A stretch of DNA of 64,000 nt from the NCBI GenBank assembly GCA_037447605.1, contig CM074806.1:1984001-2048000 (forward strand), written 5' to 3'. The position numbers and the translations under genes were made by a program. The notes beneath the pieces are model-generated. The model saw only the letters and a list, made by a program, of their open reading frames with translations, was not told where the DNA came from and searched no databases. Positions 1 through 64,000 of this stretch are shown one piece after another (positions within the stretch are counted from its first letter, which is position 1; the number at the start of each line of letters is the position of its first letter). Source of the DNA: Zygnema circumcarinatum SAG 698-1b. Taxonomy: Eukaryota; Plantae; Zygnematophyceae.

Positions 1-71
1 ATCTGTCTTTTTGTGTCAACTCTCTCTGTCCTCACTTTGATCGTACAATGTCCACTCCGTCTTTTTCAATA
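1..71 (+). repeat. 3' end of the 5' LTR
   Basis: Identical to 2564-2634 and followed directly by the PBS-like GGTTATGGAGC. Confidence 0.9.
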
Positions 72-83
72 GGTTATGGAGCG
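72..83 (+). other. Primer binding site of half-tRNAiMet (copia/Ty5/Osser) type
   Basis: GGTTATGGAGCG immediately after the LTR resembles the GGTTATG(G/A)GCCC PBS rather than TGGTATCAGAGC. Confidence 0.6.
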
Positions 84-2437
84 CTCGTACCGATAAACGG
101 GGTGACTGGGACAAACTGTAGCGCATTTGGAGTTTAGGTGCGGTGACTTTTGAGGAAGAGAATCTGCAGCTGGCCAGTGCGTAGATTCTTGGTCTAGAGA
201 CACATCCTTTACCACTTCCTCCACCGCCCGGCCAGCGACGCCTTGAGTACTTGGCAGCGCGAAGAGATCACCGATTGGACAAAACGCGACAAGAAGGCGT
301 TTCTCCGCATCACACTCGGCATTCAGCGCAGTCTCATCGGACACGTCCGTGACGCCACCAGCTCCCACGACGCTTGGACTCTTCTGACCAATGCGTACGA
401 ACCTCGGAAGTGGTCTCACAAACTCCGTTTGCGGCGTGCCTTCACTAACTGCGTAAAGGAATCCTCTGAAACCATCGCGACATATACTGACGCGTCAAAT
501 CGCTGCTGACGGCCGCGGCATTGATTCGCGTAGTTACGTGATGATGAGATCATCACGTAATCTTTTAGGCGGGCTGCCCATTTCTTTCCGGTCCTTACGT
601 CTACCGTCCGGTGATCGCGCCTCGATCTACTAACGAAATTCGTCGGCCGACCTTCTTTTGAGCAGGAGGAAAAAGATTCCACCCCTCGGATCCTCCCAGC
701 GGCGTCCGGCTTTTGGGATCTGGTACTCCACCGTAAGTCTCCGAAGCCCTCTTTTGTATCGGTATTGCAAAGAACGCGGACTACGCGTAAAGGACAAAGC
801 TGTCGCTCGGCGGGAAGCGGCGCCGACTTTTGCGGCGCCCGTCCGTACCTCCGCCCGCTGGCGCGGCAAATATCGCGGCGCCCTCCGATTTGGCCCCTGC
901 GATTCGGTCCCCCGCTGAACCTGTCGTACAGCTTACGTGGCCACCCTCCCTCACGTTCCCTACCGCTCCCTTGGTCCCGCTGCCGCCCCCCGCCGTACAC
1001 CCCTCTCTTCACCCCGGCTTTCCCCCCCCGGCCGGCCCGCCTCCCACCCCGGGTGTCGTCTATGGTGCTCCCGAGTTCGGTCACGCTTTCCTGGCCGCGG
1101 ACCCTTTTGGGTATGACCCTTCTCTCCCTGACTCCACTTGGCTTATTGACTCGGGTGCCTCCCATCATCTAACTTTTCGTCGTGACTGGTTCTCTCGGCT
1201 TTCTCCCCTCCCTCTCCCCATGACCATTTTCTTAGGGGATAACCGCTCCTTGACTGCCACGCATGTCGGCCAGGTTTCCACTCTAATTGACGGCCAGCGC
1301 TTCATCATCGATGACGTCTACCTGGTGGATGGCCTCGCGAAGAATCTGTTTTCAGTAGCCTCCATCCTGATTTTAGGCATTCGGCTCTTTTAGGCCCGAG
1401 GCAAGGTTACTCTTCCACCCAGGAGGAGCCGTAGTTAGACGCGGCCTTGAAACCGACGCTTGTTTTCCTTACCTCTTTTCGCGGCCTCCTTAGGCGCGCC
1501 CATGCTCACACCGCCCGGCCCCCCTTACGCTTTCTTCGGTGGCACCTCGCTTTGGCCACCTTGGCGAAAGTAACCTCCCGGAAGCTCGGACCGGGGCTTG
1601 GAGTGTTAGGTTTAGACTCTTTCTCTGGAATACAAGTTAGACTTTTGTTCAGTTGTATTCAGGAAAAATGACAAGATTGCCTTTTCCTCAAGCTCCACCC
1701 TTGTCTCTGAACCTCTGGCACTCATTCATTCTGATGTCTGTGGCCCCATGCGCGATGTTAGCCTCGGTGGCGCATCATATTTTGTTACGTTCATTGACCA
1801 AGCGACTCACTTTTCCCATGTTTTTCCCATAAGCTCACAAAATTAGGCGTTTTTCTCCCTTCAAGAAGAGTTCAAAGCGTCGCGAGAGACCACTTCTCGG
1901 TCGCGCCAGAGACCACTGTAGCGATACTTGGCTGACGAGTTTGTAATCCACACGCCTTCTCCACGTACACCTTCGCCTTCCGGCATCACCCATCGAACTA
2001 CCCGGCTCACTACCTTTGACAAAATGGAGTACCGCCCGGCCCGGTTTAACAGCGCCGATTCGACATGGCTGCGCTCATGCTTCATTTTGCCGACCTCCCT
2101 ATGGCCTTATTACGGTGGGAAGCCATCTCCTGACCACTTACCTTGAACCTTTCCCCCACCTCTGCCCCTGCCTCACAACACTCCCTACGAGGCCTGGCAG
2201 GGCGGCAAGCCCTCCGTCTCCCACCTCCGTATTTTTGGCTGCGAGGCTTGGTAGAAAGATCTCGTCCAGTCGTCTGGCAAATAGGGACCGCGGGCCGTAC
2301 GCGGCATTTTTCTTGGCTACGCGCTTACGTCCAAGGCCTATCGTATCTGGTGTTGTGCGACAAATCGAATTGTACTTTCGCGCGACGTCGCATTTAATGA
2401 GGCTCCTCTCGTCGCGCGGCTTCATTCNNNNNNNNNN

Positions 2438-2634
2438 CGGCTGTGTGCTTCACACCCGGCCGCCCTTGCTCAGGCTAGTTCCACACCCTTTTGTCGCGTA
2501 GCTCTAGCCGCAATGTATATAAAACAGATTAGGACATTGTACACTTTACCACGTTAATCACACATCTGTCTTTTTGTGTCAACTCTCTCTGTCCTCACTT
2601 TGATCGTACAATGTCCACTCCGTCTTTTTCAATA
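2438..2634 (+). repeat. 3' LTR (start obscured by the assembly gap)
   Basis: Last 71 bp are identical to the window start; TATA-like TGTATATAAAA at about 2514-2524. Confidence 0.8.
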
Positions 2635-3002
2635 ATTTTCGCTTCTGCCCGCCTCTCCAGGCGCTCCGTCTCACGATTCCCTGCAGTTACGTCAACTCTT
2701 TGCCGACTTTCTCTTGACCGACGCTGCTCTTCATAATCCTGGTCATCAGTTGGTAGTTCAAACCGGCACACCGGGCACGAATTTCTGATTGATAACCACT
2801 TCTTAATGCAATCACCATGGTAGAGATGTGAGCATGGCATCTCCACTAGCAGTGCTCCAACTTCTGCTGTATCTTCGCAAATAGCACACAGCGACACTCC
2901 ACTGCTCACGTGTGCTTCATTAACAAGAACTGTTACCAATACATCGATGGCGGCCTTCGACGCAGGTGGTGGGCTCCTCCAAGAATTATCATTGGCTGCC
3001 AT
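2595..3002 (-). pseudogene. CIP8-like RING-H2 E3 ligase, 5'-truncated, with its C-terminus running into the LTR
   Basis: CAIC..MPCSHLYHGDCIKKWLSIRNSCPVCRFELPTDDQDYEE is a RING-H2. The in-frame upstream NPGDYFDAQGFETFVQH matches CIP8-type proteins but meets TGA at 3074-3072. The last codons and stop lie in the antisense LTR. Confidence 0.7.
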
Positions 3003-3527
3003 GTGTTGAACAAAGGTCTCAAACCCCTGGGCATCAAAGTAATCTCCTGGATTTTTTAAGTGATAACTCCTTCATGAAATCGCGCTCTGCGTGCAGTTCT
3101 GTAGTGGCAGAAAATTCTAAGGGAGACAAAAAAAAAATCAAGGAGCCTTTATCAGCACAGTAAACTAAAGCTGCTGCAGTGCGGTGCCTGGCACTGGGCG
3201 TGAACCGAAAACATCTGAAAGAATTGCGCGCATATTTGAGCCGGAGAGACCACGGCGCCGCTTCAAACAATTGTTTCAAAAATAGAAAATCAACGGCCAC
3301 GATGAAGTTGCTGAAGGGATCGGACGGCGCAGCATTCCCAAGCTTTCCCGCCGTGGGGGGGAGGCAGCAGCGGCGCCTGGCGGAGGGAGGGAGGCGCAAG
3401 GAGCCGGCCAGCCGTATATATGAGCAGAGCTGCACGGCGTGCAGATTCGCTTGATCGATCGTTCGGCACTCAACCTGTCAATGAGATCACTGTTACGACG
3501 CGCTTACATCTTGCGAGCTTCAGATAG

Positions 3528-5924
3528 ATGAATCATTCTACACCAACCATGAGACTATCTGTATTTGAATTCCTCCCGGACGAAGTAGTCATAAAGATTT
3601 TGTCTGGAATAGGAGCTGGCAAACATGTTGCTTGGGCTTCAGCAGTCTGTAAACGGTTTTGGATTCTCACACAACAGGTGAGGTATTTCTAGCTGGTGCT
3701 TGTGGACATACCAAAACTGGAGCATGTACGCGCTTTGCTAAGTCTCTTATAGCGTTCCTGGTAGTTGTGTAGGTTCACCGACTTGAATTTTCACGAGCAA
3801 TTTGCGACGAGGTAGGCCCTCGCACCGACGGGATCATTATGAAAGCAGTTGCAAGAACGTCAGCCTTACGCGAATTAGTGATCTACTGCAAGCTTGGGTC
3901 TGAGCCCTTGCTCAGTGTTCTGCTCCACACCCGGAAGACTCTTCAAACACTTGAGCTTCGGATGGATGAACGTCAACGTGGTGATGTAGAAGGTAAGGTT
4001 CGTATGGTGGACATGCAGATGAAGATTGTCTGCACGATGTGCCATGCGATATGATTATGGTGGTGACTTTAATCGACTAAAAAATTTCGATGGAAGGAAT
4101 TGGTATGTAAAAGCCGTATTAGCTGACCATCTTAGTGCTGGAATTCGTTGCGATGCATACATTGGCTTGTAATCATTACTTACACTCTATCTGTTCCATT
4201 CTTAACGTGAATGATTCAATCATTCTTTTGTCTTTGTAATGTTTGTACATTTTTTGTTGTCAATCACAGCCCTCTGAAATTCTTTTAGTACTTTGCATTC
4301 GTACGGAGTTATGACATCTTTCTTTCTCAAATCCATTCCGCGAACGAACGACGCGCAAATTGATCAAGCAAGGGACGACAGCAAGTGTTTCGAACTCATT
4401 CCAGTGTTGTGTGTCTCTTCCAGGTGCAAAATCACAGCTAAAGCTGGAATACGTAGGGGAGGCAAAGGATTTAAGGACTTTTCGGCTTTGGGGGGCCTGC
4501 TTTAACTTCCTCCGATAGGGAATACCATTTTCAATGCGACAGTTCAAGCACCTTACTACTTTAGAGATTGTCGGCACAGGCATCAATGATGAATCGCTGA
4601 AGAATTTGCTCTTACTGTGTCCTTTGTTGAGGTGTCTTTCCCTGGTGTCTGCCGAAGGCTTAAGAAGCTCTGCGATCAATGCTCCTCGCCTTGAGTTCTT
4701 AAGGCTGGGCATCTGTGGCTGGGGTGAAGCGAAACTCACCATGAAGGCGCCTTGTTTGTCCGCTCTGGATGTAAACGGGGCATCGTCTATCACTGTATCC
4801 GGTCAACATTTGTTACAAGAATTGACCATTGGCAATCTTCCAGGTAGAGAAACATATAGTGAGCCTTGTGCTATGTCAATCTGATGAAAGGCTTTCACGC
4901 TCTTAGTGATATGTTTTTGCGCCTCTTCACCGAACCGATAAATTACTGAGCTTTGTTTCCTTCTTCAGCCATTCACATGTTTTTTGCCACCGTAGACTCC
5001 AAGTAAGCTGGATGTATGCCCCGGGTAAAATTTGACAGAATTGTGCACCTTTCTTGCCCCTTGCAGGAAAAGTCAAATGCTTTTAACTTTTCTTCCCTTG
5101 CACAAGTGAAACGACTCGTCCTGCATGGAGGGCACTGGAGATGGGAACGGGTCCAGGAAATTCTGAGAGCAGTGACAAATATGGAAGAACTCAGCATGAG
5201 AGTGGAGTTTTGTGGCGATGGCAGCATGCCTCAGGTAAGTGCAGGTGTGACACTTTTTCATAACCCTCATGCTGCGGACGCATTGCTGTGTGATCTTTTC
5301 TTGAACTCGTTAACTGAGTGAAACATATTGTTGGGAGGACTACTCTGAAGATGCAAGAGATGAACAATCATCAATGAGTTATAATAGTCACTCTTAGTGC
5401 TTCTAGTTTCATTCACCACGAGGCATTTTGTGTCCACTTCTTGATGCAGGCTTTCCCAAGTCTGGATTTTGTAAACTTTTTTGGATCCTATTCTAAACTA
5501 CGCGTTTTTGACAGCCGAGGAGCAATGTTTGCTTCCATCGCCAGCAGCACGAGCTCGCGTCAGGTATGTCTCCTGTTTGTTGATTTTATGACAGCCAGCG
5601 ATTGTTTGCACCTGTGTTCGGGACACGACTGGAAAACATTGAAGTGGATGCGAGCTGCCTTCATTCGTGGCTGCCACTGTTGCTATGCAGGTCACAAGGA
5701 ATTTCACCATTCCATGCCTTGAGGAGGCCTCAGTTCTTGTACGTAGCTCGCTCAACTGGGAAAGCAAACTTGCAACCCTGCGAGCCCTCATTCAGTGTGC
5801 CCCCCGCTTAAAAAACCTTTCTGTCAACTTAACGCAATTGCGGGATTGTGAAGACGGTGCCGACAAACTCTTCAGAAGCCTTCTTAACCTCCAGGTTCAC
5901 CATCCCTGTGTATCGATCCTGTAG
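3528..5924 (+). pseudogene. F-box/LRR protein, At1g10780-like, with two apparent lesions
   Basis: Exons about 3528-3677 (FEFLPDEVVIKILSGIGAGKHVAWASAVCKRFW), 3773-3992 (LQTLELRMD), 4424-4843 (LTTLEIVG..LLCPLLRCL), 5067-5234 (GGHWRW..LSMRVEFCGD), 5450-5562 (AFPSLDFVNFF..GAMFAS), 5691-5924 (FTIPCLEE). In-frame TAG at 4516-4518 and an apparent +1 frameshift at 5081-5084. Confidence 0.7.
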
Positions 5925-7235
5925 GCAGGTCGGCTCAAAGCGCACCTGCCTTCCGTTCGAGCAACCATCCATTATTTCCCTTTCCTTGACGTTTATGACT
6001 ACAGAATTTAGGTGGCCAAGCTTACTCTATATTTTCTGAGGGCAGTCAACCAGTCAGCTTCCTTTCAAGGTGTTGCAGGAATTAGAAAAGTTGTTTTCTT
6101 ATTTCCATTCTTCCACAAATGGCAGTGCTTTTTGTACGCTCTTGACGTAGCGGGTTAACGCATAGAAGCGGCTCTATGTCACGTCATCGTGTGGAAAATT
6201 CACCAGCTATTAAGTCACGGTCAGTAAGAAGTCACCATTGAACAAAATATTTCAAGATCTGCAAGGAATTTTCTCGAGAAATATCTTTTTCTCACTCGGG
6301 AAAAAGAAGTTAAACGTTTTTTAATTTGGCAGCATACAGATGGTGACCAGTTTTGCCAAATGCTCACTCTCCCAAACTTCCGCTCCCGAAGCTTGTTTTT
6401 TCCCCTCAGGTCCTCACGCCCTTACCAGCATCCTGCATTTCCTCTAGGAAGTTCTGCGAACTCTGCACCTCATGGAAGAGCTTTCAATTCACCATCCTCT
6501 GGACTAGAGAAACGCGACTTTTAGAAAGCAGCGATCTCAATCCACAGCTTGTAATGGCGTAGGCTCTAGTTCAAGATACGATGCCCTGAAGACATCTACA
6601 GCCCATACATTCTTCTCAGCAGAGAAGCGAACACAATTTGTGACCAACGAGAGCACGTATTTCAGAATTCCACTCATGGAACAGGCTGCAAACCCAGCAG
6701 GAGATACATCACAACCCTGATCCATCACCTATAACCAAATGGGTGGGAAGACAGATTTCTGGAGCAGTCGGAAAATCTTTATTTTTTTCACACAACAAAA
6801 ATCCACACAACAACGATCTACTTTGCAAGCGCGCTTATGTCACACCTCACATCCACTTATTCGCTACTAAGTTTACATTGGAAGCGGATGATGCTCGCCT
6901 GCAGCCTGCCTGCCTGCCACTGCTTCAGGGCGGGCCTGCTCCAGATGCTGCGCCCCATGCCTCCCTCCGCTGTACACGAACACAGAGCGCTCAACTCCGA
7001 GACTTGGACGAGCCCACTAGTGAAGCACGACTTCACTTCTGCGAATTGGCTGCTGCGCTGTCAGCAGCACACCGCAACATCACCCGCAGAAAAAGGGGCC
7101 TCCGTGGACAACCTGCTGCACTGTACATAGATATATAAATACCGCAAACTTTGCGAGAACCCTACACAGTCGAATTCTAACTCAATAAAAACTGGACATG
7201 TCGCAGCCGCAGCTCGAATGATCTTTCGGAAATTC

Positions 7236-8188
7236 CTAGTTGAAATTGCCCGGGTCAGACCGGGGATAGTAAAATTCCCGCAAAGCATCCCGCGATTTGT
7301 CGACCTCTGCCTCTCGCAGGCCATAAACTCGAATCGGAAGCTCTCCTTCCGTATGCACTTCTTCCTCCCCTTGCCCAAAGGCTGCCTCTACTGCATTCGC
7401 ACGGAGTGCCAGATGGTCTGTCCACCTGACATCAATTAAAAGAATTCGAGCCAAGAAAATTTAGAAAAGTTCACAACGCCCTTGCGATTCACTTGGGGGG
7501 AGGGTGATGATGTGACACCATGAAGGAAAGGACGCACCATTCCTGAAGGCGGTTGTGCTGTTGGCTCAGAAAGCCCCTCTTCGTCCACTCCGTATCCTCT
7601 GAGTGCAGAACTCGCTCTGCTGCGATTACGGCTACCTCCCGGGCCTTCCTCTCGAGCTGTTCCAGCAACCTGCAATGGAGGGAGAAGTGGCAGGCCAGTA
7701 AGACTCCGCCACACCAACACGACACTTCCGACATGGTACACAATGCTGTCAAATCGCGGCTCGAACTGCCAAAAACATGACCTCTTCCATTGTCAGAATA
7801 CAAGACCACATCGAAGAACCGCAGCGCCGCGGCAACTTACCTCGAAGCAACGGCTCTACCACTTTCGCTGTCTGCGCTCTCCACCGCCGGCGTGGCCACG
7901 GCAGACCTGCACAGAGGCGCAATTCGCACGTCGCCGTCAACAACCACATCAGCCAATCCAGGGAATACCCCGTCCCGTCCTTCCCAGAGGAACGGCCCGC
8001 TTGCTGCGCCAACAGCCCGCTCTCCTGCCTACAGCGCGCCGCGCCCTGCATCGCTGCACTCACCAGCCGCGGCGAGGCCCCACTGCGGCACCCCCAGCCC
8101 TCCTTCCGCCTCGCGCCGCGGCGACCGGGCTTTGAAGCGCCACAAGCGGCGTAGCACAGAAGGCCGACCTCAGCATCACTGCCTCCAT
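7236..8188 (-). CDS. Hypothetical spliced protein with a plastid transit-peptide-like N-terminus
   Basis: ATG 8188, exon 1 MEAVMLRSAFCATPLVALQSPVAAARGGRRAG ends at a GTGAGT donor. Later exons join in frame: RLLEQLERKAREVAVIAAE..HNRLQEW|WTDHLALRANAVEAAF..PRSDPGNFN*. Middle exons are uncertain. Confidence 0.5.
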
Positions 8189-8193
8189 GTCTG

Positions 8194-8206
8194 CTCTCTC
8201 TCTCTC

Positions 8207-8274
<68 letters not shown>
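8194..8274. repeat. (CT)n/(GA)n microsatellite just upstream of the 8188 ATG
   Basis: About 40 CT units, directly visible. Confidence 0.95.
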
Positions 8275-8277
<3 letters not shown>

Positions 8278-8434
8278 CTCTTGCTTTTTGGTCTTCTCTC
8301 TTACCGTCTTCCCGGGGATATTTTATCCTGCGCGGCCGCCCCTCCCTCCCCCCGGAACGCGCCCGCGGCCGTATGCGCGCGGCGGGCCCGATCCAGATCC
8401 CACCGACGGCTGCGATTGCGCGGCCGAACACGCG

Positions 8435-9310
8435 CACGTGCGCGCCGCGGATGGGCATGCCGCCGCGCTGGCGCTGACGTGCCACCCATCGCGCCGATCT
8501 AGAATCGGTACGCGCACAGGGACGGAGAGAGGGGACGCCGCCCACGTGGAAGGCGGGTGATGTACGGCTTCTCGCGGAAGGGTCTAGACGACTCCGGCGG
8601 GCGGTCGCGCCAAGGGGACCGCCGCCCGCTCGACCCCTAGGGGAAGATTCGCTCGGCATCTTCTCCCGTCTGGCGATTGGACCACGTGGCATGAAGCACG
8701 TGTCCCTTTCGTGGGAGCCGTACGGTTTGCGGTACGTGCGAACGGTTTGTTTTTGTCTGTAGAGTTGGCCGTACACATGCCGGCGTCACGGAGCCCTAAC
8801 TGCGCACGGAACGGCCATCATTGCCGCCCTTGCCCGAGTTTGCTTGCCAGATGCTGTCGCCGCTAACCGACAACAAGACGCGCCACGTGTGACTGCTGCA
8901 GCCGTTCGCCGGAGTATTCATAAATGCGAGGCCACGCCGGACTCGGCACGTGTCGCCCAGCCTGCCACGTAGGCCTCGCCGTCAAAGACACGTGTCGTGA
9001 CTTGAGATAACGACAAATATCCAGTAACTTCTTGCTCTTGATCTCGAGCGTACATACGTGTACGGACGCGGCGGCAGGCATGCTTCCCCCCGTGGGCCCG
9101 GATCCCGGCGGCGGCGCCGCCAGCGGCCCTCCCGGCCCCCGCCCCGGGCCCGCCGGCCGCACTCGCAGCCGAGGGCGGAGGGACCGAGCGGGCGGTTGGG
9201 CGGTTGGTCGGTGGGGTCGTCGGAGAGAGCGCTACGTGCACACGCGTACGCGGGAAATGAACGTGCCAAATCTGTCGCAGCCAATCAGAGCACGTAGAAG
9301 ATTGACGTCA
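8435..9310. promoter_or_regulatory. G-box/ACGT-element cluster
   Basis: CACGTG at 8435, 8543, 8683, 8697, 8884, 8947 and 8989; TGACGTCA at 9303; CCAAT near 9281. Confidence 0.55.
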
Positions 9311-9413
9311 CTGGCACATAGAGCGCCAGTTCTACTGGGGAATAAAAGGTCACGTCGGTTGGATACCGAACCGAGATACCTCAATCGGAAGGGACATCGA
9401 CAGGCCTCTACAT

Positions 9414-10334
9414 TTAAGGGAATTCCCTTAAAACCGTAAATCAACGTTGTTTAAGGAATTTTTTGGACCTTCTTAAGGGATTTTATTGGATTTGTCGCAA
9501 AACACCTCAAAAACACCCAAAATGTGACGATCCTAAAGCTATCCTGCTATGCTCTCCCCCAACCTACCAAGAGATCGTTCCCTATCTTCGCCGCTGCTGC
9601 TGAGAGGGGGCAGCAGCAGCACTAGGAGGAGGAGCAAAGGTCTCTTGGCCCCTGATGCTGCCCCCGCCCTTACTGCCCTTGCCCCTGCCCTTGCTGCCCC
9701 TGCCCCACACATTTTCTAATTACCTCAGTCGCTTTCATGCATATGGATATTTTACTCCAAAGCAAAAGAAGAAAAAATCACACGAATGAAATATAAAGAA
9801 AGAAACTTAGGAAAACTCTTTTTATATTTAACGAGAACCGTACAACTTAGATATACTTGGACATGCTCATCCAAAGACTGCAAGCACCAGCTTCAACTAC
9901 ACGCAATGGAGTGAAGCATCCTATTACAAGCTTGAACACTGTAATTCGACCAAACAAATATCTTGAACCACAATACTAATGTGACTACTCGGTTCAATTA
10001 AAAGCACACCCCAATAACTTAATACCACGTAATTTAGCGTATTTCAAATCCAACTATCCTACACTAACACGTGCCACCCATCTTCCCATCTACCCAGCGC
10101 TCTAACTTTGATGGACCTCCCTTGAGCCTTCACACGACCAAACTGCTGAAACGTCAATAATGTAACCGTAACTGTAACCATAGCCGTAACTTTAGTTTCT
10201 GTAACAGTGGTCATCAATTTTTTGTGCGATTATCTGATGTCTGATAGTCTACATTTTCCTTGATATGTTTTTCCTAAGGGACGGCCAAGAATCACATATG
10301 GGATTTAAGGGACCCCGTACACGGTTTCCCTTAA
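9414..10334. mobile_element. Possible TTAA-flanked non-autonomous DNA transposon (Kolobok-like ends)
   Basis: TTAA-GGGAA at 9414-9422 and TTCCC-TTAA at 10326-10334; recurrent TTAAGG/CCTTAA subterminal motifs; perfect 20-bp palindrome at 9413-9432; no ORF. Confidence 0.3.
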
Positions 10335-10540
10335 CTGTACAGTAGTGGCCTGGGCATCGCGGTTCGGCTGCAGAAGAGTACGGCACTGCGTCTAAAATGG
10401 TTTCAGTAATACTGAAGACGCATCTTCCGCTCGATTTCGGTAGGTCTGAGGAGCGGTCATAGTTCGAAGTGTGGGGTACAACTTCCAAGGGGGAAGGATG
10501 TGGCAATGGATCAAGGGAGGGCCATGCTTTTAAGTTGATG

Positions 10541-10660
10541 AGGTTCATGTTCCAGGGGTTCGGGTTCAGGCGTACGGGTTCAGGGTTCAGGGTCCAAGAA
10601 TTCAGTTCCAAGGTCCAAGGATAAGGTTGTCGGGTTGATGATGTCGGTGTTTAGGGTTTT
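10541..10660 (+). repeat. Degenerate telomere-like heptamer array (GGGTTCA / GGGTTTA)
   Basis: Several GGGTTCA units plus variants, and TTTAGGGTTT near 10650. Confidence 0.55.
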
Positions 10661-10821
10661 GCGGGCGGCACCGACCTGTCGCCGCTCCGCCCGCCCGCCC
10701 GCCCTGCGGGACAAACTGTCGAGTCAATAGCCGCGCCGCAAGTCGGTTACCGCGCCGCTCAAAAGGCATGGCTTGCCATGCTGCCGGGGCCATAACCATT
10801 AGCGACATGCCGGTCGGTATT

Positions 10822-10982
10822 ACCTGACCTGACCTGACCTGACCTGACCTGACCTGACCTAACCTGACCTGACCTGACCTGACCTGACCTGACCTGACCT
10901 GACCTGACCTGACCTGACCTGACCTGACCTGACCTGACCTGACCTGACCTGACCTGACCTGACCTGACTTAACCTGACCTGA
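10822..10982. repeat. (ACCTG)n pentanucleotide microsatellite, about 32 copies
   Basis: Directly visible, with two variant units (ACCTA, ACTTA). Confidence 0.95.
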
Positions 10983-11467
10983 ACCCCAGCGGCCCACGCG
11001 AGGCGAGGCGCGCCGCGCGAAAAGCGGAGCCGCGTCCAACCGCCTGCGCGAACGACTAGTTCGCGCGCCGTGGGCCAGTCCGCCGGGTGCCACGTCACCC
11101 CCACCGTATTACTAGGAGGACAACACGCAGCGTCGCCTGTCACCGTGAACTGCAGCACGGAGCGCGGCCACCCTGGCGTCAGCACCTGACGTCACGAGTT
11201 CGGCCAGGTCCCCGAGTGCGCCGAGCTCCGCGGACCTGGGCTGTGCCCGTCCGGCCGGAGGTGCCCGTTCGTACAGTACTTGCTGTATTCGTACAAAAGG
11301 AGGTGCCAATAGACCAGTTGGCAATTGCCAAAACGCGCCCAACCCGAGTGCCCGCCTTTGTGGACGGCCCGACCGTACGGTACGGTACGGTTTAGGCCTG
11401 TACTTTTGAACAGGGCGGCGAGCGGAGGTGGGAAGGGAGAGGTCGGGAGGAGGCGCCGGCGCCAGCC

Positions 11468-14400
11468 ATGGCTGCAGGTGGGCCGCGGCCGGCGGAGGGG
11501 CTGCCCCTTCCGCGGCTCTCCTTCCCCTTCACGTTCCGCTTCGCGCAGATGATGACTGGCATCGGCGTTGGATGCGGGATTGGTGTGGGAGTTGGCCGCC
11601 CCGTCAACCTCGGTCAGTCTTGCGTCTTACGCATGCCAGGGCGTAGGAGGGCCACCCACATGGAATAACTTCTGAATTTTATGTTGATTTTTAGAGAAAC
11701 TATTTTGTAAAGTAAGACCTAATGGGTACAGTAATGACGCATGTATGTAGTGCATAGGCTAAGACTCTACATTTATTGCTTGTTTGACTCTTCTCCACAT
11801 CGGCGTTCCAAGCCGGCGAAGTGATTTGAATTTGTGCTGGCGGTTTTTCCAGGCGCATTTCCCATGGGAAGGGAGGTGATGAGCACTGCGTCGTCTTTGA
11901 ATCAATCCATGGCCACATTCACTGGACCAGTCAGAAATGCTGTAAGCCCTTTAAGCCAGAAATGTGCCTAACTTTTCAAGTGAAGTCTAAGTTCGGCGAT
12001 GAAAAAACGTTGACATCCACCGCTGGCACTTATTTTTTTGGAAAAGATGTGTTACTGCAGTCTGCTAGATTTTCAACAGAATAGTGTTGCATTATGTGTG
12101 CATGATAGAAACAATTAGCGGTGGAGTTACGCCGCCGCTATCTTTTCTCTGGATTGCATCTATTCTTGAGTGTTCAAGTCATTCGAAGCCATTCAAGCAT
12201 CCAAAAGGACACGCTAATGGCAAAGGTAAAGGTAATGGTGGAGGCTCTTGGCAATTCTTCACGATTGTTTAGTTCAAGTTCATGGCTTTCCGTGCTGTGA
12301 CATGTTTCACCAATCCTGAGAAGTGAGGCTTTGTCCTAGTCAGCTCAAGTCTTTGCAGATGTTATTGTGGCATCAAATGTTCATAGTTGGCAGAGTTGAT
12401 CTATTTATTTGTTTTTTACGTTTCATTACATGCAATAGCACAGCACTACTTATGCTGTATGAGTGTAACATCTACATGGGTATCTGTGACCTCTATTCTT
12501 CCGTATGCACAGTGTGAATGCACAGCTGGCATTCATTAGAATGATGGGGGGACTTGAAATACTGAAGTTGACTTCCTGGATGAGTACTTGGGGCCACTTT
12601 AAGAAGGCTTAATCTTGGAGATGGAGTACATTTGTGTTCTTAGAACTTTTCTATGGCTCATTGGCACCTGTGTGTTTCTGAAAAGACGGTGATGGCAGAT
12701 GTTGGAGATGGGAGTAAGCGATGCGAGACCGGGATTGGCTGATCGCAGATATTTCAGATGGGCGTGAAGAATCTGGAGGCTGGCATTGGCTGTGGAGTTG
12801 GAATAGGGTACGGCTTTGGAGTCGGTAAGCTTGAGAGACAGATCTTCGATTAAATAGCAAAGTGAAATTAGGTCATTGTCATACTCGAATGCTTTCTTTC
12901 CTCTGCATGTCTCTGAAGGAAACTGGAATGAGCTTAGCAGCTTTCTGGCCAGCCTCGAAGTGCTCAGTTTCTGAGTACCACTCTTCAAGTTTACAAGAGA
13001 GGATTGCGAAAAGAGGATTGTCTTGTGTGTGCTCAATGAAAGACACTTGGCCGATTGACTTTCTTTGGGGATGCCGACACGCGTGGCAGAAGTTCCAAGC
13101 TTTTTAGCTGCTTTTCTCAAGCGGATGCTTCCCTCCTGTAATGATTTTTGTGGGAGTTGAAATGATTGAACTGGACACCGTTAAGCTGAACACATCACAA
13201 CGTTCTGTCTGGCTCACTGACTTGTGTTGCAGGTTTGGCTTTGAAGCCTGGAGTCAGTGAACAGATGGTTGAGTATGCACAGGTGTGAGCCTAATTCCCT
13301 TCCTCCCCTTCTTTGTTGTTATCTTTTCACAAGCCGGCTGAGTCTTTGAAGCATGCACGATGGTGCGCGTATCCGCCCCTTCCGTACTCCTGACTTCCGT
13401 CCTCCCATGGTTGCTGTCTGCAGGCAGTGGCCGCCCGCCTGAAGGACCAGCTGGCGCCACGTCTGCAGGCCATTGGTGGTCCCTCCCCCTATCCTGCAGT
13501 GACACCTGGCACGGCCCTCAGTCCAGCCACCCCTTTGAGTGCTATTGGAGGTTCCACATCATCCGGATCCGCCTTACCGAGCATGACGACAAAGCTGTCA
13601 GAAGCGGAGGTGAGTTATTGATACGGAAATAGCACAGTTTGTTGAATCCTGGACATGTTTTTCTCTGTCTAGGATTCCAATTATACATTCTCTATACGTT
13701 TGTTTGGTTTGTCCTGGTCTCTATGGAGAGAATACCGGCAGACTTTCACAAGACTCTCCAGTCAGTACGTGGCTGGCATGTTTGCAAAGAAGCAACTGGT
13801 AGAGGCTACATCATGGTCTTGACTAGTGATAGAAATCAACGTGGCATGGATTCTGCTTTCGCTTTTTTCTTGTGATCAACTATGTGCTCATCTCTGAAGC
13901 TTCTTGGAGTGATATAGGGGTTTTGCTACAAGATGATCTTGCTGGTGAGTTGCGTATGGACAGAGATGTGATGGGTATTTGAACATTCTGAATAAGTGCT
14001 CTTTCTGGTCGATGCTGTGTTGAATGGCCAGGTCACACAACTTCAAGTCAACCAGAGGCTGATGACCTCGGTGAGTGCTGTATTTCAGGAAGTAACAAAG
14101 TATCCTCGTGGCCAGAATAAGCATATGAGTGGGTGGAATTCTTGAATAAATTTGGTGCGACAGCTTTTTTTTCTTTTCTTTTTCAGCTGCCTCCGGCCAT
14201 TCTTGTTTCTGGTTCAGGGAGCTCTTCTGTATCTTTAACTCAGCTAACTGTGTCAAGTTCTCTCAAATGTTCTGGTTGTGTCTGGCAGATCCTAAGGCAA
14301 GAGGAGGAGTTAGCGAAGCAGAGAAACGAGATTCAGGCCCTCAAAGCCAAGATATCCGCCATGGAGAAAGGACCGGCTGGGAGCGCGGGACCTTTGGGCG

Positions 14401-14615
14401 CTGAGTTGTTTGGTGTGAGCTGCATAGAGAGCCGCCCTGGGGCGACGGACGGGCTGCAGAGCCTGGTGGAGGGCAGCTTCTACGAGAAGAAGCAGAAAGA
14501 AAGTGCTATGGAGATGGTTAGTTCAGAGGGTGAGTTCTTGAATGTCGTCTACCAACGACTCGGAAAGCCTTGTTGGAAATGTTGGGGGAGATGCCGACGA
14601 ATGATGAGGAAATAA
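11468..14615 (+). CDS. Conserved uncharacterised plant protein with Gly-rich hydrophobic (GxG) segments, a coiled coil and a Cys/Arg tail
   Basis: Exons: FPFTFRFAQMMTGIGVGCGIGVGVGRPVNLG | AFPMGREVMS..PVRNA | MGVKNLEAGIGCGVGIGYGFGVG | LALKPGVSEQMVEYAQ | AVAARLKDQ..SEAE | ILRQEEELAKQRNEIQALKAK..PCWKCWGRCRRMMRK*. GT-AG boundaries. Confidence 0.75.
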
Positions 14616-17600
14616 AAGGTGCGCTTTTAGCACTGCAATGTCCGTTCTTGTTATGCATGAAACGGATTCAGTTGGATTCCCACGTGGATATGTTTGCTGT
14701 GGTGCAATGCACTGGTTAGATCCTGCAACTCTGGCTGTACGGAATGCGAGGCACAAGCCATTCCTCCGGATTTAAACCCATCCATTTGATGGTGCTCCAT
14801 CCCACCAGCTTCTTGTTCGGTAGGACCAGTCGTAGTCGTAGCAATAGCAGCCTCCGCGCACACCATCTCACGATCAGAAAGGGTCCCATCCAACGGCTCA
14901 GGAGGCGCCAGGCGGCTTCCTAGGGCCTTTCCCCAACCCCCGCCTTCAACTCGTGCCTGCCTGCCTGCCTGCCGGCCAAGAATGAAAGAAAGAAAGGAAA
15001 ATCCAATCCCGTCCAGGCCCGCCACCGCCCGGCAAGCAAGCAAGCAAGCAAGCAACCAAGTCGGCCCTCTCTTGAGGCAGGCACTCAGGCACTCAGGCAC
15101 TCAGGCAGGAAGGCGTACAGTATCAAATGTGAAATTTACAAAAAAGAAATATTTCACCATATTTCGGGTGCGAGTCCGATTACGACGCCGCGGCCTCCAG
15201 TTGCAATCTGGGAAACCACGCGTGCCTGCGTTGCTGACGTATGTAAGTCGTCACAAAAGTTTACATTCTGCCCGCTTGACAACGACCAGTGCTCGTTCAG
15301 TACGGCCGCTGCAATGCGCCGTACAGTACAGAGAAGGACGCTCGCCGTACCGTACGCCATTCGGATCGTACTGCTGGTACAGTACCGTACCTTCGGGCCA
15401 ACTGTAATGTACGGAGACACCGATCGCGGCGGAAGGCAGGGCACGGTTTGTCGGTGCGCGCGGTTGGCAACAACTGTACGGACGGGCTCGAGGGACGGGA
15501 CGGCCCCAGAACCAGACGCAGCGGGCTCCCTCACAGTGGCAACGCCTGGCAAGGAGCAAGGCTTGGCTTGGCAAAGATTGGCTGCTGGAGCGCCTGTCGA
15601 CGTCGCCTCGCCAGGTAAATGTGTGCTCCGGCCATGGCCGCATGGCTGCACCCTGACCGAAGGAGGTCGTGAATGTTAGTTCTCAGATGATACGGATCAT
15701 TGTGCCTTGTACAAACTGGTCAATGCAGCAGTCGTTAGGTTCCTAGTTTTCTTGTCATCAAGCTTGACAGATCCAGCTCACCAAGGCGCATTTTGTCCAT
15801 GCGGGATCGCTCAAACTTTATTTTTTAGGGTTTCTTCTCAAGTTAAAAGCTCTCTGCGGCTCTTTGCCTTTGTTCTTTTGTGTGCCGAGTAACTGCGTCC
15901 TCAAGCTGTTAAGCTTTAAATTTTCGCTTTGCCATGTAGAACCTGTTCTAAAATCCGAGAGCTATCTTTCATTGAGTTTCTTAAAGTTTGAGGCCACCTG
16001 GCACGAATCTGCTTGACTCCCAGTTCGTATTGTTCAACTTTCTCACGTATGTTTTTAAAATCCTTCCTCGGTCGTCTCGGCCATTTATCAGCTGCCTTTT
16101 GCAGCCATACCGCGGACTGCCATTAGTAACTTAATCCAGATAATACGAAATGCGTCTTCCTGTACTTTGACAAATCCAAAGTATCGTACTTCGTATCCTC
16201 CGCAAGGTCATTTCTCTCGTTAGCGTTTGGACTTGCGTTTTATTGGAAAGTGTAAATTAAAAACTTTCTTACTCTACAATCTTTCTTTGTAAAGTCGGAC
16301 GCATCGCGCGATACATTTGCCTTGCCAGTATGCGGCTTTATTTCTACGCTTTCGTCGTCAGCATTTTGAGTTTCGTTTCCATTGATCGAATAGAGACATG
16401 CGTAAGCATTAACGTGACATGACAAAAAAAGCTGTGAGTGGCAGTACGCCGGATCAGTGATGGACATTTCGTTATTCAGTATGCCCTGCTAACGTAACCA
16501 TTTCCTGTTTGCAGATTCTATTTTCCTTCCCCAGAGGGGTTGGACCTTCCTATTTGGCACTATGGGTTTCATCAAGGATTTGTAAGTCAGTAAAGCCGGT
16601 TACGTTTCCTTGTGGTTGTGCTCATGTGAGCGCTCACAGATGCTTTGACACTTTTTGGAGCATCGGTCTTGCAAACCTCTGTAATCCCAGGCAACTGAGC
16701 ACACTTCATAGCAGTCGTTGGAGCTGGTTGAGAGGCAGTGAGACCTAAGTAGCCGTATTCTGTATTTTCACAGGATTGTCCTTTTGACGTGTGGACTTCC
16801 CGTAGAAGATTTTGCTCAGTGCGTTGAAGACTGCCTTTGCTGCCCATTCCACTGTTCGGGCTGTTTCGACGGAGGCGAGCCCGAGCTGCGCTGAAAGGAG
16901 CTATGAATTTGTTGGTTGGCTTCTCAGAGTACCGTTTTTTCATGACTTTAAGTAAGCACGTATGGTCGTCTATTCTAACTCTATCATGGAATTTGGATCA
17001 GGATAGTCATGGCAAAATGAGCATGCCAACTTTTTTTCAGAAACACTTTTCAAATGAAATAGCTTGAATAAACTTCTTTTTAGCTGTTTACCATTTTTTC
17101 GTGTCTTTCGTTGAATAGACAGAAAACAGGGGATTTGAAAGTGACTGTTTGGACAGACTATAGCTCATTTGCAGGGTGCCTTGTGTAAGGCAGCTCTGCT
17201 TTCTGTTTATATTTTCGTGGTAGCCGCGGATGAGGCCCTTAACGCCAGCCAAGATGTCCGTTGCCGCTCCAGGGAACGGTAGGGGACGGTGAAAGGCTGC
17301 AGTTTGTATATTTTTTTCTGAGGAAATTTTGGGGCGGCAATGTCCGCTTCAGTCCGGAGTGGCTCTGCGTTACATCTGGCAGTGTTCAGGGCAATGAAAC
17401 GCCCCCACTTATGTTCCGTTGGATTCCTTTTAAGAGTGCGTGTGTGCCTCTTGAAGTGAGCATTGCTGTTGTTCTCGGAGCTTGCCCCTTGCAGCGTCAT
17501 TCGTGAGGCTTACAGGTGGAGCCGCAGGCGCCCTGCAGGACCGAGGTATATCGCCTTTCAGTTCCATAGACATTCTGAGTTTTTAAGCTTTTGTTGTTGA

Positions 17601-18201
17601 TTCATGGTGCAACGATCGGTCGCACTATGAATGGAGCTGCACTGTCTTGGGTCGACTGATTTTGCTCCTGAAGACAATACACACACAAAGCAGACTGTTG
17701 CGATTGTTATGATTTAGTCGATGGTTGACACTCGAGTTTTGTTCAACAATTTCAGCGTACGATTGTATTTCTGGAAAGACGCACAATGTTGCAAACACAT
17801 TTAGATTTGTATCCATGAGTTGGAAGAATTTCCAGACTTTGAGTGGAAGGTGGGAGCGAAAAGAGAAGTGAATGCCACATCCGCTGGCAGACCATGCAAC
17901 CATCAATTTTTGTTGGTCACCTTTTGGCATGAAAGAACAGCTTGCAACGCCCCACAGCGCATGCCAACGGCAGCCCCATCCATCCATCCATCCATTCGCC
18001 ACGAGCATGCTCGCGCGCCGCGTGGCTGCGTGCCATTGGCTGGAAGCTCAGTCCACGTGGCGCCTGATGGCCGCCCGGCCCCTCCCGGCTCCCGCGCTTC
18101 CATTTCCAGCCAGTCTGTGCCTCAGCCTTCCTCCCCTCCTCGCCCAGGAGCCTGGCAGCCTGCAGGCAGGGCTGAGGACGTCGCTCGGCGGAGCCACGGC
18201 C

Positions 18202-21200
18202 ATGGCCATGGCCAACAGTGAGATTCTTCTATGAAAGAGCTAGTGAGCTGGTGGAGAGCTTGTGAAGAGGGTGGATTTATTGCTGCTTATGTAAACCCTG
18301 GAATTTTAAAAGGCGTTTGTCAGAACGAAGGCTTTGCAGCAATTCGCATAGCTCTTGTCAGAGTGTTTGAAATTCTAGCTCTGCTCGTAGAGTTTGCTAA
18401 GTAGCAGTAATTCTGGAAGGAGGGAAAAGTTTGGATGCGGAGGGAGTAGCTCGTAAGGACTTGAGACTTTTTTAGGCAGACTCCAATGCGTGCTGCTTGG
18501 ACGAGCTAGGAAGCAAAAGATCATTTTCATGTCAGTAGGCATGGCTCTTCCTTTGGATGCGCGCTGCTGTTCAGGCGTGCTCAGCAAGCGGCAGCAGGTG
18601 TCCCATATCAGTGGCAGCGCGCCACCAGCAGCTTTGCTTTCTTTGAGTCCTAGGACTTCGTTGAGTTGGCAATGCTCAGGCAAAATGACAATCGATTCTG
18701 GCCTTTGGGGTCAGAGATTGCGTTACTTTCCATCTCATCAAAGGTTAATATGCAAAGAAGCTAGAGATCAACGGCTTGCTTACAGCAGTCCAGTTTGTGG
18801 TCCCTTACAAGGCGATTTACCCGCACAACTTATACAGAGAGCTTCGCACGTCACATCAATTGAGCAGCTTGTAGAGATTGGAGAGGATGCCTTAACAGCT
18901 GCAGGACAAAAATTGGAGCAAGATTTTCCGGCATTGAGTTTTCCTGCCCATCTTCTAGAAGGATCGTCAGATGCCCTTAAAGAGTTCATGAAACTACCAG
19001 GAGAAGAGAGAACAAGGGACATACTGCTCTTCGTAGGCGCTTGGGTTTACATGACAGCGAGACCCGGAGTGCTGGCAGGGGCTATTGATGCATATGCCTT
19101 TGCACCATTACAACTCTTCATTGATTCCGTCAGGGGACGAAGGAATTTCAAGAGAACGGACTTTCTTCTTGGAAGAAGGATGGGAGAGGGCAGCTTCGGA
19201 ACAGTTTACGAGGCAAGTGGCGACGATTTTCAATCATGGAAATCAGAACATTTTATTTGAATTTTTGCTTGGCACAATGCCTTTGGACGAAGTTCCCTAC
19301 ACTTGAATTACGTTCCATTTCGTGAACTTTTTCTGAAGGCAGTCAAGATGCGCAATTTCATTTTTTTTTTACTGTTGACATTGGACGGGTTAATGCTGGG
19401 ATGCAAAGCGCTCTATTTTTTCGTCCAGTGCAAGTATTGGAACGTTAGAGGCATTTTAGCTCTTGACCCTTCCCCACTTGTTTCTTCTCTTTTTCTATTT
19501 TCGCATTTTGTACGTTAACGACGCATTCTCCACTGTGGATCTTTTAAGGAAAGTATGCCACATTTTGAGGTCAGAACCCCTGTGAATTCCTTAGGTGTAA
19601 CCAAAGCTCGAAACCAAAATGATTTTTTCTTTTCTTTTGGAGATTGATTTCTCAGAAAGCCTGCATGCTGATGCTTGCAGGGAGGCTTGCGCTCAGGGAT
19701 AGCTGCTGAAGAGGAGGAGCTCGGTCGTCGATCGAAGAAGCTGTATGATGCTGAAACCCGAGGAGACTTGCAAAGGGTTGTTCTGAAAAAGGTGGGGTAG
19801 CTGTCTTTATCCTGTATGTCTGGGAGGAAGCACCACGAGGTGCTTTCTGAAATTGGAAACTTTGCTGCCTTGAAGGACTTTGTAAGATTCACCGAGTAGA
19901 TCAAGAGGTGGAGTTCATAACTGAAAATGTGTACAGCTTAGCTTCTCGTACAACAATGTGTTTTTAACTGGCCTATTGATGTTAGATTTATTAATAATAT
20001 GCTGCTGTCACACTCGTTTACAGGATACGTTTCTCGTCTTTCTGGACTGAGATTGCATTCGCTTGACTCCTGCAATTGACTTAATACTCGTAAGGACAGA
20101 GGAAGGCCAGAAATTTTTTTACATTATGGAGAATGGACACAATTTAGAATATTGTTGAGAACAAAAAAGCCAGCTTGATAACGGATGAAGGTAACTGTTT
20201 GCAGGGTTCGAATCAAAAAAATGTTCGTAGCTAAGCACAACTTGACTTGACTTGGCTGTGGTTGTTGCCAGGTGAAAATGGACAAGAAAGGTGCGGTGCA
20301 AAGTGGTGAAGTGGAGGAGTGGTTCAATTTGAGAATGCGGCGAGTCGCACCAGAAGCCTGCGCAAAATATATGGGCAGCTTTGTGGCAGATAAAACACGA
20401 GGTCAATTTTCAAAGGGAGGCCAATGGCTTGTTTGGAAATACGAGGTGGGTTCCTTACATGGTTTGGTACCCATCCAATGGGCAAAGGAATGAGAATGAC
20501 AAAAAGGTTACCGAGGTTGTTGGAACTCGTAATGCTTTTATATTTTTGCTTAAATGCAATCCTGAGCCATAAGAGAGCCATCTCATTTGCGATCATGACC
20601 AGGCCGTGGCTTAAACTGTATTTCAGAATGCCTGGCTTCAAGTAACATGGTTTATTTGGAACTACCCTAATGTAGAATTAAAGGCAGCATTTTACTCACC
20701 AATTGTGCATGCGTAATAACCAGTGGCTCATTCCACAGTTTAGTACACCGTGTAAATCTGCTTATGCGAATTTGCTGAGTTAGCCGTCCTCGTATGTTTA
20801 GGTCCCGTTAGGCTGCGGAGCTATCTATTTAGTCTCTTTAAGGTAACAGTACCATACATCTCATCAATCCGTATTCACTTCAACTGAAGTTGACTAAATT
20901 GGGTTTGTTTCTTAGCTGGTTCTCTCTTTAAGTATGGCTAGGGACTGAAAATGGACCAATTAGTTGTTGACTTCTGACGATTGTTTCTGTGAGTTTGTTG
21001 GTTTTCAGCATTGTCTCTGCAACTGCTTAATTGGTTGACATTTTTATGGACTGCAGGGAGATGAAACTCTCGCTGATTATATGACAAGATCAGATTTTCC
21101 CGAAAACTTGGGGCCCATCCTCTTTGGAAAGTCTTTTTTGGATAGTACAGAAAGCAACCGCCGTCGTTCTCTTATTGTTAAACAAATCCTGAGGCAGTTG

Positions 21201-22249
21201 ATGGTGGCGTTGAAGAAGATGCATAGCACGGGGATAGTGCATCGTGATATCAAGCCCTCTAATATTGTTATCACCAATAAAGGGTCTGTCAAGTTAATTG
21301 ACTTTGGGGCAGCAACAGATCTGCGAGTAGGAAAGAACTATGTCCCAGACATGGGCATGCTTGATCCTGATTACTGCCCCCCTGAACTCTATGTCATGCC
21401 CGAAACTACGCCAATTCCCCCACCTGAGCCAGTGGCTGCCCTTCTATCGCCTATCCTTTGGCAGGTGAGATTGACAAACCTGTTGGCACAATTTGGCTTA
21501 GCTAGTTTCAACGTTGTAATACCTGCAGTGTGGAGGTGAACTTGCATTTTAGGACATAGGTCGCAAGATTCTTTCTGCTTATGGCCTTTTTTGTCCAAAT
21601 AGAACTAGTTGGGATGGACTTTTGAGGCTCAAGTTAATCAGCAACGTAATTTGGTTTATGGCCGTGATCAGATTGCGCAGCATCTCATCATATCATGTTT
21701 TTTAATGGCACCAGAAGGAAGTCAAGCGAGTTTTTGTAACGTGTAGCAGGATGGCTATTGCTCGCGAAGAGTGGGGCGTGAAGGGCTTAACTTGTTTCCC
21801 TAGACCGAAGAGTGTAGCCTAGAGCCTAGTCTCTGGTGATGTGGATGCTACGTGAAGGAGTTTGTTAAAGGCTCAAGTTTCTGGTGTCCATGTGAGTGCA
21901 GTTGAACCACCCCGACCTCTTCGACATCTACTCCGCGGGCATATTGTTCCTGCAGATGTCGGTTCCCAGCCTGCGCACTCCCGTAGGGCTACAGACCTTC
22001 AAAGCGGAGCTCAAAGACGCGGACTATGACCTCAATGAGTGGCGGCGACGCACGCGCACAAGACCGAACCTTGAGCTGCTGGAGGTGGATGGCGGCAAGG
22101 GCTGGGACTTGGTCACAAAGATGGTCTGCAGAAGAGGCGCCCTCATGAAAGGAAGGCTTTCCGCAGCAGAGGCTTTGCGGCATCCCTACTTCTTGTTGGC
22201 GGGAGACCAGGCCGCGGCATTGGTCTCAAAGTTTACTTTATCGGGGTAG
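18202..22249 (+). CDS. STN8: Chloroplast thylakoid Ser/Thr kinase STN8
   Basis: Exons 18476-19212 (WVYMTARPGVLAGAIDAY..GEGSFGTVYE), 19681-19791 (VVLKK), 20272-20445 (EEWFNLRMRRVAPE..GGQWLVWKYE), 21057-21464 (HRDIKPSN, DFGAATDLRVGKNY, DPDYCPPE), 21902-22249 (GRLSAAEALRHPYF). Start is uncertain: a mini-exon 18202-18217 splices in frame; alternative ATGs at 18067, 18529 and 18541. Confidence 0.92.
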
Positions 22250-22930
22250 TCCCTGCAGCGTTGGCAGGAAATCGAGCCGAAGAAAAGAGCAGCGGAGGGC
22301 GTCCATTTCCTGTTTTGAAGTTTGTCTATTAGGCATTACATTTCCAACACCTCCCTGTCGCTGTTCGCAGTCCTCTTTCATCTTGACTTTTGCTTATGTT
22401 AATCTATTTATGAAAGTGGTCGGGAGTGTGGATTACTCCACAATCTAACGCAGAGGTTGGCTACACAACACATGTTTTGTTCACCCATCGCCTCAAGGTG
22501 AATGACATACTTCCTTCACTAGGAAGCCAAGACGGGAAGCAATGTCAATAATACTTACTCCACTTAACTTCAAAAGAAACATCTTCCGACTTTACTAACT
22601 TTGTCAATCCCTTCACTATATGCCCTCATAAATACAATGCAGCGCCAGGACTCAGACACATGTCTGAATAGCATGGAGGATGCATTGCATTGTATTCGTA
22701 TAAAAAGCGCGCTGCTCCAAGAACTCGCGCTGACACACCGGCCATCACTAGTCCTGTCGCACTATGGGGAAGTGTGTCTATGGGCGCGAAAGTGAGACGC
22801 CAAAACCCCTACACTAATGCCCCGCATTGCATGCACGGCGTCGCACACTATGACAAATGTGTGCACTACACTACTTGACATCATGGTTTTTATAACGCAC
22901 AGTCAGCCCTGAAACCCTTCGGACGGGTGG

Positions 22931-23238
22931 TTCACAGGTCGGACCATTGGGTCAACCATTGCAATGGTTGGCAACCATTGCAATTGTTCCGAACCATTGG
23001 TTAGCAATGGTTGCCAACCATTGGAATGGTCCGGAACCAGTGCATGCCAATGGTTGGCGACTATTCGAATGGTTCGGAACCAGTGGAAGTCATAGTTGGC
23101 AACCATAACCATTGAATATCCAACCATTGGATATCCAACCATTGGACATCCAACTATTGGAGTCCAACCATTGGACATCCAACCATGGCCATCCAATGGT
23201 TATCAAATGGTTGCCGATCCAATGGTCCGACCTGTGAA
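22931..23238. mobile_element. Foldback/MITE-like element built of CCATTGG/CCAATGG motifs
   Basis: Perfect 20-bp inverted repeat TTCACAGGTCGGACCATTGG (22931-22950 / 23219-23238); internal 15-bp tandem unit ATCCAACCATTGGA(T/C); palindrome CAACCATTGCAATGGTTG. Confidence 0.6.
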
Positions 23239-23586
23239 GTGGTTGACCAGGAAAACATTGACATGGCAGCCCAGACTAATATCTCCGGACAATTTTCGGG
23301 TTTACACAAGTAGTCAGGCCTCCGAAATACTTTTTGCAGGTCACATGATTTAATGTAACATAGGCTAATTTCGAGCCCACATAATTTGCACACCCGCACT
23401 AACAGTGATGGTCGGTGTACTGAATGCCTCATTCATACCATTATTTTTTTTCTAATCGCTGGCATCGCCAACCCATGCAAAAATTCACACAATATGAAAA
23501 AAAAATCACAGGCGATTATAATTCTGACCAATCATACTTTGGCGCTTCTCTTTCCTACCCATCCAAATGGTTTCTGTTACCGCTAT

Positions 23587-26500
23587 TTATTTTTTGGCTT
23601 TCTTTCTTTTCGCACCGCTTTCAAGAACAGCCATAACTGTTTCTAGAGAGCCAATGTCCCGTTTTTCAGCCACGAAAGGGGGCGATATCAGTGAGCCATT
23701 GGCATGCGCTTCCTTGGCGCCTTTCCCTTTCCCCTTTTTGTTTGTCCTGCCCGAGGCTGGCTTTGAAAACAAAGCCGCAATCTCATCTTTCCCTCCCTCT
23801 GTCGACTGCCCAACCCCTTCGACTCTCCCCACCTTTGGGGCACCTAAGCTTGAAAACATATCGGTATCGTCATCCGAGATTTCGGCTTTCCTAGGCCGGC
23901 CCAGATTTCCCTTCATCTCGCCCTTGTTGTCCTTCCCACTTTTCTGCTTGCCGCCCTTCTTCTTCCTTCCACTGCTCCCAGTAACGCCTTCATGTCTGCC
24001 TAATGTATGTTTCCCATCCAGTCCCTCTTCATCCGCTTCTTTGATCGGAGAGAGGAGATCTTTATACCTCCGAAATCCCAGCATTGCCATCAACTCCGTC
24101 AATTTTTTGTCCTCTGCGCCACGGACAGTTCCAACAACGCTTGATTTGTTGTCTTTGCCATTCTTCTTCTCTTTCTTCTTTTCCCCGTTCTCTTCTCTTA
24201 GCTGCACCTCTTCCTTCTTTGTGCTAGCAATTCGGTTCGATCTCCGCTGTAGCACCTTATTGTCTGTCTGAGCTTCCCTTTCCATTTCACCATTACCTTC
24301 TACCTTGTCCTGAATTTCCCCTTCGTCCAGCTCTCGCTTCTTCTTCTTTCGCTGCCTCTCATCACCAACCTCAACTCCAACTTGCTCCTCCTTTTCCTCT
24401 CCACCTACCTGGGTATCTTTTTTGCTCTTCTTTTGCCTCTTTCTCAGATCTCTATCCTTTTCGGCAGATTTTTCCTGCTCTCCTCCATGAGCACCAACTT
24501 CCATCTTCGACTCCCTTTTCTTTCCTCTACTCTTCTCGCTCTTTTCCTCTACCCCTCTTTGTCCTACATCATGACTCTGCTCTTCGCCGGAAATCCTGAC
24601 CTTATCTTTGTCTTCTGTCGTTCCCCCCTCCCCATTTTCAATACCTCCCTCACTTCCCTCATCTGCCTTTCTCCTCTTGCCTCTCCTAACCTTCACCGAT
24701 TCCACCTCGTTCACGGCCGGTTCCACCACTTCATCTATTCTCTCCTTTTCTGACGACTCTACCGTCTTTCGATTTTTCTCCGTTTCCAATTCTCCTTCGC
24801 TTTCTTCCTTTCCTTTCCCTGCCTTTTTGTGTGCATTCTTTTCCTCCGCAGAAATATGCTTTATCTCCTTTACAGGCTTCTCAGACGATCCAAAAATCTC
24901 AGCAAACGTTTGCAGAGTTTTCTCTTTCGTCAGCATTGACTTCTTCCAAGATTCTGGTTGTCTCGCGTACCTGTGACCCATTCAAAACCAACAAGCTAAT
25001 TCAAACATTTCGCATTTCACCTATGGTGGTATCTCAGGTTTCTCAGCACACACCAATTTACGACGTCAAAAAGAACATGACCGAAAAATGTGTCAGAAGT
25101 GATTCTAAAAGTTGGCTGTCCGAGACTTGCCGACTCGCTACCTGTCTCGGCCAGTTAGGGTTACAGCGACTCACTGCTGCACTGCCAGGTGGCGCAACAG
25201 GAAGTGTCCGTGTCGTGCATGAGAGAGCGCGGACTGTATTTCGCAAATCTCCTTCACCACCACCTGCATGCACTTTACATCCTATTTCAAGAACACGTCT
25301 TCACTGAAGAGAAAAAGCGCAAAACCCTCACGAAGGCAGTTCTTCAGCAATTTCAAGAAAAAACAAGGAAAGTTGGGAGAAAACAGAAAGAATCAATCAG
25401 AAAGAATCAGCGCATCTAACGAGAGAGAGTGGAGAGAGTTCGGCTCAAACCTCCTTGGTTGTGGCGTTAGCAACAGCGAAGCATTTCTCCACTGTGTGCG
25501 AAGCAATCGCATGCATGGCGAGGTCTGCAAACTGTCCTTTCAGCCTGCAGCTCATGAAACGAGCCCTCCAGCGAACAAATAAGTCACTACCAGAACACAT
25601 TGAATGGTACATGATACAAAAGGAAGTTTCAGATGATGGAGACTACTCGCGGCCCTAACTTGACCCATCTCAAACACGAGCGAGGATGTACAGGCAGACC
25701 CGCACCTCCCAATCATCTTCTGCTTCAGTTTGGCCGCTGCTTCGCTTTGAAGAAACGCCTCCACCACTCGGCTCCCTCCCGGGTCCATGGCTGCCGCCAC
25801 AAGCTGCTCTGCCGGCATGGCAGCCACGCCTTCAAGGAATTGAGGACAACATTCCTGAATGGAAACAAAAAAAAAAGGAAAGAAAAAAACTCGTCAATTC
25901 TAGTGTCGTAAATCAGGTCATAGAGCAGCCTCTGTGAGGTTCAGGGTGGGTTGGAGTGCGCGTAGATCAAACCATTAAAAAGCAAATCAACTATCAGCAA
26001 AACGTCAACCTGCAAACGCAGCGTGTGTATAGCTCGTCGTGCCGATCAGTGCTTGGCGATTGCTCACAAACTGGCCTTCACTCTTTCAGGAAAGCAACTG
26101 AAAAAGGGCTGAAACTGTGCAAGGGTCCCTTTCTTCTCTCGTTGCTGTGGAAGGTTCACCTTCGGATAGCGTAATACTGTCTGAAGAATGACGCATCCGA
26201 TAACCGACATTTTGCCATATGCCTGTTCCTGATGAAGGCGAAGCAGCGGCAGAATGCGATTCTCGGGTTGTGGGCCGTCGGTCATGCTCAGGGCGGCACG
26301 CATGAGTGCTTTGCAACCCTAAAAGTGCACATAGAGCCGCATGTTTTGAGAAGGTCATCAGTTCACTTGCATGGAATTGTAACCGAAAAACAGAAACAAA
26401 CTCTTCCGGCCGAAGAGTGAAACTAGATGTTGTTCCACGTGAAGTTACTGAATGCTTTTTTTAACAAGGACAAGCCTGTGTTCGGTCTCCCTTGACCTCT

Positions 26501-27583
26501 GACTAAAGAGATTCTGGCAAGGGCCCCTCCTCCTCACCTCCTTTTGAAAAGTGTGCCATCGCCCGCATGCTGTCAAAAGAGAAGCGACAACTCCGGCTCG
26601 TCGTTGACTCAACAGGTCCGCAAAGCTCGATTCGAGTTCCTCGCCAATCTCCTTAACCTATTCACCGTTGAAGGTATTCACCAACATGTGAGATTCTAAA
26701 CACTTGCATGTCTTTTTAAGGACAAAAAAATGAACGTTGCGATTTGACGAGTAATGCGGTAGATAAGTCTATTGTAAGCATTTTCAGGGTCAAGTCAAAT
26801 GACGTTGATCTCACATAGATCCACTGTACTTTCTCTATCGAATACAAAGACTGAAGGACTTTTCGTTCAAGAAAAAGGCCAATCCTGCACCAATCCAAAG
26901 AAATGACCTAACGAAACCATAATGCTGTTGAAAGGGCATCGCTGCCCCCAAGAATCTTCCAAGCAGTGAGCATTCGGCAGCGGGGCAGTGCACACCTGCG
27001 CGGGTGTGCGCACAGCTGCAATGAGTGCTTGCACAACAAAATTCGCCGCGGGATGCAGCGAGAGTTGCAGCAGGCGGCCCTTGAACACGTGCTCCAAAAG
27101 GTGGCAGTAAACGCTGGAAGGGGCTGCCCGAAGTATAGCCTGCAGAAAGCACACATGTGGAAGGCTACTACGCAGAGTGAATAGTCGCATAACCATGAAA
27201 ATACGAGGAAAATGTCATTGGCATAGACGTGGAGATAAACTAGTTGTAATAGCCTCTCCTTGCTTATGGCTCACACAACACACACAGAGGGCAAAAATCT
27301 GCTGAGTGCATAGATCTTCTAGCAACCTCTCCTATCTGTGTCAGCGCAATGCGATACTTCATGGAAGCATGAGTGCATGGTCGCATTGGCATGGAGGGCA
27401 CATGCCCACCTCGACGAGATGCGAACCCACTCTCTCCTCCATCAGCTGGAGGAGACCCTCCACTTGCAGTCCTTCCAGCATCGCTGCCGGAGCGTCTCCT
27501 TTGGTGTCTCCGCATCCGAGAAGGACTGCAATGGCCCTGCTCAGAGTGTCCTCATCGCCCTCAACAGCCTTGAGAGCAGCCTG

Positions 27584-27649
<66 letters not shown>

Positions 27650-30600
27650 AACGCACAGGGCATGAGAGGACAAATACTTGAGCAGGGTTGGACGACGCCA
27701 TCGATAACCAGCAAAAGTATAGCTCTAAGTACTGCATTTCGCTTTGCAAAGCCAAAGGTTTGCTCGGACTCGAAAATACACAAGAAGCGCATAATAGTGA
27801 CACTTGACTTCGGACAAAGTGGTATAGAGCTTGTCTTCTTCAAGAAACGAGAAGCAAAACTTACAACAAAACCTATAAACTCAACTTTGAGCTGTTAGTC
27901 AATACACTACGATCAGAATACTATCTGCTCAAACTGTCCACAAAACTCTGCTTCATTGCTGTACGTCTTTTGCGAACTCCCACCAGATGTAGAGGTATCG
28001 TGCAAAAAAAACAACTTACTTGGAAGACAGGCGCAGCCGCTGTATCCACTCGTAGTTCACCCAAGCTTGAACTGATAACTGAAAACATTCCTTTCACCAG
28101 TTGCTTTGTAGATTCAGGAAAACAATGAACTCGTTTTGTTTGTTGCATGCTCTGTTGATGACCTCCCAGGCGAGCAGCCAAGCCCATGTTTGCCCCATGG
28201 CTGGGTTTGCTGCCGGGCTCCATAACGCTTTCAGCATTCGCCCCAGTTCCAAACTGAGACCACAAACCTGCTTGAGATAGTTCCAGTTCTGCGCCGCTAA
28301 GGAGGGCAAGGAGGTTTCGAAGGACATGGGAGGCAAAACGGTTTGAAATGAGGTCGAGAGTATGCTCTCCGACCACCTGCGACAAACAGCACGAAGATAG
28401 AGCAGCCAATAAGAACTAAAAAGTGATGAAGGGTCAACCAATGCGGGTTGGATAAAGAGGCGCCTACGTAATCCTCAAAAGCACTGCGCACAGAGCAGCA
28501 GATGCCCCTACCTATCCCCCCCTTTATACCCTCCTTTATCTTCATCTATGAACCTCCTATCCTGCACCTTTTGGCTCGATGAACCAGTAGAGCTCTTAAA
28601 ACGAGAAAGCTATTCAGAAGTTGTTCCGATTGAACCGCAGACAGAAGGATCTCGTGACAAAAACGAATCCATATAGGCATTCTTACTCACTTTGCAAAGG
28701 ATTCGTCCTTGCATATCCTAGTAACCTTTCAAAACTTCATACAAAAACGAAACCTGCATATAATAAAACTAAATGACTCAAGGGGATCGCCCTTGCTGCC
28801 TGCGTCTCTCCGAGCTTGCGTCAAGATACAGACATAGTTATTCGGGATCTCCACATATCTTTGACTCGGCTACATGTCTACCCAGCTAGAAATTTACATA
28901 CATTGAACACATCTGACCTATGCCATTTACGACTCTTCAAACATAAACACGTGCAAACTGTACCATGGTCTCTTTCTTGGAGCCAAAAAAACAATGTGGA
29001 CGGAAAACAAGGTAGTCCAACCCACATGGCAAATTGTCCGCAGGCCCTTCCTGAGCTTTGTTAAGAGCCGGTTATCGATGTCAACAACCGCCAGGTCTTT
29101 TGCTATGGCCCTCATCGAAGTTTCCAGCACATGGGATCCATTCGGATTTTGGGCTAAAATCACAAAGTCATCGGCACACCCAACCAAGAAGTCGACCGCT
29201 TTTGTTGGCTCTGCCGATTGGAGAAGCACTTCGAGCACCCGGCTCAGAGAAGGGTCGCACGCCACTTGCACCTCCTTGCCGCTAGCTTCGTCCAAAGCAT
29301 TTGCACACAAGATGGCTCGTTCTGAAATTGAGAAAAGTCAAAGTACCAACCATGTTTCAGAGTTATGCACAGCGAGTGACGCTGGATGCAGGCCAGCCAG
29401 CAACGATGAGTAAACCTGCACAAAGGTTATGTGCAATACTGTGCTATAACACACAATAATGTGTGAAGTTTAGTAAAAGGGGGGTCACAGGTACCAAGTA
29501 CATTGACGTAAAGAAAGGAGAGCTGCTCATGAGAAAAATGAATAGGCAACAGTGGAATTGTAGAAATGACTTAAGTAACTCTTTGGGTAAGAAACGCAAA
29601 AATGTATGTGGGAATCTGGCTTTCTTTTACACTCGTTCCTTTTTACTGAGGTCTAGCTCATGAAACACTATAACCATAGGCAATAAAAACGTAATGCACT
29701 GTGAAAAGTTTCAATGTATGCAAAAATAACTATCATGATTAAACTGAACATTCCTAGCAGCGATTATCTGTATTTGGCAACCCCAAGTACTAAGTATGTA
29801 ATATCATCAAGCAGTATTTTCAGAGTTGCAAAACATTGTTGTGCAAGATTGAGATTTCTCTAATACACTCTACACTTTCGACATGCTCGTTGTAAATCAG
29901 GAGGATACAGAGACCCTTAATTCAGCACCACAGAAGAGCAGTGGTTGAAAGTTGAAGCAGATATGAGAGAGTGTTAAGTGAAATAGAACTAAAGTTAGAA
30001 TGGATCACTCTCATAATGTGTTAGGCGGTATTGGCATTTTGTGCGACCCCGCCACACCAATGAGGTCAAGTGCGTCATTCTCAATTATATAAAAAGACAT
30101 CCAGAATTAGTGTTAAAACTGTTTTCTAAATGTCATCTTTCAAATTGATTCATTTGAATGCACGTTGTAGCCCATAATGAGTGCCCTTCTTCGAGTTAGT
30201 GGCTTTAAAATAGGGCACGAGAAACGGTACAATGGATGCACCTAAAAAGCAAATAAGTGCCATCTTCGAGGTCCCTCTCTCGCTTGGCTTTTACTTTAAG
30301 CGGTCCACTCAGCTTTACATAAATTGGCAATGTCATTTCTTTAATTTCTCACAAAAATTCTGCTTGATTGTGGATGGGCACGAAAAGCCGTGAACTTGCC
30401 TTCAGGATCTTCAAGGGAGCCCTCGGGACCGATAAGAGCAGCAATCTCCTCGAAGTACTGCTGCGTTGCAGCGTCCACTTTTTTCCTGTACATTCCCCAT
30501 AGTCCATTAACTCAAATTTTCGACAACTAAACAACGGTTTTTCAGGGCCAGCCGCGGTTTCTTTCAGAAAATGCCTTCTAACAAACAATAGAGCATGCAC

Positions 30601-30945
30601 GCAATCAAAACAGCAAGCAAGGAAGGGAGCAGGAATTTACAACAATGTGTGCGATTGCGAGTGATCAGCGACCTCCGCCACGCCCTCATAACTCTTTCCC
30701 CCTCGTGGCCGGAGCTTCCTGCCCCCTTCGTCTCTCCCAGACGGCTTTCTCTTCCTTCCCCACCCTCCCTCCAACTCCCTCCCTCCATACTCTTCCTGAC
30801 CTCCCCCTGCTCTCCTACCGCCACCTTCCTCCCCCCCGGCACCTTCTCCATGAAAGTCTTCTATCACCCGCCCCCTCTTCAAATTCCTCCGCTTTGACTC
30901 GCCGCCCTCGCCATGGCCGCCGGGCCCCTTCTCCGCCTCCGCCAT
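23587..30945 (-). CDS. APUM23: Pumilio-repeat nucleolar protein APUM23/NOP9 with a long Lys/Glu-rich tail
   Basis: KKVDAATQQYFEEIAALI..PE|ERAILCANALDEASGKE..GSHVLET; DLISNRFASHVLRNLL; MDPGGSRVVEAFLQS..KLKQKMIG; LKGQFADLAMHAIASHTVEKCF; terminal exon 24981-23587. Confidence 0.88.
27586..27646. repeat. Compound (GT)n(GA)n microsatellite in an APUM23 intron
   Basis: Directly visible. Confidence 0.95.
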
Positions 30946-31176
30946 GTCGACCACCTCTAGTTCTCCTCTCTGACTCTCCGTTCAAAACGGCAACAAAGGA
31001 AACTGACCAGTTCTGCGGGTTCAGGCGAATCCGCATGCGCGAGTCCACCTCAGAGGATCGACATCGGGATCAACTTTTAGACCAAGGATCTACTGTATCC
31101 ACGTCCAACGAATTGAGGTCAACGCATTGATCTTTGGAAGCCTTGGATCAACCTGATCCCATTGCTCTGCAGCGCC

Positions 31177-32457
31177 ATGGCTGCAAGCAGCTCAGGCGGA
31201 AGCCATGGCGGCGGCAGTCAAACTCGGGCGAACTTTTCGCGCGATTGGTTGCAGGGCATTGTGGATTCCGCCGCTTCCAAGAAGCTCAGGTCGCTCAAGT
31301 GTTTGGAAAGTTGCAAAGGGAGCGGAGCAGAAAGTAATGGGAAGGGGGGTGGTGCGGAGCAGCAGGAGGAGGGTTTGACTGCGGAAGAGATCGTTTTAGG
31401 GCAAGTGTACAGTATTCATGCAGAAAATAATCGGTGCGTCTGCCACCTGAGAGTCAGCAAGGAGCTCCAGGTGAGAGGAGCGTCCGCTTGCTTTAGAATT
31501 GGGGTATCCCTGTATGCGTGTTGATGGTGCCAAAGGGGTTGGTTTCATTCTGCGCTTCCGGCGTTAGCTTTGTTGATTTGAAAGCTTGATGGCCTGTAAT
31601 AATTACAATTCTCTAGCAAGAACCCAGCCGTCCAAGTCACCATACGAAACACGGGACAGTCCCGACTGAACTCACATTTTAGAATATATTCTGTTTCTCA
31701 CACGTCTCCGGATTTGAGGATGCCCGTCTCCAGTTTTTGTGTCGTTTGACCTGATAAAGTATTAAATAAAAGTCCTTTGGCGCACTGGGTATCCACCCAG
31801 ATGCACATCTTGATATGGTAAGTTCTTCTGATGCTTTGCTCGTAAATGCTTTCTGACGTTTGGGTAGTTTTAACTCAACTCTTCGTCCTGCAGAACAGAT
31901 ATGGCACCCTCCATGGCGGTGTAATTGCAATGCTCGTTGATGTAGTCGGAACGGCTGCCCTTTTGACGGTGGCGGATCCACCGGGTGGAGTTTCTACTGA
32001 CATCAACATTTCATATATTTCTTCAGCTAAATCGGAAGTAAGTATTAACAGTTCGCGAGGCATCAGTTAGTTTGGCTTACTACAGTACTAGCGCTCTGTA
32101 AGACTGAAACCGTTCAAGGTTGGGGTACACAGACATTATGAGAGTCCTTGAAGAGAGTATACGGTTTTTGGGTAAACCCTGAATAGGGTTCTTAAGGGTG
32201 CTATTTGTACATTGGTCGCTGGTTCGTGTCCATCCCTGGCTCTGTCGTCAGCATGTCTCAGCGCGCAGTGGTTTGAAGAGGATCTCTCTCTGTTCGTGCA
32301 GGAAGTTGTGGAAGTGGAAGGCCTTGTGCTCCGCGTCGGTCGCACTCTTGGAGTCGTGGAGGTCAGCATACGGCGCCTCTCTACCAGCGAGCTTCTCGCG
32401 AAGGGCCGCCATACGAAGTTCCTTGCGGTCACTCCTAAGGGAGCATCGAAACTGTGA
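31177..32457 (+). CDS. Hotdog-fold acyl-CoA thioesterase (ACOT13/PaaI-like)
   Basis: Three exons: ..CVCHLRVSKELQ | NRYGTLHGGVIAMLVDVVGTAAL..GVSTDINISYISSAKSE | EVVEVEGLVLRVGRTLGVVEVSIR..AKGRHTKFLA; HGG motif present. Confidence 0.88.
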
Positions 32458-33796
32458 TGCGCTTTCGTGCTGACAGAGGCAGACTGACTTGCCTTGCATG
32501 CACAGACGGGTATCGGATTCTCACGTAGTTACATGTAAAAAATGCAATGAAATATGGGGCTGAGTTGAAACTGCAAACTCCTGTTTTTAAGAAAATGCCT
32601 CAGAAGGTCATTTTTTGTTTAGATTGGGTATTGGCTGTGATTGCTGCTCGAGGAGTTGGTGCCTCAAGGGCTGCTTCTGAGCAGCGTTACACAGCTATAG
32701 GTAAAAAAAGCGAGACTTTTTGAACGTTCGAACAAGTTTTTTTCAGGCAATTTTTTTATGAGATGCAGAGTTCGAAGTTGGTTAGGTTGAGCTTTTGCAC
32801 GTTTCATGTAGTTGTTTCAAACTATTCAAAAAAAATATTTCACGTCCGGATTCCAACGATATGGCGGCGCACGATTCAGAAAAGTGTTCCGTTCGATCTA
32901 AGCTTAGCTTGTTCAAATGTACATGTTGTTTTGACATTATGGCGATTACGAACTAGACATTGAATAGAACAAGAAAAGGATAATTATTGGTTCAATTTCA
33001 AACTACTGTAATTGAATTCGAAGCGACAGTAGATGGTCCATGATGTCGGTCTCTTGGAGCCAATCTTCCGTGTTCCCGCATGTGCTTCTTGAAGAGGCAA
33101 AGCCATGGTACTACTACCACATGGGGGAGCGGGTTGGTGACCGTTCAAACATGCGACTGCAGTTGTGTGCAGCTCCATCTTTTCCAACAACACTTTCATG
33201 ACCAATGTTGCGCCACGCTCCGAACCAACCAGCAACACGACACAAAGTCCCGGCCTTGCCTCAATTGGCCACGCGGCAGCTTCCCATAGGCGGCGCGGGC
33301 CGACATCGCCCTCAGATAACACCGCCTCCTGCCGCTTCATATTCTGTGTGCCCCCGCCGCTACCGACAACGCTCTCCGTACCGTCACGCCGCCCCGCCGG
33401 TCCTAGTGCCGTACGGCCCACGGCGGCCGCGACCGCTCCGAATCCCGCCGAGGGCGACGCTCGTCATTCGGGCAGTGAGAAACCTTTTCTGCCGACCTCG
33501 CCAATCGTCTATCCTCGTCTCACTTGTGCAGTCGTGTCGGGCAGCACGAAAAAATGCGGCCGTACGTCCACCTCGCCTTCCCGAATCCAACCGCCCGCGC
33601 CTCCGCCGAATCCCGACCGCCGCCGCGCTGCGGGAGGAGCCGCCAAAAAGGCGCCGGCGGGCGGGAGGGCGGGCAGCCCCGGGCCCTCCTTATAAAGGGC
33701 CCGCGGCGCCCCTCGTAGCTCATCGCTCCCATCTCTCCTCTCGAGCCGCAGCAGCCCTCCCTCTCTCTCTCTCCCCCGTCCTCCGAGTTATTTCCA

Positions 33797-35707
33797 ATGG
33801 CGAGAAGCATTATGGTGTCGGGAGTGACGTACGCAGTGGCGCTAGCGGCGCTGCTGTGCGTCATCGCGCCCGCGCACGTGCGGGCGTGCCCCAACTTCTC
33901 GTGCACGGGAGCCGGGTGCTCCACGCCGATTGTGGGGGCTCTGACGCAGGACGGGCCGGGGCAGTTCGCCACGCTACTGGTGAACCAGGACCAGTCGCCC
34001 GTCACGGAGTACGCCGACTGCTGCAAGGCCTGCCAGCTGTACAACTCGACCTGCTCGTATTGGACCTTCACTCTCCTCGAAGATGGCACTGGTATGCAGC
34101 AGTGGACTTATTAACCTCAATTTTTTAATGTTTGATCTTTCATGTTTTACTTATTCGTAATAACACGTATGTGTTAGGGCCTGAAATGAGGGGAAGGGCG
34201 GCTGCAGGCGTGTGCTTCCTGTACAACCCGCAAATCTGCGCTTCCGGGAACGACTTCGTTTTAGGCGCGGGTCCCCTTCCAGGATTTGAGGGTGCTAGCT
34301 TCTTGACGGGCTCCCTCTGCGCATCTCCGGGAGTGGTTGGCGACCCCCACTACACGGGAGCTGATAATTCGCACTTTGACTTCACCGGTATGCGCAATTT
34401 CCTGAACTTCAATCAATCTTGTAATCCGCTTGGAGCTGTGTAAAAAGATAAAGAGGCTTTGAATAACCCTTTTTGCGTACTGTCAAAGCTTTGAAGAGTC
34501 CCATTTTTCATGTATGCGTGCAGGCGTTCCCGACAAGGTGTACTGCATGCTGAGTGACGCCCACCTGCACATCAACGTGTTCCATGGCGGCCGCTTCGAC
34601 CAGTGGGGCGACAACCCCCACAAGCCCCTCACGTGGATCCGCCGCGTGGCCGTCTTCTGGGGCCACCACGTCATCCAGCTCGCCGCCCGCGAAGGCGCCA
34701 CGTGGCAGTACGGCAGCGGCTACATGCAGGAGATAGTCGTGGACGGCGAGCGCGTGGCCCTGGCCCGCCCCGGCGAGGAGGCGACCTTCGCGGGCGGCGC
34801 GATCGCGGTGCGGTGGGCGGCCGCGCGGGAGCGCAGCGGCGACGACGAGACGGACGTGTACGAGGTCGCGGTGCGCGGCGCGCTGCGGATGAGGGTGCGC
34901 GCCCGCCCGGAGATCGCGCTTCTGCGCACACCCGAGGACGGCCTCGTGCACTTCGGCCTCGAGCTGAGCGAGGTCGCGGTCTCGCCGCGCGTGCACGGGG
35001 TGCTGGGCCAGACCTTCCGGAAGGATCACGAGAATCGCCTGTACGTTGGGAGCTCTCTGCAAGACTTGCTGCTTGGCCTATTGCATTTGACTCGTCAATT
35101 CGTGCATCGGTCATGTATGGTTTTTTTTTGTTTGTTTTCATCCACTTCACAGTTCTGGGCTTTAGGGTGTAGGGTTTTCTCGCTCCTTCTTTCTTTGAAC
35201 TGCCTTTATTGTTTTATTTTATTAATTATTGAGCATTTGTGTATCTATGGACTTCTATCTCACATTCCATCTTCAATTCTTAGTTCAACTCTTCTGAAGA
35301 AACTACAACTATAGAAATTCCGCCACTTTCCTCTCGAAAAGAACAGAGTTTGGACGGGTTTCTCTAAAACTCCTATAAACCCTAAAGTTCCTCAGGGCTC
35401 TTGTTCCTTCTGCCTCTGAACCCCCTCCTCCCTGCCTGCCTGCCCTTGCAGGGCCCTGCAGAAGCTGCAGTACAGCGAGGAGCTGAGGGTGAACCTCGTC
35501 CCCGGCGAGAACGCGGAGGGGTTCCTGGACGGGCGGGCGGAGGACTACGAGGCCTCCAGCCTGCTCGCAACCGACTGCCGCTTCTCGCGCTTCGCACGTG
35601 CGGAGACGGTCGACCCCGAGACGGCGCAGGCCATAGAGATGAGCCACTCCAACGCAAACGCGGGCTTGCATCGCAAGTTCGGGGGGGGGCTCACAGCGGC
35701 TGCTTGA
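33797..35707 (+). CDS. Secreted PAN/apple-like + Root_cap/vWD-like (GDPH) protein, paralog A
   Basis: Exons 33797-34091, 34208-34387, 34524-35040, 35452-35707. Signal peptide; CCKACQLYNSTCSYWTF..GVCFLY; GDPHYTGADNSHFDFTG; YCMLSDAHLHIN; VHGVLGQTF; EDYEASSLLATDCRFSRF. TATA box at about 33690. Confidence 0.85.
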
Positions 35708-36110
35708 AGAGGAAGGAAGGAAGGGGCACATTTGAGAAGGGAGCAAGCAAGCAGGCTTTTATTTTTTTTATCTCTGTGAAGAAGGTTTCATAGAATCCAG
35801 GAGGTTTGAAAACATGACATTGATGATTTTTTTTTTTTGGTATGGTAGGGGCCAGCGGAAATATGAAGAACGAGGGAAGTGGAAGCTGTAAAATTTATAT
35901 TATAAGGGGAAACCCTCCTTTCTAATACATCTCTGAATTTCTGCAAATGGAATTTTTTTGTCATTTCGCCAGTCAGATCAAACTGAAGATATATATTGTT
36001 CCACTAAAGCAAAGTGGTAAAAATTACAAATCCCAAAGATAATTTTTTTGTACTATTTTCCTGCTGTATAGTGCGCCTTTCATTTCGCATCCACGTTCGC
36101 CCTCAGCTCC

Positions 36111-36457
36111 TCACATGGCAAACGCCATTTTCCGAGGAAGCGGAGCCGTATATCCACTGACAACCGTTGTCGTTGTTGCTGCCGCCGCGGCGCTCATTTC
36201 TTTGGCCTCCGCAGTCTCTCGGTCCGGCGCGCTCGCACGTGCGAAGCGCGACACGTGGCAGTCCGTGGCGAGCATGTGCGAGGCCTCGTAGTCCTCCGCC
36301 TGCCCGTCGATGAACCCCTCCGCGTTCTCGCCGGGGACCACGTCGAGCTGAAGGAGGGCGCTGGGGACCAGCTGCTGCAGGGCCCTGTTGGAGAGAGAGA
36401 GAGGGAGAGAGAGTGAGGGAGAGAGAGAGAGGGGGGGGGGGGGGGGGNNNNNNNNNN

Positions 36458-36488
<31 letters not shown>

Positions 36489-37994
36489 GTGTCAAGAAGT
36501 TGTATAGCTTGTAAGTCAAAATTGCAGGGCAGATTCAGGAGGGTCAGGCCTGAGGTTAAGGAATTGGAGGCTGAACGTACAATCGGTTTTTGTGGTCGGG
36601 GCGGAAAGTCTGGCCGAGGACGCCATGCACATTGGGTGTTGCAGAGAGCTGTTTGAGCTCAAGGCTGAAGTGGACGACGCCATCATCCGGTGTGCGGAGA
36701 AGTTCAATCTCGGGGCGCGCTGTGACTAGGAGGCGCATGATTCCATCAATGCTTACTTCGTACAGATCCACCAAGTCATCTCCGCTTTGCATTTTGCCCG
36801 CAACCCACTTGACTTGCAGCTTGTTGCTTGCAAAGGCTGCCACATCTCCTGGCTGCGCGAGAACCACCGGCTCGCCGTCCACGACTATCTCCTGCATGTA
36901 GCCGCTGCCGTACTGCCACGCGGCGCCTTCGCGGGCGGCGAGCTGGATGACGTGGTGGCCCCAGAAGACGGCCACGCGGCGGATCCACGTGAGGGGCTTG
37001 TGGGGGTTGTCGTCCCACTGGTCGAAGCGGCCGCCATGGAACACGTTGATGTGCAGGTGGGCGTCGCTCAGCATGCAGTACTGCTTTCCGGGCAGCCCTG
37101 GAGATATCAAGCCAGTCATCACGGCGTCAGGATGAATATTATAGATTTTTTGACGAAGATAGAATTTGAGTACAAGGTACAATTCAATGACTGTTGAAGA
37201 CCGCGGTCTTACCAGTGAAGTCAAAGTGCGATCCGTCAGCACCCGTGTAATGCGGGTCTCCAACGACGCCTGCTGGTGGAGGTGGGGCGCTAATTAGAGG
37301 TTCTAAAGCCTGGGGAGGGGGGGTGCTGGGAGTGGTGGAGGTGGGAGGGGGGAGGCTGGATTCAGTGGAGGTGGGAGGAGGGGGGCTGGGAGGGGGCGGG
37401 CTGGGAGGGGGGGGGGTATCAAGAGGGGGGGGGCTGGGAGGGGGGGGACTGGGAGGAGGGGGAGGGGGACTGGAAGGGAGAGTATTGCAGATTTGACCGG
37501 AGGCGTAGTAGTAACCGGGCGAGGATGTGCAGGTGGGGCTCGGGTCATAGGGGTTGGTGACCCCGCACTTGGCCGGCTTATAAAGATAGCATGTGCCTGC
37601 ATCCTCAGCACGCGTCCGTCAGGATCGAAAACAGCAATGTGGACTACTACTTTACACACACCTATGGAGCACAGAACCCCACGTGAGCTTCCAAGTGCTC
37701 ACCGTCGCCAGCAATCTGCAGGCGCGTCCAGTAGACGCATGTGGGATAGTACGAGATGCAGAAGTCCCTGCAGTCCTGGTCAGTGGTGATCTCGCTGGTG
37801 TTCACCAAATTGTTGAACTTCCCCACCAAGTTCGTGAAGGACGTGGTGGAGATCATGCGCCCCGGCACGCCCACTGTGCTGTTGCACACGAAGTTAGGGC
37901 AAGAGACAGAGCCGGCGCCCGTGCACTGCCCAGAGGCCATCCTCACTGAAAGCAGAGCCACGAGCACAATTGCGGAGAGACGGAGCGCCGCCAT
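36111..37994 (-). CDS. Secreted PAN/apple-like + Ser-Pro extensin stalk + Root_cap/vWD-like (GDPH) protein, paralog B
   Basis: MAALRLSAIVLVALLSVRMASG signal; CRDFCISYYPTCVYWT..GTCYLY; SPPPP/SPPP-rich linker about 37280-37475; GDPHYTGADGSHFDFTG; VHGVLGQTF; EDYEASHMLATDCHVSRF. Intron positions match paralog A. Confidence 0.85.
36431..36487. repeat. Poly-G tract containing an assembly gap (Ns 36448-36457) in the last intron of paralog B
   Basis: Directly visible; true length unknown. Confidence 0.9.
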
Positions 37995-39870
37995 CTTCTC
38001 GAGTCTCAGCAAGCTCGCAGCGGCTTCCCTGAGCTCAGGAGGCAGTGGCCAGAAGAGCGAGAGGCAGGAAGGAGAGGCGAGAGGCGAGCAGGCAGGGCTG
38101 GATACTTGGACATTGAGGGCCTCCCCCCCTTCTTATGGCGGGGCCGAGCGGGCGAGGGAGGGCGGTCGCCGGGCGCGGAGGGGAGGAATGGGGGAGCCCG
38201 CCCGCCGCCCGCCGCCGCGCTGCGGCTCGGACGGACGGACGTACGGACGGAGGGAGGGCGACGCGAACGGGCGCCGGCGGCGGCCGCAAAACGACAAAAA
38301 GGTGGCGTCGCGCGGCTATGGGTAAATAACCGGCGGTCACTTGTGGGACTCTAGTGGGCGCGCTGCCACGTGGCAGCGAGCGCCGCTAGCCGACAATGGC
38401 ATTTAATCATGACATTTTGGCGGAGCCACGTGGCGGTGGATGAGTCGACGAGGCCGCGCAGCAGTCTCTTTCGACCAATCACAGCGCGAGGATCGCCAGA
38501 TATTTCGCATAGAATGGAGGAAAGAGTTAACGCTTAACTATTTTCTATGCATGGGATTATTGCGATTTGGTTGAACTAGACTTGAAACTGGGGACCGAGC
38601 ATGGAGCCGGGTTTGAGAGGCGCGCGACGGTCCAGAGGGAGGCTGAGGTTGTACCGGAGTGCCGCACGAGCGAGGGCGGTTTCCTTCCGCGGTCATGGAG
38701 GGCCGCCGGCGGTTGGCCCGAGGGCGGGGGCGGGGCGGGGCCGCGCACAAGGTACGGAGGGGGCCGGGGGGGGCGAGTTGTGGGTACATTATGAGGTAAG
38801 GGGGGGGGGGGGTCACATGGAACACGGCCCAGTTTCAACGCTCTACTGAGCAGGGGTGGTTGCTAACTAAGTCATTCCAAACCAGACGTGGTTGTAAACT
38901 AAAGGTTTCTAAGCATGCATTGTTGTTGGTTTGGAGCATTTCTAGGAAAGGGTATGGCCTAACTACAAAAGGTCCTGGCCAGGGGTGGTTACTTACCACA
39001 ACTTAACTAAAAAAACGCAAATAGAGATGAATGTGCCAACACATGGCAAGCGACGAAGACGAGTCGTTACGAGTACGAGGGTGTTATGGAACAAGGCTCG
39101 CTTTTACTAGCGTTGTAGGTAGGCACTTTGTAAGTAGCAGTCTATAGCTAGAAATTTATACCGTATTGTGCCCTTATAACGATTTGTTAGGGGGGTGGCG
39201 AATGGATTTCCCATCAATCATTAGTCCGTGGATGGGATAATCATTGGTCAGTTGTCCTTGGCTTGTTATCTCCTAGTAAGTTTGTTAGGATTAGGAACAT
39301 CCCTCACATACTTTGACGTCGCGAATTGCCCACCCCTACTCTCGTGAGTGGCACGTTGTAAGTGACGATGTAGGTTCCCCCGAGAAAAGGTGCAAGCATG
39401 AGAAGACTCGTGACGTAAGCACTACGCTATATTCCTTGTAGAGACGGCAAGTTGGCCAAAATTAGCATTTCTGATGTTGAAGGAAAATTGTCGCATTTGC
39501 ACTTAAAACGAGTACATGCTGCTCACAGAACAGTGAGCAGAACTTTTCAGATCGTACTCGTCCAATTCTCAGACGAGCAATTTGCTGAAACGTGGGTACG
39601 CGGGCATGTGACCGCACTGGCGACAAGCTCACTGTCCTATCCGACGAAACAATTCCCCTCGTGCTGTTCAAGAGTTGCAGTGCATTTCAGTACACTTAAA
39701 CAGTAAGGACAAAAACCTACACAGAACTATTTTGATATGTTGTTGTGGAAGTGAAAAGAGACGGCGGAAACCAAACAACTGCATGGCAGCTTAGTGGTGG
39801 AGCTTTTTACATCATCTAAAATGCAAAACGTGGAAGCTTGCAGGTGTGGAAAGTGCCACTTGACGCATGG

Positions 39871-40062
39871 CAGTGGCGGATCCGCGGTTGCGTTAGGGGA
39901 GACTTACCCCCCCCCTCAAATTTTGAAAAACTGGTAGCCACTAATTGCCTTTGTAAGTTGAATAGCAAAAATACAATCGAATTTCAGATTTTTTTCCCAA
40001 CTCATCCCCTTAAACTTGGATCTCAACCCCCCCTTGGACAAAAGTCCTGGACCCGTCATGTG
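39871..40062. mobile_element. Possible degenerate hAT-type MITE
   Basis: Starts CAGTGGCGGATCC; an imperfect inverted copy GGACCCGTCATGTG lies at 40049-40062; no clear TSD. Confidence 0.3.
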
Positions 40063-40221
40063 GCACGTATCAGAGTATTATAAATAGCCAACATTTCTTC
40101 ACTTGTACATTGCAACTATCACATACAATCGCCCTTTTTTTACAATCGCTCAACAAAATTCTTCAACTGTGATCGATAAGATTGTCCACCCTGGTGTACG
40201 CTACTATCTTTGGGCAAGCAA

Positions 40222-41945
40222 CTATTTGGAACTTGCTACCGAAGTCACCATCTTCCGCGGCAGCTGCTGCGCGTACACGCTCTCTCCCCCCGCGTGCGTA
40301 CTCATTTCAATGGCCTGCGCCGTCTCGAGGTCCTGCTCATCAGCGCGGGCGAAGCGCGACATTTTGCAGTCGGCTGCGAAGAGGTGTGACACCTCGTAGT
40401 CCTCCGTGCGGCCGTCGAGGAATCCCTCCGCGTTATCACCGGGCACCATATTCACATTCAGCGACGTACTCCAAACCAGCTTTTGCTGTGATCTGTAAGA
40501 GAAAAGAGACGCATGTAAGGTTATTCACTACCAGAGTTACGCGTGCGCATATCTTATGCGAAAAGAATGAACAAAACGGCTGCTTGGGGAAATGTACGCC
40601 TTACAGTCGATCTTGCCGGCCGCGACGAAACGTTTGGCCGAGCACTCCGTGCACGTTGGGTGTGACCGCGACCTCGGGCAGCTCCAAGCTCAAGTGCACC
40701 ACTGCGTCCTCGGGCGTTCGCAGAAGCTTCACCTCCGGCCGCACCGTTACAAGGAGACGCAGCACGCCCGCAATGGCGATTTCGTACCTGTCCTGGAAGT
40801 CGAGCCCACTTCGCAGACGGCCAGCGATCCACTTGATCTTCAGTTTGCCGTCAAGCATAACTGCAGTATCACCGGGCTGGGCGAGGTGCAAAGGCACCCC
40901 GTCAATGCTTATGTTTTGCATGTAGCCCCCCGCGTACCGCAGGTCAGAGCCTGCTCTTGCTGCCAAATGGACGACGTGGTGGCCCCATAAGATTGCCAGT
41001 TGCCGAATCCATGTGAGGGGCTTGTGAGGGTTGTCCCCCCACCGGTCGAAGCGACCGCCATGAAGCACGTTGATGTGCACATGCGCATCACTCAGCATGC
41101 AATATTTTCGTCCAGGGAGCCCTGTATGTATGCATTGAAACAACACCGTAAAGACATAATAAACCAATTTGCCAACACGATGGAAGTCACAATCGAATTA
41201 CTTCCTGTTTGCGATTTTTTTGAAGTGCCAAGTAAGCTTTTTCCTCAAATTCTGATTCAGGTGCTTCAACGCACGAACTCCTCAACTCCGGCGCAGGCAG
41301 AGCCGTCCCCGCGAGCGCGCACACACCTGTGAAGTCAAAGCGCGAGCCGTCCGCGCCCGTGTAGTGCGGGTCGCCCTCCGCCCCGGGGTCGCCGGGCGAC
41401 GGCGCGGAGGGCGCCGCGCTGCACGCCGCCCCCGACACCGACCGTGCGCTCGTCGGGTTGCCGGAGAACCCTTTTGGATCGCACGTGGCGTTCGGAAGGT
41501 AGCCGGACTCGGACGGGCACTGCGCGGCCCGGAACAATATGCACACGCCTGCAGACGTCCTGCCTGTCAGCGGAAATTTTTTAAATTCATTGCAGCATGT
41601 GCGAGAGAATAAACAGAGTGTTCGATATATGCAGGAGAGAAAAGGATAAGTTAGCTTGTTCTTACTCTCGCCATCCTTAATGAAGGTCCAATAGCCGCAG
41701 GTCGGATAGGCCCCTTCGCAGAGCTGGGAGCAATATTCCTGTCCAGAGACAAGATCATTATATTCGTACAAGACGGAGCGGCTGAAGGCTTGCCCCTGCT
41801 GCTCGCTGAACTGTCCCGGTACGCCCACGCGCGAGTTGCATTCCAGGCTCGGGCAGGGCCCTGCGCTCGTGCTGCCGCACTGCGCCCGCGCAGAATACAC
41901 CGCAGAGAGAAGCAGAATCGCAGATAGGATCCTTCCGGTCGCCAT
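40222..41945 (-). CDS. Secreted PAN/apple-like + Root_cap/vWD-like (GDPH) protein, paralog C
   Basis: MATGRILSAILLLSAVYSARA signal; CSQLCEGAYPTCGYWTF..GVCILF; GDPHYTGADGSRFDFTG; YCMLSDAHVHIN; VHGVLGQTF; EDYEVSHLFAADCKMSRF. Same intron layout. Confidence 0.85.
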
Positions 41946-43423
41946 GGCTGGCCCTCGCTCGCCCGGCTCCCTCCCTCCCTTCCTTTTATTTCCGCTCTCC
42001 CTCCCGGGCCGCACAGCAGCGCAGCGCGTCGGCCTTGCTGCCGCCGCGCCAATGGCGTGCCGCCGCCTCGTCACGTAACGTCACATCACGTTACAGTACT
42101 GCCAGGGACTACGGTTCGGGGCTGTACGTCACCTCACGTCACGCCAAGACGGGGCGATGTCAAGCGGCCCCCGCGGCCCCGCCCCCGGTGTCGGTCACAA
42201 CGCGTACGGCCTTCTTGTCGTTTAGCGTAGCGGTTATTTACCCGCCGTGGATCCGCACCCAGCCGTTCGTACGGTACGGAGAGGCTGAAACCGGGCCGAC
42301 CGACCTACCGACCGACCTGCGGTGGACCCGTTCGGCTGCCCATTTGCCAATGTGCCCATTTGCGCATATTAGGGGGTACTAACTTCCTGAACTTAGTATA
42401 CTAAAAGTCAAAGTTTCGTGTACGAATTCCGGGTCGGGATCCGCTGCTCCGCCGTACACATCCGTACCGAAATACTGTACGTACCTAGCCAATGCTTAAA
42501 TTCACTCGACAGGCTTTACGAAATTGATTTGGCCATGGTCAATGTCTGACTCCCCCTATTTGGAGTTCGGAGCCGCCTCGCCGGAGTCGCTGCTGCTGCG
42601 ACTGCGCAGGGGCGGACGGGAACCATCCGTATGGTACTGGCAGCTAGCCCTTTTTTTTTTTTTCTTTCGCTTTTACATAACACATATAACCACTACCACC
42701 TGGTTGTGAGCAGTTGCCCAGGACGATTTTGCGCATGTGCGTTTGATGGCATCGCCATTGTAAGATCAATGACACATATTCCTCTCATATAACCCATTTG
42801 ATGTCGTCGCCATCGTGAGATCAATGCCGCATATTCTTTTTCTCATACCGTATGGTAGAAAGGAGGTACGATTGCAAGCATGTGAGCAGTAAGCACAGTG
42901 CTGTGGCAGTGGCACGCATCGCCTTGCTAATTTGCTTGCGCCAAGTCTGCGCTTCTGATGACAGCAGAGGTCGCCAACGCTGCACTAAGACTTCACGGTA
43001 CATTGAGTCATTCTGGATTAAACGTATGGCAGAAGCACAGAAAAGAAGGCTTTGACAAAATTTCTGCGTCAATTTTGACGATGAACTCAGAATATAGAGT
43101 TCAACCTGCACGAGCCCTTACTTTGGCATCTCACAACTACCAGAGGGGTCATTCCTTTTGGCACAGACTGGTTACAGCGAGTAGCCAATATGAATCACAC
43201 GGAGTTCTCAGTAATGAAGCACGTTCGTAGCTTAGGATCACAAACTGTACACTCTCCTGTAAAACTAGATACAAAAGATACACTACGCTTCAGCATACGG
43301 TTCGAAATGCTAAAGTACACTCTGTTATCGAGTTATAACGGATACCCAATAGGCTCCCAATGTCCCATACCCACAAAATTTATCAGCAACACTTCGAAGC
43401 TCTTGCAAGCGAACCACGAGGCA

Positions 43424-46400
43424 TTATTTGAGTCTTGGACGGAGGTTGTACTGCTTGCGCTCCTCAAAATGACTCCACTTGTAGCCATCGTCCGGCACAT
43501 AGTCAGGGTCGTATACCTCATCCTCATCAGCATCAAAAGACATGGCCAAAAACTCCATGGTCCCCTCTCCTCGGACACGCCGACATATTTCCATTGCTTT
43601 CTTCATCACTCTTTTGGCCAAATTGCGCCTGTTCCACGGATTCTCCGTCTCAACATCACTCGACGCATTCAATAAGTTCCCAGTTTGTAGCGGTCTGTAC
43701 GAGAGCACGAAGTTCTCATTGAGCGTGCCCATCATTTCTTGACTTCTTCCGCCATATGAGTGAATATGAGAACCCTGACAATCCTGTTTCCCTTCAACGG
43801 CTTGCAGCAAGTGCAAAAGTTGCCGGGAATGGTCCTTTAACATGCCAAGCATTGCAACACCAGGGTCTCTGCAAAATTGGCATTGCGTAAACAGCGTGTA
43901 AGAGTTATAAATTTGCTATGAACGTGAGGGAAGTGGACGTTTCTGAGCAGTAATCATCAAACGTTCACGGCTCGACTGAATCCTCACATGCATCGACTCT
44001 CAGTACTGTCTGCGCCATTGCGCGGTCATCATGGTGGAGCGTCCAGAAAGCGAAAGCAAGTAGCAATAAAAGGACTCTCTTTCAGAAAGAATACATCCTT
44101 GTAATGAGAAGCAAACTTTACCGATATGTTATGGCAAATAGGCAGATGACGAATGCTCCCACAAACAAAAAGGTCAATCGGATATTCCGTGTGGTCGTAC
44201 TGTCTGCCAAGCCTTTTCCTCGGGAGAGGTGAAATTCCATTGCGAAAGCAGCACATATTCCTGTTGGAAATAAAATTGATAAACACAAAACCATTACATA
44301 CAATAGTCATAAATTCAACTCCAGAAACGTCAGTTCATTGGACAAAGAGAACCAGACTAAATTAAAAATTCAATCTCCAACACACCAATTATGGATTTGG
44401 GTCGCCAGTGGACAAGGAGAATTACGCTTCGTAGAAAAGAGAATGAGCCGCTTCGAAGTCTTCAAGAAGTTTGGACATGGACTTGACATGATGCTTCCAC
44501 ATTGCAGTAACTGATCTATGAAGAGTAGAAAGTGACAATATTTCATCCACCTAGCACAACATCAATATTAGTCATGACTCCTCTATTGCTGTTGCTCTTA
44601 GTTAGCAAAATACCCCTGCTCGTCCTTCAGGAATTATTTAACAATCGACACAAGCCAGCAAAGACGTTGGAAGCAGTTGAGCATTTTTACCAGCAATGAG
44701 AACCAAACGTGCCTCCCGTGTACGCGGCACACTTGTAAAGAAGTATGTCAGTAACACCATGACTACATAGAAAAGGAAAGCCTTCGTAGTCTGTGCTTCA
44801 TGAACGAGAGCACCGCAAAGTGTGAAGATCCGATCCAGTGAAGAAAACATGTCGGCCTGCTTCACCACGAAGTCTTCCTGGAAAGCATGCAAGGCGATCC
44901 ACAATATGGGTGCCGTCAGAGACGACGTGATATGGGAAAATGCTAATGGAGTGTGGAATGCATCAGCTTCCATTTGCGTAAAGTTCAAGACAAGTAAATT
45001 CTATATTAACTAGTGTGCATATACTCAAATGTAACACATCCGGTGAGGGCCCTAAAAAAATGCCTCGCTCAAAACTGGTACACTGGATGTTGTGCTGCGA
45101 CTAGATGTTAGGATAGAGAGCATAGGGTAGGTGGCTGGATACATTCAAAAGTGTTCACACAAGGCCGTCAGCTTGCAACGAGGGCATATGTGCGTTATTC
45201 CTATCAATAGATTCTTTGATGCATAGAGGCCATCATAAAGCCTTTCAGACACAGGGGAGTCTAGTTAGAGAAATTAGAGAAATTGAAGATAATTTATAGG
45301 TAGCTAAGGAGATGGAGATGCAAAAAAAAATTGCCATGGCAAACCCCATTAACTCCAGTACTCCTACCTTCAGGGTTTGACAGGTAAGATAGCGACCTGA
45401 GCTGCGAGAATTGCAGCTGCTCCTTCAGCAAGCCGGCTGTGAGCATTGTCCATCTCGTTGAACCAATCTCTAGTTGCCACGTGGTGCTCCTCTGCGGCAC
45501 CTGACAGCTCAGCAAGCTCTGCGGCCACCTTGGTATGTCCGTTTAGAAGGCTTGTCTGGCTCCGAGCCATCTCCTTGTGCCACGTGGCTGTCTCCGTCTG
45601 GTGTATTTTGGCCAGCTTTGCAAGCTGCTCTATGGCTGCCTTCTGATCATCCATGGCTGTCCTTTGCAGGTGCTTGATGTGCAACACTAATTGAAGAGCT
45701 TCTGCTTGACTCTTCAACATCTGCTCTTGACCTGAAATGGAACACAAAACGTCCCGGCTGATGAATTACTATCTGGAGTGCCAGGACAAAAAACGTAGGT
45801 TTGGTCTAGGTCAGATTGCACAGTTCGTTCGTTTTAAGGCATCCGAACTGCTCAAGAACGACTTTTCCTGCAAATCCAAAGGGACTACGAGTTTTTCTCA
45901 CTATTCATGCAGGAAGCTTGTGGCGATTGTCTTCACTCTCACCTGCAGCATGCTTCTCCATGCTGCTGCCGAGCTGGCGTGCTTGACTGTCAAGATTCGC
46001 CATCGCCTGCACTAGCACTTCTCCTTGCTGGGCCTGCAACGCCGCAAATTGACGCTGTGCTTTGTCCATCTCATCAAGCCCGAATTTGATGTCGCGTGTC
46101 ACATCCCCTAAACTTGAAAGTCCATCTTTGAAGCTTGCATCCATGAGCGCCTGCTGCTCTGCCAGCTGACGCTGAGCAGTTAAGGACTCAGCAGAATTTT
46201 CCAAAATGGCCTCCGACTGGTCTACCATCGTTGATAGCTCGTCTTCCAACCATTGTGCACTGACCTGGCATACATATGTGGCAGCTTAATGATAAAGTCA
46301 GCTACAATCGTGTCACTTGACAGTAGATGTGATAACTCCCGTAGTAGTTAGGTACTCCGGGTACAGCCCATGCTGCCAGCGGGTGAATATTCAAAGGTAA

Positions 46401-47380
46401 CAAAAACCAGGGAAGACTGCCAAGAAATTCCAAGAAGTTGCGGAGGGGACCTTAAGGGCATTCACAGTATCCTCCACCTCCTGCTTGAAGGCCTCGGATC
46501 TGCAACACCCAAAACAAAAAGGAACACGTTGAAATTTTTAACATGGTGAAGATAGAAAGTACATAAAGTAGCATTCCAGTACATTTACAGTAAGTAAATT
46601 TCGCTGTCTATTTCATAACAGTCGTGTGCATGTTATGGCCAAAGACATTTAGAGCTTTCTGAAGGACATTGAGACAGGGTTCCCTCACCACACTGATAAA
46701 TTTTGTAGCGTTGGCTTAAACAACTGGGACAACTTTTGCAGGAAAGACAAAACCTCCCTTGGTAATTGGTAAACAATGTAGGCAAAGTTACATCAGCACA
46801 ACAAAAAGGCAACAACTTGGTATCGTGTCCACCTAGCCTGTAATAATCAAAGAAACAGGACTTACTGTAAGTGATGACATTCGGCTTCAACGTCGAGAAA
46901 GAAGGCCAGATAAATCGCATGCTCGTGATCACTCATTCCCCGGGTGCACATTTCGACCGCCATATGCTCCTTGCAAGCGATGACTCTCCTTCCGGAAGCT
47001 CTCAAAAAGCAATTGCTGAACCGGATAGCTAAGTGTGATTTAAGAGATTCATCCCTGATAATTTGACGACATGAGGCTGATAACTGATTGTATGCCGTCT
47101 GCCAGCACGACGGTGACGCCTGTGGTTCAGCCGGATTTAGCAGCCGGCGCTCTTTAAGACGGGTATGCGCTGTGGCTAGCGAATGGCCATCCGCATCAAA
47201 AGGAGACCCTCTCCGATCCTTTCTTATCAAATCCTCTGCCTTCTGCTCTTCTTGAAAATTCGAAGCGGTCGACGCGTCGCCGATGCCTGTGAAAGGTGGC
47301 CATGACCAGCACCGAGCGGAGCTGAGGGAGACCAACACAAGCAGCGCGACACAGCGGATGGAGAGACTCCTTCCAGCCAT
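43424..47380 (-). CDS. GEX1: GAMETE EXPRESSED 1 (GEX1/KAR5/Brambleberry family nuclear-fusion protein)
   Basis: Signal peptide; Cys-rich CWQTAYNQLSASC..FSNCFLRASGR..C..EHAIYLAFFLDVEAECHHLQ; coiled-coil exons 46249-45370; TM exons (PILWIALH.., FLFYVVMVLLTYFFTS, FLFVGAFVICLFAITYR); C-terminal YNLRPR. Confidence 0.9.
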
Positions 47381-47666
47381 GCCGCAGCTCGGCGTTCAGC
47401 GCGGAGCTAGCCTCCAGCCATTAGGGCTGACGTCAGTCGAGGTGGCGCGAGCCGACTCCGGCCACGGAGCCGTTCTCCGATGCGGCGAGCCCTCCCCATC
47501 CCCTGGCCGGCCGTCCGTCCGTGGCCGCCATCGGACGGCCAGGGGTCGAGGCTGGCCCTCCCTGGTCCGCTCCCGCGTCCTTGTCATACCGGACGGAATG
47601 TGAATTCAGCCACCATTCGCAGTCCTCCGCGAACCAGAAGTGGAGTTATTTGACGATGCCTGGTTG

Positions 47667-47724
47667 GGGGCATGCCCATGGGGGCATTGGGGCATGCCCA
47701 TGGGGGCATTGGGGCATGCCCATG
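47667..47724. repeat. 22-bp tandem repeat (GGGGCATGCCCATGGGGGCATT, about 2.6 copies) between GEX1 and APEM9
   Basis: Directly visible; each unit contains the palindrome GGGCATGCCC. Confidence 0.85.
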
Positions 47725-47890
47725 AGGGCACGGTGCGGCCCTGCAGTCAGTACGGATGAAGGGAGCAAGCTGTTCCTTAGCGCAGTCTCTAGCTTGGAGC
47801 AAAGCTCAGTTGCTGGAATAGGTTTGGGAACGGTTCTTAATGGAGGCTTCAACCCAAGGTTGTGCTGTAGGAATCTGGGAGAAAGGAGCG

Positions 47891-50574
47891 ATGGCAGTCA
47901 GCGAACAGGTTAAGCCTGCCTTCATGGTGGCGGATATATGTCTCAGCCTGTCACGTGAGCTTGAAGACGACCTTGATCTTGCTGAAAGGTGATTTTTCTC
48001 TCCCCTTTATTTGGGAACAAGCAGGATTGCTCGTTTTGGCGGAGGTAGGCGAGTTCCGAAGCATTATGTTTTCCTTCCATTAGCGCAGGGAGTTGGAAGG
48101 ATTTGATGCAGTTGGGGACCTAGAGTGCTGACGGAGCTGGCTTTATTTGCAGGTATTTGATAAGTGCTATGTTTGACGATGCCGCCACGACGGCTGCAAG
48201 TATTCTGAGAAGATTGACGAAGCGGAGTGTGCGGGAAACAAAAAAAATCGAGGAACGTGCTCCTTGTCCTATGGAATGCAGTAGTAGGCATAAGGCAAAG
48301 GCATGCGAATTGGATGAAATAGAGTCTACGGAAGCCGGACGGGCGGGAGAAGAAAATGGACGCTGCAGTGGGAGCTCGAGTGTGGAAAGCGTTGAAGATG
48401 GTGAGGATACATTTGGACTAACCAATTCAGCGGGGACCGTCCTCATACAAGCTTACCATGAAATGAACAGGTGCATTGGCCAGTCTACTTTCGGTTGCTC
48501 TGGTTTTGAGAGAATAGCCTTCCAAGTTTTTGCAGAAGCTGTCTTGCACATCGTTGGAGTAATGATTGTTTCATTTTTAATGCTCTCATCATACAGGAGA
48601 AGTTTTGAATGGGGTTCTGTTGTGAGGAGAAGCTGCTAGTCTCGTTCGGTGAATCGGTGAGTAGACCTAACTTTCTTGCCTAATCCTCTTTTCTTTTTGC
48701 AGGCATATGGAGCTGATTGATCTGATGCAAGAACTTTTCGGTAGTACCGCTCATGTACCTGGCGAGCTTCTCCTCATGTGGTAATATTTCTCACAGTTTA
48801 TATTGCCAGACATGCTTAGTATGGTGTTCGTCTCCAGACGATCAGTTAGCGCCTTCAATTAGCTTCCTGTTTTTCGGTCTCCTTATCCTTTTCTGGGTTT
48901 TCTGGCCGAGTTCAGGGTAGCCCTCCAGCTGTCAACACATGAAGTTGGCCTTGCCCGGAACACTCTACTGGAATATCTGGCAGCGGCAAAGGTCTCAAAA
49001 AGTCAGAAGGTGTTGAATGATTATACCTCTTCCACTGAAGCTGTGTGCTTAGGGAGCAACCTGAATGAAGGCAATGCAATAGACTTCGACTCCAGCTCAG
49101 GAGAGGCCTCTGACGCGTTATGGCACAGACAGGCACACCTGGCAGCGGCAGCGGAGATTTACGCCGTTGATGTGTTAGGGAAAGGTTATAAGGATGGCAA
49201 TGCCGCGCTGAGCTGGCTTGCGGTGCAGGAGTGGCTTTCACCGGAGGAAAAGCAGGTGAATACTGCTTTGCCATCGACAACAGCTAGAGAGGGAGGCAGT
49301 CTGTGAATGTCTGGAAAAAGGGCAAGTGAGACTAGCAATGAAGTCTTTGTTGTGAAGTTTGCGATGCGCATCAGAAAGGCGGCCAATACCATGGACTTGG
49401 TTTGTTTTCCGCCCTACTTGAGCATAATTGGTCCTTCATTGGAACCAAGGAAGCATCAACCAAGTTGGGATTTGAGAGGTTCAGCAATACCACTTTTCTT
49501 GCAGTTGTTCCTAGAAGCTGTTAATTTGAGTACTTGTTTCCTTTTGCATACCTGTTTCTGATTGCAGAAAATAAATCGGAGAATACAATTGGATATTCGT
49601 GAAATGAAACTTCCCTATTCTTCCGACCAAACGCTAGGCCCTGAAGAAGGCTTCTCAAGCAGCTATGCCATGTCTCAAACTCAGAAGGCTACCCTACAGG
49701 AGTCGTTCAAGGATGCAGCCTATGCTATTCCGATTTCAAAATTACACGACGAGTTTGGGCAATCTATGTCTTCATTCAGGCAGAATGCAGACAGGGAGAC
49801 GAAGGGAAAAGGTCGGACTAGGAAAACATCTGTATCGGAGATCACGGAGGCGGATATTTTGCCCAGCGAGACGGAGGAGTTGTCTCACGGTGGTGAGCCG
49901 CACTTGCTTGATGAAGGCAAGGAAGGAGTTGCCGAAGTGCAAGGCAACGAGGGCAGAAAGTGGCCGTTGTCACTGGTCCTTGTAGCTGCCTGGCTGCAAC
50001 GCCACTTCACAAAAACAAGGGGATATCTCGTGGATAACGGGAAACTCACTGAGACTGCCTTACATAATAGTTGGGACCATGTACTGAGGCATAAAAGGGC
50101 AGTTTTTGTTGCGATTTTCAGCTCATTGGTTACTTTTTCAGCTATTAGAGAACGCGCAGTTCTTCGAAGGTACACATGCATTTCCTCCCTCTCCTTGTCC
50201 CTCTGCACGTGAATGTAGGATGGCCTCGTTTTAACTGGTCTACAAGATGATACTTGGCACTGTTGATTCAAAAATCTAGGCATTTTTCTTTCTGATTGTT
50301 TTGGTTCGGAAGGTATGGGCGTCATCGTGATTGTCATCTTTTCTTTCACCTCAAGTTTTGAGGCGAAGTACTTCGCGATTGCATTGCAATTGTATCCCCC
50401 TCACTACATACGTTGTCCCAATCTGTGCATCACAGGATGTGGGTAACCTTCGCCCGAGCTCTAAGACAAGGCATCATCGACTTATGTCATCTGGCGTTCA
50501 CTGTGAACTTAAATCCCTTGGCATCACTGCAACCTCTGCCATCGGCTATGGCATCCCAGATGCTTCGATACTGA
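47891..50574 (+). CDS. APEM9: Peroxisomal tail-anchored protein APEM9/DAYU (Pex15/Pex26 equivalent)
   Basis: DLDLAER|YLISAMFDDAATTAASILRRL; SAGTVLIQAYHEMNR|HMELIDLMQELFGS; AEIYAVDVLG..ALSWL..SPEEKQ|KINRRI; TM AVFVAIFSSLVTFSAIRER; last exon DLCHLAFTVNLNPLASLQPLP. Confidence 0.8.
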
Positions 50575-51054
50575 GCCTCTCTGAACTGTGCCTGTATATA
50601 AGTAGAGAGGTTCTTGTAGATCTGAAGTACACGGCAGTGTTAAAAACAAACATCATTTTTGCTATTCTTTGGACATACTCTCAACCCTGGATCGTTGTAA
50701 TTCCTTTCTTAATAATTGTGCAGTTTACTGTGCATCTTTGAAAACCTAGTGTGGACGTGTGCAAGCGTTGAAAGTGCCACTTGACATTGTGACATGTCCA
50801 TGAGTTATAAGAAGCTGTTGGCACGTTCCTTTACCTCTGCATTGCAACTACCGTATCGCATAAATCGTTCAAGGCGATAAACTTCTTCAAATATGATGGA
50901 TAAGGTTGTACACACTTGCGAGGGCACAAGCAGCTATTTGGAACATCCTACCGATATCATATATTTCGTGGCAATTGTTGCGCATACACACAAACATACA
51001 CATACCTTCCCCACAAACTACTGAAAACGTCTAGGAAAACGGACCCTAATGTAC

Positions 51055-51216
51055 GGCATCATCGACTCCTGGCATCAGGCTTTGGCTGTAAGCTCAAATC
51101 CTTTGGCATTACTGCACCCCAGATGCTGCAGTACTGCACCTCTCTGAGCTGTGCCTGAACAGAAGTGAAAGTTTTTTTTGTACTTCTCTAGTACGTCGCG
51201 GTCCTTCAAAAACATC
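51055..51216 (+). repeat. Diverged tandem duplicate of the APEM9 last exon and 3'UTR
   Basis: Aligns to about 50470-50656 (GGCATCATCGAC..AAATCC.TTGGCAT..CTCTCTGA.CTGTGCCTG..AAACATC) and translates as GIIDSWHQALAVSSNPLALLHP. Confidence 0.75.
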
Positions 51217-51570
51217 GCCCCTCCTATTCGTTGATGTACACATCTCATGATTTCATCCCTAAATTGTTATGAATGCTTACTCACATCCTATGATGCACAG
51301 CATGATGCATTGGGACAACATATGAAGAAATGGAGATACAATCACAATGCAACCACAAAGTATTTCGCCGCACACCTAGAGGTGAAAAAAAAGTTGAAAA
51401 TCATGATGTCCATGCCTTAGGACCAAAGAAAAATAAGGAAGAAAAATTTGCAGTCTTTCGAGTCAACAATGCCGAGTATCAACTTGTGGACACGGACGAA
51501 AGATTGAAAGGAAATTCAGAGCACCAGCTTCCTCCCTCAGCGTCATAAATTGAAGATGCTCCTAGTCATG

Positions 51571-52518
51571 TCAATCACTCGGGTTGGACTCGATTTCATT
51601 TGGCTTCCCCTTCCCATCTCTATACTTGCTGCTGCCTCTGCTCTTCTCCTTCTCTCTCTTCTTCTGATGATTTCGCTTTCGCTCTCTGTGTTCACTGTTA
51701 TCCGAATCACTAATTTCTTTTCTGCTTTGTCTCCTCTCCCTTTCTCTACTCTTCTTCTTTGACAGCCGCCTGTCACCCTCTGACTCGTCGGAGTAATCTG
51801 AAGAATCATCCTCACTTTCTGACTTCCTTTTCTTGCTGTGCTTTTTTGAACGCCTCTTATCCGTAGAAGCCTTCTTGCTGCCTCGTTTCTTTCGCTTTCT
51901 CCTCTTCTGGTCTTCGGAGCTTTCCTCGGCATCAGAATCACTGCTGCTCTCGTCGTCAACCCTCCTACGCTTGCGTGACTTTCTCTTATCTTTCTCCTTC
52001 TCCCGTAATTTGCTTTTAGATCCTCCAGCAGAGCTTCTAGAGGTCAAGCCTTGAGCTTTTGCAAGGGCACGCTCCATTTCACTGTCCAAGTCACTTTCAG
52101 AAATATCACTTTCCTCACTATCTTCCTCTCCTTGACCCCCTTCCCCTTCCATCCGCAAGACCAAGTCTCCATTACCTTCAATTGCACCTACTATCTCCTC
52201 CTTAGCCGTCAAGAAATTCCTGCATTGAAAAGTGAGATGCCCTACTCTGTTGCATTTTTTGCAGGATCCCCGCGTTTCATTTGCATTGGAACCAGTCAAA
52301 CGCGCAAGTGCAAGCAACCCCTGAAAGCTGTCATAAGCATTGTCAGCTGCCGCCTTATCGACCGGCCCTGTTTCATCCTTCACGACCTCCTTTTTCTGCT
52401 CCGGCGCGTACGGATCGTACCCAATTGCACTCTGCCAAATCCCGTGCGTTTGCAACGCGGCACTACTATGCACCCGGTTGTTCGCCGGCATGCGCACGCG
52501 CCCCGCTGTTGCAGGCAT
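51571..52518 (-). CDS. CXIP4: CAX-interacting protein 4 (CCHC zinc knuckle, RS/K-rich tail)
   Basis: Intronless 315-aa ORF: MPATAGRVRMPANNRVHSSAALQTHGIWQSAIGYDPYAP..SFQGLLALARLTG..CKKCNRVGHLTFQCRNFL. Confidence 0.95.
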   Translation of the reverse strand: MPATAGRVRMPANNRVHSSAALQTHGIWQSAIGYDPYAPEQKKEVVKDETGPVDKAAADNAYDSFQGLLALARLTGSNANETRGSCKKCNRVGHLTFQCRNFLTAKEEIVGAIEGNGDLVLRMEGEGGQGEEDSEESDISESDLDSEMERALAKAQGLTSRSSAGGSKSKLREKEKDKRKSRKRRRVDDESSSDSDAEESSEDQKRRKRKKRGSKKASTDKRRSKKHSKKRKSESEDDSSDYSDESEGDRRLSKKKSRERERRQSRKEISDSDNSEHRERKRNHQKKREKEKSRGSSKYRDGKGKPNEIESNPSD

Positions 52519-53038
52519 GGTGAACGCCTTCTAAAACCTACCTCAAATAATATGTAATTGGCCCAAAGGAGCGGCGCTGCAGGCAGCCCTTCCTTCCGCA
52601 GAGCCTCCTTCCCTCGTTCCTTCCTGGGCATCCAGCACCCTTCCACGCCCTCTGCAAATTAGGTCGCGGGCGACGCGGGCGAAGAGGGGCCCTGCTCGAG
52701 TTCTCTCAAAACTGAGGGGAGAAACGTTTTCACGAAACCAAGTTTCGACTGTGCACTCTGATTGGTCGAATCGAGACTTTTTCACTGCCCGTCGCGACGA
52801 CCCGCCCGCGAAGTTACCAGAAGACATCGTCGTCCGCACACTAATACGGTAACGTACGGCCTTGGGTATTTGCCGTACTGTACTGTACATTGGAGTACGG
52901 GAGGGGCATCCGTACAATCTGCCAAGAGGCGTTGGGTCTTGGGAGGCTGCAAGCTTCCGCCGATCTGCTCCGGCCGCAGAAGGTTGGCCGCCTCTCTTCC
53001 CTCTCCCTCTCGGCTGGTCCTCCTCCCGGCAGGGAGAG

Positions 53039-56000
53039 ATGAAGAGGAAATCAAAACATGGAAACAGAGGGAAGGAGAAGCGGAGAATCAGGCCATTGGA
53101 AGAAAGCTATGAAGAAAAACAGGGTATGCCGGCTAATGCTTGTCCATCACTTATGTGTAGTCTTGCTGTATTTCCAACGATTATTGCGCTATGTGTTTTC
53201 TGTTCCTTTGTGAGAAAACCATTAATTTTCTATCATTCTATTCACTGGATCATGGAACGGGCGTTTTTATATTTTCGTGCCAATCCTGAAGATGATCAAA
53301 ACCAGGTGCAGTTTGAAGTTGTTCAAGAAAATGATAGCTCGAAGATCGATGTCACGACTTCCGACAACATGAAGGTACCGCTGGCCGTTGAATCTTTTCA
53401 ATAATTCAAGGATAAATGAAATAATTCTCAGAGGTCCCGTTCAGTGTACATAGGCGGTACTTTCTATCGAGGAAAGACGCTTAAATCATCCAAGCTGTTA
53501 AGATTCATCAGTGGCGTGAACAAACAAAGAGAAGTCAAATATCCTACCGTACCAGTGTCAGAAAAAAAAAAATCAGCTAACATATCAACAGCAATAAGCA
53601 AAAATTGTATGCGGTCATTTTTGCTGAAGCTTGTACTTTTCTTCCTACATTGTCACATGATTCCGAAAAAACCGTCAAAACTGCTGAGGAAGTCAGCCTG
53701 CATGGCAGCACTTGTGAGCACATAAATGTGGAGGCGGCGACGGTGCCTGTGGTCGTGTTGCCTGCAGTGTCTAAGCCTTCGTCGTGGTGAATCTTGAGTA
53801 GCTGCAGGCAACGATGGCGCAAAACGTGGACATTGCTAATGAAACTATATTTCCGGAGGCTGTACCATTGAATGAAGCAATCGAGGGGAAGGGTGTATCG
53901 AATTTCTTACTGAAATTTTGCATGGAAAAGGACGATGCCAAGTACGATGATGGTGTTATAGAGCATCAACGAACGATTCCTGGTAATATGTGCTAAAAAT
54001 TGAAAAATTATCTTTTTTTATCAAACAGAGACGAGCTATTCATGGTGTGATCAAGTGACGCTGATGTCACCGTGCCGGGCTGCGTCTGTCGGATTATTTT
54101 TGTTTTGCAATATGCACGTAGAAACATTTCTTTGCCCGTGTTCAGGAATCGTTTTTACTAAAAAATGGAAGGTGCAAGCTCCTGAACTCGAAATCGGATC
54201 AGTTTCTATATGCTATTCCCAAATGCACTTGCTTCGACCAGATATTGATTATGTGCTTTCTGTCTGATGATCCATCTCTTTTCTGTGCAACACGATTTGT
54301 AGGCACTGCTCTGGTCGAAGAATTTGAGACAGGAAATCAAAGTGCGATGAAATCTGAGGTAAGGACCAAATGCCAAGCCTTTCTCAACTGAGTTAGTCAA
54401 TCACCGAGTTGTGGATTTAACTGTTAGAACAGCCTGTTCTAAGCTTATGAAGCCCTTTAAGATATCTAGAAAATAACGAATGACGATGGACTCGGGCATG
54501 GAACTGCTTTTAATGCCTGATGCCTACCGCCACCTTTCCTCGTGTTGCTGACTTTGAAATAATTTCGCGGACTACCTCAATTATACCAATTGATCTAACT
54601 CTATTGAAATTCTACATATTCTATAAGCACGTAGCATATGGAGAAAATGGCAGGGTTCTCGTCCGGGTCTGTGAACTCAAGAAATGTACAGTCAACACTG
54701 GTAAGGATTTCGGTGAGGACAACTTCTTTTCTGCTTACAAGCAAAATTAAGCTTAGAGAGCCTTGTTTTCTATCCGTTTTAAATGTACAGGATACACCAA
54801 ATAAGTGGATTCCGTTGGGTGAATTTAAAGAATCAGAGAATGGCCCTAGCCTCTCATCGGCAATACAGCGAACGTCCTCAAGTGAAGCAAACGGGAATCC
54901 AACCAAACTGCTAGAGATTGCCACAGATCGAAGTGACTTGGGCGCATCCCTTGCAAGACAAAGCAACGTATCAGGTGATGACATTAATCTCTGGTGTCTA
55001 CGAAAAACTTTGTCGTGCGACATGTGCAAAGGACGATAGGCGTGTTCAGAACCAATCATGGTTCAAGAACCCTCTCGACTGTAGTTAAAATAGTCCTGAA
55101 CTAGTTCATAACTTCAGTTTTCTGTCCATGGAGCATGTATTCATGTCACGGGGTCTTCTAAGACCATGTTGGATGTTTTCCAACATGTTATCCAAAACTG
55201 ACTTTCTTAGGTGTCACGTTTTGCAGACGGAACAAAAAGTGAGGCGGATCTACTTCACGACTGTGGGAAAATAAATCTTGTCAATGACCGTGCTGGGATG
55301 GATTCCAGCGCCACGAAAGTGATGGTAACTTTATTCACATCTGCTTATACAATTCCGTTTTTGCTAAAGTTTCAGTCACCTGAAAAATGGCGCAATGCTT
55401 GATAGCTGTACTTTGCTGCGTCTGATTACATTCGTCGTAGCTTCCGCTTTGCTCATGTTTTCTTGCTTTTGGGTGGAACAAGTGAGGATAAAAAAGATTC
55501 ACCATTCAGCATTCAGCAAAAATCGTGAAACACTAGGGTCTTTGTCTTTTCAAAAGTTAACCTTAGCAAAAGCATTGGAAAAGAATGGCAGAGTCATATA
55601 AGCAATACTTGTCTCTTGCACAAGTCCGTTCCCAGTATGCTAGTGGAATGTTAGATTTTCTCGGAAGAAGGCCTTTTTGACGACGAAAGCTTGCATGTAC
55701 TATTGTTGAAACAAGGGAATTGGACCTGCAGGACAACCAATTGAACAGCAGGGACCTTATATCGTCATGCGAACCAAAGCAGCAGATATCGGAAATCGAG
55801 CCCGTAGGCATTCCTGAAGCCGAGGTGCCAATGACTGACCAGAAAGACCCAAGTCTTTTCCAGCAGTCCGTTTGTGAAACAAAAACAGAAACAGAAACAG
55901 AGGATTGTATGGCTCAGCGCCTATCTGCCAAGACTGAGTACGACGCATCTCATCAAAGTAAGCAAACTTTTGCAACTGAGGATTACAATTTTTGTTCAGT

Positions 56001-57180
56001 AGAGGTGGTTGTGAAGGCGCTTCAACCAGATGATGTTGGAAACGAGCAATACCTTGTAGCTCACGACGCCCATTGTGAGGAGAACTCAAAAGCAGATTCC
56101 AAGGATGAAGTTGGCCACATTGAATCAGGAGGACCGACTCAAGAAAATGCCTTAGTGCGGGAGAGACGTACAACTGAACGGATTTTGAATGATGAAGGGC
56201 AAAATGATCATTCTGAAGGAAAGGTGACATTAGTTGTGAACCTTGCTGAACTCCAAAGAAATGGTAGCGTCAAGTGCGGGCAGTGCGGGAAGCACTTGTT
56301 GTCCCCGTCGGAAGCAGCAAGTAATCCGCGGTTCCTACCACCAACGAGGGTGTACGCGAGTCCGTTAAGTAGTTGGCAGCCTGACGAAGCCCTTATCGCA
56401 TGGAGTGGGCAACTGGAAAAATCTGACGCGAAACGTTTCGATGAGGGCTTGTTTAGACCTAGGAACTTCGATCTTTGCCCAGGTGATCCCTCTTGAAAGC
56501 ATCGTATGTTGAGAACTTTGATGGCTCATTCTGCGATGATCGTGTGCAATGGTGTATAATTCTTCCTGATTTGCCAACTGATGGCAACATTTTGGCATTA
56601 AGGGCGCTTTCAGTGTACTTTTTATGGATGGCTCACACTTACTCTCTTCTGATGCTCTCGTCTTCCTACATGGACCTGTTGTAGGCGGTGAGCGCGAGTT
56701 GAAGCGGCAGGTCTCCACTGAGCTGGTAAGCATGATACACAAACTGCAGGGCACATGCGATGTGCTGGAACAGCAGCTCTCCGCTGTTCACCAAAACCAG
56801 GCAACGACCCAACTTATTCTGGGCTTGGAGAGTGAACGCGACTCCCTAAAGCAGCAAATCTCTTGCCAGACCAATCAGCTGAGTGCCTGCGAGAAACGAA
56901 ACTCTGCTCTATCATGCCGTGTGTTCGACCTGGAGGTACGTGTAACAGCTTCTCCTCGTTATTTCTGGGTACAGATTTTTTTTAGTTTGTTTATCTTGTA
57001 ATCACCTTTTTACCTTCTATTCACAAATGTCTTCCTATTGTGACTCCCTTTGCTGTTTTGAAGCCAGTCTCTGGAACATACATGTCAATTCCTGTTTCCT
57101 GTTTGGCTGTGTGGACCTTGCAGGTGGAATGTGCACGCTTGAAATCTGCACATGCCCGATTGCAGGCTAACGTACAGTAA
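53039..57180 (+). CDS. Uncharacterised multi-exon protein, acidic/disordered middle and C-terminal coiled coil
   Basis: MKRKSKHGNRGKEKRR..Q|GTATGC donor; large exon about 55720-56482 splices in frame (FDLCPG|GERELKRQ..LESERDSLKQQ..FDLE|VECARLKSAHARLQANVQ*). Internal exons only partly resolved. Confidence 0.6.
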
Positions 57181-58433
57181 AAATTTGATTGAAGAAATCT
57201 ACTACGCTTGGCTGCTTCCAGCATAAGCTCACTATCAATTACCAGCCGTCGATTCTCCACCAAGCTTGGGGATTCATCCTGTTCAAATCTCACCAAGATT
57301 GACACGAACATAAAATGCAACCAGGTTGTGAGGGTGAGAGATCGTTTTCAGAGCATGAGGCGGTTATTGAATTCCGAAGGCTCCGTAAGCTTTTGCTGTC
57401 TGAGTAAAACGCTACTTTTCAACAGTTTTGCGGACGTCCACAGCCTCACCAGCAATAGACTCAAAGCCAGTAACTGCCTTGTGCCAATTCATCCCTCACG
57501 ATGCAGGACCACCATCTCTTTTTGTGAAATTATTCCACTTGTCTACGTTTTGGGTCATAAAAATGACTGGTATAGTGGAGAAATGCAAGGAACACTCACT
57601 ATTCATATGGCTGCTGGGCACGAACTCAAAAGATATTGATTAGTTTATACATATACCTCGACTGTTCAGTGAGAAAAGCTAAATAATGCATCATGCATCA
57701 CTTCATACTCATACATTACTCAGGAGACCTTGGCTGCAGTTTCAAAAGGAACAAAACTTTCAACGGAGAGAGTTGAACAAATCTAATGTCAACCATATAA
57801 ACCTGCCTATGACTCATTTTTCAAGCAAGTATCACCCATTGCTGTGGATAAATTCTGTATGGAACGTTTCAGTGTTCAATGCCTAACAACCCTGGACCAA
57901 CAGTCCAGTCTCAGTTGCAGTGCTCAGTCCTCCAGGACTTCAGTGATAACTACAGCAATGAAGAAATCACTACTCAATTCACTATATTTCACATATACAA
58001 ATCAGCTTCTCTTAAGAACAAACCAGCTTTTCTTCAGGAAGCAGTTCAATATGTCGGCCATGTTTGATAAACAATCATTTATAGGCAGACCTTCCTCTAT
58101 CCATTGCTCAAAGTTCTATTTTATTCGCTTTGTGCCTCACAATGAACGACCGCCTCCCATGCCCAATGAATACTTAAAAACTACTACTTACTTTACCCCT
58201 TTTTTAAATCTTTTGATCAAAAAAAGGGGTGGAAATAACACTACTGTAGACCCCCCCCAATATTTTCGCCATGGTTTCGGCAAATATTAATAGTGGAGAA
58301 TGATAGACCCCCCACCCCTTTGGATACCCCGTCCCCCTTTTCGGGAAGTTTCACACTTCCATTTCGGCTATCCAGTCCCCCTGTTTTGGATATCCCGAAT
58401 AGGGATGGCCCGCGTTATAAATTCCGAATACAT

Positions 58434-59022
58434 TAGGGGGGGTCAGACCTTGACCATCGCTTACGAAATTCAAAGATTCCCTATACGGAAAGGTATTGAT
58501 TTCGTTTCCAGGTTTCGGGTCGGAAGCCGCGGCTCCCCCGAACCTGTCATGTCCCGTCCGTACTACGGAATAGGTTATAAAAATGTCCCCAAATTTCCGA
58601 AATCCGCCGAAATCCGCTCGCCGAAACGCAGGGCCTCCGGAGGCCCTGCGTTTCGAAATTCCAGCTTTCCGCCGATGAGGAATCGTGCCCCGCCTTGTCG
58701 CCATGCGCGTCACGCACGTGCGAGCGCCTCTCGCACGTGTGAGGCGCGCGTGGCGACAAAACGGAGGGCGGCGGGCGGCGGGCGGCGGGCGGCGGGCGGC
58801 GGGCGGCGGGCGGCGGGCGGCGGAGGGAGCGCGGCGGGGCGAAAAGGGGGGGGTCAGACCTGGCTCGGAGATACGAAGGTAAAATAATTATTTTCTTGAA
58901 TTCGCGGCGCCCGAACCTGCCGAACGGCCACTTTTTGCGAAAAAGGCCTGCCGTACACGGCGGAATAGGCCCGACGGGCTTACGAAATTGGTTTGGCGAT
59001 GGTCAAGGTCTGACCCCCCCTA
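58434..59022. mobile_element. TA-flanked non-autonomous TIR element with an internal perfect palindrome
   Basis: Perfect 27-bp inverted repeat TAGGGGGGGTCAGACCTTGACCATCGC (58434-58460 / 58996-59022); perfect 34-bp palindrome at 58622-58655; (GGGCGGC)n at about 58770-58822; third partial TIR at 58846-58860. Confidence 0.7.
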
Positions 59023-60607
59023 TTATATACTTTACAACGGGTTTAAAAGTAGTAATATATTACAAAGTAAAACACTTTATTACATATATTATACCCACTC
59101 GTTTTGAACAATTGACGACCGTACTCGTACGGTAGTACGGTCGTACCATACCAAAATTAGGTCGTTTTGGGGTTGGCGTTGCGAAATGCGTCCGTCTGGT
59201 TCACTCTGTCTGCTCGTGCTCGTGCTCGCCGCCGAGAGGCAGGGACATGACCGTACGACCGTACATGTTGTAAAGGCGTTGTAAAGTAATATATATCAGC
59301 CGTTATCTAGTCGTCACAGTTGTATAATATAATATATATTATATAGTCGTAATTAATCCATCCCTAATCCCGAAACGGAGCGCGCGGATGTCGGTGGGCG
59401 GATGTCGGTGGAGAGGGGGCTCGAAGGATCGAGGAAGCTTCGCGCGAGAATGAAGCTTTTTTGTACGGACACTCCCCTCTGGCCAGGGTGGTGGAGCGAG
59501 CTCGAGGAGGCGAGGAGAGGAGCAGCTCCGATGACATGGAGGAGAGCGGGGAGGCGGCACGCGGCGGGACATGGCGTTGCTCGGTGCTATAGTATTTAGC
59601 TAGAACTATGTATGACGTAATTAACTCCTTTTACCTTTGTAGCTTGGCTCGCGATGCTGAGTGCAAGAGGGCTTGCTCGATGGGCAGCGAGAAAATAGGG
59701 GCTGTTAGCCAGGGTGGTATTGATGAGCTGCGAGCTGAACTTTCTGCTTATCACATTCCTATTTTTATGAAGGAGACTTGAACCCGTGGGTCTTCTCCTA
59801 CCTTTCATTTCTCGGCAGTTTATTTTCTGAACTTATTTCTCTTTCCAGTGTGTGCATTTGGGAGAGTTATTTCTTCAGTTTTGCAGTCATGTCAGAAAGT
59901 GAAGTTAGTGAGGGAGACAATGCTAAAAACCCTAAAAACACCGTGAACTTTTCTAAGACCCTAAAGCTCCATGGAATGCACAGATTTAACCTCTCTTGCT
60001 CACTGCTGCATGCTGTAAGATCTTTAGCTCTGTGGGAGGGTGAAAGCTGCGGCGAGGGAGTGATTCGGCTGTAGCTTTCTGGGGGGTATCGACATAGAGC
60101 AGGTGATTTGACCTTTAGGATCTTCTCACACATCAGCGCAACATCCGCAACATTCGCAGAGAGAGAGCAAAGTATAAAAAGAGAGAGAGAGAGTCTTCCG
60201 AAAATGAAATGGAAACCTAGTAGAGGCATCTAACATTGATTGCAGCTAGTAGGAGCCAATAACTCGTTTTGACTTTGGCGACCACTATGTTGCATGTCCA
60301 TCACCTTATGCAGTTTTCTGTGCCAGTTCCATCATAGTCCTTAAAACAACAGATGATTCTTTTTAAAAATATTGCCCCCAACATTTGCACGACCCTTCTC
60401 AGCCACAAGTCATCAGGAAATCACCAGGAACGTTTAACAGAGAAAAAAAGCGAAAATTTAATACCACTTTGGACCACAGAATAGGTTCAGGTGCGCCTAA
60501 TTTCAACATGGAATACAAAAATTGGAAATTTCTCCAATCTTGGAGGTGTAAAATCAACTGGTACTTTCCCACTAATATGTACAGAACTGGCATTTAATAG
60601 CCCGAAT

Positions 60608-61332
<725 letters not shown>

Positions 61333-61611
61333 TCAAATATTCCTGCAGTAAGGATGACTGGCTGAGAGTGGAGGAGAGAGTGCTGCAGCGTTGCCGCCTG
61401 CGAGGGGGGCTCCGCCCTTTATAGCCCGTCCGCGGCGCAAGGACGTCAAAACTGAATCCGGCGTCTCGGCGTCCGGCGCTCCCATTGGTTGCAGAGGGCG
61501 ACGCCGGATCAATTCCGTTTTGGAGAGAGCAGAATCGGTGGATGACTATCCGACGGCTGAGGGAGGACGCGCAGCCAAAAGGTTGTGTTTCGACGTTTGA
61601 ACTTTCAGCAT

Positions 61612-61748
61612 TAGGGGGTGTCAAACTTAACGAAATCGTACGAACAAAAAAGTTTTGTAAGTACTCCGCCGCACAAGGATTGCGATTTCACCGAAGTACT
61701 CGTTCTGGTATCAAACTTACGAACAATTTTTAAGTCTGACACCCCCTA
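61612..61748. mobile_element. 137-bp MITE upstream of the H3 gene, TIR related to the 58434 element
   Basis: TAGGGGGTGTCAAACTTA (61612-61629) versus the reverse complement of 61731-61748, TAGGGGGTGTCAGACTTA: one mismatch; TA at both ends. Confidence 0.75.
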
Positions 61749-63590
61749 TTGAAAAGAGAAAGTGCGCGCGCGAGATTGCGGCTCTCGTGGCCGCTCGCGA
61801 TTGGCCGGAAATCCCGCCCCTCCCGCAATCTTGTGAGCGGTTGGTTCCTAGTGGTTTTCCATGTTCTTGTTGTTGATGTTGTCCATGTCCATGGCATGGC
61901 ATGGCAATCGCCCTCGCTAGACCAATGCCAATTCACATAGCCTTGACAAGCATTTCACGGGACGGCAATGGGCCTTGACTTTGCTTTCGCCATTCATGCA
62001 GAACCATAGCAATGAGAATTTAGCATTCAAAATGGTCCGTTTAAAAACAAAAACTACAAAATCACAAGTTTTCTAACTTTGTGCGTATGTCAGCAGTACC
62101 GCCTTCCCGGTTCCCAGATTTCGATCGAAAGTCTTGATGTCATGACCATATTCGCACTAAAACTAAGGGGTAAACCTATTTTCAGGCACCTTGCGTTTCC
62201 GCTGTGGCCAGTTCCCTTCGGTCATCTGCTTTATGCGAAAAAAAAGTAAAAAGGAAAAATCTTTATTTTTTTATTTCAATGTGTTGACCAATGGAGCAAG
62301 AGATTTCACCTGCTATCGCGTGGCAACTGTCAAGGGAAACGGTAATCTGTTTTTGTGCCCAGTAGTGCCGTATTCGTAAAAAAATCGGAAAGGTTCTTTA
62401 TGTCGCCGTGTCCTTTCAAGCCTCCCTCCCCGCCAGCTTCAAGCTGAAGCCGCACAGGCAGACGGACGGCTCGCAGTTTTTCCTAATGGCCTAAACCGGG
62501 CTGAGTTCGCAGCTTCAGAAAGAAACTCCGACATGGGACCGGACCCTGAAAGGCCGGACCCTATAAGGCAAACATCTTGCAATGCGTAAACTATTTTTAC
62601 ATTCGTATCTGGTGGACGCGTGCTAATCAGAATTCTTACTCAAGAATCGGAGGTTTGATAAAGCGCTCAAAGACTGCGCCAGGTTGCCCTACATCTACTC
62701 CTGGCTCACGCCATGTCGACAATCCAACCCGTGCGCAGACAGCCTGCATTTGCTTGCTTAACAGAATCTGCTCGTTTCGTCTGAAATGTTCCCATACTCT
62801 ATTTGAATGTCCGAACACACTGAATTAAGACTAGAAATTCTTCTGGAGACGGACTGGGTTTCAACTTACATTGTCCCCCTACAGTAAAGAAACGTATTCA
62901 GGACCAACAAGAGGTCTCCACTTGGCAACGCTTCAAGCCTGCACGCTCGATCTGTCTAAGGCACTTTACATGGCGCACGATTGAACTGCACTCCTTCACC
63001 CCCTCATCTTCAAACGTGCCGGGGATATGGACCCTGATCCGAAACCTCCATCAAAACAACCAGATGAACCTAGATAGAGAATCACACATAGGTCTATAGG
63101 CTGGAATTAGAGTTCCCTTTCACGTGAGAAGTGCGTGAGGGGTATCCCCGACCGTGGCCTCTCCGTGCAGTTGATCGATTCCATTGTCCCGCGGTCCTCC
63201 CTCTTGTCTGCAGCATTACTCCCCCCGCCCCCATACTGTCAATACTGGATCGAACAGGCTTATGAAAACACCAAGAAAGTGTACTAAGAAGATACTTCAG
63301 AAACAGCAGTATAACGGGATCTGCACAGACGAGTATGCCGCAATCCGGGCCGCAATTCATAATCTACTCATCGTGACTACTTAAACGGTCTCAATATAAA
63401 ATAGAGTAAATCAGCATAGAAGCGATCTCGACAGGGTTCCAAGTTTTCCTTCAGAGGAGGTCTCGACAAAGTTTCATGTTCCTTTTAGTCCGCGGAACAG
63501 AGGGTGCACAACCAATAGGTCTCTCTGTATAAGGACAAGCTGAGCGCAATAAGGACAAACCGCCAATTTTCCCTCGCCAGGCTCCCCTTT

Positions 63591-64000
63591 CTAAAAACAA
63601 AGAACTTCAATGACCAAGGGAAGGAGGGGTGATGCAGCCACCTGTACGCCGTTTTGAGCTGCTTGTGCTGCGGCTGCTTCCAAGCTATAGTCATTTTCCA
63701 TGCTCTGAGGTGCTCTGATATCGGATATATAATGCTCTGCCCTGAGGTCTCCACCTGTGCCCAATTCTCGTTTCAATATCTCCACTTGCCCTTGCAGCTC
63801 CTTCAATGCCTGCAACCACCGTGTGCCCCCTTCACCTTCAAACCCCCACACGACCGATTGCAGCTGGACCCAATGTTGACTCAGAAAGAAGCGTTCCCCT
63901 TGTGAGGCCATTCACCTGCCGATTCTCTGCTGCTGCTTGAAGCATGGCGGCGCTCTGATTGAGCTCGCCCTGCATCATGGCCATCGCCTCCTCTCTCGAC
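63591..64000 (-). CDS. 3' exons of an unidentified gene entering from beyond the window
   Basis: ..EAMAMMQGELNQSAAMLQAAAENRQ|ALKELQGQVEILKRELGTGG..AAQNGVQ| with plausible GT/AG boundaries; coiled-coil-like; end not resolved. Confidence 0.4.

Follow-up and report, generated by a model that had tools for sequence, protein, structure and literature searches.

Root cap proteins (RCPs) comprise about 2000 secreted streptophyte proteins, to which no function has been assigned since 1999 (bioRxiv 10.1101/2024.01.29.577848). Their secretion signals, their variable N-termini and the shared Root_cap or 'DPH' domain have already been described, and about 60 RCPs are found in Closterium (PMC10796529; bioRxiv 10.1101/2024.01.29.577848). 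One cargo carried on the DPH tail is the DUF3494 ice-binding module (PMC10796529), and a list of poplar proteins includes chimeras of extensin and Root_cap (PMC5073881). The authors of the family papers suggest lectin-like or oligomerising roles (PMC10796529; bioRxiv 10.1101/2024.01.29.577848). The published descriptions tie the domain neither to VWD or ITIH proteins nor to Asp-Pro processing, and our search found no papers connecting RCPs with VWD or ITIH. In the ITIH heavy chains, cleavage of an Asp-Pro bond at low pH yields a reactive Asp-anhydride; ITIH3 becomes ester-linked to chondroitin sulfate, and the C-terminal propeptide is needed (PMC8267560). The GDPH motif of ITIH3/5/6 lies within a VWD-like sandwich (PMC10880436).

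Three genes of the RCP/DPH family (g1, g2 and g3; Table 1) lie in the window, the whole stretch of 64,000 nt analysed here from contig CM074806.1 of Zygnema circumcarinatum SAG 698-1b, and tblastn found no further copies in it. Spliced by hand, each gene gives one complete ORF of four exons, and all introns are canonical GT..AG introns with phases 1,1,2 in every paralog. The intron positions coincide column by column in the protein alignment, as the preliminary description had claimed, and exon 3 measures exactly 517 nt in each gene. One tract of exon 3 is nearly identical between g1 (34540..34751, plus strand) and g2 (37081-36870, minus strand), with 3 mismatches in 212 nt, and the rest of the exon is about 58% identical; judged from these sequences, the tract probably arose by gene conversion. 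Like maize RCP1, Ancylonema AnIBP and the Closterium RCPs, the encoded proteins carry a signal for secretion, an N-terminal part that varies and, at the C-terminus, a domain of ~280 residues. This domain starts with D-P-H, is predicted to form a beta-sandwich and closes with the Root_cap motif (VHGVLGQT..., DC..SRF). The proteins also share the streptophyte distribution of that family. From GDPH to the C-terminus the three proteins measure 273, 279 and 278 aa, which fits the published definition of the DPH domain (PMC10796529). The plan of g1, namely a signal peptide, a PAN-like module with 10 cysteines, a short linker and the DPH/Root_cap domain from aa 153 onward, recurs in g3 and, with a proline-rich linker added, in g2. 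Whereas the N-terminal parts of published RCPs bear little likeness to known proteins, those of g1-g3 are PAN/apple-like, and g2 also has an extensin-type stalk.

Table 1. Coordinates of the three genes and of their main features (positions refer to the window).
Feature	Position	Strand	Details	Basis
g1 CDS, 425 aa	33797..35707	+	exons 33797-34091, 34178-34387, 34524-35040, 35452-35707	spliced ORF
g1 G-D-P-H codons (aa 153-156)	34339..34350	+	candidate scissile bond Asp154-Pro155	
g2 CDS, 488 aa	36111..37994	-	exons 37994-37703, 37596-37213, 37097-36581, 36384-36111	spliced ORF and RNA contigs
g2 intron 3	36385..36580	-	contains assembly gap	removed in contigs of three RNA runs
g2 G-D-P-H codons (aa 210-213)	37250..37261	-		sequence
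g2 extensin-like linker, aa 135-205	37274..37486	-	54% Pro, 28% Ser+Thr	
g3 CDS, 429 aa	40222..41945	-	exons 41945-41666, 41548-41327, 41121-40605, 40492-40222	spliced ORF, intron positions and phases as in g1/g2
g3 G-D-P-H codons (aa 152-155)	41364..41375	-		sequence

The motifs quoted in the preliminary description all recur in the three proteins. In the C-terminal domain these are GDPHYTGAD[NG]S[HR]FDFTG, YCMLSDAH.HIN, VHGVLGQTF and DY..S.[LM].A.DC..SRF; the N-terminal part contains the cysteine module C-x3-C-x6-C-x-YWT...G-x-C-x-L-[YF]-x4-C...C. The fixed spacing that had been given between YWT and G-x-C did not stand, because this spacer has 10-11 residues in g2 and g3 and 22 in g1. The claimed contrast between divergent N-terminal modules and a conserved C-terminal domain is reflected in identities of 24-38% and, from GDPH onward, 60-70%. 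Ten cysteines precede GDPH and two follow it. In the g2 linker, a periodic repeat of 15 nt, seen as direct repeats of that spacing at 37315-37477, encodes five S-P(3-6) units; the linker's repeated Ser-Pro(3-5) units match those that define extensin-type HRGPs and mark it as a putative member of that class. The proline stretch reaches to four residues before the Gly of the motif (PPPP-AGVV ahead of GDPH).

Four domain relationships had been proposed from the letters alone, a PAN/apple module followed by a domain related to Root_cap, to vWD and to ITIH heavy chains, and each gained support, the first at the level of the family. PAN_4 scored 19.3 bits on exon 1 of g1, against a cut-off of 27, and exon 1 of g2 and g3 had no Pfam match. 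Among 70 relatives, however, PAN_4 (PF14295) was found in 23 (best 2.8e-9) and PAN_1 (PF00024) in 14, and PAN_1 reached 25.2 bits in the relative P0029, above the cut-off of 21.4. Apple/PAN domains made up 24 of the 26 weak matches of the family profile in the PDB, and structure comparison gave Z 7.5 for the HGF N domain, within a range of 7.3-7.8 that includes the PAN domain of a fungal oxidase. The cysteines of the module are conserved across g1-g3 and the homolog P0001. The core C-x3-C-x6-C-x-[YF]-W ... C-x-L-[YF] is shared with the HGF N domain, factor XI, prekallikrein and apicomplexan MIC4/MIC5; in contrast to these known domains, the module of g1-g3 is longer, with ten cysteines in all and a C-P-x-F-x-C hairpin at its N-terminus. 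Thus, the assignment of the N-terminal module as PAN/apple-like, which both the core disulfide pattern and the fold fit, has moderate support.

The C-terminal domain belongs to the Root_cap family. Since intron 3 splits the 57 positions of the Pfam model (PF06830) in g1-g3, the halves were scored separately, giving 21.8+16.8 bits in g1, 23.9+16.6 in g2 and 18.0+18.1 in g3 (cut-off 27); in P0001, where the match is uninterrupted, the score is 30 bits, and 68 of the 70 relatives match. A search with exon 3 of g1 found 185 relatives, 111 of them at E<=1e-10, and those with names belong to Closterium species and to Mesotaenium endlicherianum. In the family alignment, conservation starts exactly at GDPH and the columns upstream are gappy. 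Against a mean column identity of 13%, Asp is present in 66, Pro in 69 and His in 60 of 70 members. The same tail carries other cargoes among the relatives (Pollen_Ole_e_1, PAE+PAN).

The fold was assessed on the AlphaFold model of P0001 (439 aa), a homolog of the same architecture whose DPH domain shows 59-61% identity with those of g1-g3. This model has a pLDDT >90 throughout the domain, which consists of a beta-sandwich and then a root cap subdomain, and plant Root cap clusters are its top matches in the AFDB (E 1e-17). In the PDB, Foldseek retrieved VWF, MUC2, MUC5AC, FCGBP and RGMB (E 3e-6 to 1e-3, probability 1.0), and VIA-align gave Z scores of 15.2 for MUC5AC, 14.8 for MUC2, 14.6 for VWF, 13.3 for FCGBP D10 and 10-11 for RGMB, compared with <=3.9 for unrelated folds. 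Pro169 of the model, the Pro of DPH, aligns with residue 4081 of FCGBP D10 and residue 169 of RGMB, in both cases the residue that directly follows the cleaved Asp. These comparisons show, for the predicted structure, that the DPH domain folds as a beta-sandwich of the VWD superfold, to which a C-terminal subdomain is added, and that its nearly invariant G-D-P-H sits where the Asp-Pro bond of FCGBP and RGMB is cleaved. At the sequence level, the Pfam VWD profile (PF00094) matches 15 of the 70 relatives at E<1, starting from profile position 2-4 on GDPH. Close homologs score 13.5-19.7 bits, below the gathering threshold of 22.9, and the distant relative P0067 (E 7e-16 to exon 3 of g1) scores 27.7 bits, above it; in g1-g3 the domain is interrupted by introns. 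The family profile matched no VWD chains among the PDB sequences. The GDPH-type VWD domains (FCGBP, MUC2, MUC5AC, RGM, BMPER, SUSD2) share with the DPH domain the sandwich, as modelled for P0001 (Z 13-15, rmsd 2.2-2.6 A over ~150 residues), and the opening G-D-P-H-Y-T-x-x-D-G-x-x-F-D-F-x-G. In contrast to VWD proteins, however, the DPH domain never occurs more than once per protein and in most cases lies at the C-terminus, a Root_cap subdomain takes the place of the C8, TIL and E modules, which Pfam detected in no family member, and an inter-fragment disulfide is not evident in g1-g3.

The likeness extends further in the ITIH proteins. The C-terminal regions of ITIH5/1/2/3 are the top matches of the P0001 model in AFDB Swiss-Prot (E 4e-8 to 2e-5), with alignments of 277-312 residues that cover model positions 160-407, one prediction being compared with another. 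As predicted folds, the DPH domain and the ITIH C-terminal domain, which likewise begins at D-P-H, align over 250-310 residues, with the stretch that follows the sandwich included. Overall, at the level of modelled structure, the DPH domain thus most resembles the propeptide domain at the C-terminus of ITIH heavy chains. In sequence the similarity stays below threshold: ITI_HC_C (PF06668) was found in 4 of 70 members (best E 2.6e-4), and P0049 scored 21.3 bits against a cut-off of 27. Unlike ITIH proteins, g1-g3 have no VIT and vWA domains upstream, and any acceptor glycan would be a polymer of plant-type walls or mucilage.

We consider it about an even bet that g1-g3 encode secreted PAN/apple proteins with a VWD/ITIH-type DPH domain that are cut at Asp-Pro, the PAN module being freed or esterified. 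The products would be modular cell-surface or matrix proteins of this streptophyte (zygnematophyte-like) alga. In the acidic environment of the late secretory pathway or the apoplast, the Asp side chain may attack its own peptide bond; the chain would then break between Asp and Pro, and the PAN module would keep the C-terminal Asp as an anhydride. In g2, such a cut would give one fragment ending ...GVVGD and another starting PHYTGADGSHFDFTG. Both Asp and His, which FCGBP D10 needs for cleavage (D to A or N and H to N exchanges abolish it; PMC10880436), are present in g1-g3. From the cysteine counts alone, no disulfide is expected across the break, and, since polyproline also comes close to the Gly in g2, the PAN module would either be released or, as in ITIH, form an ester with a hydroxyl group of a glycan in the wall or mucilage, with a ligand specificity that may differ between the paralogs. 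The functional part of the preliminary description, according to which acid would trigger the cut, the module would be freed or covalently tethered and the proteins would serve adhesion or mate recognition, is a plausible proposal. A wider reading, which we regard as improbable, would make DPH/Root_cap the plant-lineage counterpart of the ITIH propeptide, cleaving itself and ester-linking the preceding cargo to wall or mucilage polysaccharides via an Asp-anhydride at G-D|P-H. The PAN/apple, Ole e 1, ice-binding, pectin acetylesterase+PAN and beta-helix modules would then all be cargoes of a general streptophyte protein-to-glycan ligation, and the fast-diverging PAN heads would be wall-anchored recognition modules.

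The chief alternative to cleavage is that both modules of these wall or mucilage proteins stay on one intact chain, with a lectin-like or oligomerising role of the kind proposed by the authors of the family papers, and that GDPH is kept for folding and stays uncut. Angiosperm Root_cap members have D-P-R, and in some algal members the DPH domain directly follows the signal peptide without any cargo; thus, the domain must do more than serve as a leaving group, and a function of its own is in line with an uncleaved chain. The GDPH of recombinant MUC2 can also stay uncleaved, so that the presence of the motif within a VWD fold does not guarantee a cut (PMC10880436). The only protein-level datum in the family, an ice-affinity-purified spot of ~55 kDa that corresponds to the full-length mass of the Ancylonema ice-binding DPH protein (PMC10796529), likewise speaks weakly for an intact chain; mass spectrometry, however, failed to identify this spot. 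Against this alternative, Asp, Pro and His are among the best-conserved columns of the alignment, many VWD domains fold without the motif, and the two residues required for FCGBP cleavage are in place. We rate the uncleaved chain as possible but unlikely. The proteins might also be cleaved with the fragments staying together, as in RGM and FCGBP, so that the cut would only relax and stabilise the sandwich, with neither release nor tethering. Once cleaved, FCGBP D10 indeed resists proteases better and gains thermal cooperativity (PMC10880436); short strands lie just ahead of the motif in the homolog model (E152-158, E163-166), and a hydrophobic residue is common two positions before the Gly in the family alignment. 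The fragments of FCGBP and SUSD2 are held by an inter-fragment disulfide, however (PMC8267560), for which the 10 + 2 cysteines of g1-g3 leave none spare, and in g2, where PPPP-AGVV follows a proline stalk of 70 residues, no more than four residues would be available to extend the sheet. This makes lasting association of the fragments quite doubtful.

That the locus is an artefact, with pseudogenes or exons misjoined across a gap, is very hard to maintain, even though a gap of unstated length lies inside g2 and homology is the basis of introns 1 and 2 of g1 and of the entire g3 model, because three intact ORFs with canonical splice sites encode a domain conserved among the paralogs and g2 was recovered end to end from RNA. 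The gap (Ns at 36448-36457) falls in a poly-G/C homopolymer run of g2 intron 3. Contigs of three RNA runs (X2 record 8; X3 record 16, 1593 nt, depth 203; X6 record 19, 1885 nt) join 36383|36580, 37096|37212 and 37595|37702, exactly the predicted exon borders, and thus reproduce all three g2 introns at depths of 40-203 and the whole gene model. Because they splice across the gap-bearing intron, both flanks of the gap belong to one mRNA, and the reading frame is independent of the unread letters; for g2, an artefact is largely refuted. The transcript reaches 38100 or beyond at its 5' end and stops at a poly(A) site near 35876. In g1, intron 3 (35041-35451) is backed by a GT..AG joint in an RNA contig of low depth, and low-depth RNA pieces also lie on exon 1 and the 3' end. 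The three are intact, genuine genes, expressed or expressible paralogs.

The preliminary description had regarded the architecture as undescribed in plants. This holds for the PAN module and for the VWD/ITIH kinship, both absent from the family papers, but not for DPH/Root_cap proteins with variable N-termini, which were already published. Relative to these papers, what is new is the PAN head and the kinship of the Root_cap domain with VWD and ITIH domains; the structural reading is supported by the evidence above. If VWD/ITIH-type Asp-Pro autoprocessing is true, the Root_cap family would gain a concrete chemistry, open to a simple gel test, and a rationale for the many unrelated heads at the N-termini of its members. 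Outside animals, such a VWD-type self-cleavage would be without precedent, and protein-glycan esterification possibly so as well; it would also be relevant to the question of how the algae ancestral to land plants decorated walls and mucilage.

Open reading frame fragments from positions 33500-42300 were spliced into three paralogous genes, g1, g2 and g3, each coding for a signal peptide, a PAN/apple-like N-terminal module and a C-terminal DPH/Root_cap domain (PF06830) that opens with Gly-Asp-Pro-His (GDPH).

Spliced models of the three paralogs, exons in transcribed order
Gene	Exons	Strand	Model
g1	33797-34091, 34178-34387, 34524-35040, 35452-35707	+	four exons, 425 aa, GT..AG introns
g2	37994-37703, 37596-37213, 37097-36581, 36384-36111	-	four exons, 488 aa, GT..AG introns
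g3	41945-41666, 41548-41327, 41121-40605, 40492-40222	-	four exons, 429 aa, GT..AG introns

These are genuine genes. They have the intron phases 1,1,2 in common, exon 3 measures 517 nt in each, the intron columns coincide in a protein alignment, and every motif quoted in the preliminary description was recovered in the spliced models and the alignment. Identity among the three is 24-38% in the N-terminal parts compared to 60-70% from GDPH to the end; a tblastn search of the window found no copies beyond g1-g3. Within exon 3, g1 and g2 share a tract of 212 nt (34540-34751 on the plus strand, 37081-36870 on the minus strand) with 3 mismatches, whereas the remainder of this exon is approximately 58% identical and g3 lacks such a tract. 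This looks like a recent gene conversion between inverted paralogs. In addition, an identical GC-rich word of 16 nt, CGCCGCCGCGCTGCGG, occurs at 33618-33633 and 38210-38225, about 180-215 nt upstream of the g1 and g2 start codons, and is absent upstream of g3. Both copies lie on one DNA strand, so that the orientation is inverted relative to g2; none was expected by chance in 100 shuffles.

A run of Ns (36448-36457) interrupts a G/C homopolymer within intron 3 of g2 (36385-36580). RNA contigs of four sequencing runs were aligned to the g1 and g2 region (33700-38100), and all exon borders of g2 were reproduced by three independent contigs (run X2, record 8; run X3, record 16, 1593 nt, depth 203; run X6, record 19, 1885 nt, depth 72), with joints at 36383/36580, 37096/37212, and 37595/37702. 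Thus, the sequences on either side of the gap are transcribed into a single mRNA, and the reading frame is independent of the missing letters. This transcript reaches at least as far upstream as 38100 and ends at a poly(A) site near 35876, which is marked by a poly-T loose end in run X2. In a run search, 81-83% of the words sampled from 36581-37994 were present in five runs, a share close to the exonic fraction of this interval. g2 is well expressed. RNA depth on g1 was low (2-4); fragments map to exon 1 and to the 3' end, and one contig confirmed its intron 3 (35041-35451). The two genes are convergent and their 3' ends nearly meet, with pieces of g1 contigs extending to 35850. Some very deep contigs (maximum depth 1240) at 33755-33777 and 34690-34708 were rejected as g1 expression, because only about 20 nt matched; they hit CT-rich or short words, then diverge from the window, and are unrelated abundant transcripts.

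The Root_cap model of Pfam (57 positions, cut-off 27 bits) is interrupted by intron 3 and therefore yields half a score per exon. Both halves were found in all three genes (g1, 21.8 and 16.8 bits; g2, 23.9 and 16.6; g3, 18.0 and 18.1), in agreement with the Root_cap match proposed earlier. A search of 1.8 billion proteins with exon 3 of g1 retrieved 185 representatives with E<=1e-3, of which 111 reached <=1e-10, and the g1-g3 proteins themselves were absent from the collections searched. The best match, P0001 (439 aa), has the same architecture, and its identity to g1-g3 is 59-61% for the C-terminal domain and 35-38% for the N module. Named relatives stem from Closterium spp. and Mesotaenium endlicherianum, where they are annotated as unnamed or hypothetical proteins. 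Two multi-stretch matches, P0131 and P0132, were spurious (subtilase and HYR/Kelch repeat proteins). The opening D-P-[HR]-[FYLM]-x-G-x-x-G-x-x-[FY]-x-F occurs in nearly all members of the family: in an alignment of 70 sequences with a mean column identity of 13%, Asp is present in 66, Pro in 69, and His in 60, with Arg at the His position in six. Conservation starts exactly at the D-P-H motif; upstream of it, gaps are frequent in the alignment columns. The N-terminal part varies further, as P0008, P0028, and P0152 combine Ole e 1 with Root_cap, and in P0058, P0060, P0067, P0086, and P0105 H-G-D-P-H-F directly follows the signal peptide, without an N-terminal head but with a C-terminal extension of 150-290 aa. 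The genes of P0009 and P0151 are near each other on the M. endlicherianum scaffold ME000109S (genes 10900 and 10880), and clustering of the family may be conserved or recurrent.

Fold comparisons, with an AlphaFold model of P0001 as proxy for g1-g3, illuminated the nature of the tail. The model, based on the 70-sequence alignment, has a mean pLDDT of 81 and exceeds 90 across the C-terminal domain. In Foldseek searches of the PDB the top chains were exclusively VWD-containing (VWF, MUC2, MUC5AC, MUC5B, FCGBP, Cypridina luciferase, and RGMB; best E 3e-6, probability 1.0). Re-alignment gave Z scores of 15.2 for MUC5AC, 14.8 for MUC2, 14.6 for VWF, 13.3 for FCGBP D10, and 10-11 for RGMB (rmsd 2.2-2.8 A), as opposed to <=3.9 for unrelated folds; the vWD-like fold that had been suspected from the motif is thus borne out. 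The alignments to FCGBP D10 chain B (from 4081) and RGMB (from 169), both chains with post-cleavage starts, begin at P0001 residue 169, which is the Pro of G-D-P-H. Among predictions for reviewed UniProt entries, the C-terminal regions of ITIH5, ITIH1, ITIH2, and ITIH3 ranked first, as the postulated ITIH relation implies, in prediction-to-prediction alignments of 277-312 residues that cover P0001 160-407, i.e., sandwich and Root_cap part; KCP, BMPER, SUSD2, MUC6, and MUC4 came next. Among AFDB clusters, plant Root cap proteins ranked first (E 1e-17), followed by "VWFD domain-containing" proteins of protists and by cluster R1DNH1, an "Apple domain-containing protein" of the haptophyte Emiliania huxleyi. 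This protein aligned to model residues 1-402, and the apple plus VWD-like arrangement may also exist outside streptophytes. A language-model feature search independently listed Root_cap, VWD, ITI_HC_C, RGM_C, and PAN clusters, which serve as leads only.

At the sequence level, Pfam VWD matched 15 of the 70 family members, always from profile position 2-4 on GDPH, and ITI_HC_C matched four below threshold. P0067 (E 7e-16 to exon 3 of g1), which has no N-terminal head, is the sole member above the VWD cut-off (27.7 bits; gathering score 22.9). A phmmer search of PDB sequences with exon 3 of g1 found nothing relevant, and the family profile matched PAN/apple chains there, but none with VWD, so the VWD link rests on the fold comparison and the reverse Pfam matches. 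As modelled, the tail is a Root_cap/DPH domain with the VWD superfold, and its overall closest counterpart is the ITIH propeptide domain; its G-D-P-H lies where the homologous scissile bond is predicted, and both residues of catalytic type are conserved.

That the N module of g1-g3 is PAN-like is moderately well supported. Exon 1 of g1 matched PAN_4 under the cut-off (19.3 bits), and Pfam found no match on exon 1 of g2 and g3. At the family level, however, PAN_4 was detected in 23/70 members (best 2.8e-9) and PAN_1 in 14/70, with P0029 above the PAN cut-off. Moreover, 24 of 26 weak matches of the family profile to PDB sequences were apple/PAN domains (MIC5, MIC4, factor XI, HGF, and kallikrein), all on N-module columns. 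Residues 61-160 of P0001 resemble the HGF N domain (Z 7.5) and a fungal oxidase PAN domain (Z 7.8), and the N-module cysteines align among g1-g3 and P0001. The PAN/apple assignment made at the outset has support at the level of the family. In g2, the linker comprises 71 residues (54% Pro) with five S-P(3-6) units from a 15-nt repeat; chimeric extensin and Root_cap proteins have been catalogued in poplar (PMC5073881).

Would the motif be cleaved? In FCGBP D10, cleavage needs both Asp and His of GDPH, and ITIH3/5/6 carry GDPH in a previously unannotated VWD-like sandwich (Yeshaya et al., 2024, PMC10880436). Asp-Pro cleavage yields a reactive Asp-anhydride; ITIH3 is ester-linked to chondroitin sulfate, a reaction that requires the propeptide and is triggered by low pH (Ehrencrona et al., 2021, PMC8267560). 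By analogy, the chances that the Asp-Pro bond of g1-g3 would break autocatalytically in an acidic compartment appear about even. Against cleavage, GDPH is not always cleaved (PMC10880436), and a spot of about 55 kDa, not identified by MS, fits uncleaved AnIBP (PMC10796529). Members with D-P-R and members without cargo also count against it, as they imply a role of the DPH domain of its own. The subsequent fate of the PAN module is a further step: by the same analogy, instead of staying in place the module might come free or form an ester with a glycan, which we regard as the less likely part of the scheme. Mature g1-g3 each contain 10 Cys N-terminal to GDPH and two C-terminal, so that by count no cysteine is spare to bridge the Asp-Pro bond. 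The post-motif pair Cys190-Cys397 is complete in 47 family members, missing in six, and discordant in 17, which is only suggestive of covariation. In the angiosperm-type D-P-R members (P0117, P0133, P0136, P0118, P0139, and P0146), a Cys lies two residues before Asp, and five Cys follow the motif in four of the six, three and two in the others. Such a pattern could accommodate an inter-fragment disulfide of the VWD kind, a bond that is missing from the algal D-P-H members.

Elsewhere in the window, Pfam matched the other long ORFs only through a weak zinc knuckle (zf-CCHC_3, 25.8 bits, sub-threshold) in an ORF of 315 aa at 51571-52518 (minus strand), which may be a retroelement gag remnant. 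A second assembly gap of 10 Ns lies at 2428-2437.

The name "DPH domain", for approximately 280 residues of beta-sandwich plus root cap, was introduced by Prochazkova et al. (2024, PMC10796529). About 2000 PF06830 proteins exist, approximately 60 of them in Closterium; their function is not known and their N-terminal parts show little homology to known proteins (Raymond, 2024, bioRxiv 10.1101/2024.01.29.577848). Neither study mentions VWD, ITIH, or Asp-Pro cleavage. Literature searches for root cap/LEA proteins with GDPH, von Willebrand, or VWD found no paper linking them, and for root cap proteins in zygnematophytes only the Ancylonema paper was found. The preliminary description had taken the architecture to be undescribed in plants. 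This needs to be narrowed, because g1-g3 belong to a described family and unnamed proteins of zygnematophytes commonly combine PAN with DPH, which means that the locus as such is no unique case. Judging from the literature that could be searched, the novelty lies in recognising the tail as a candidate autoprocessing domain of the VWD/ITIH type and the head as PAN-like.
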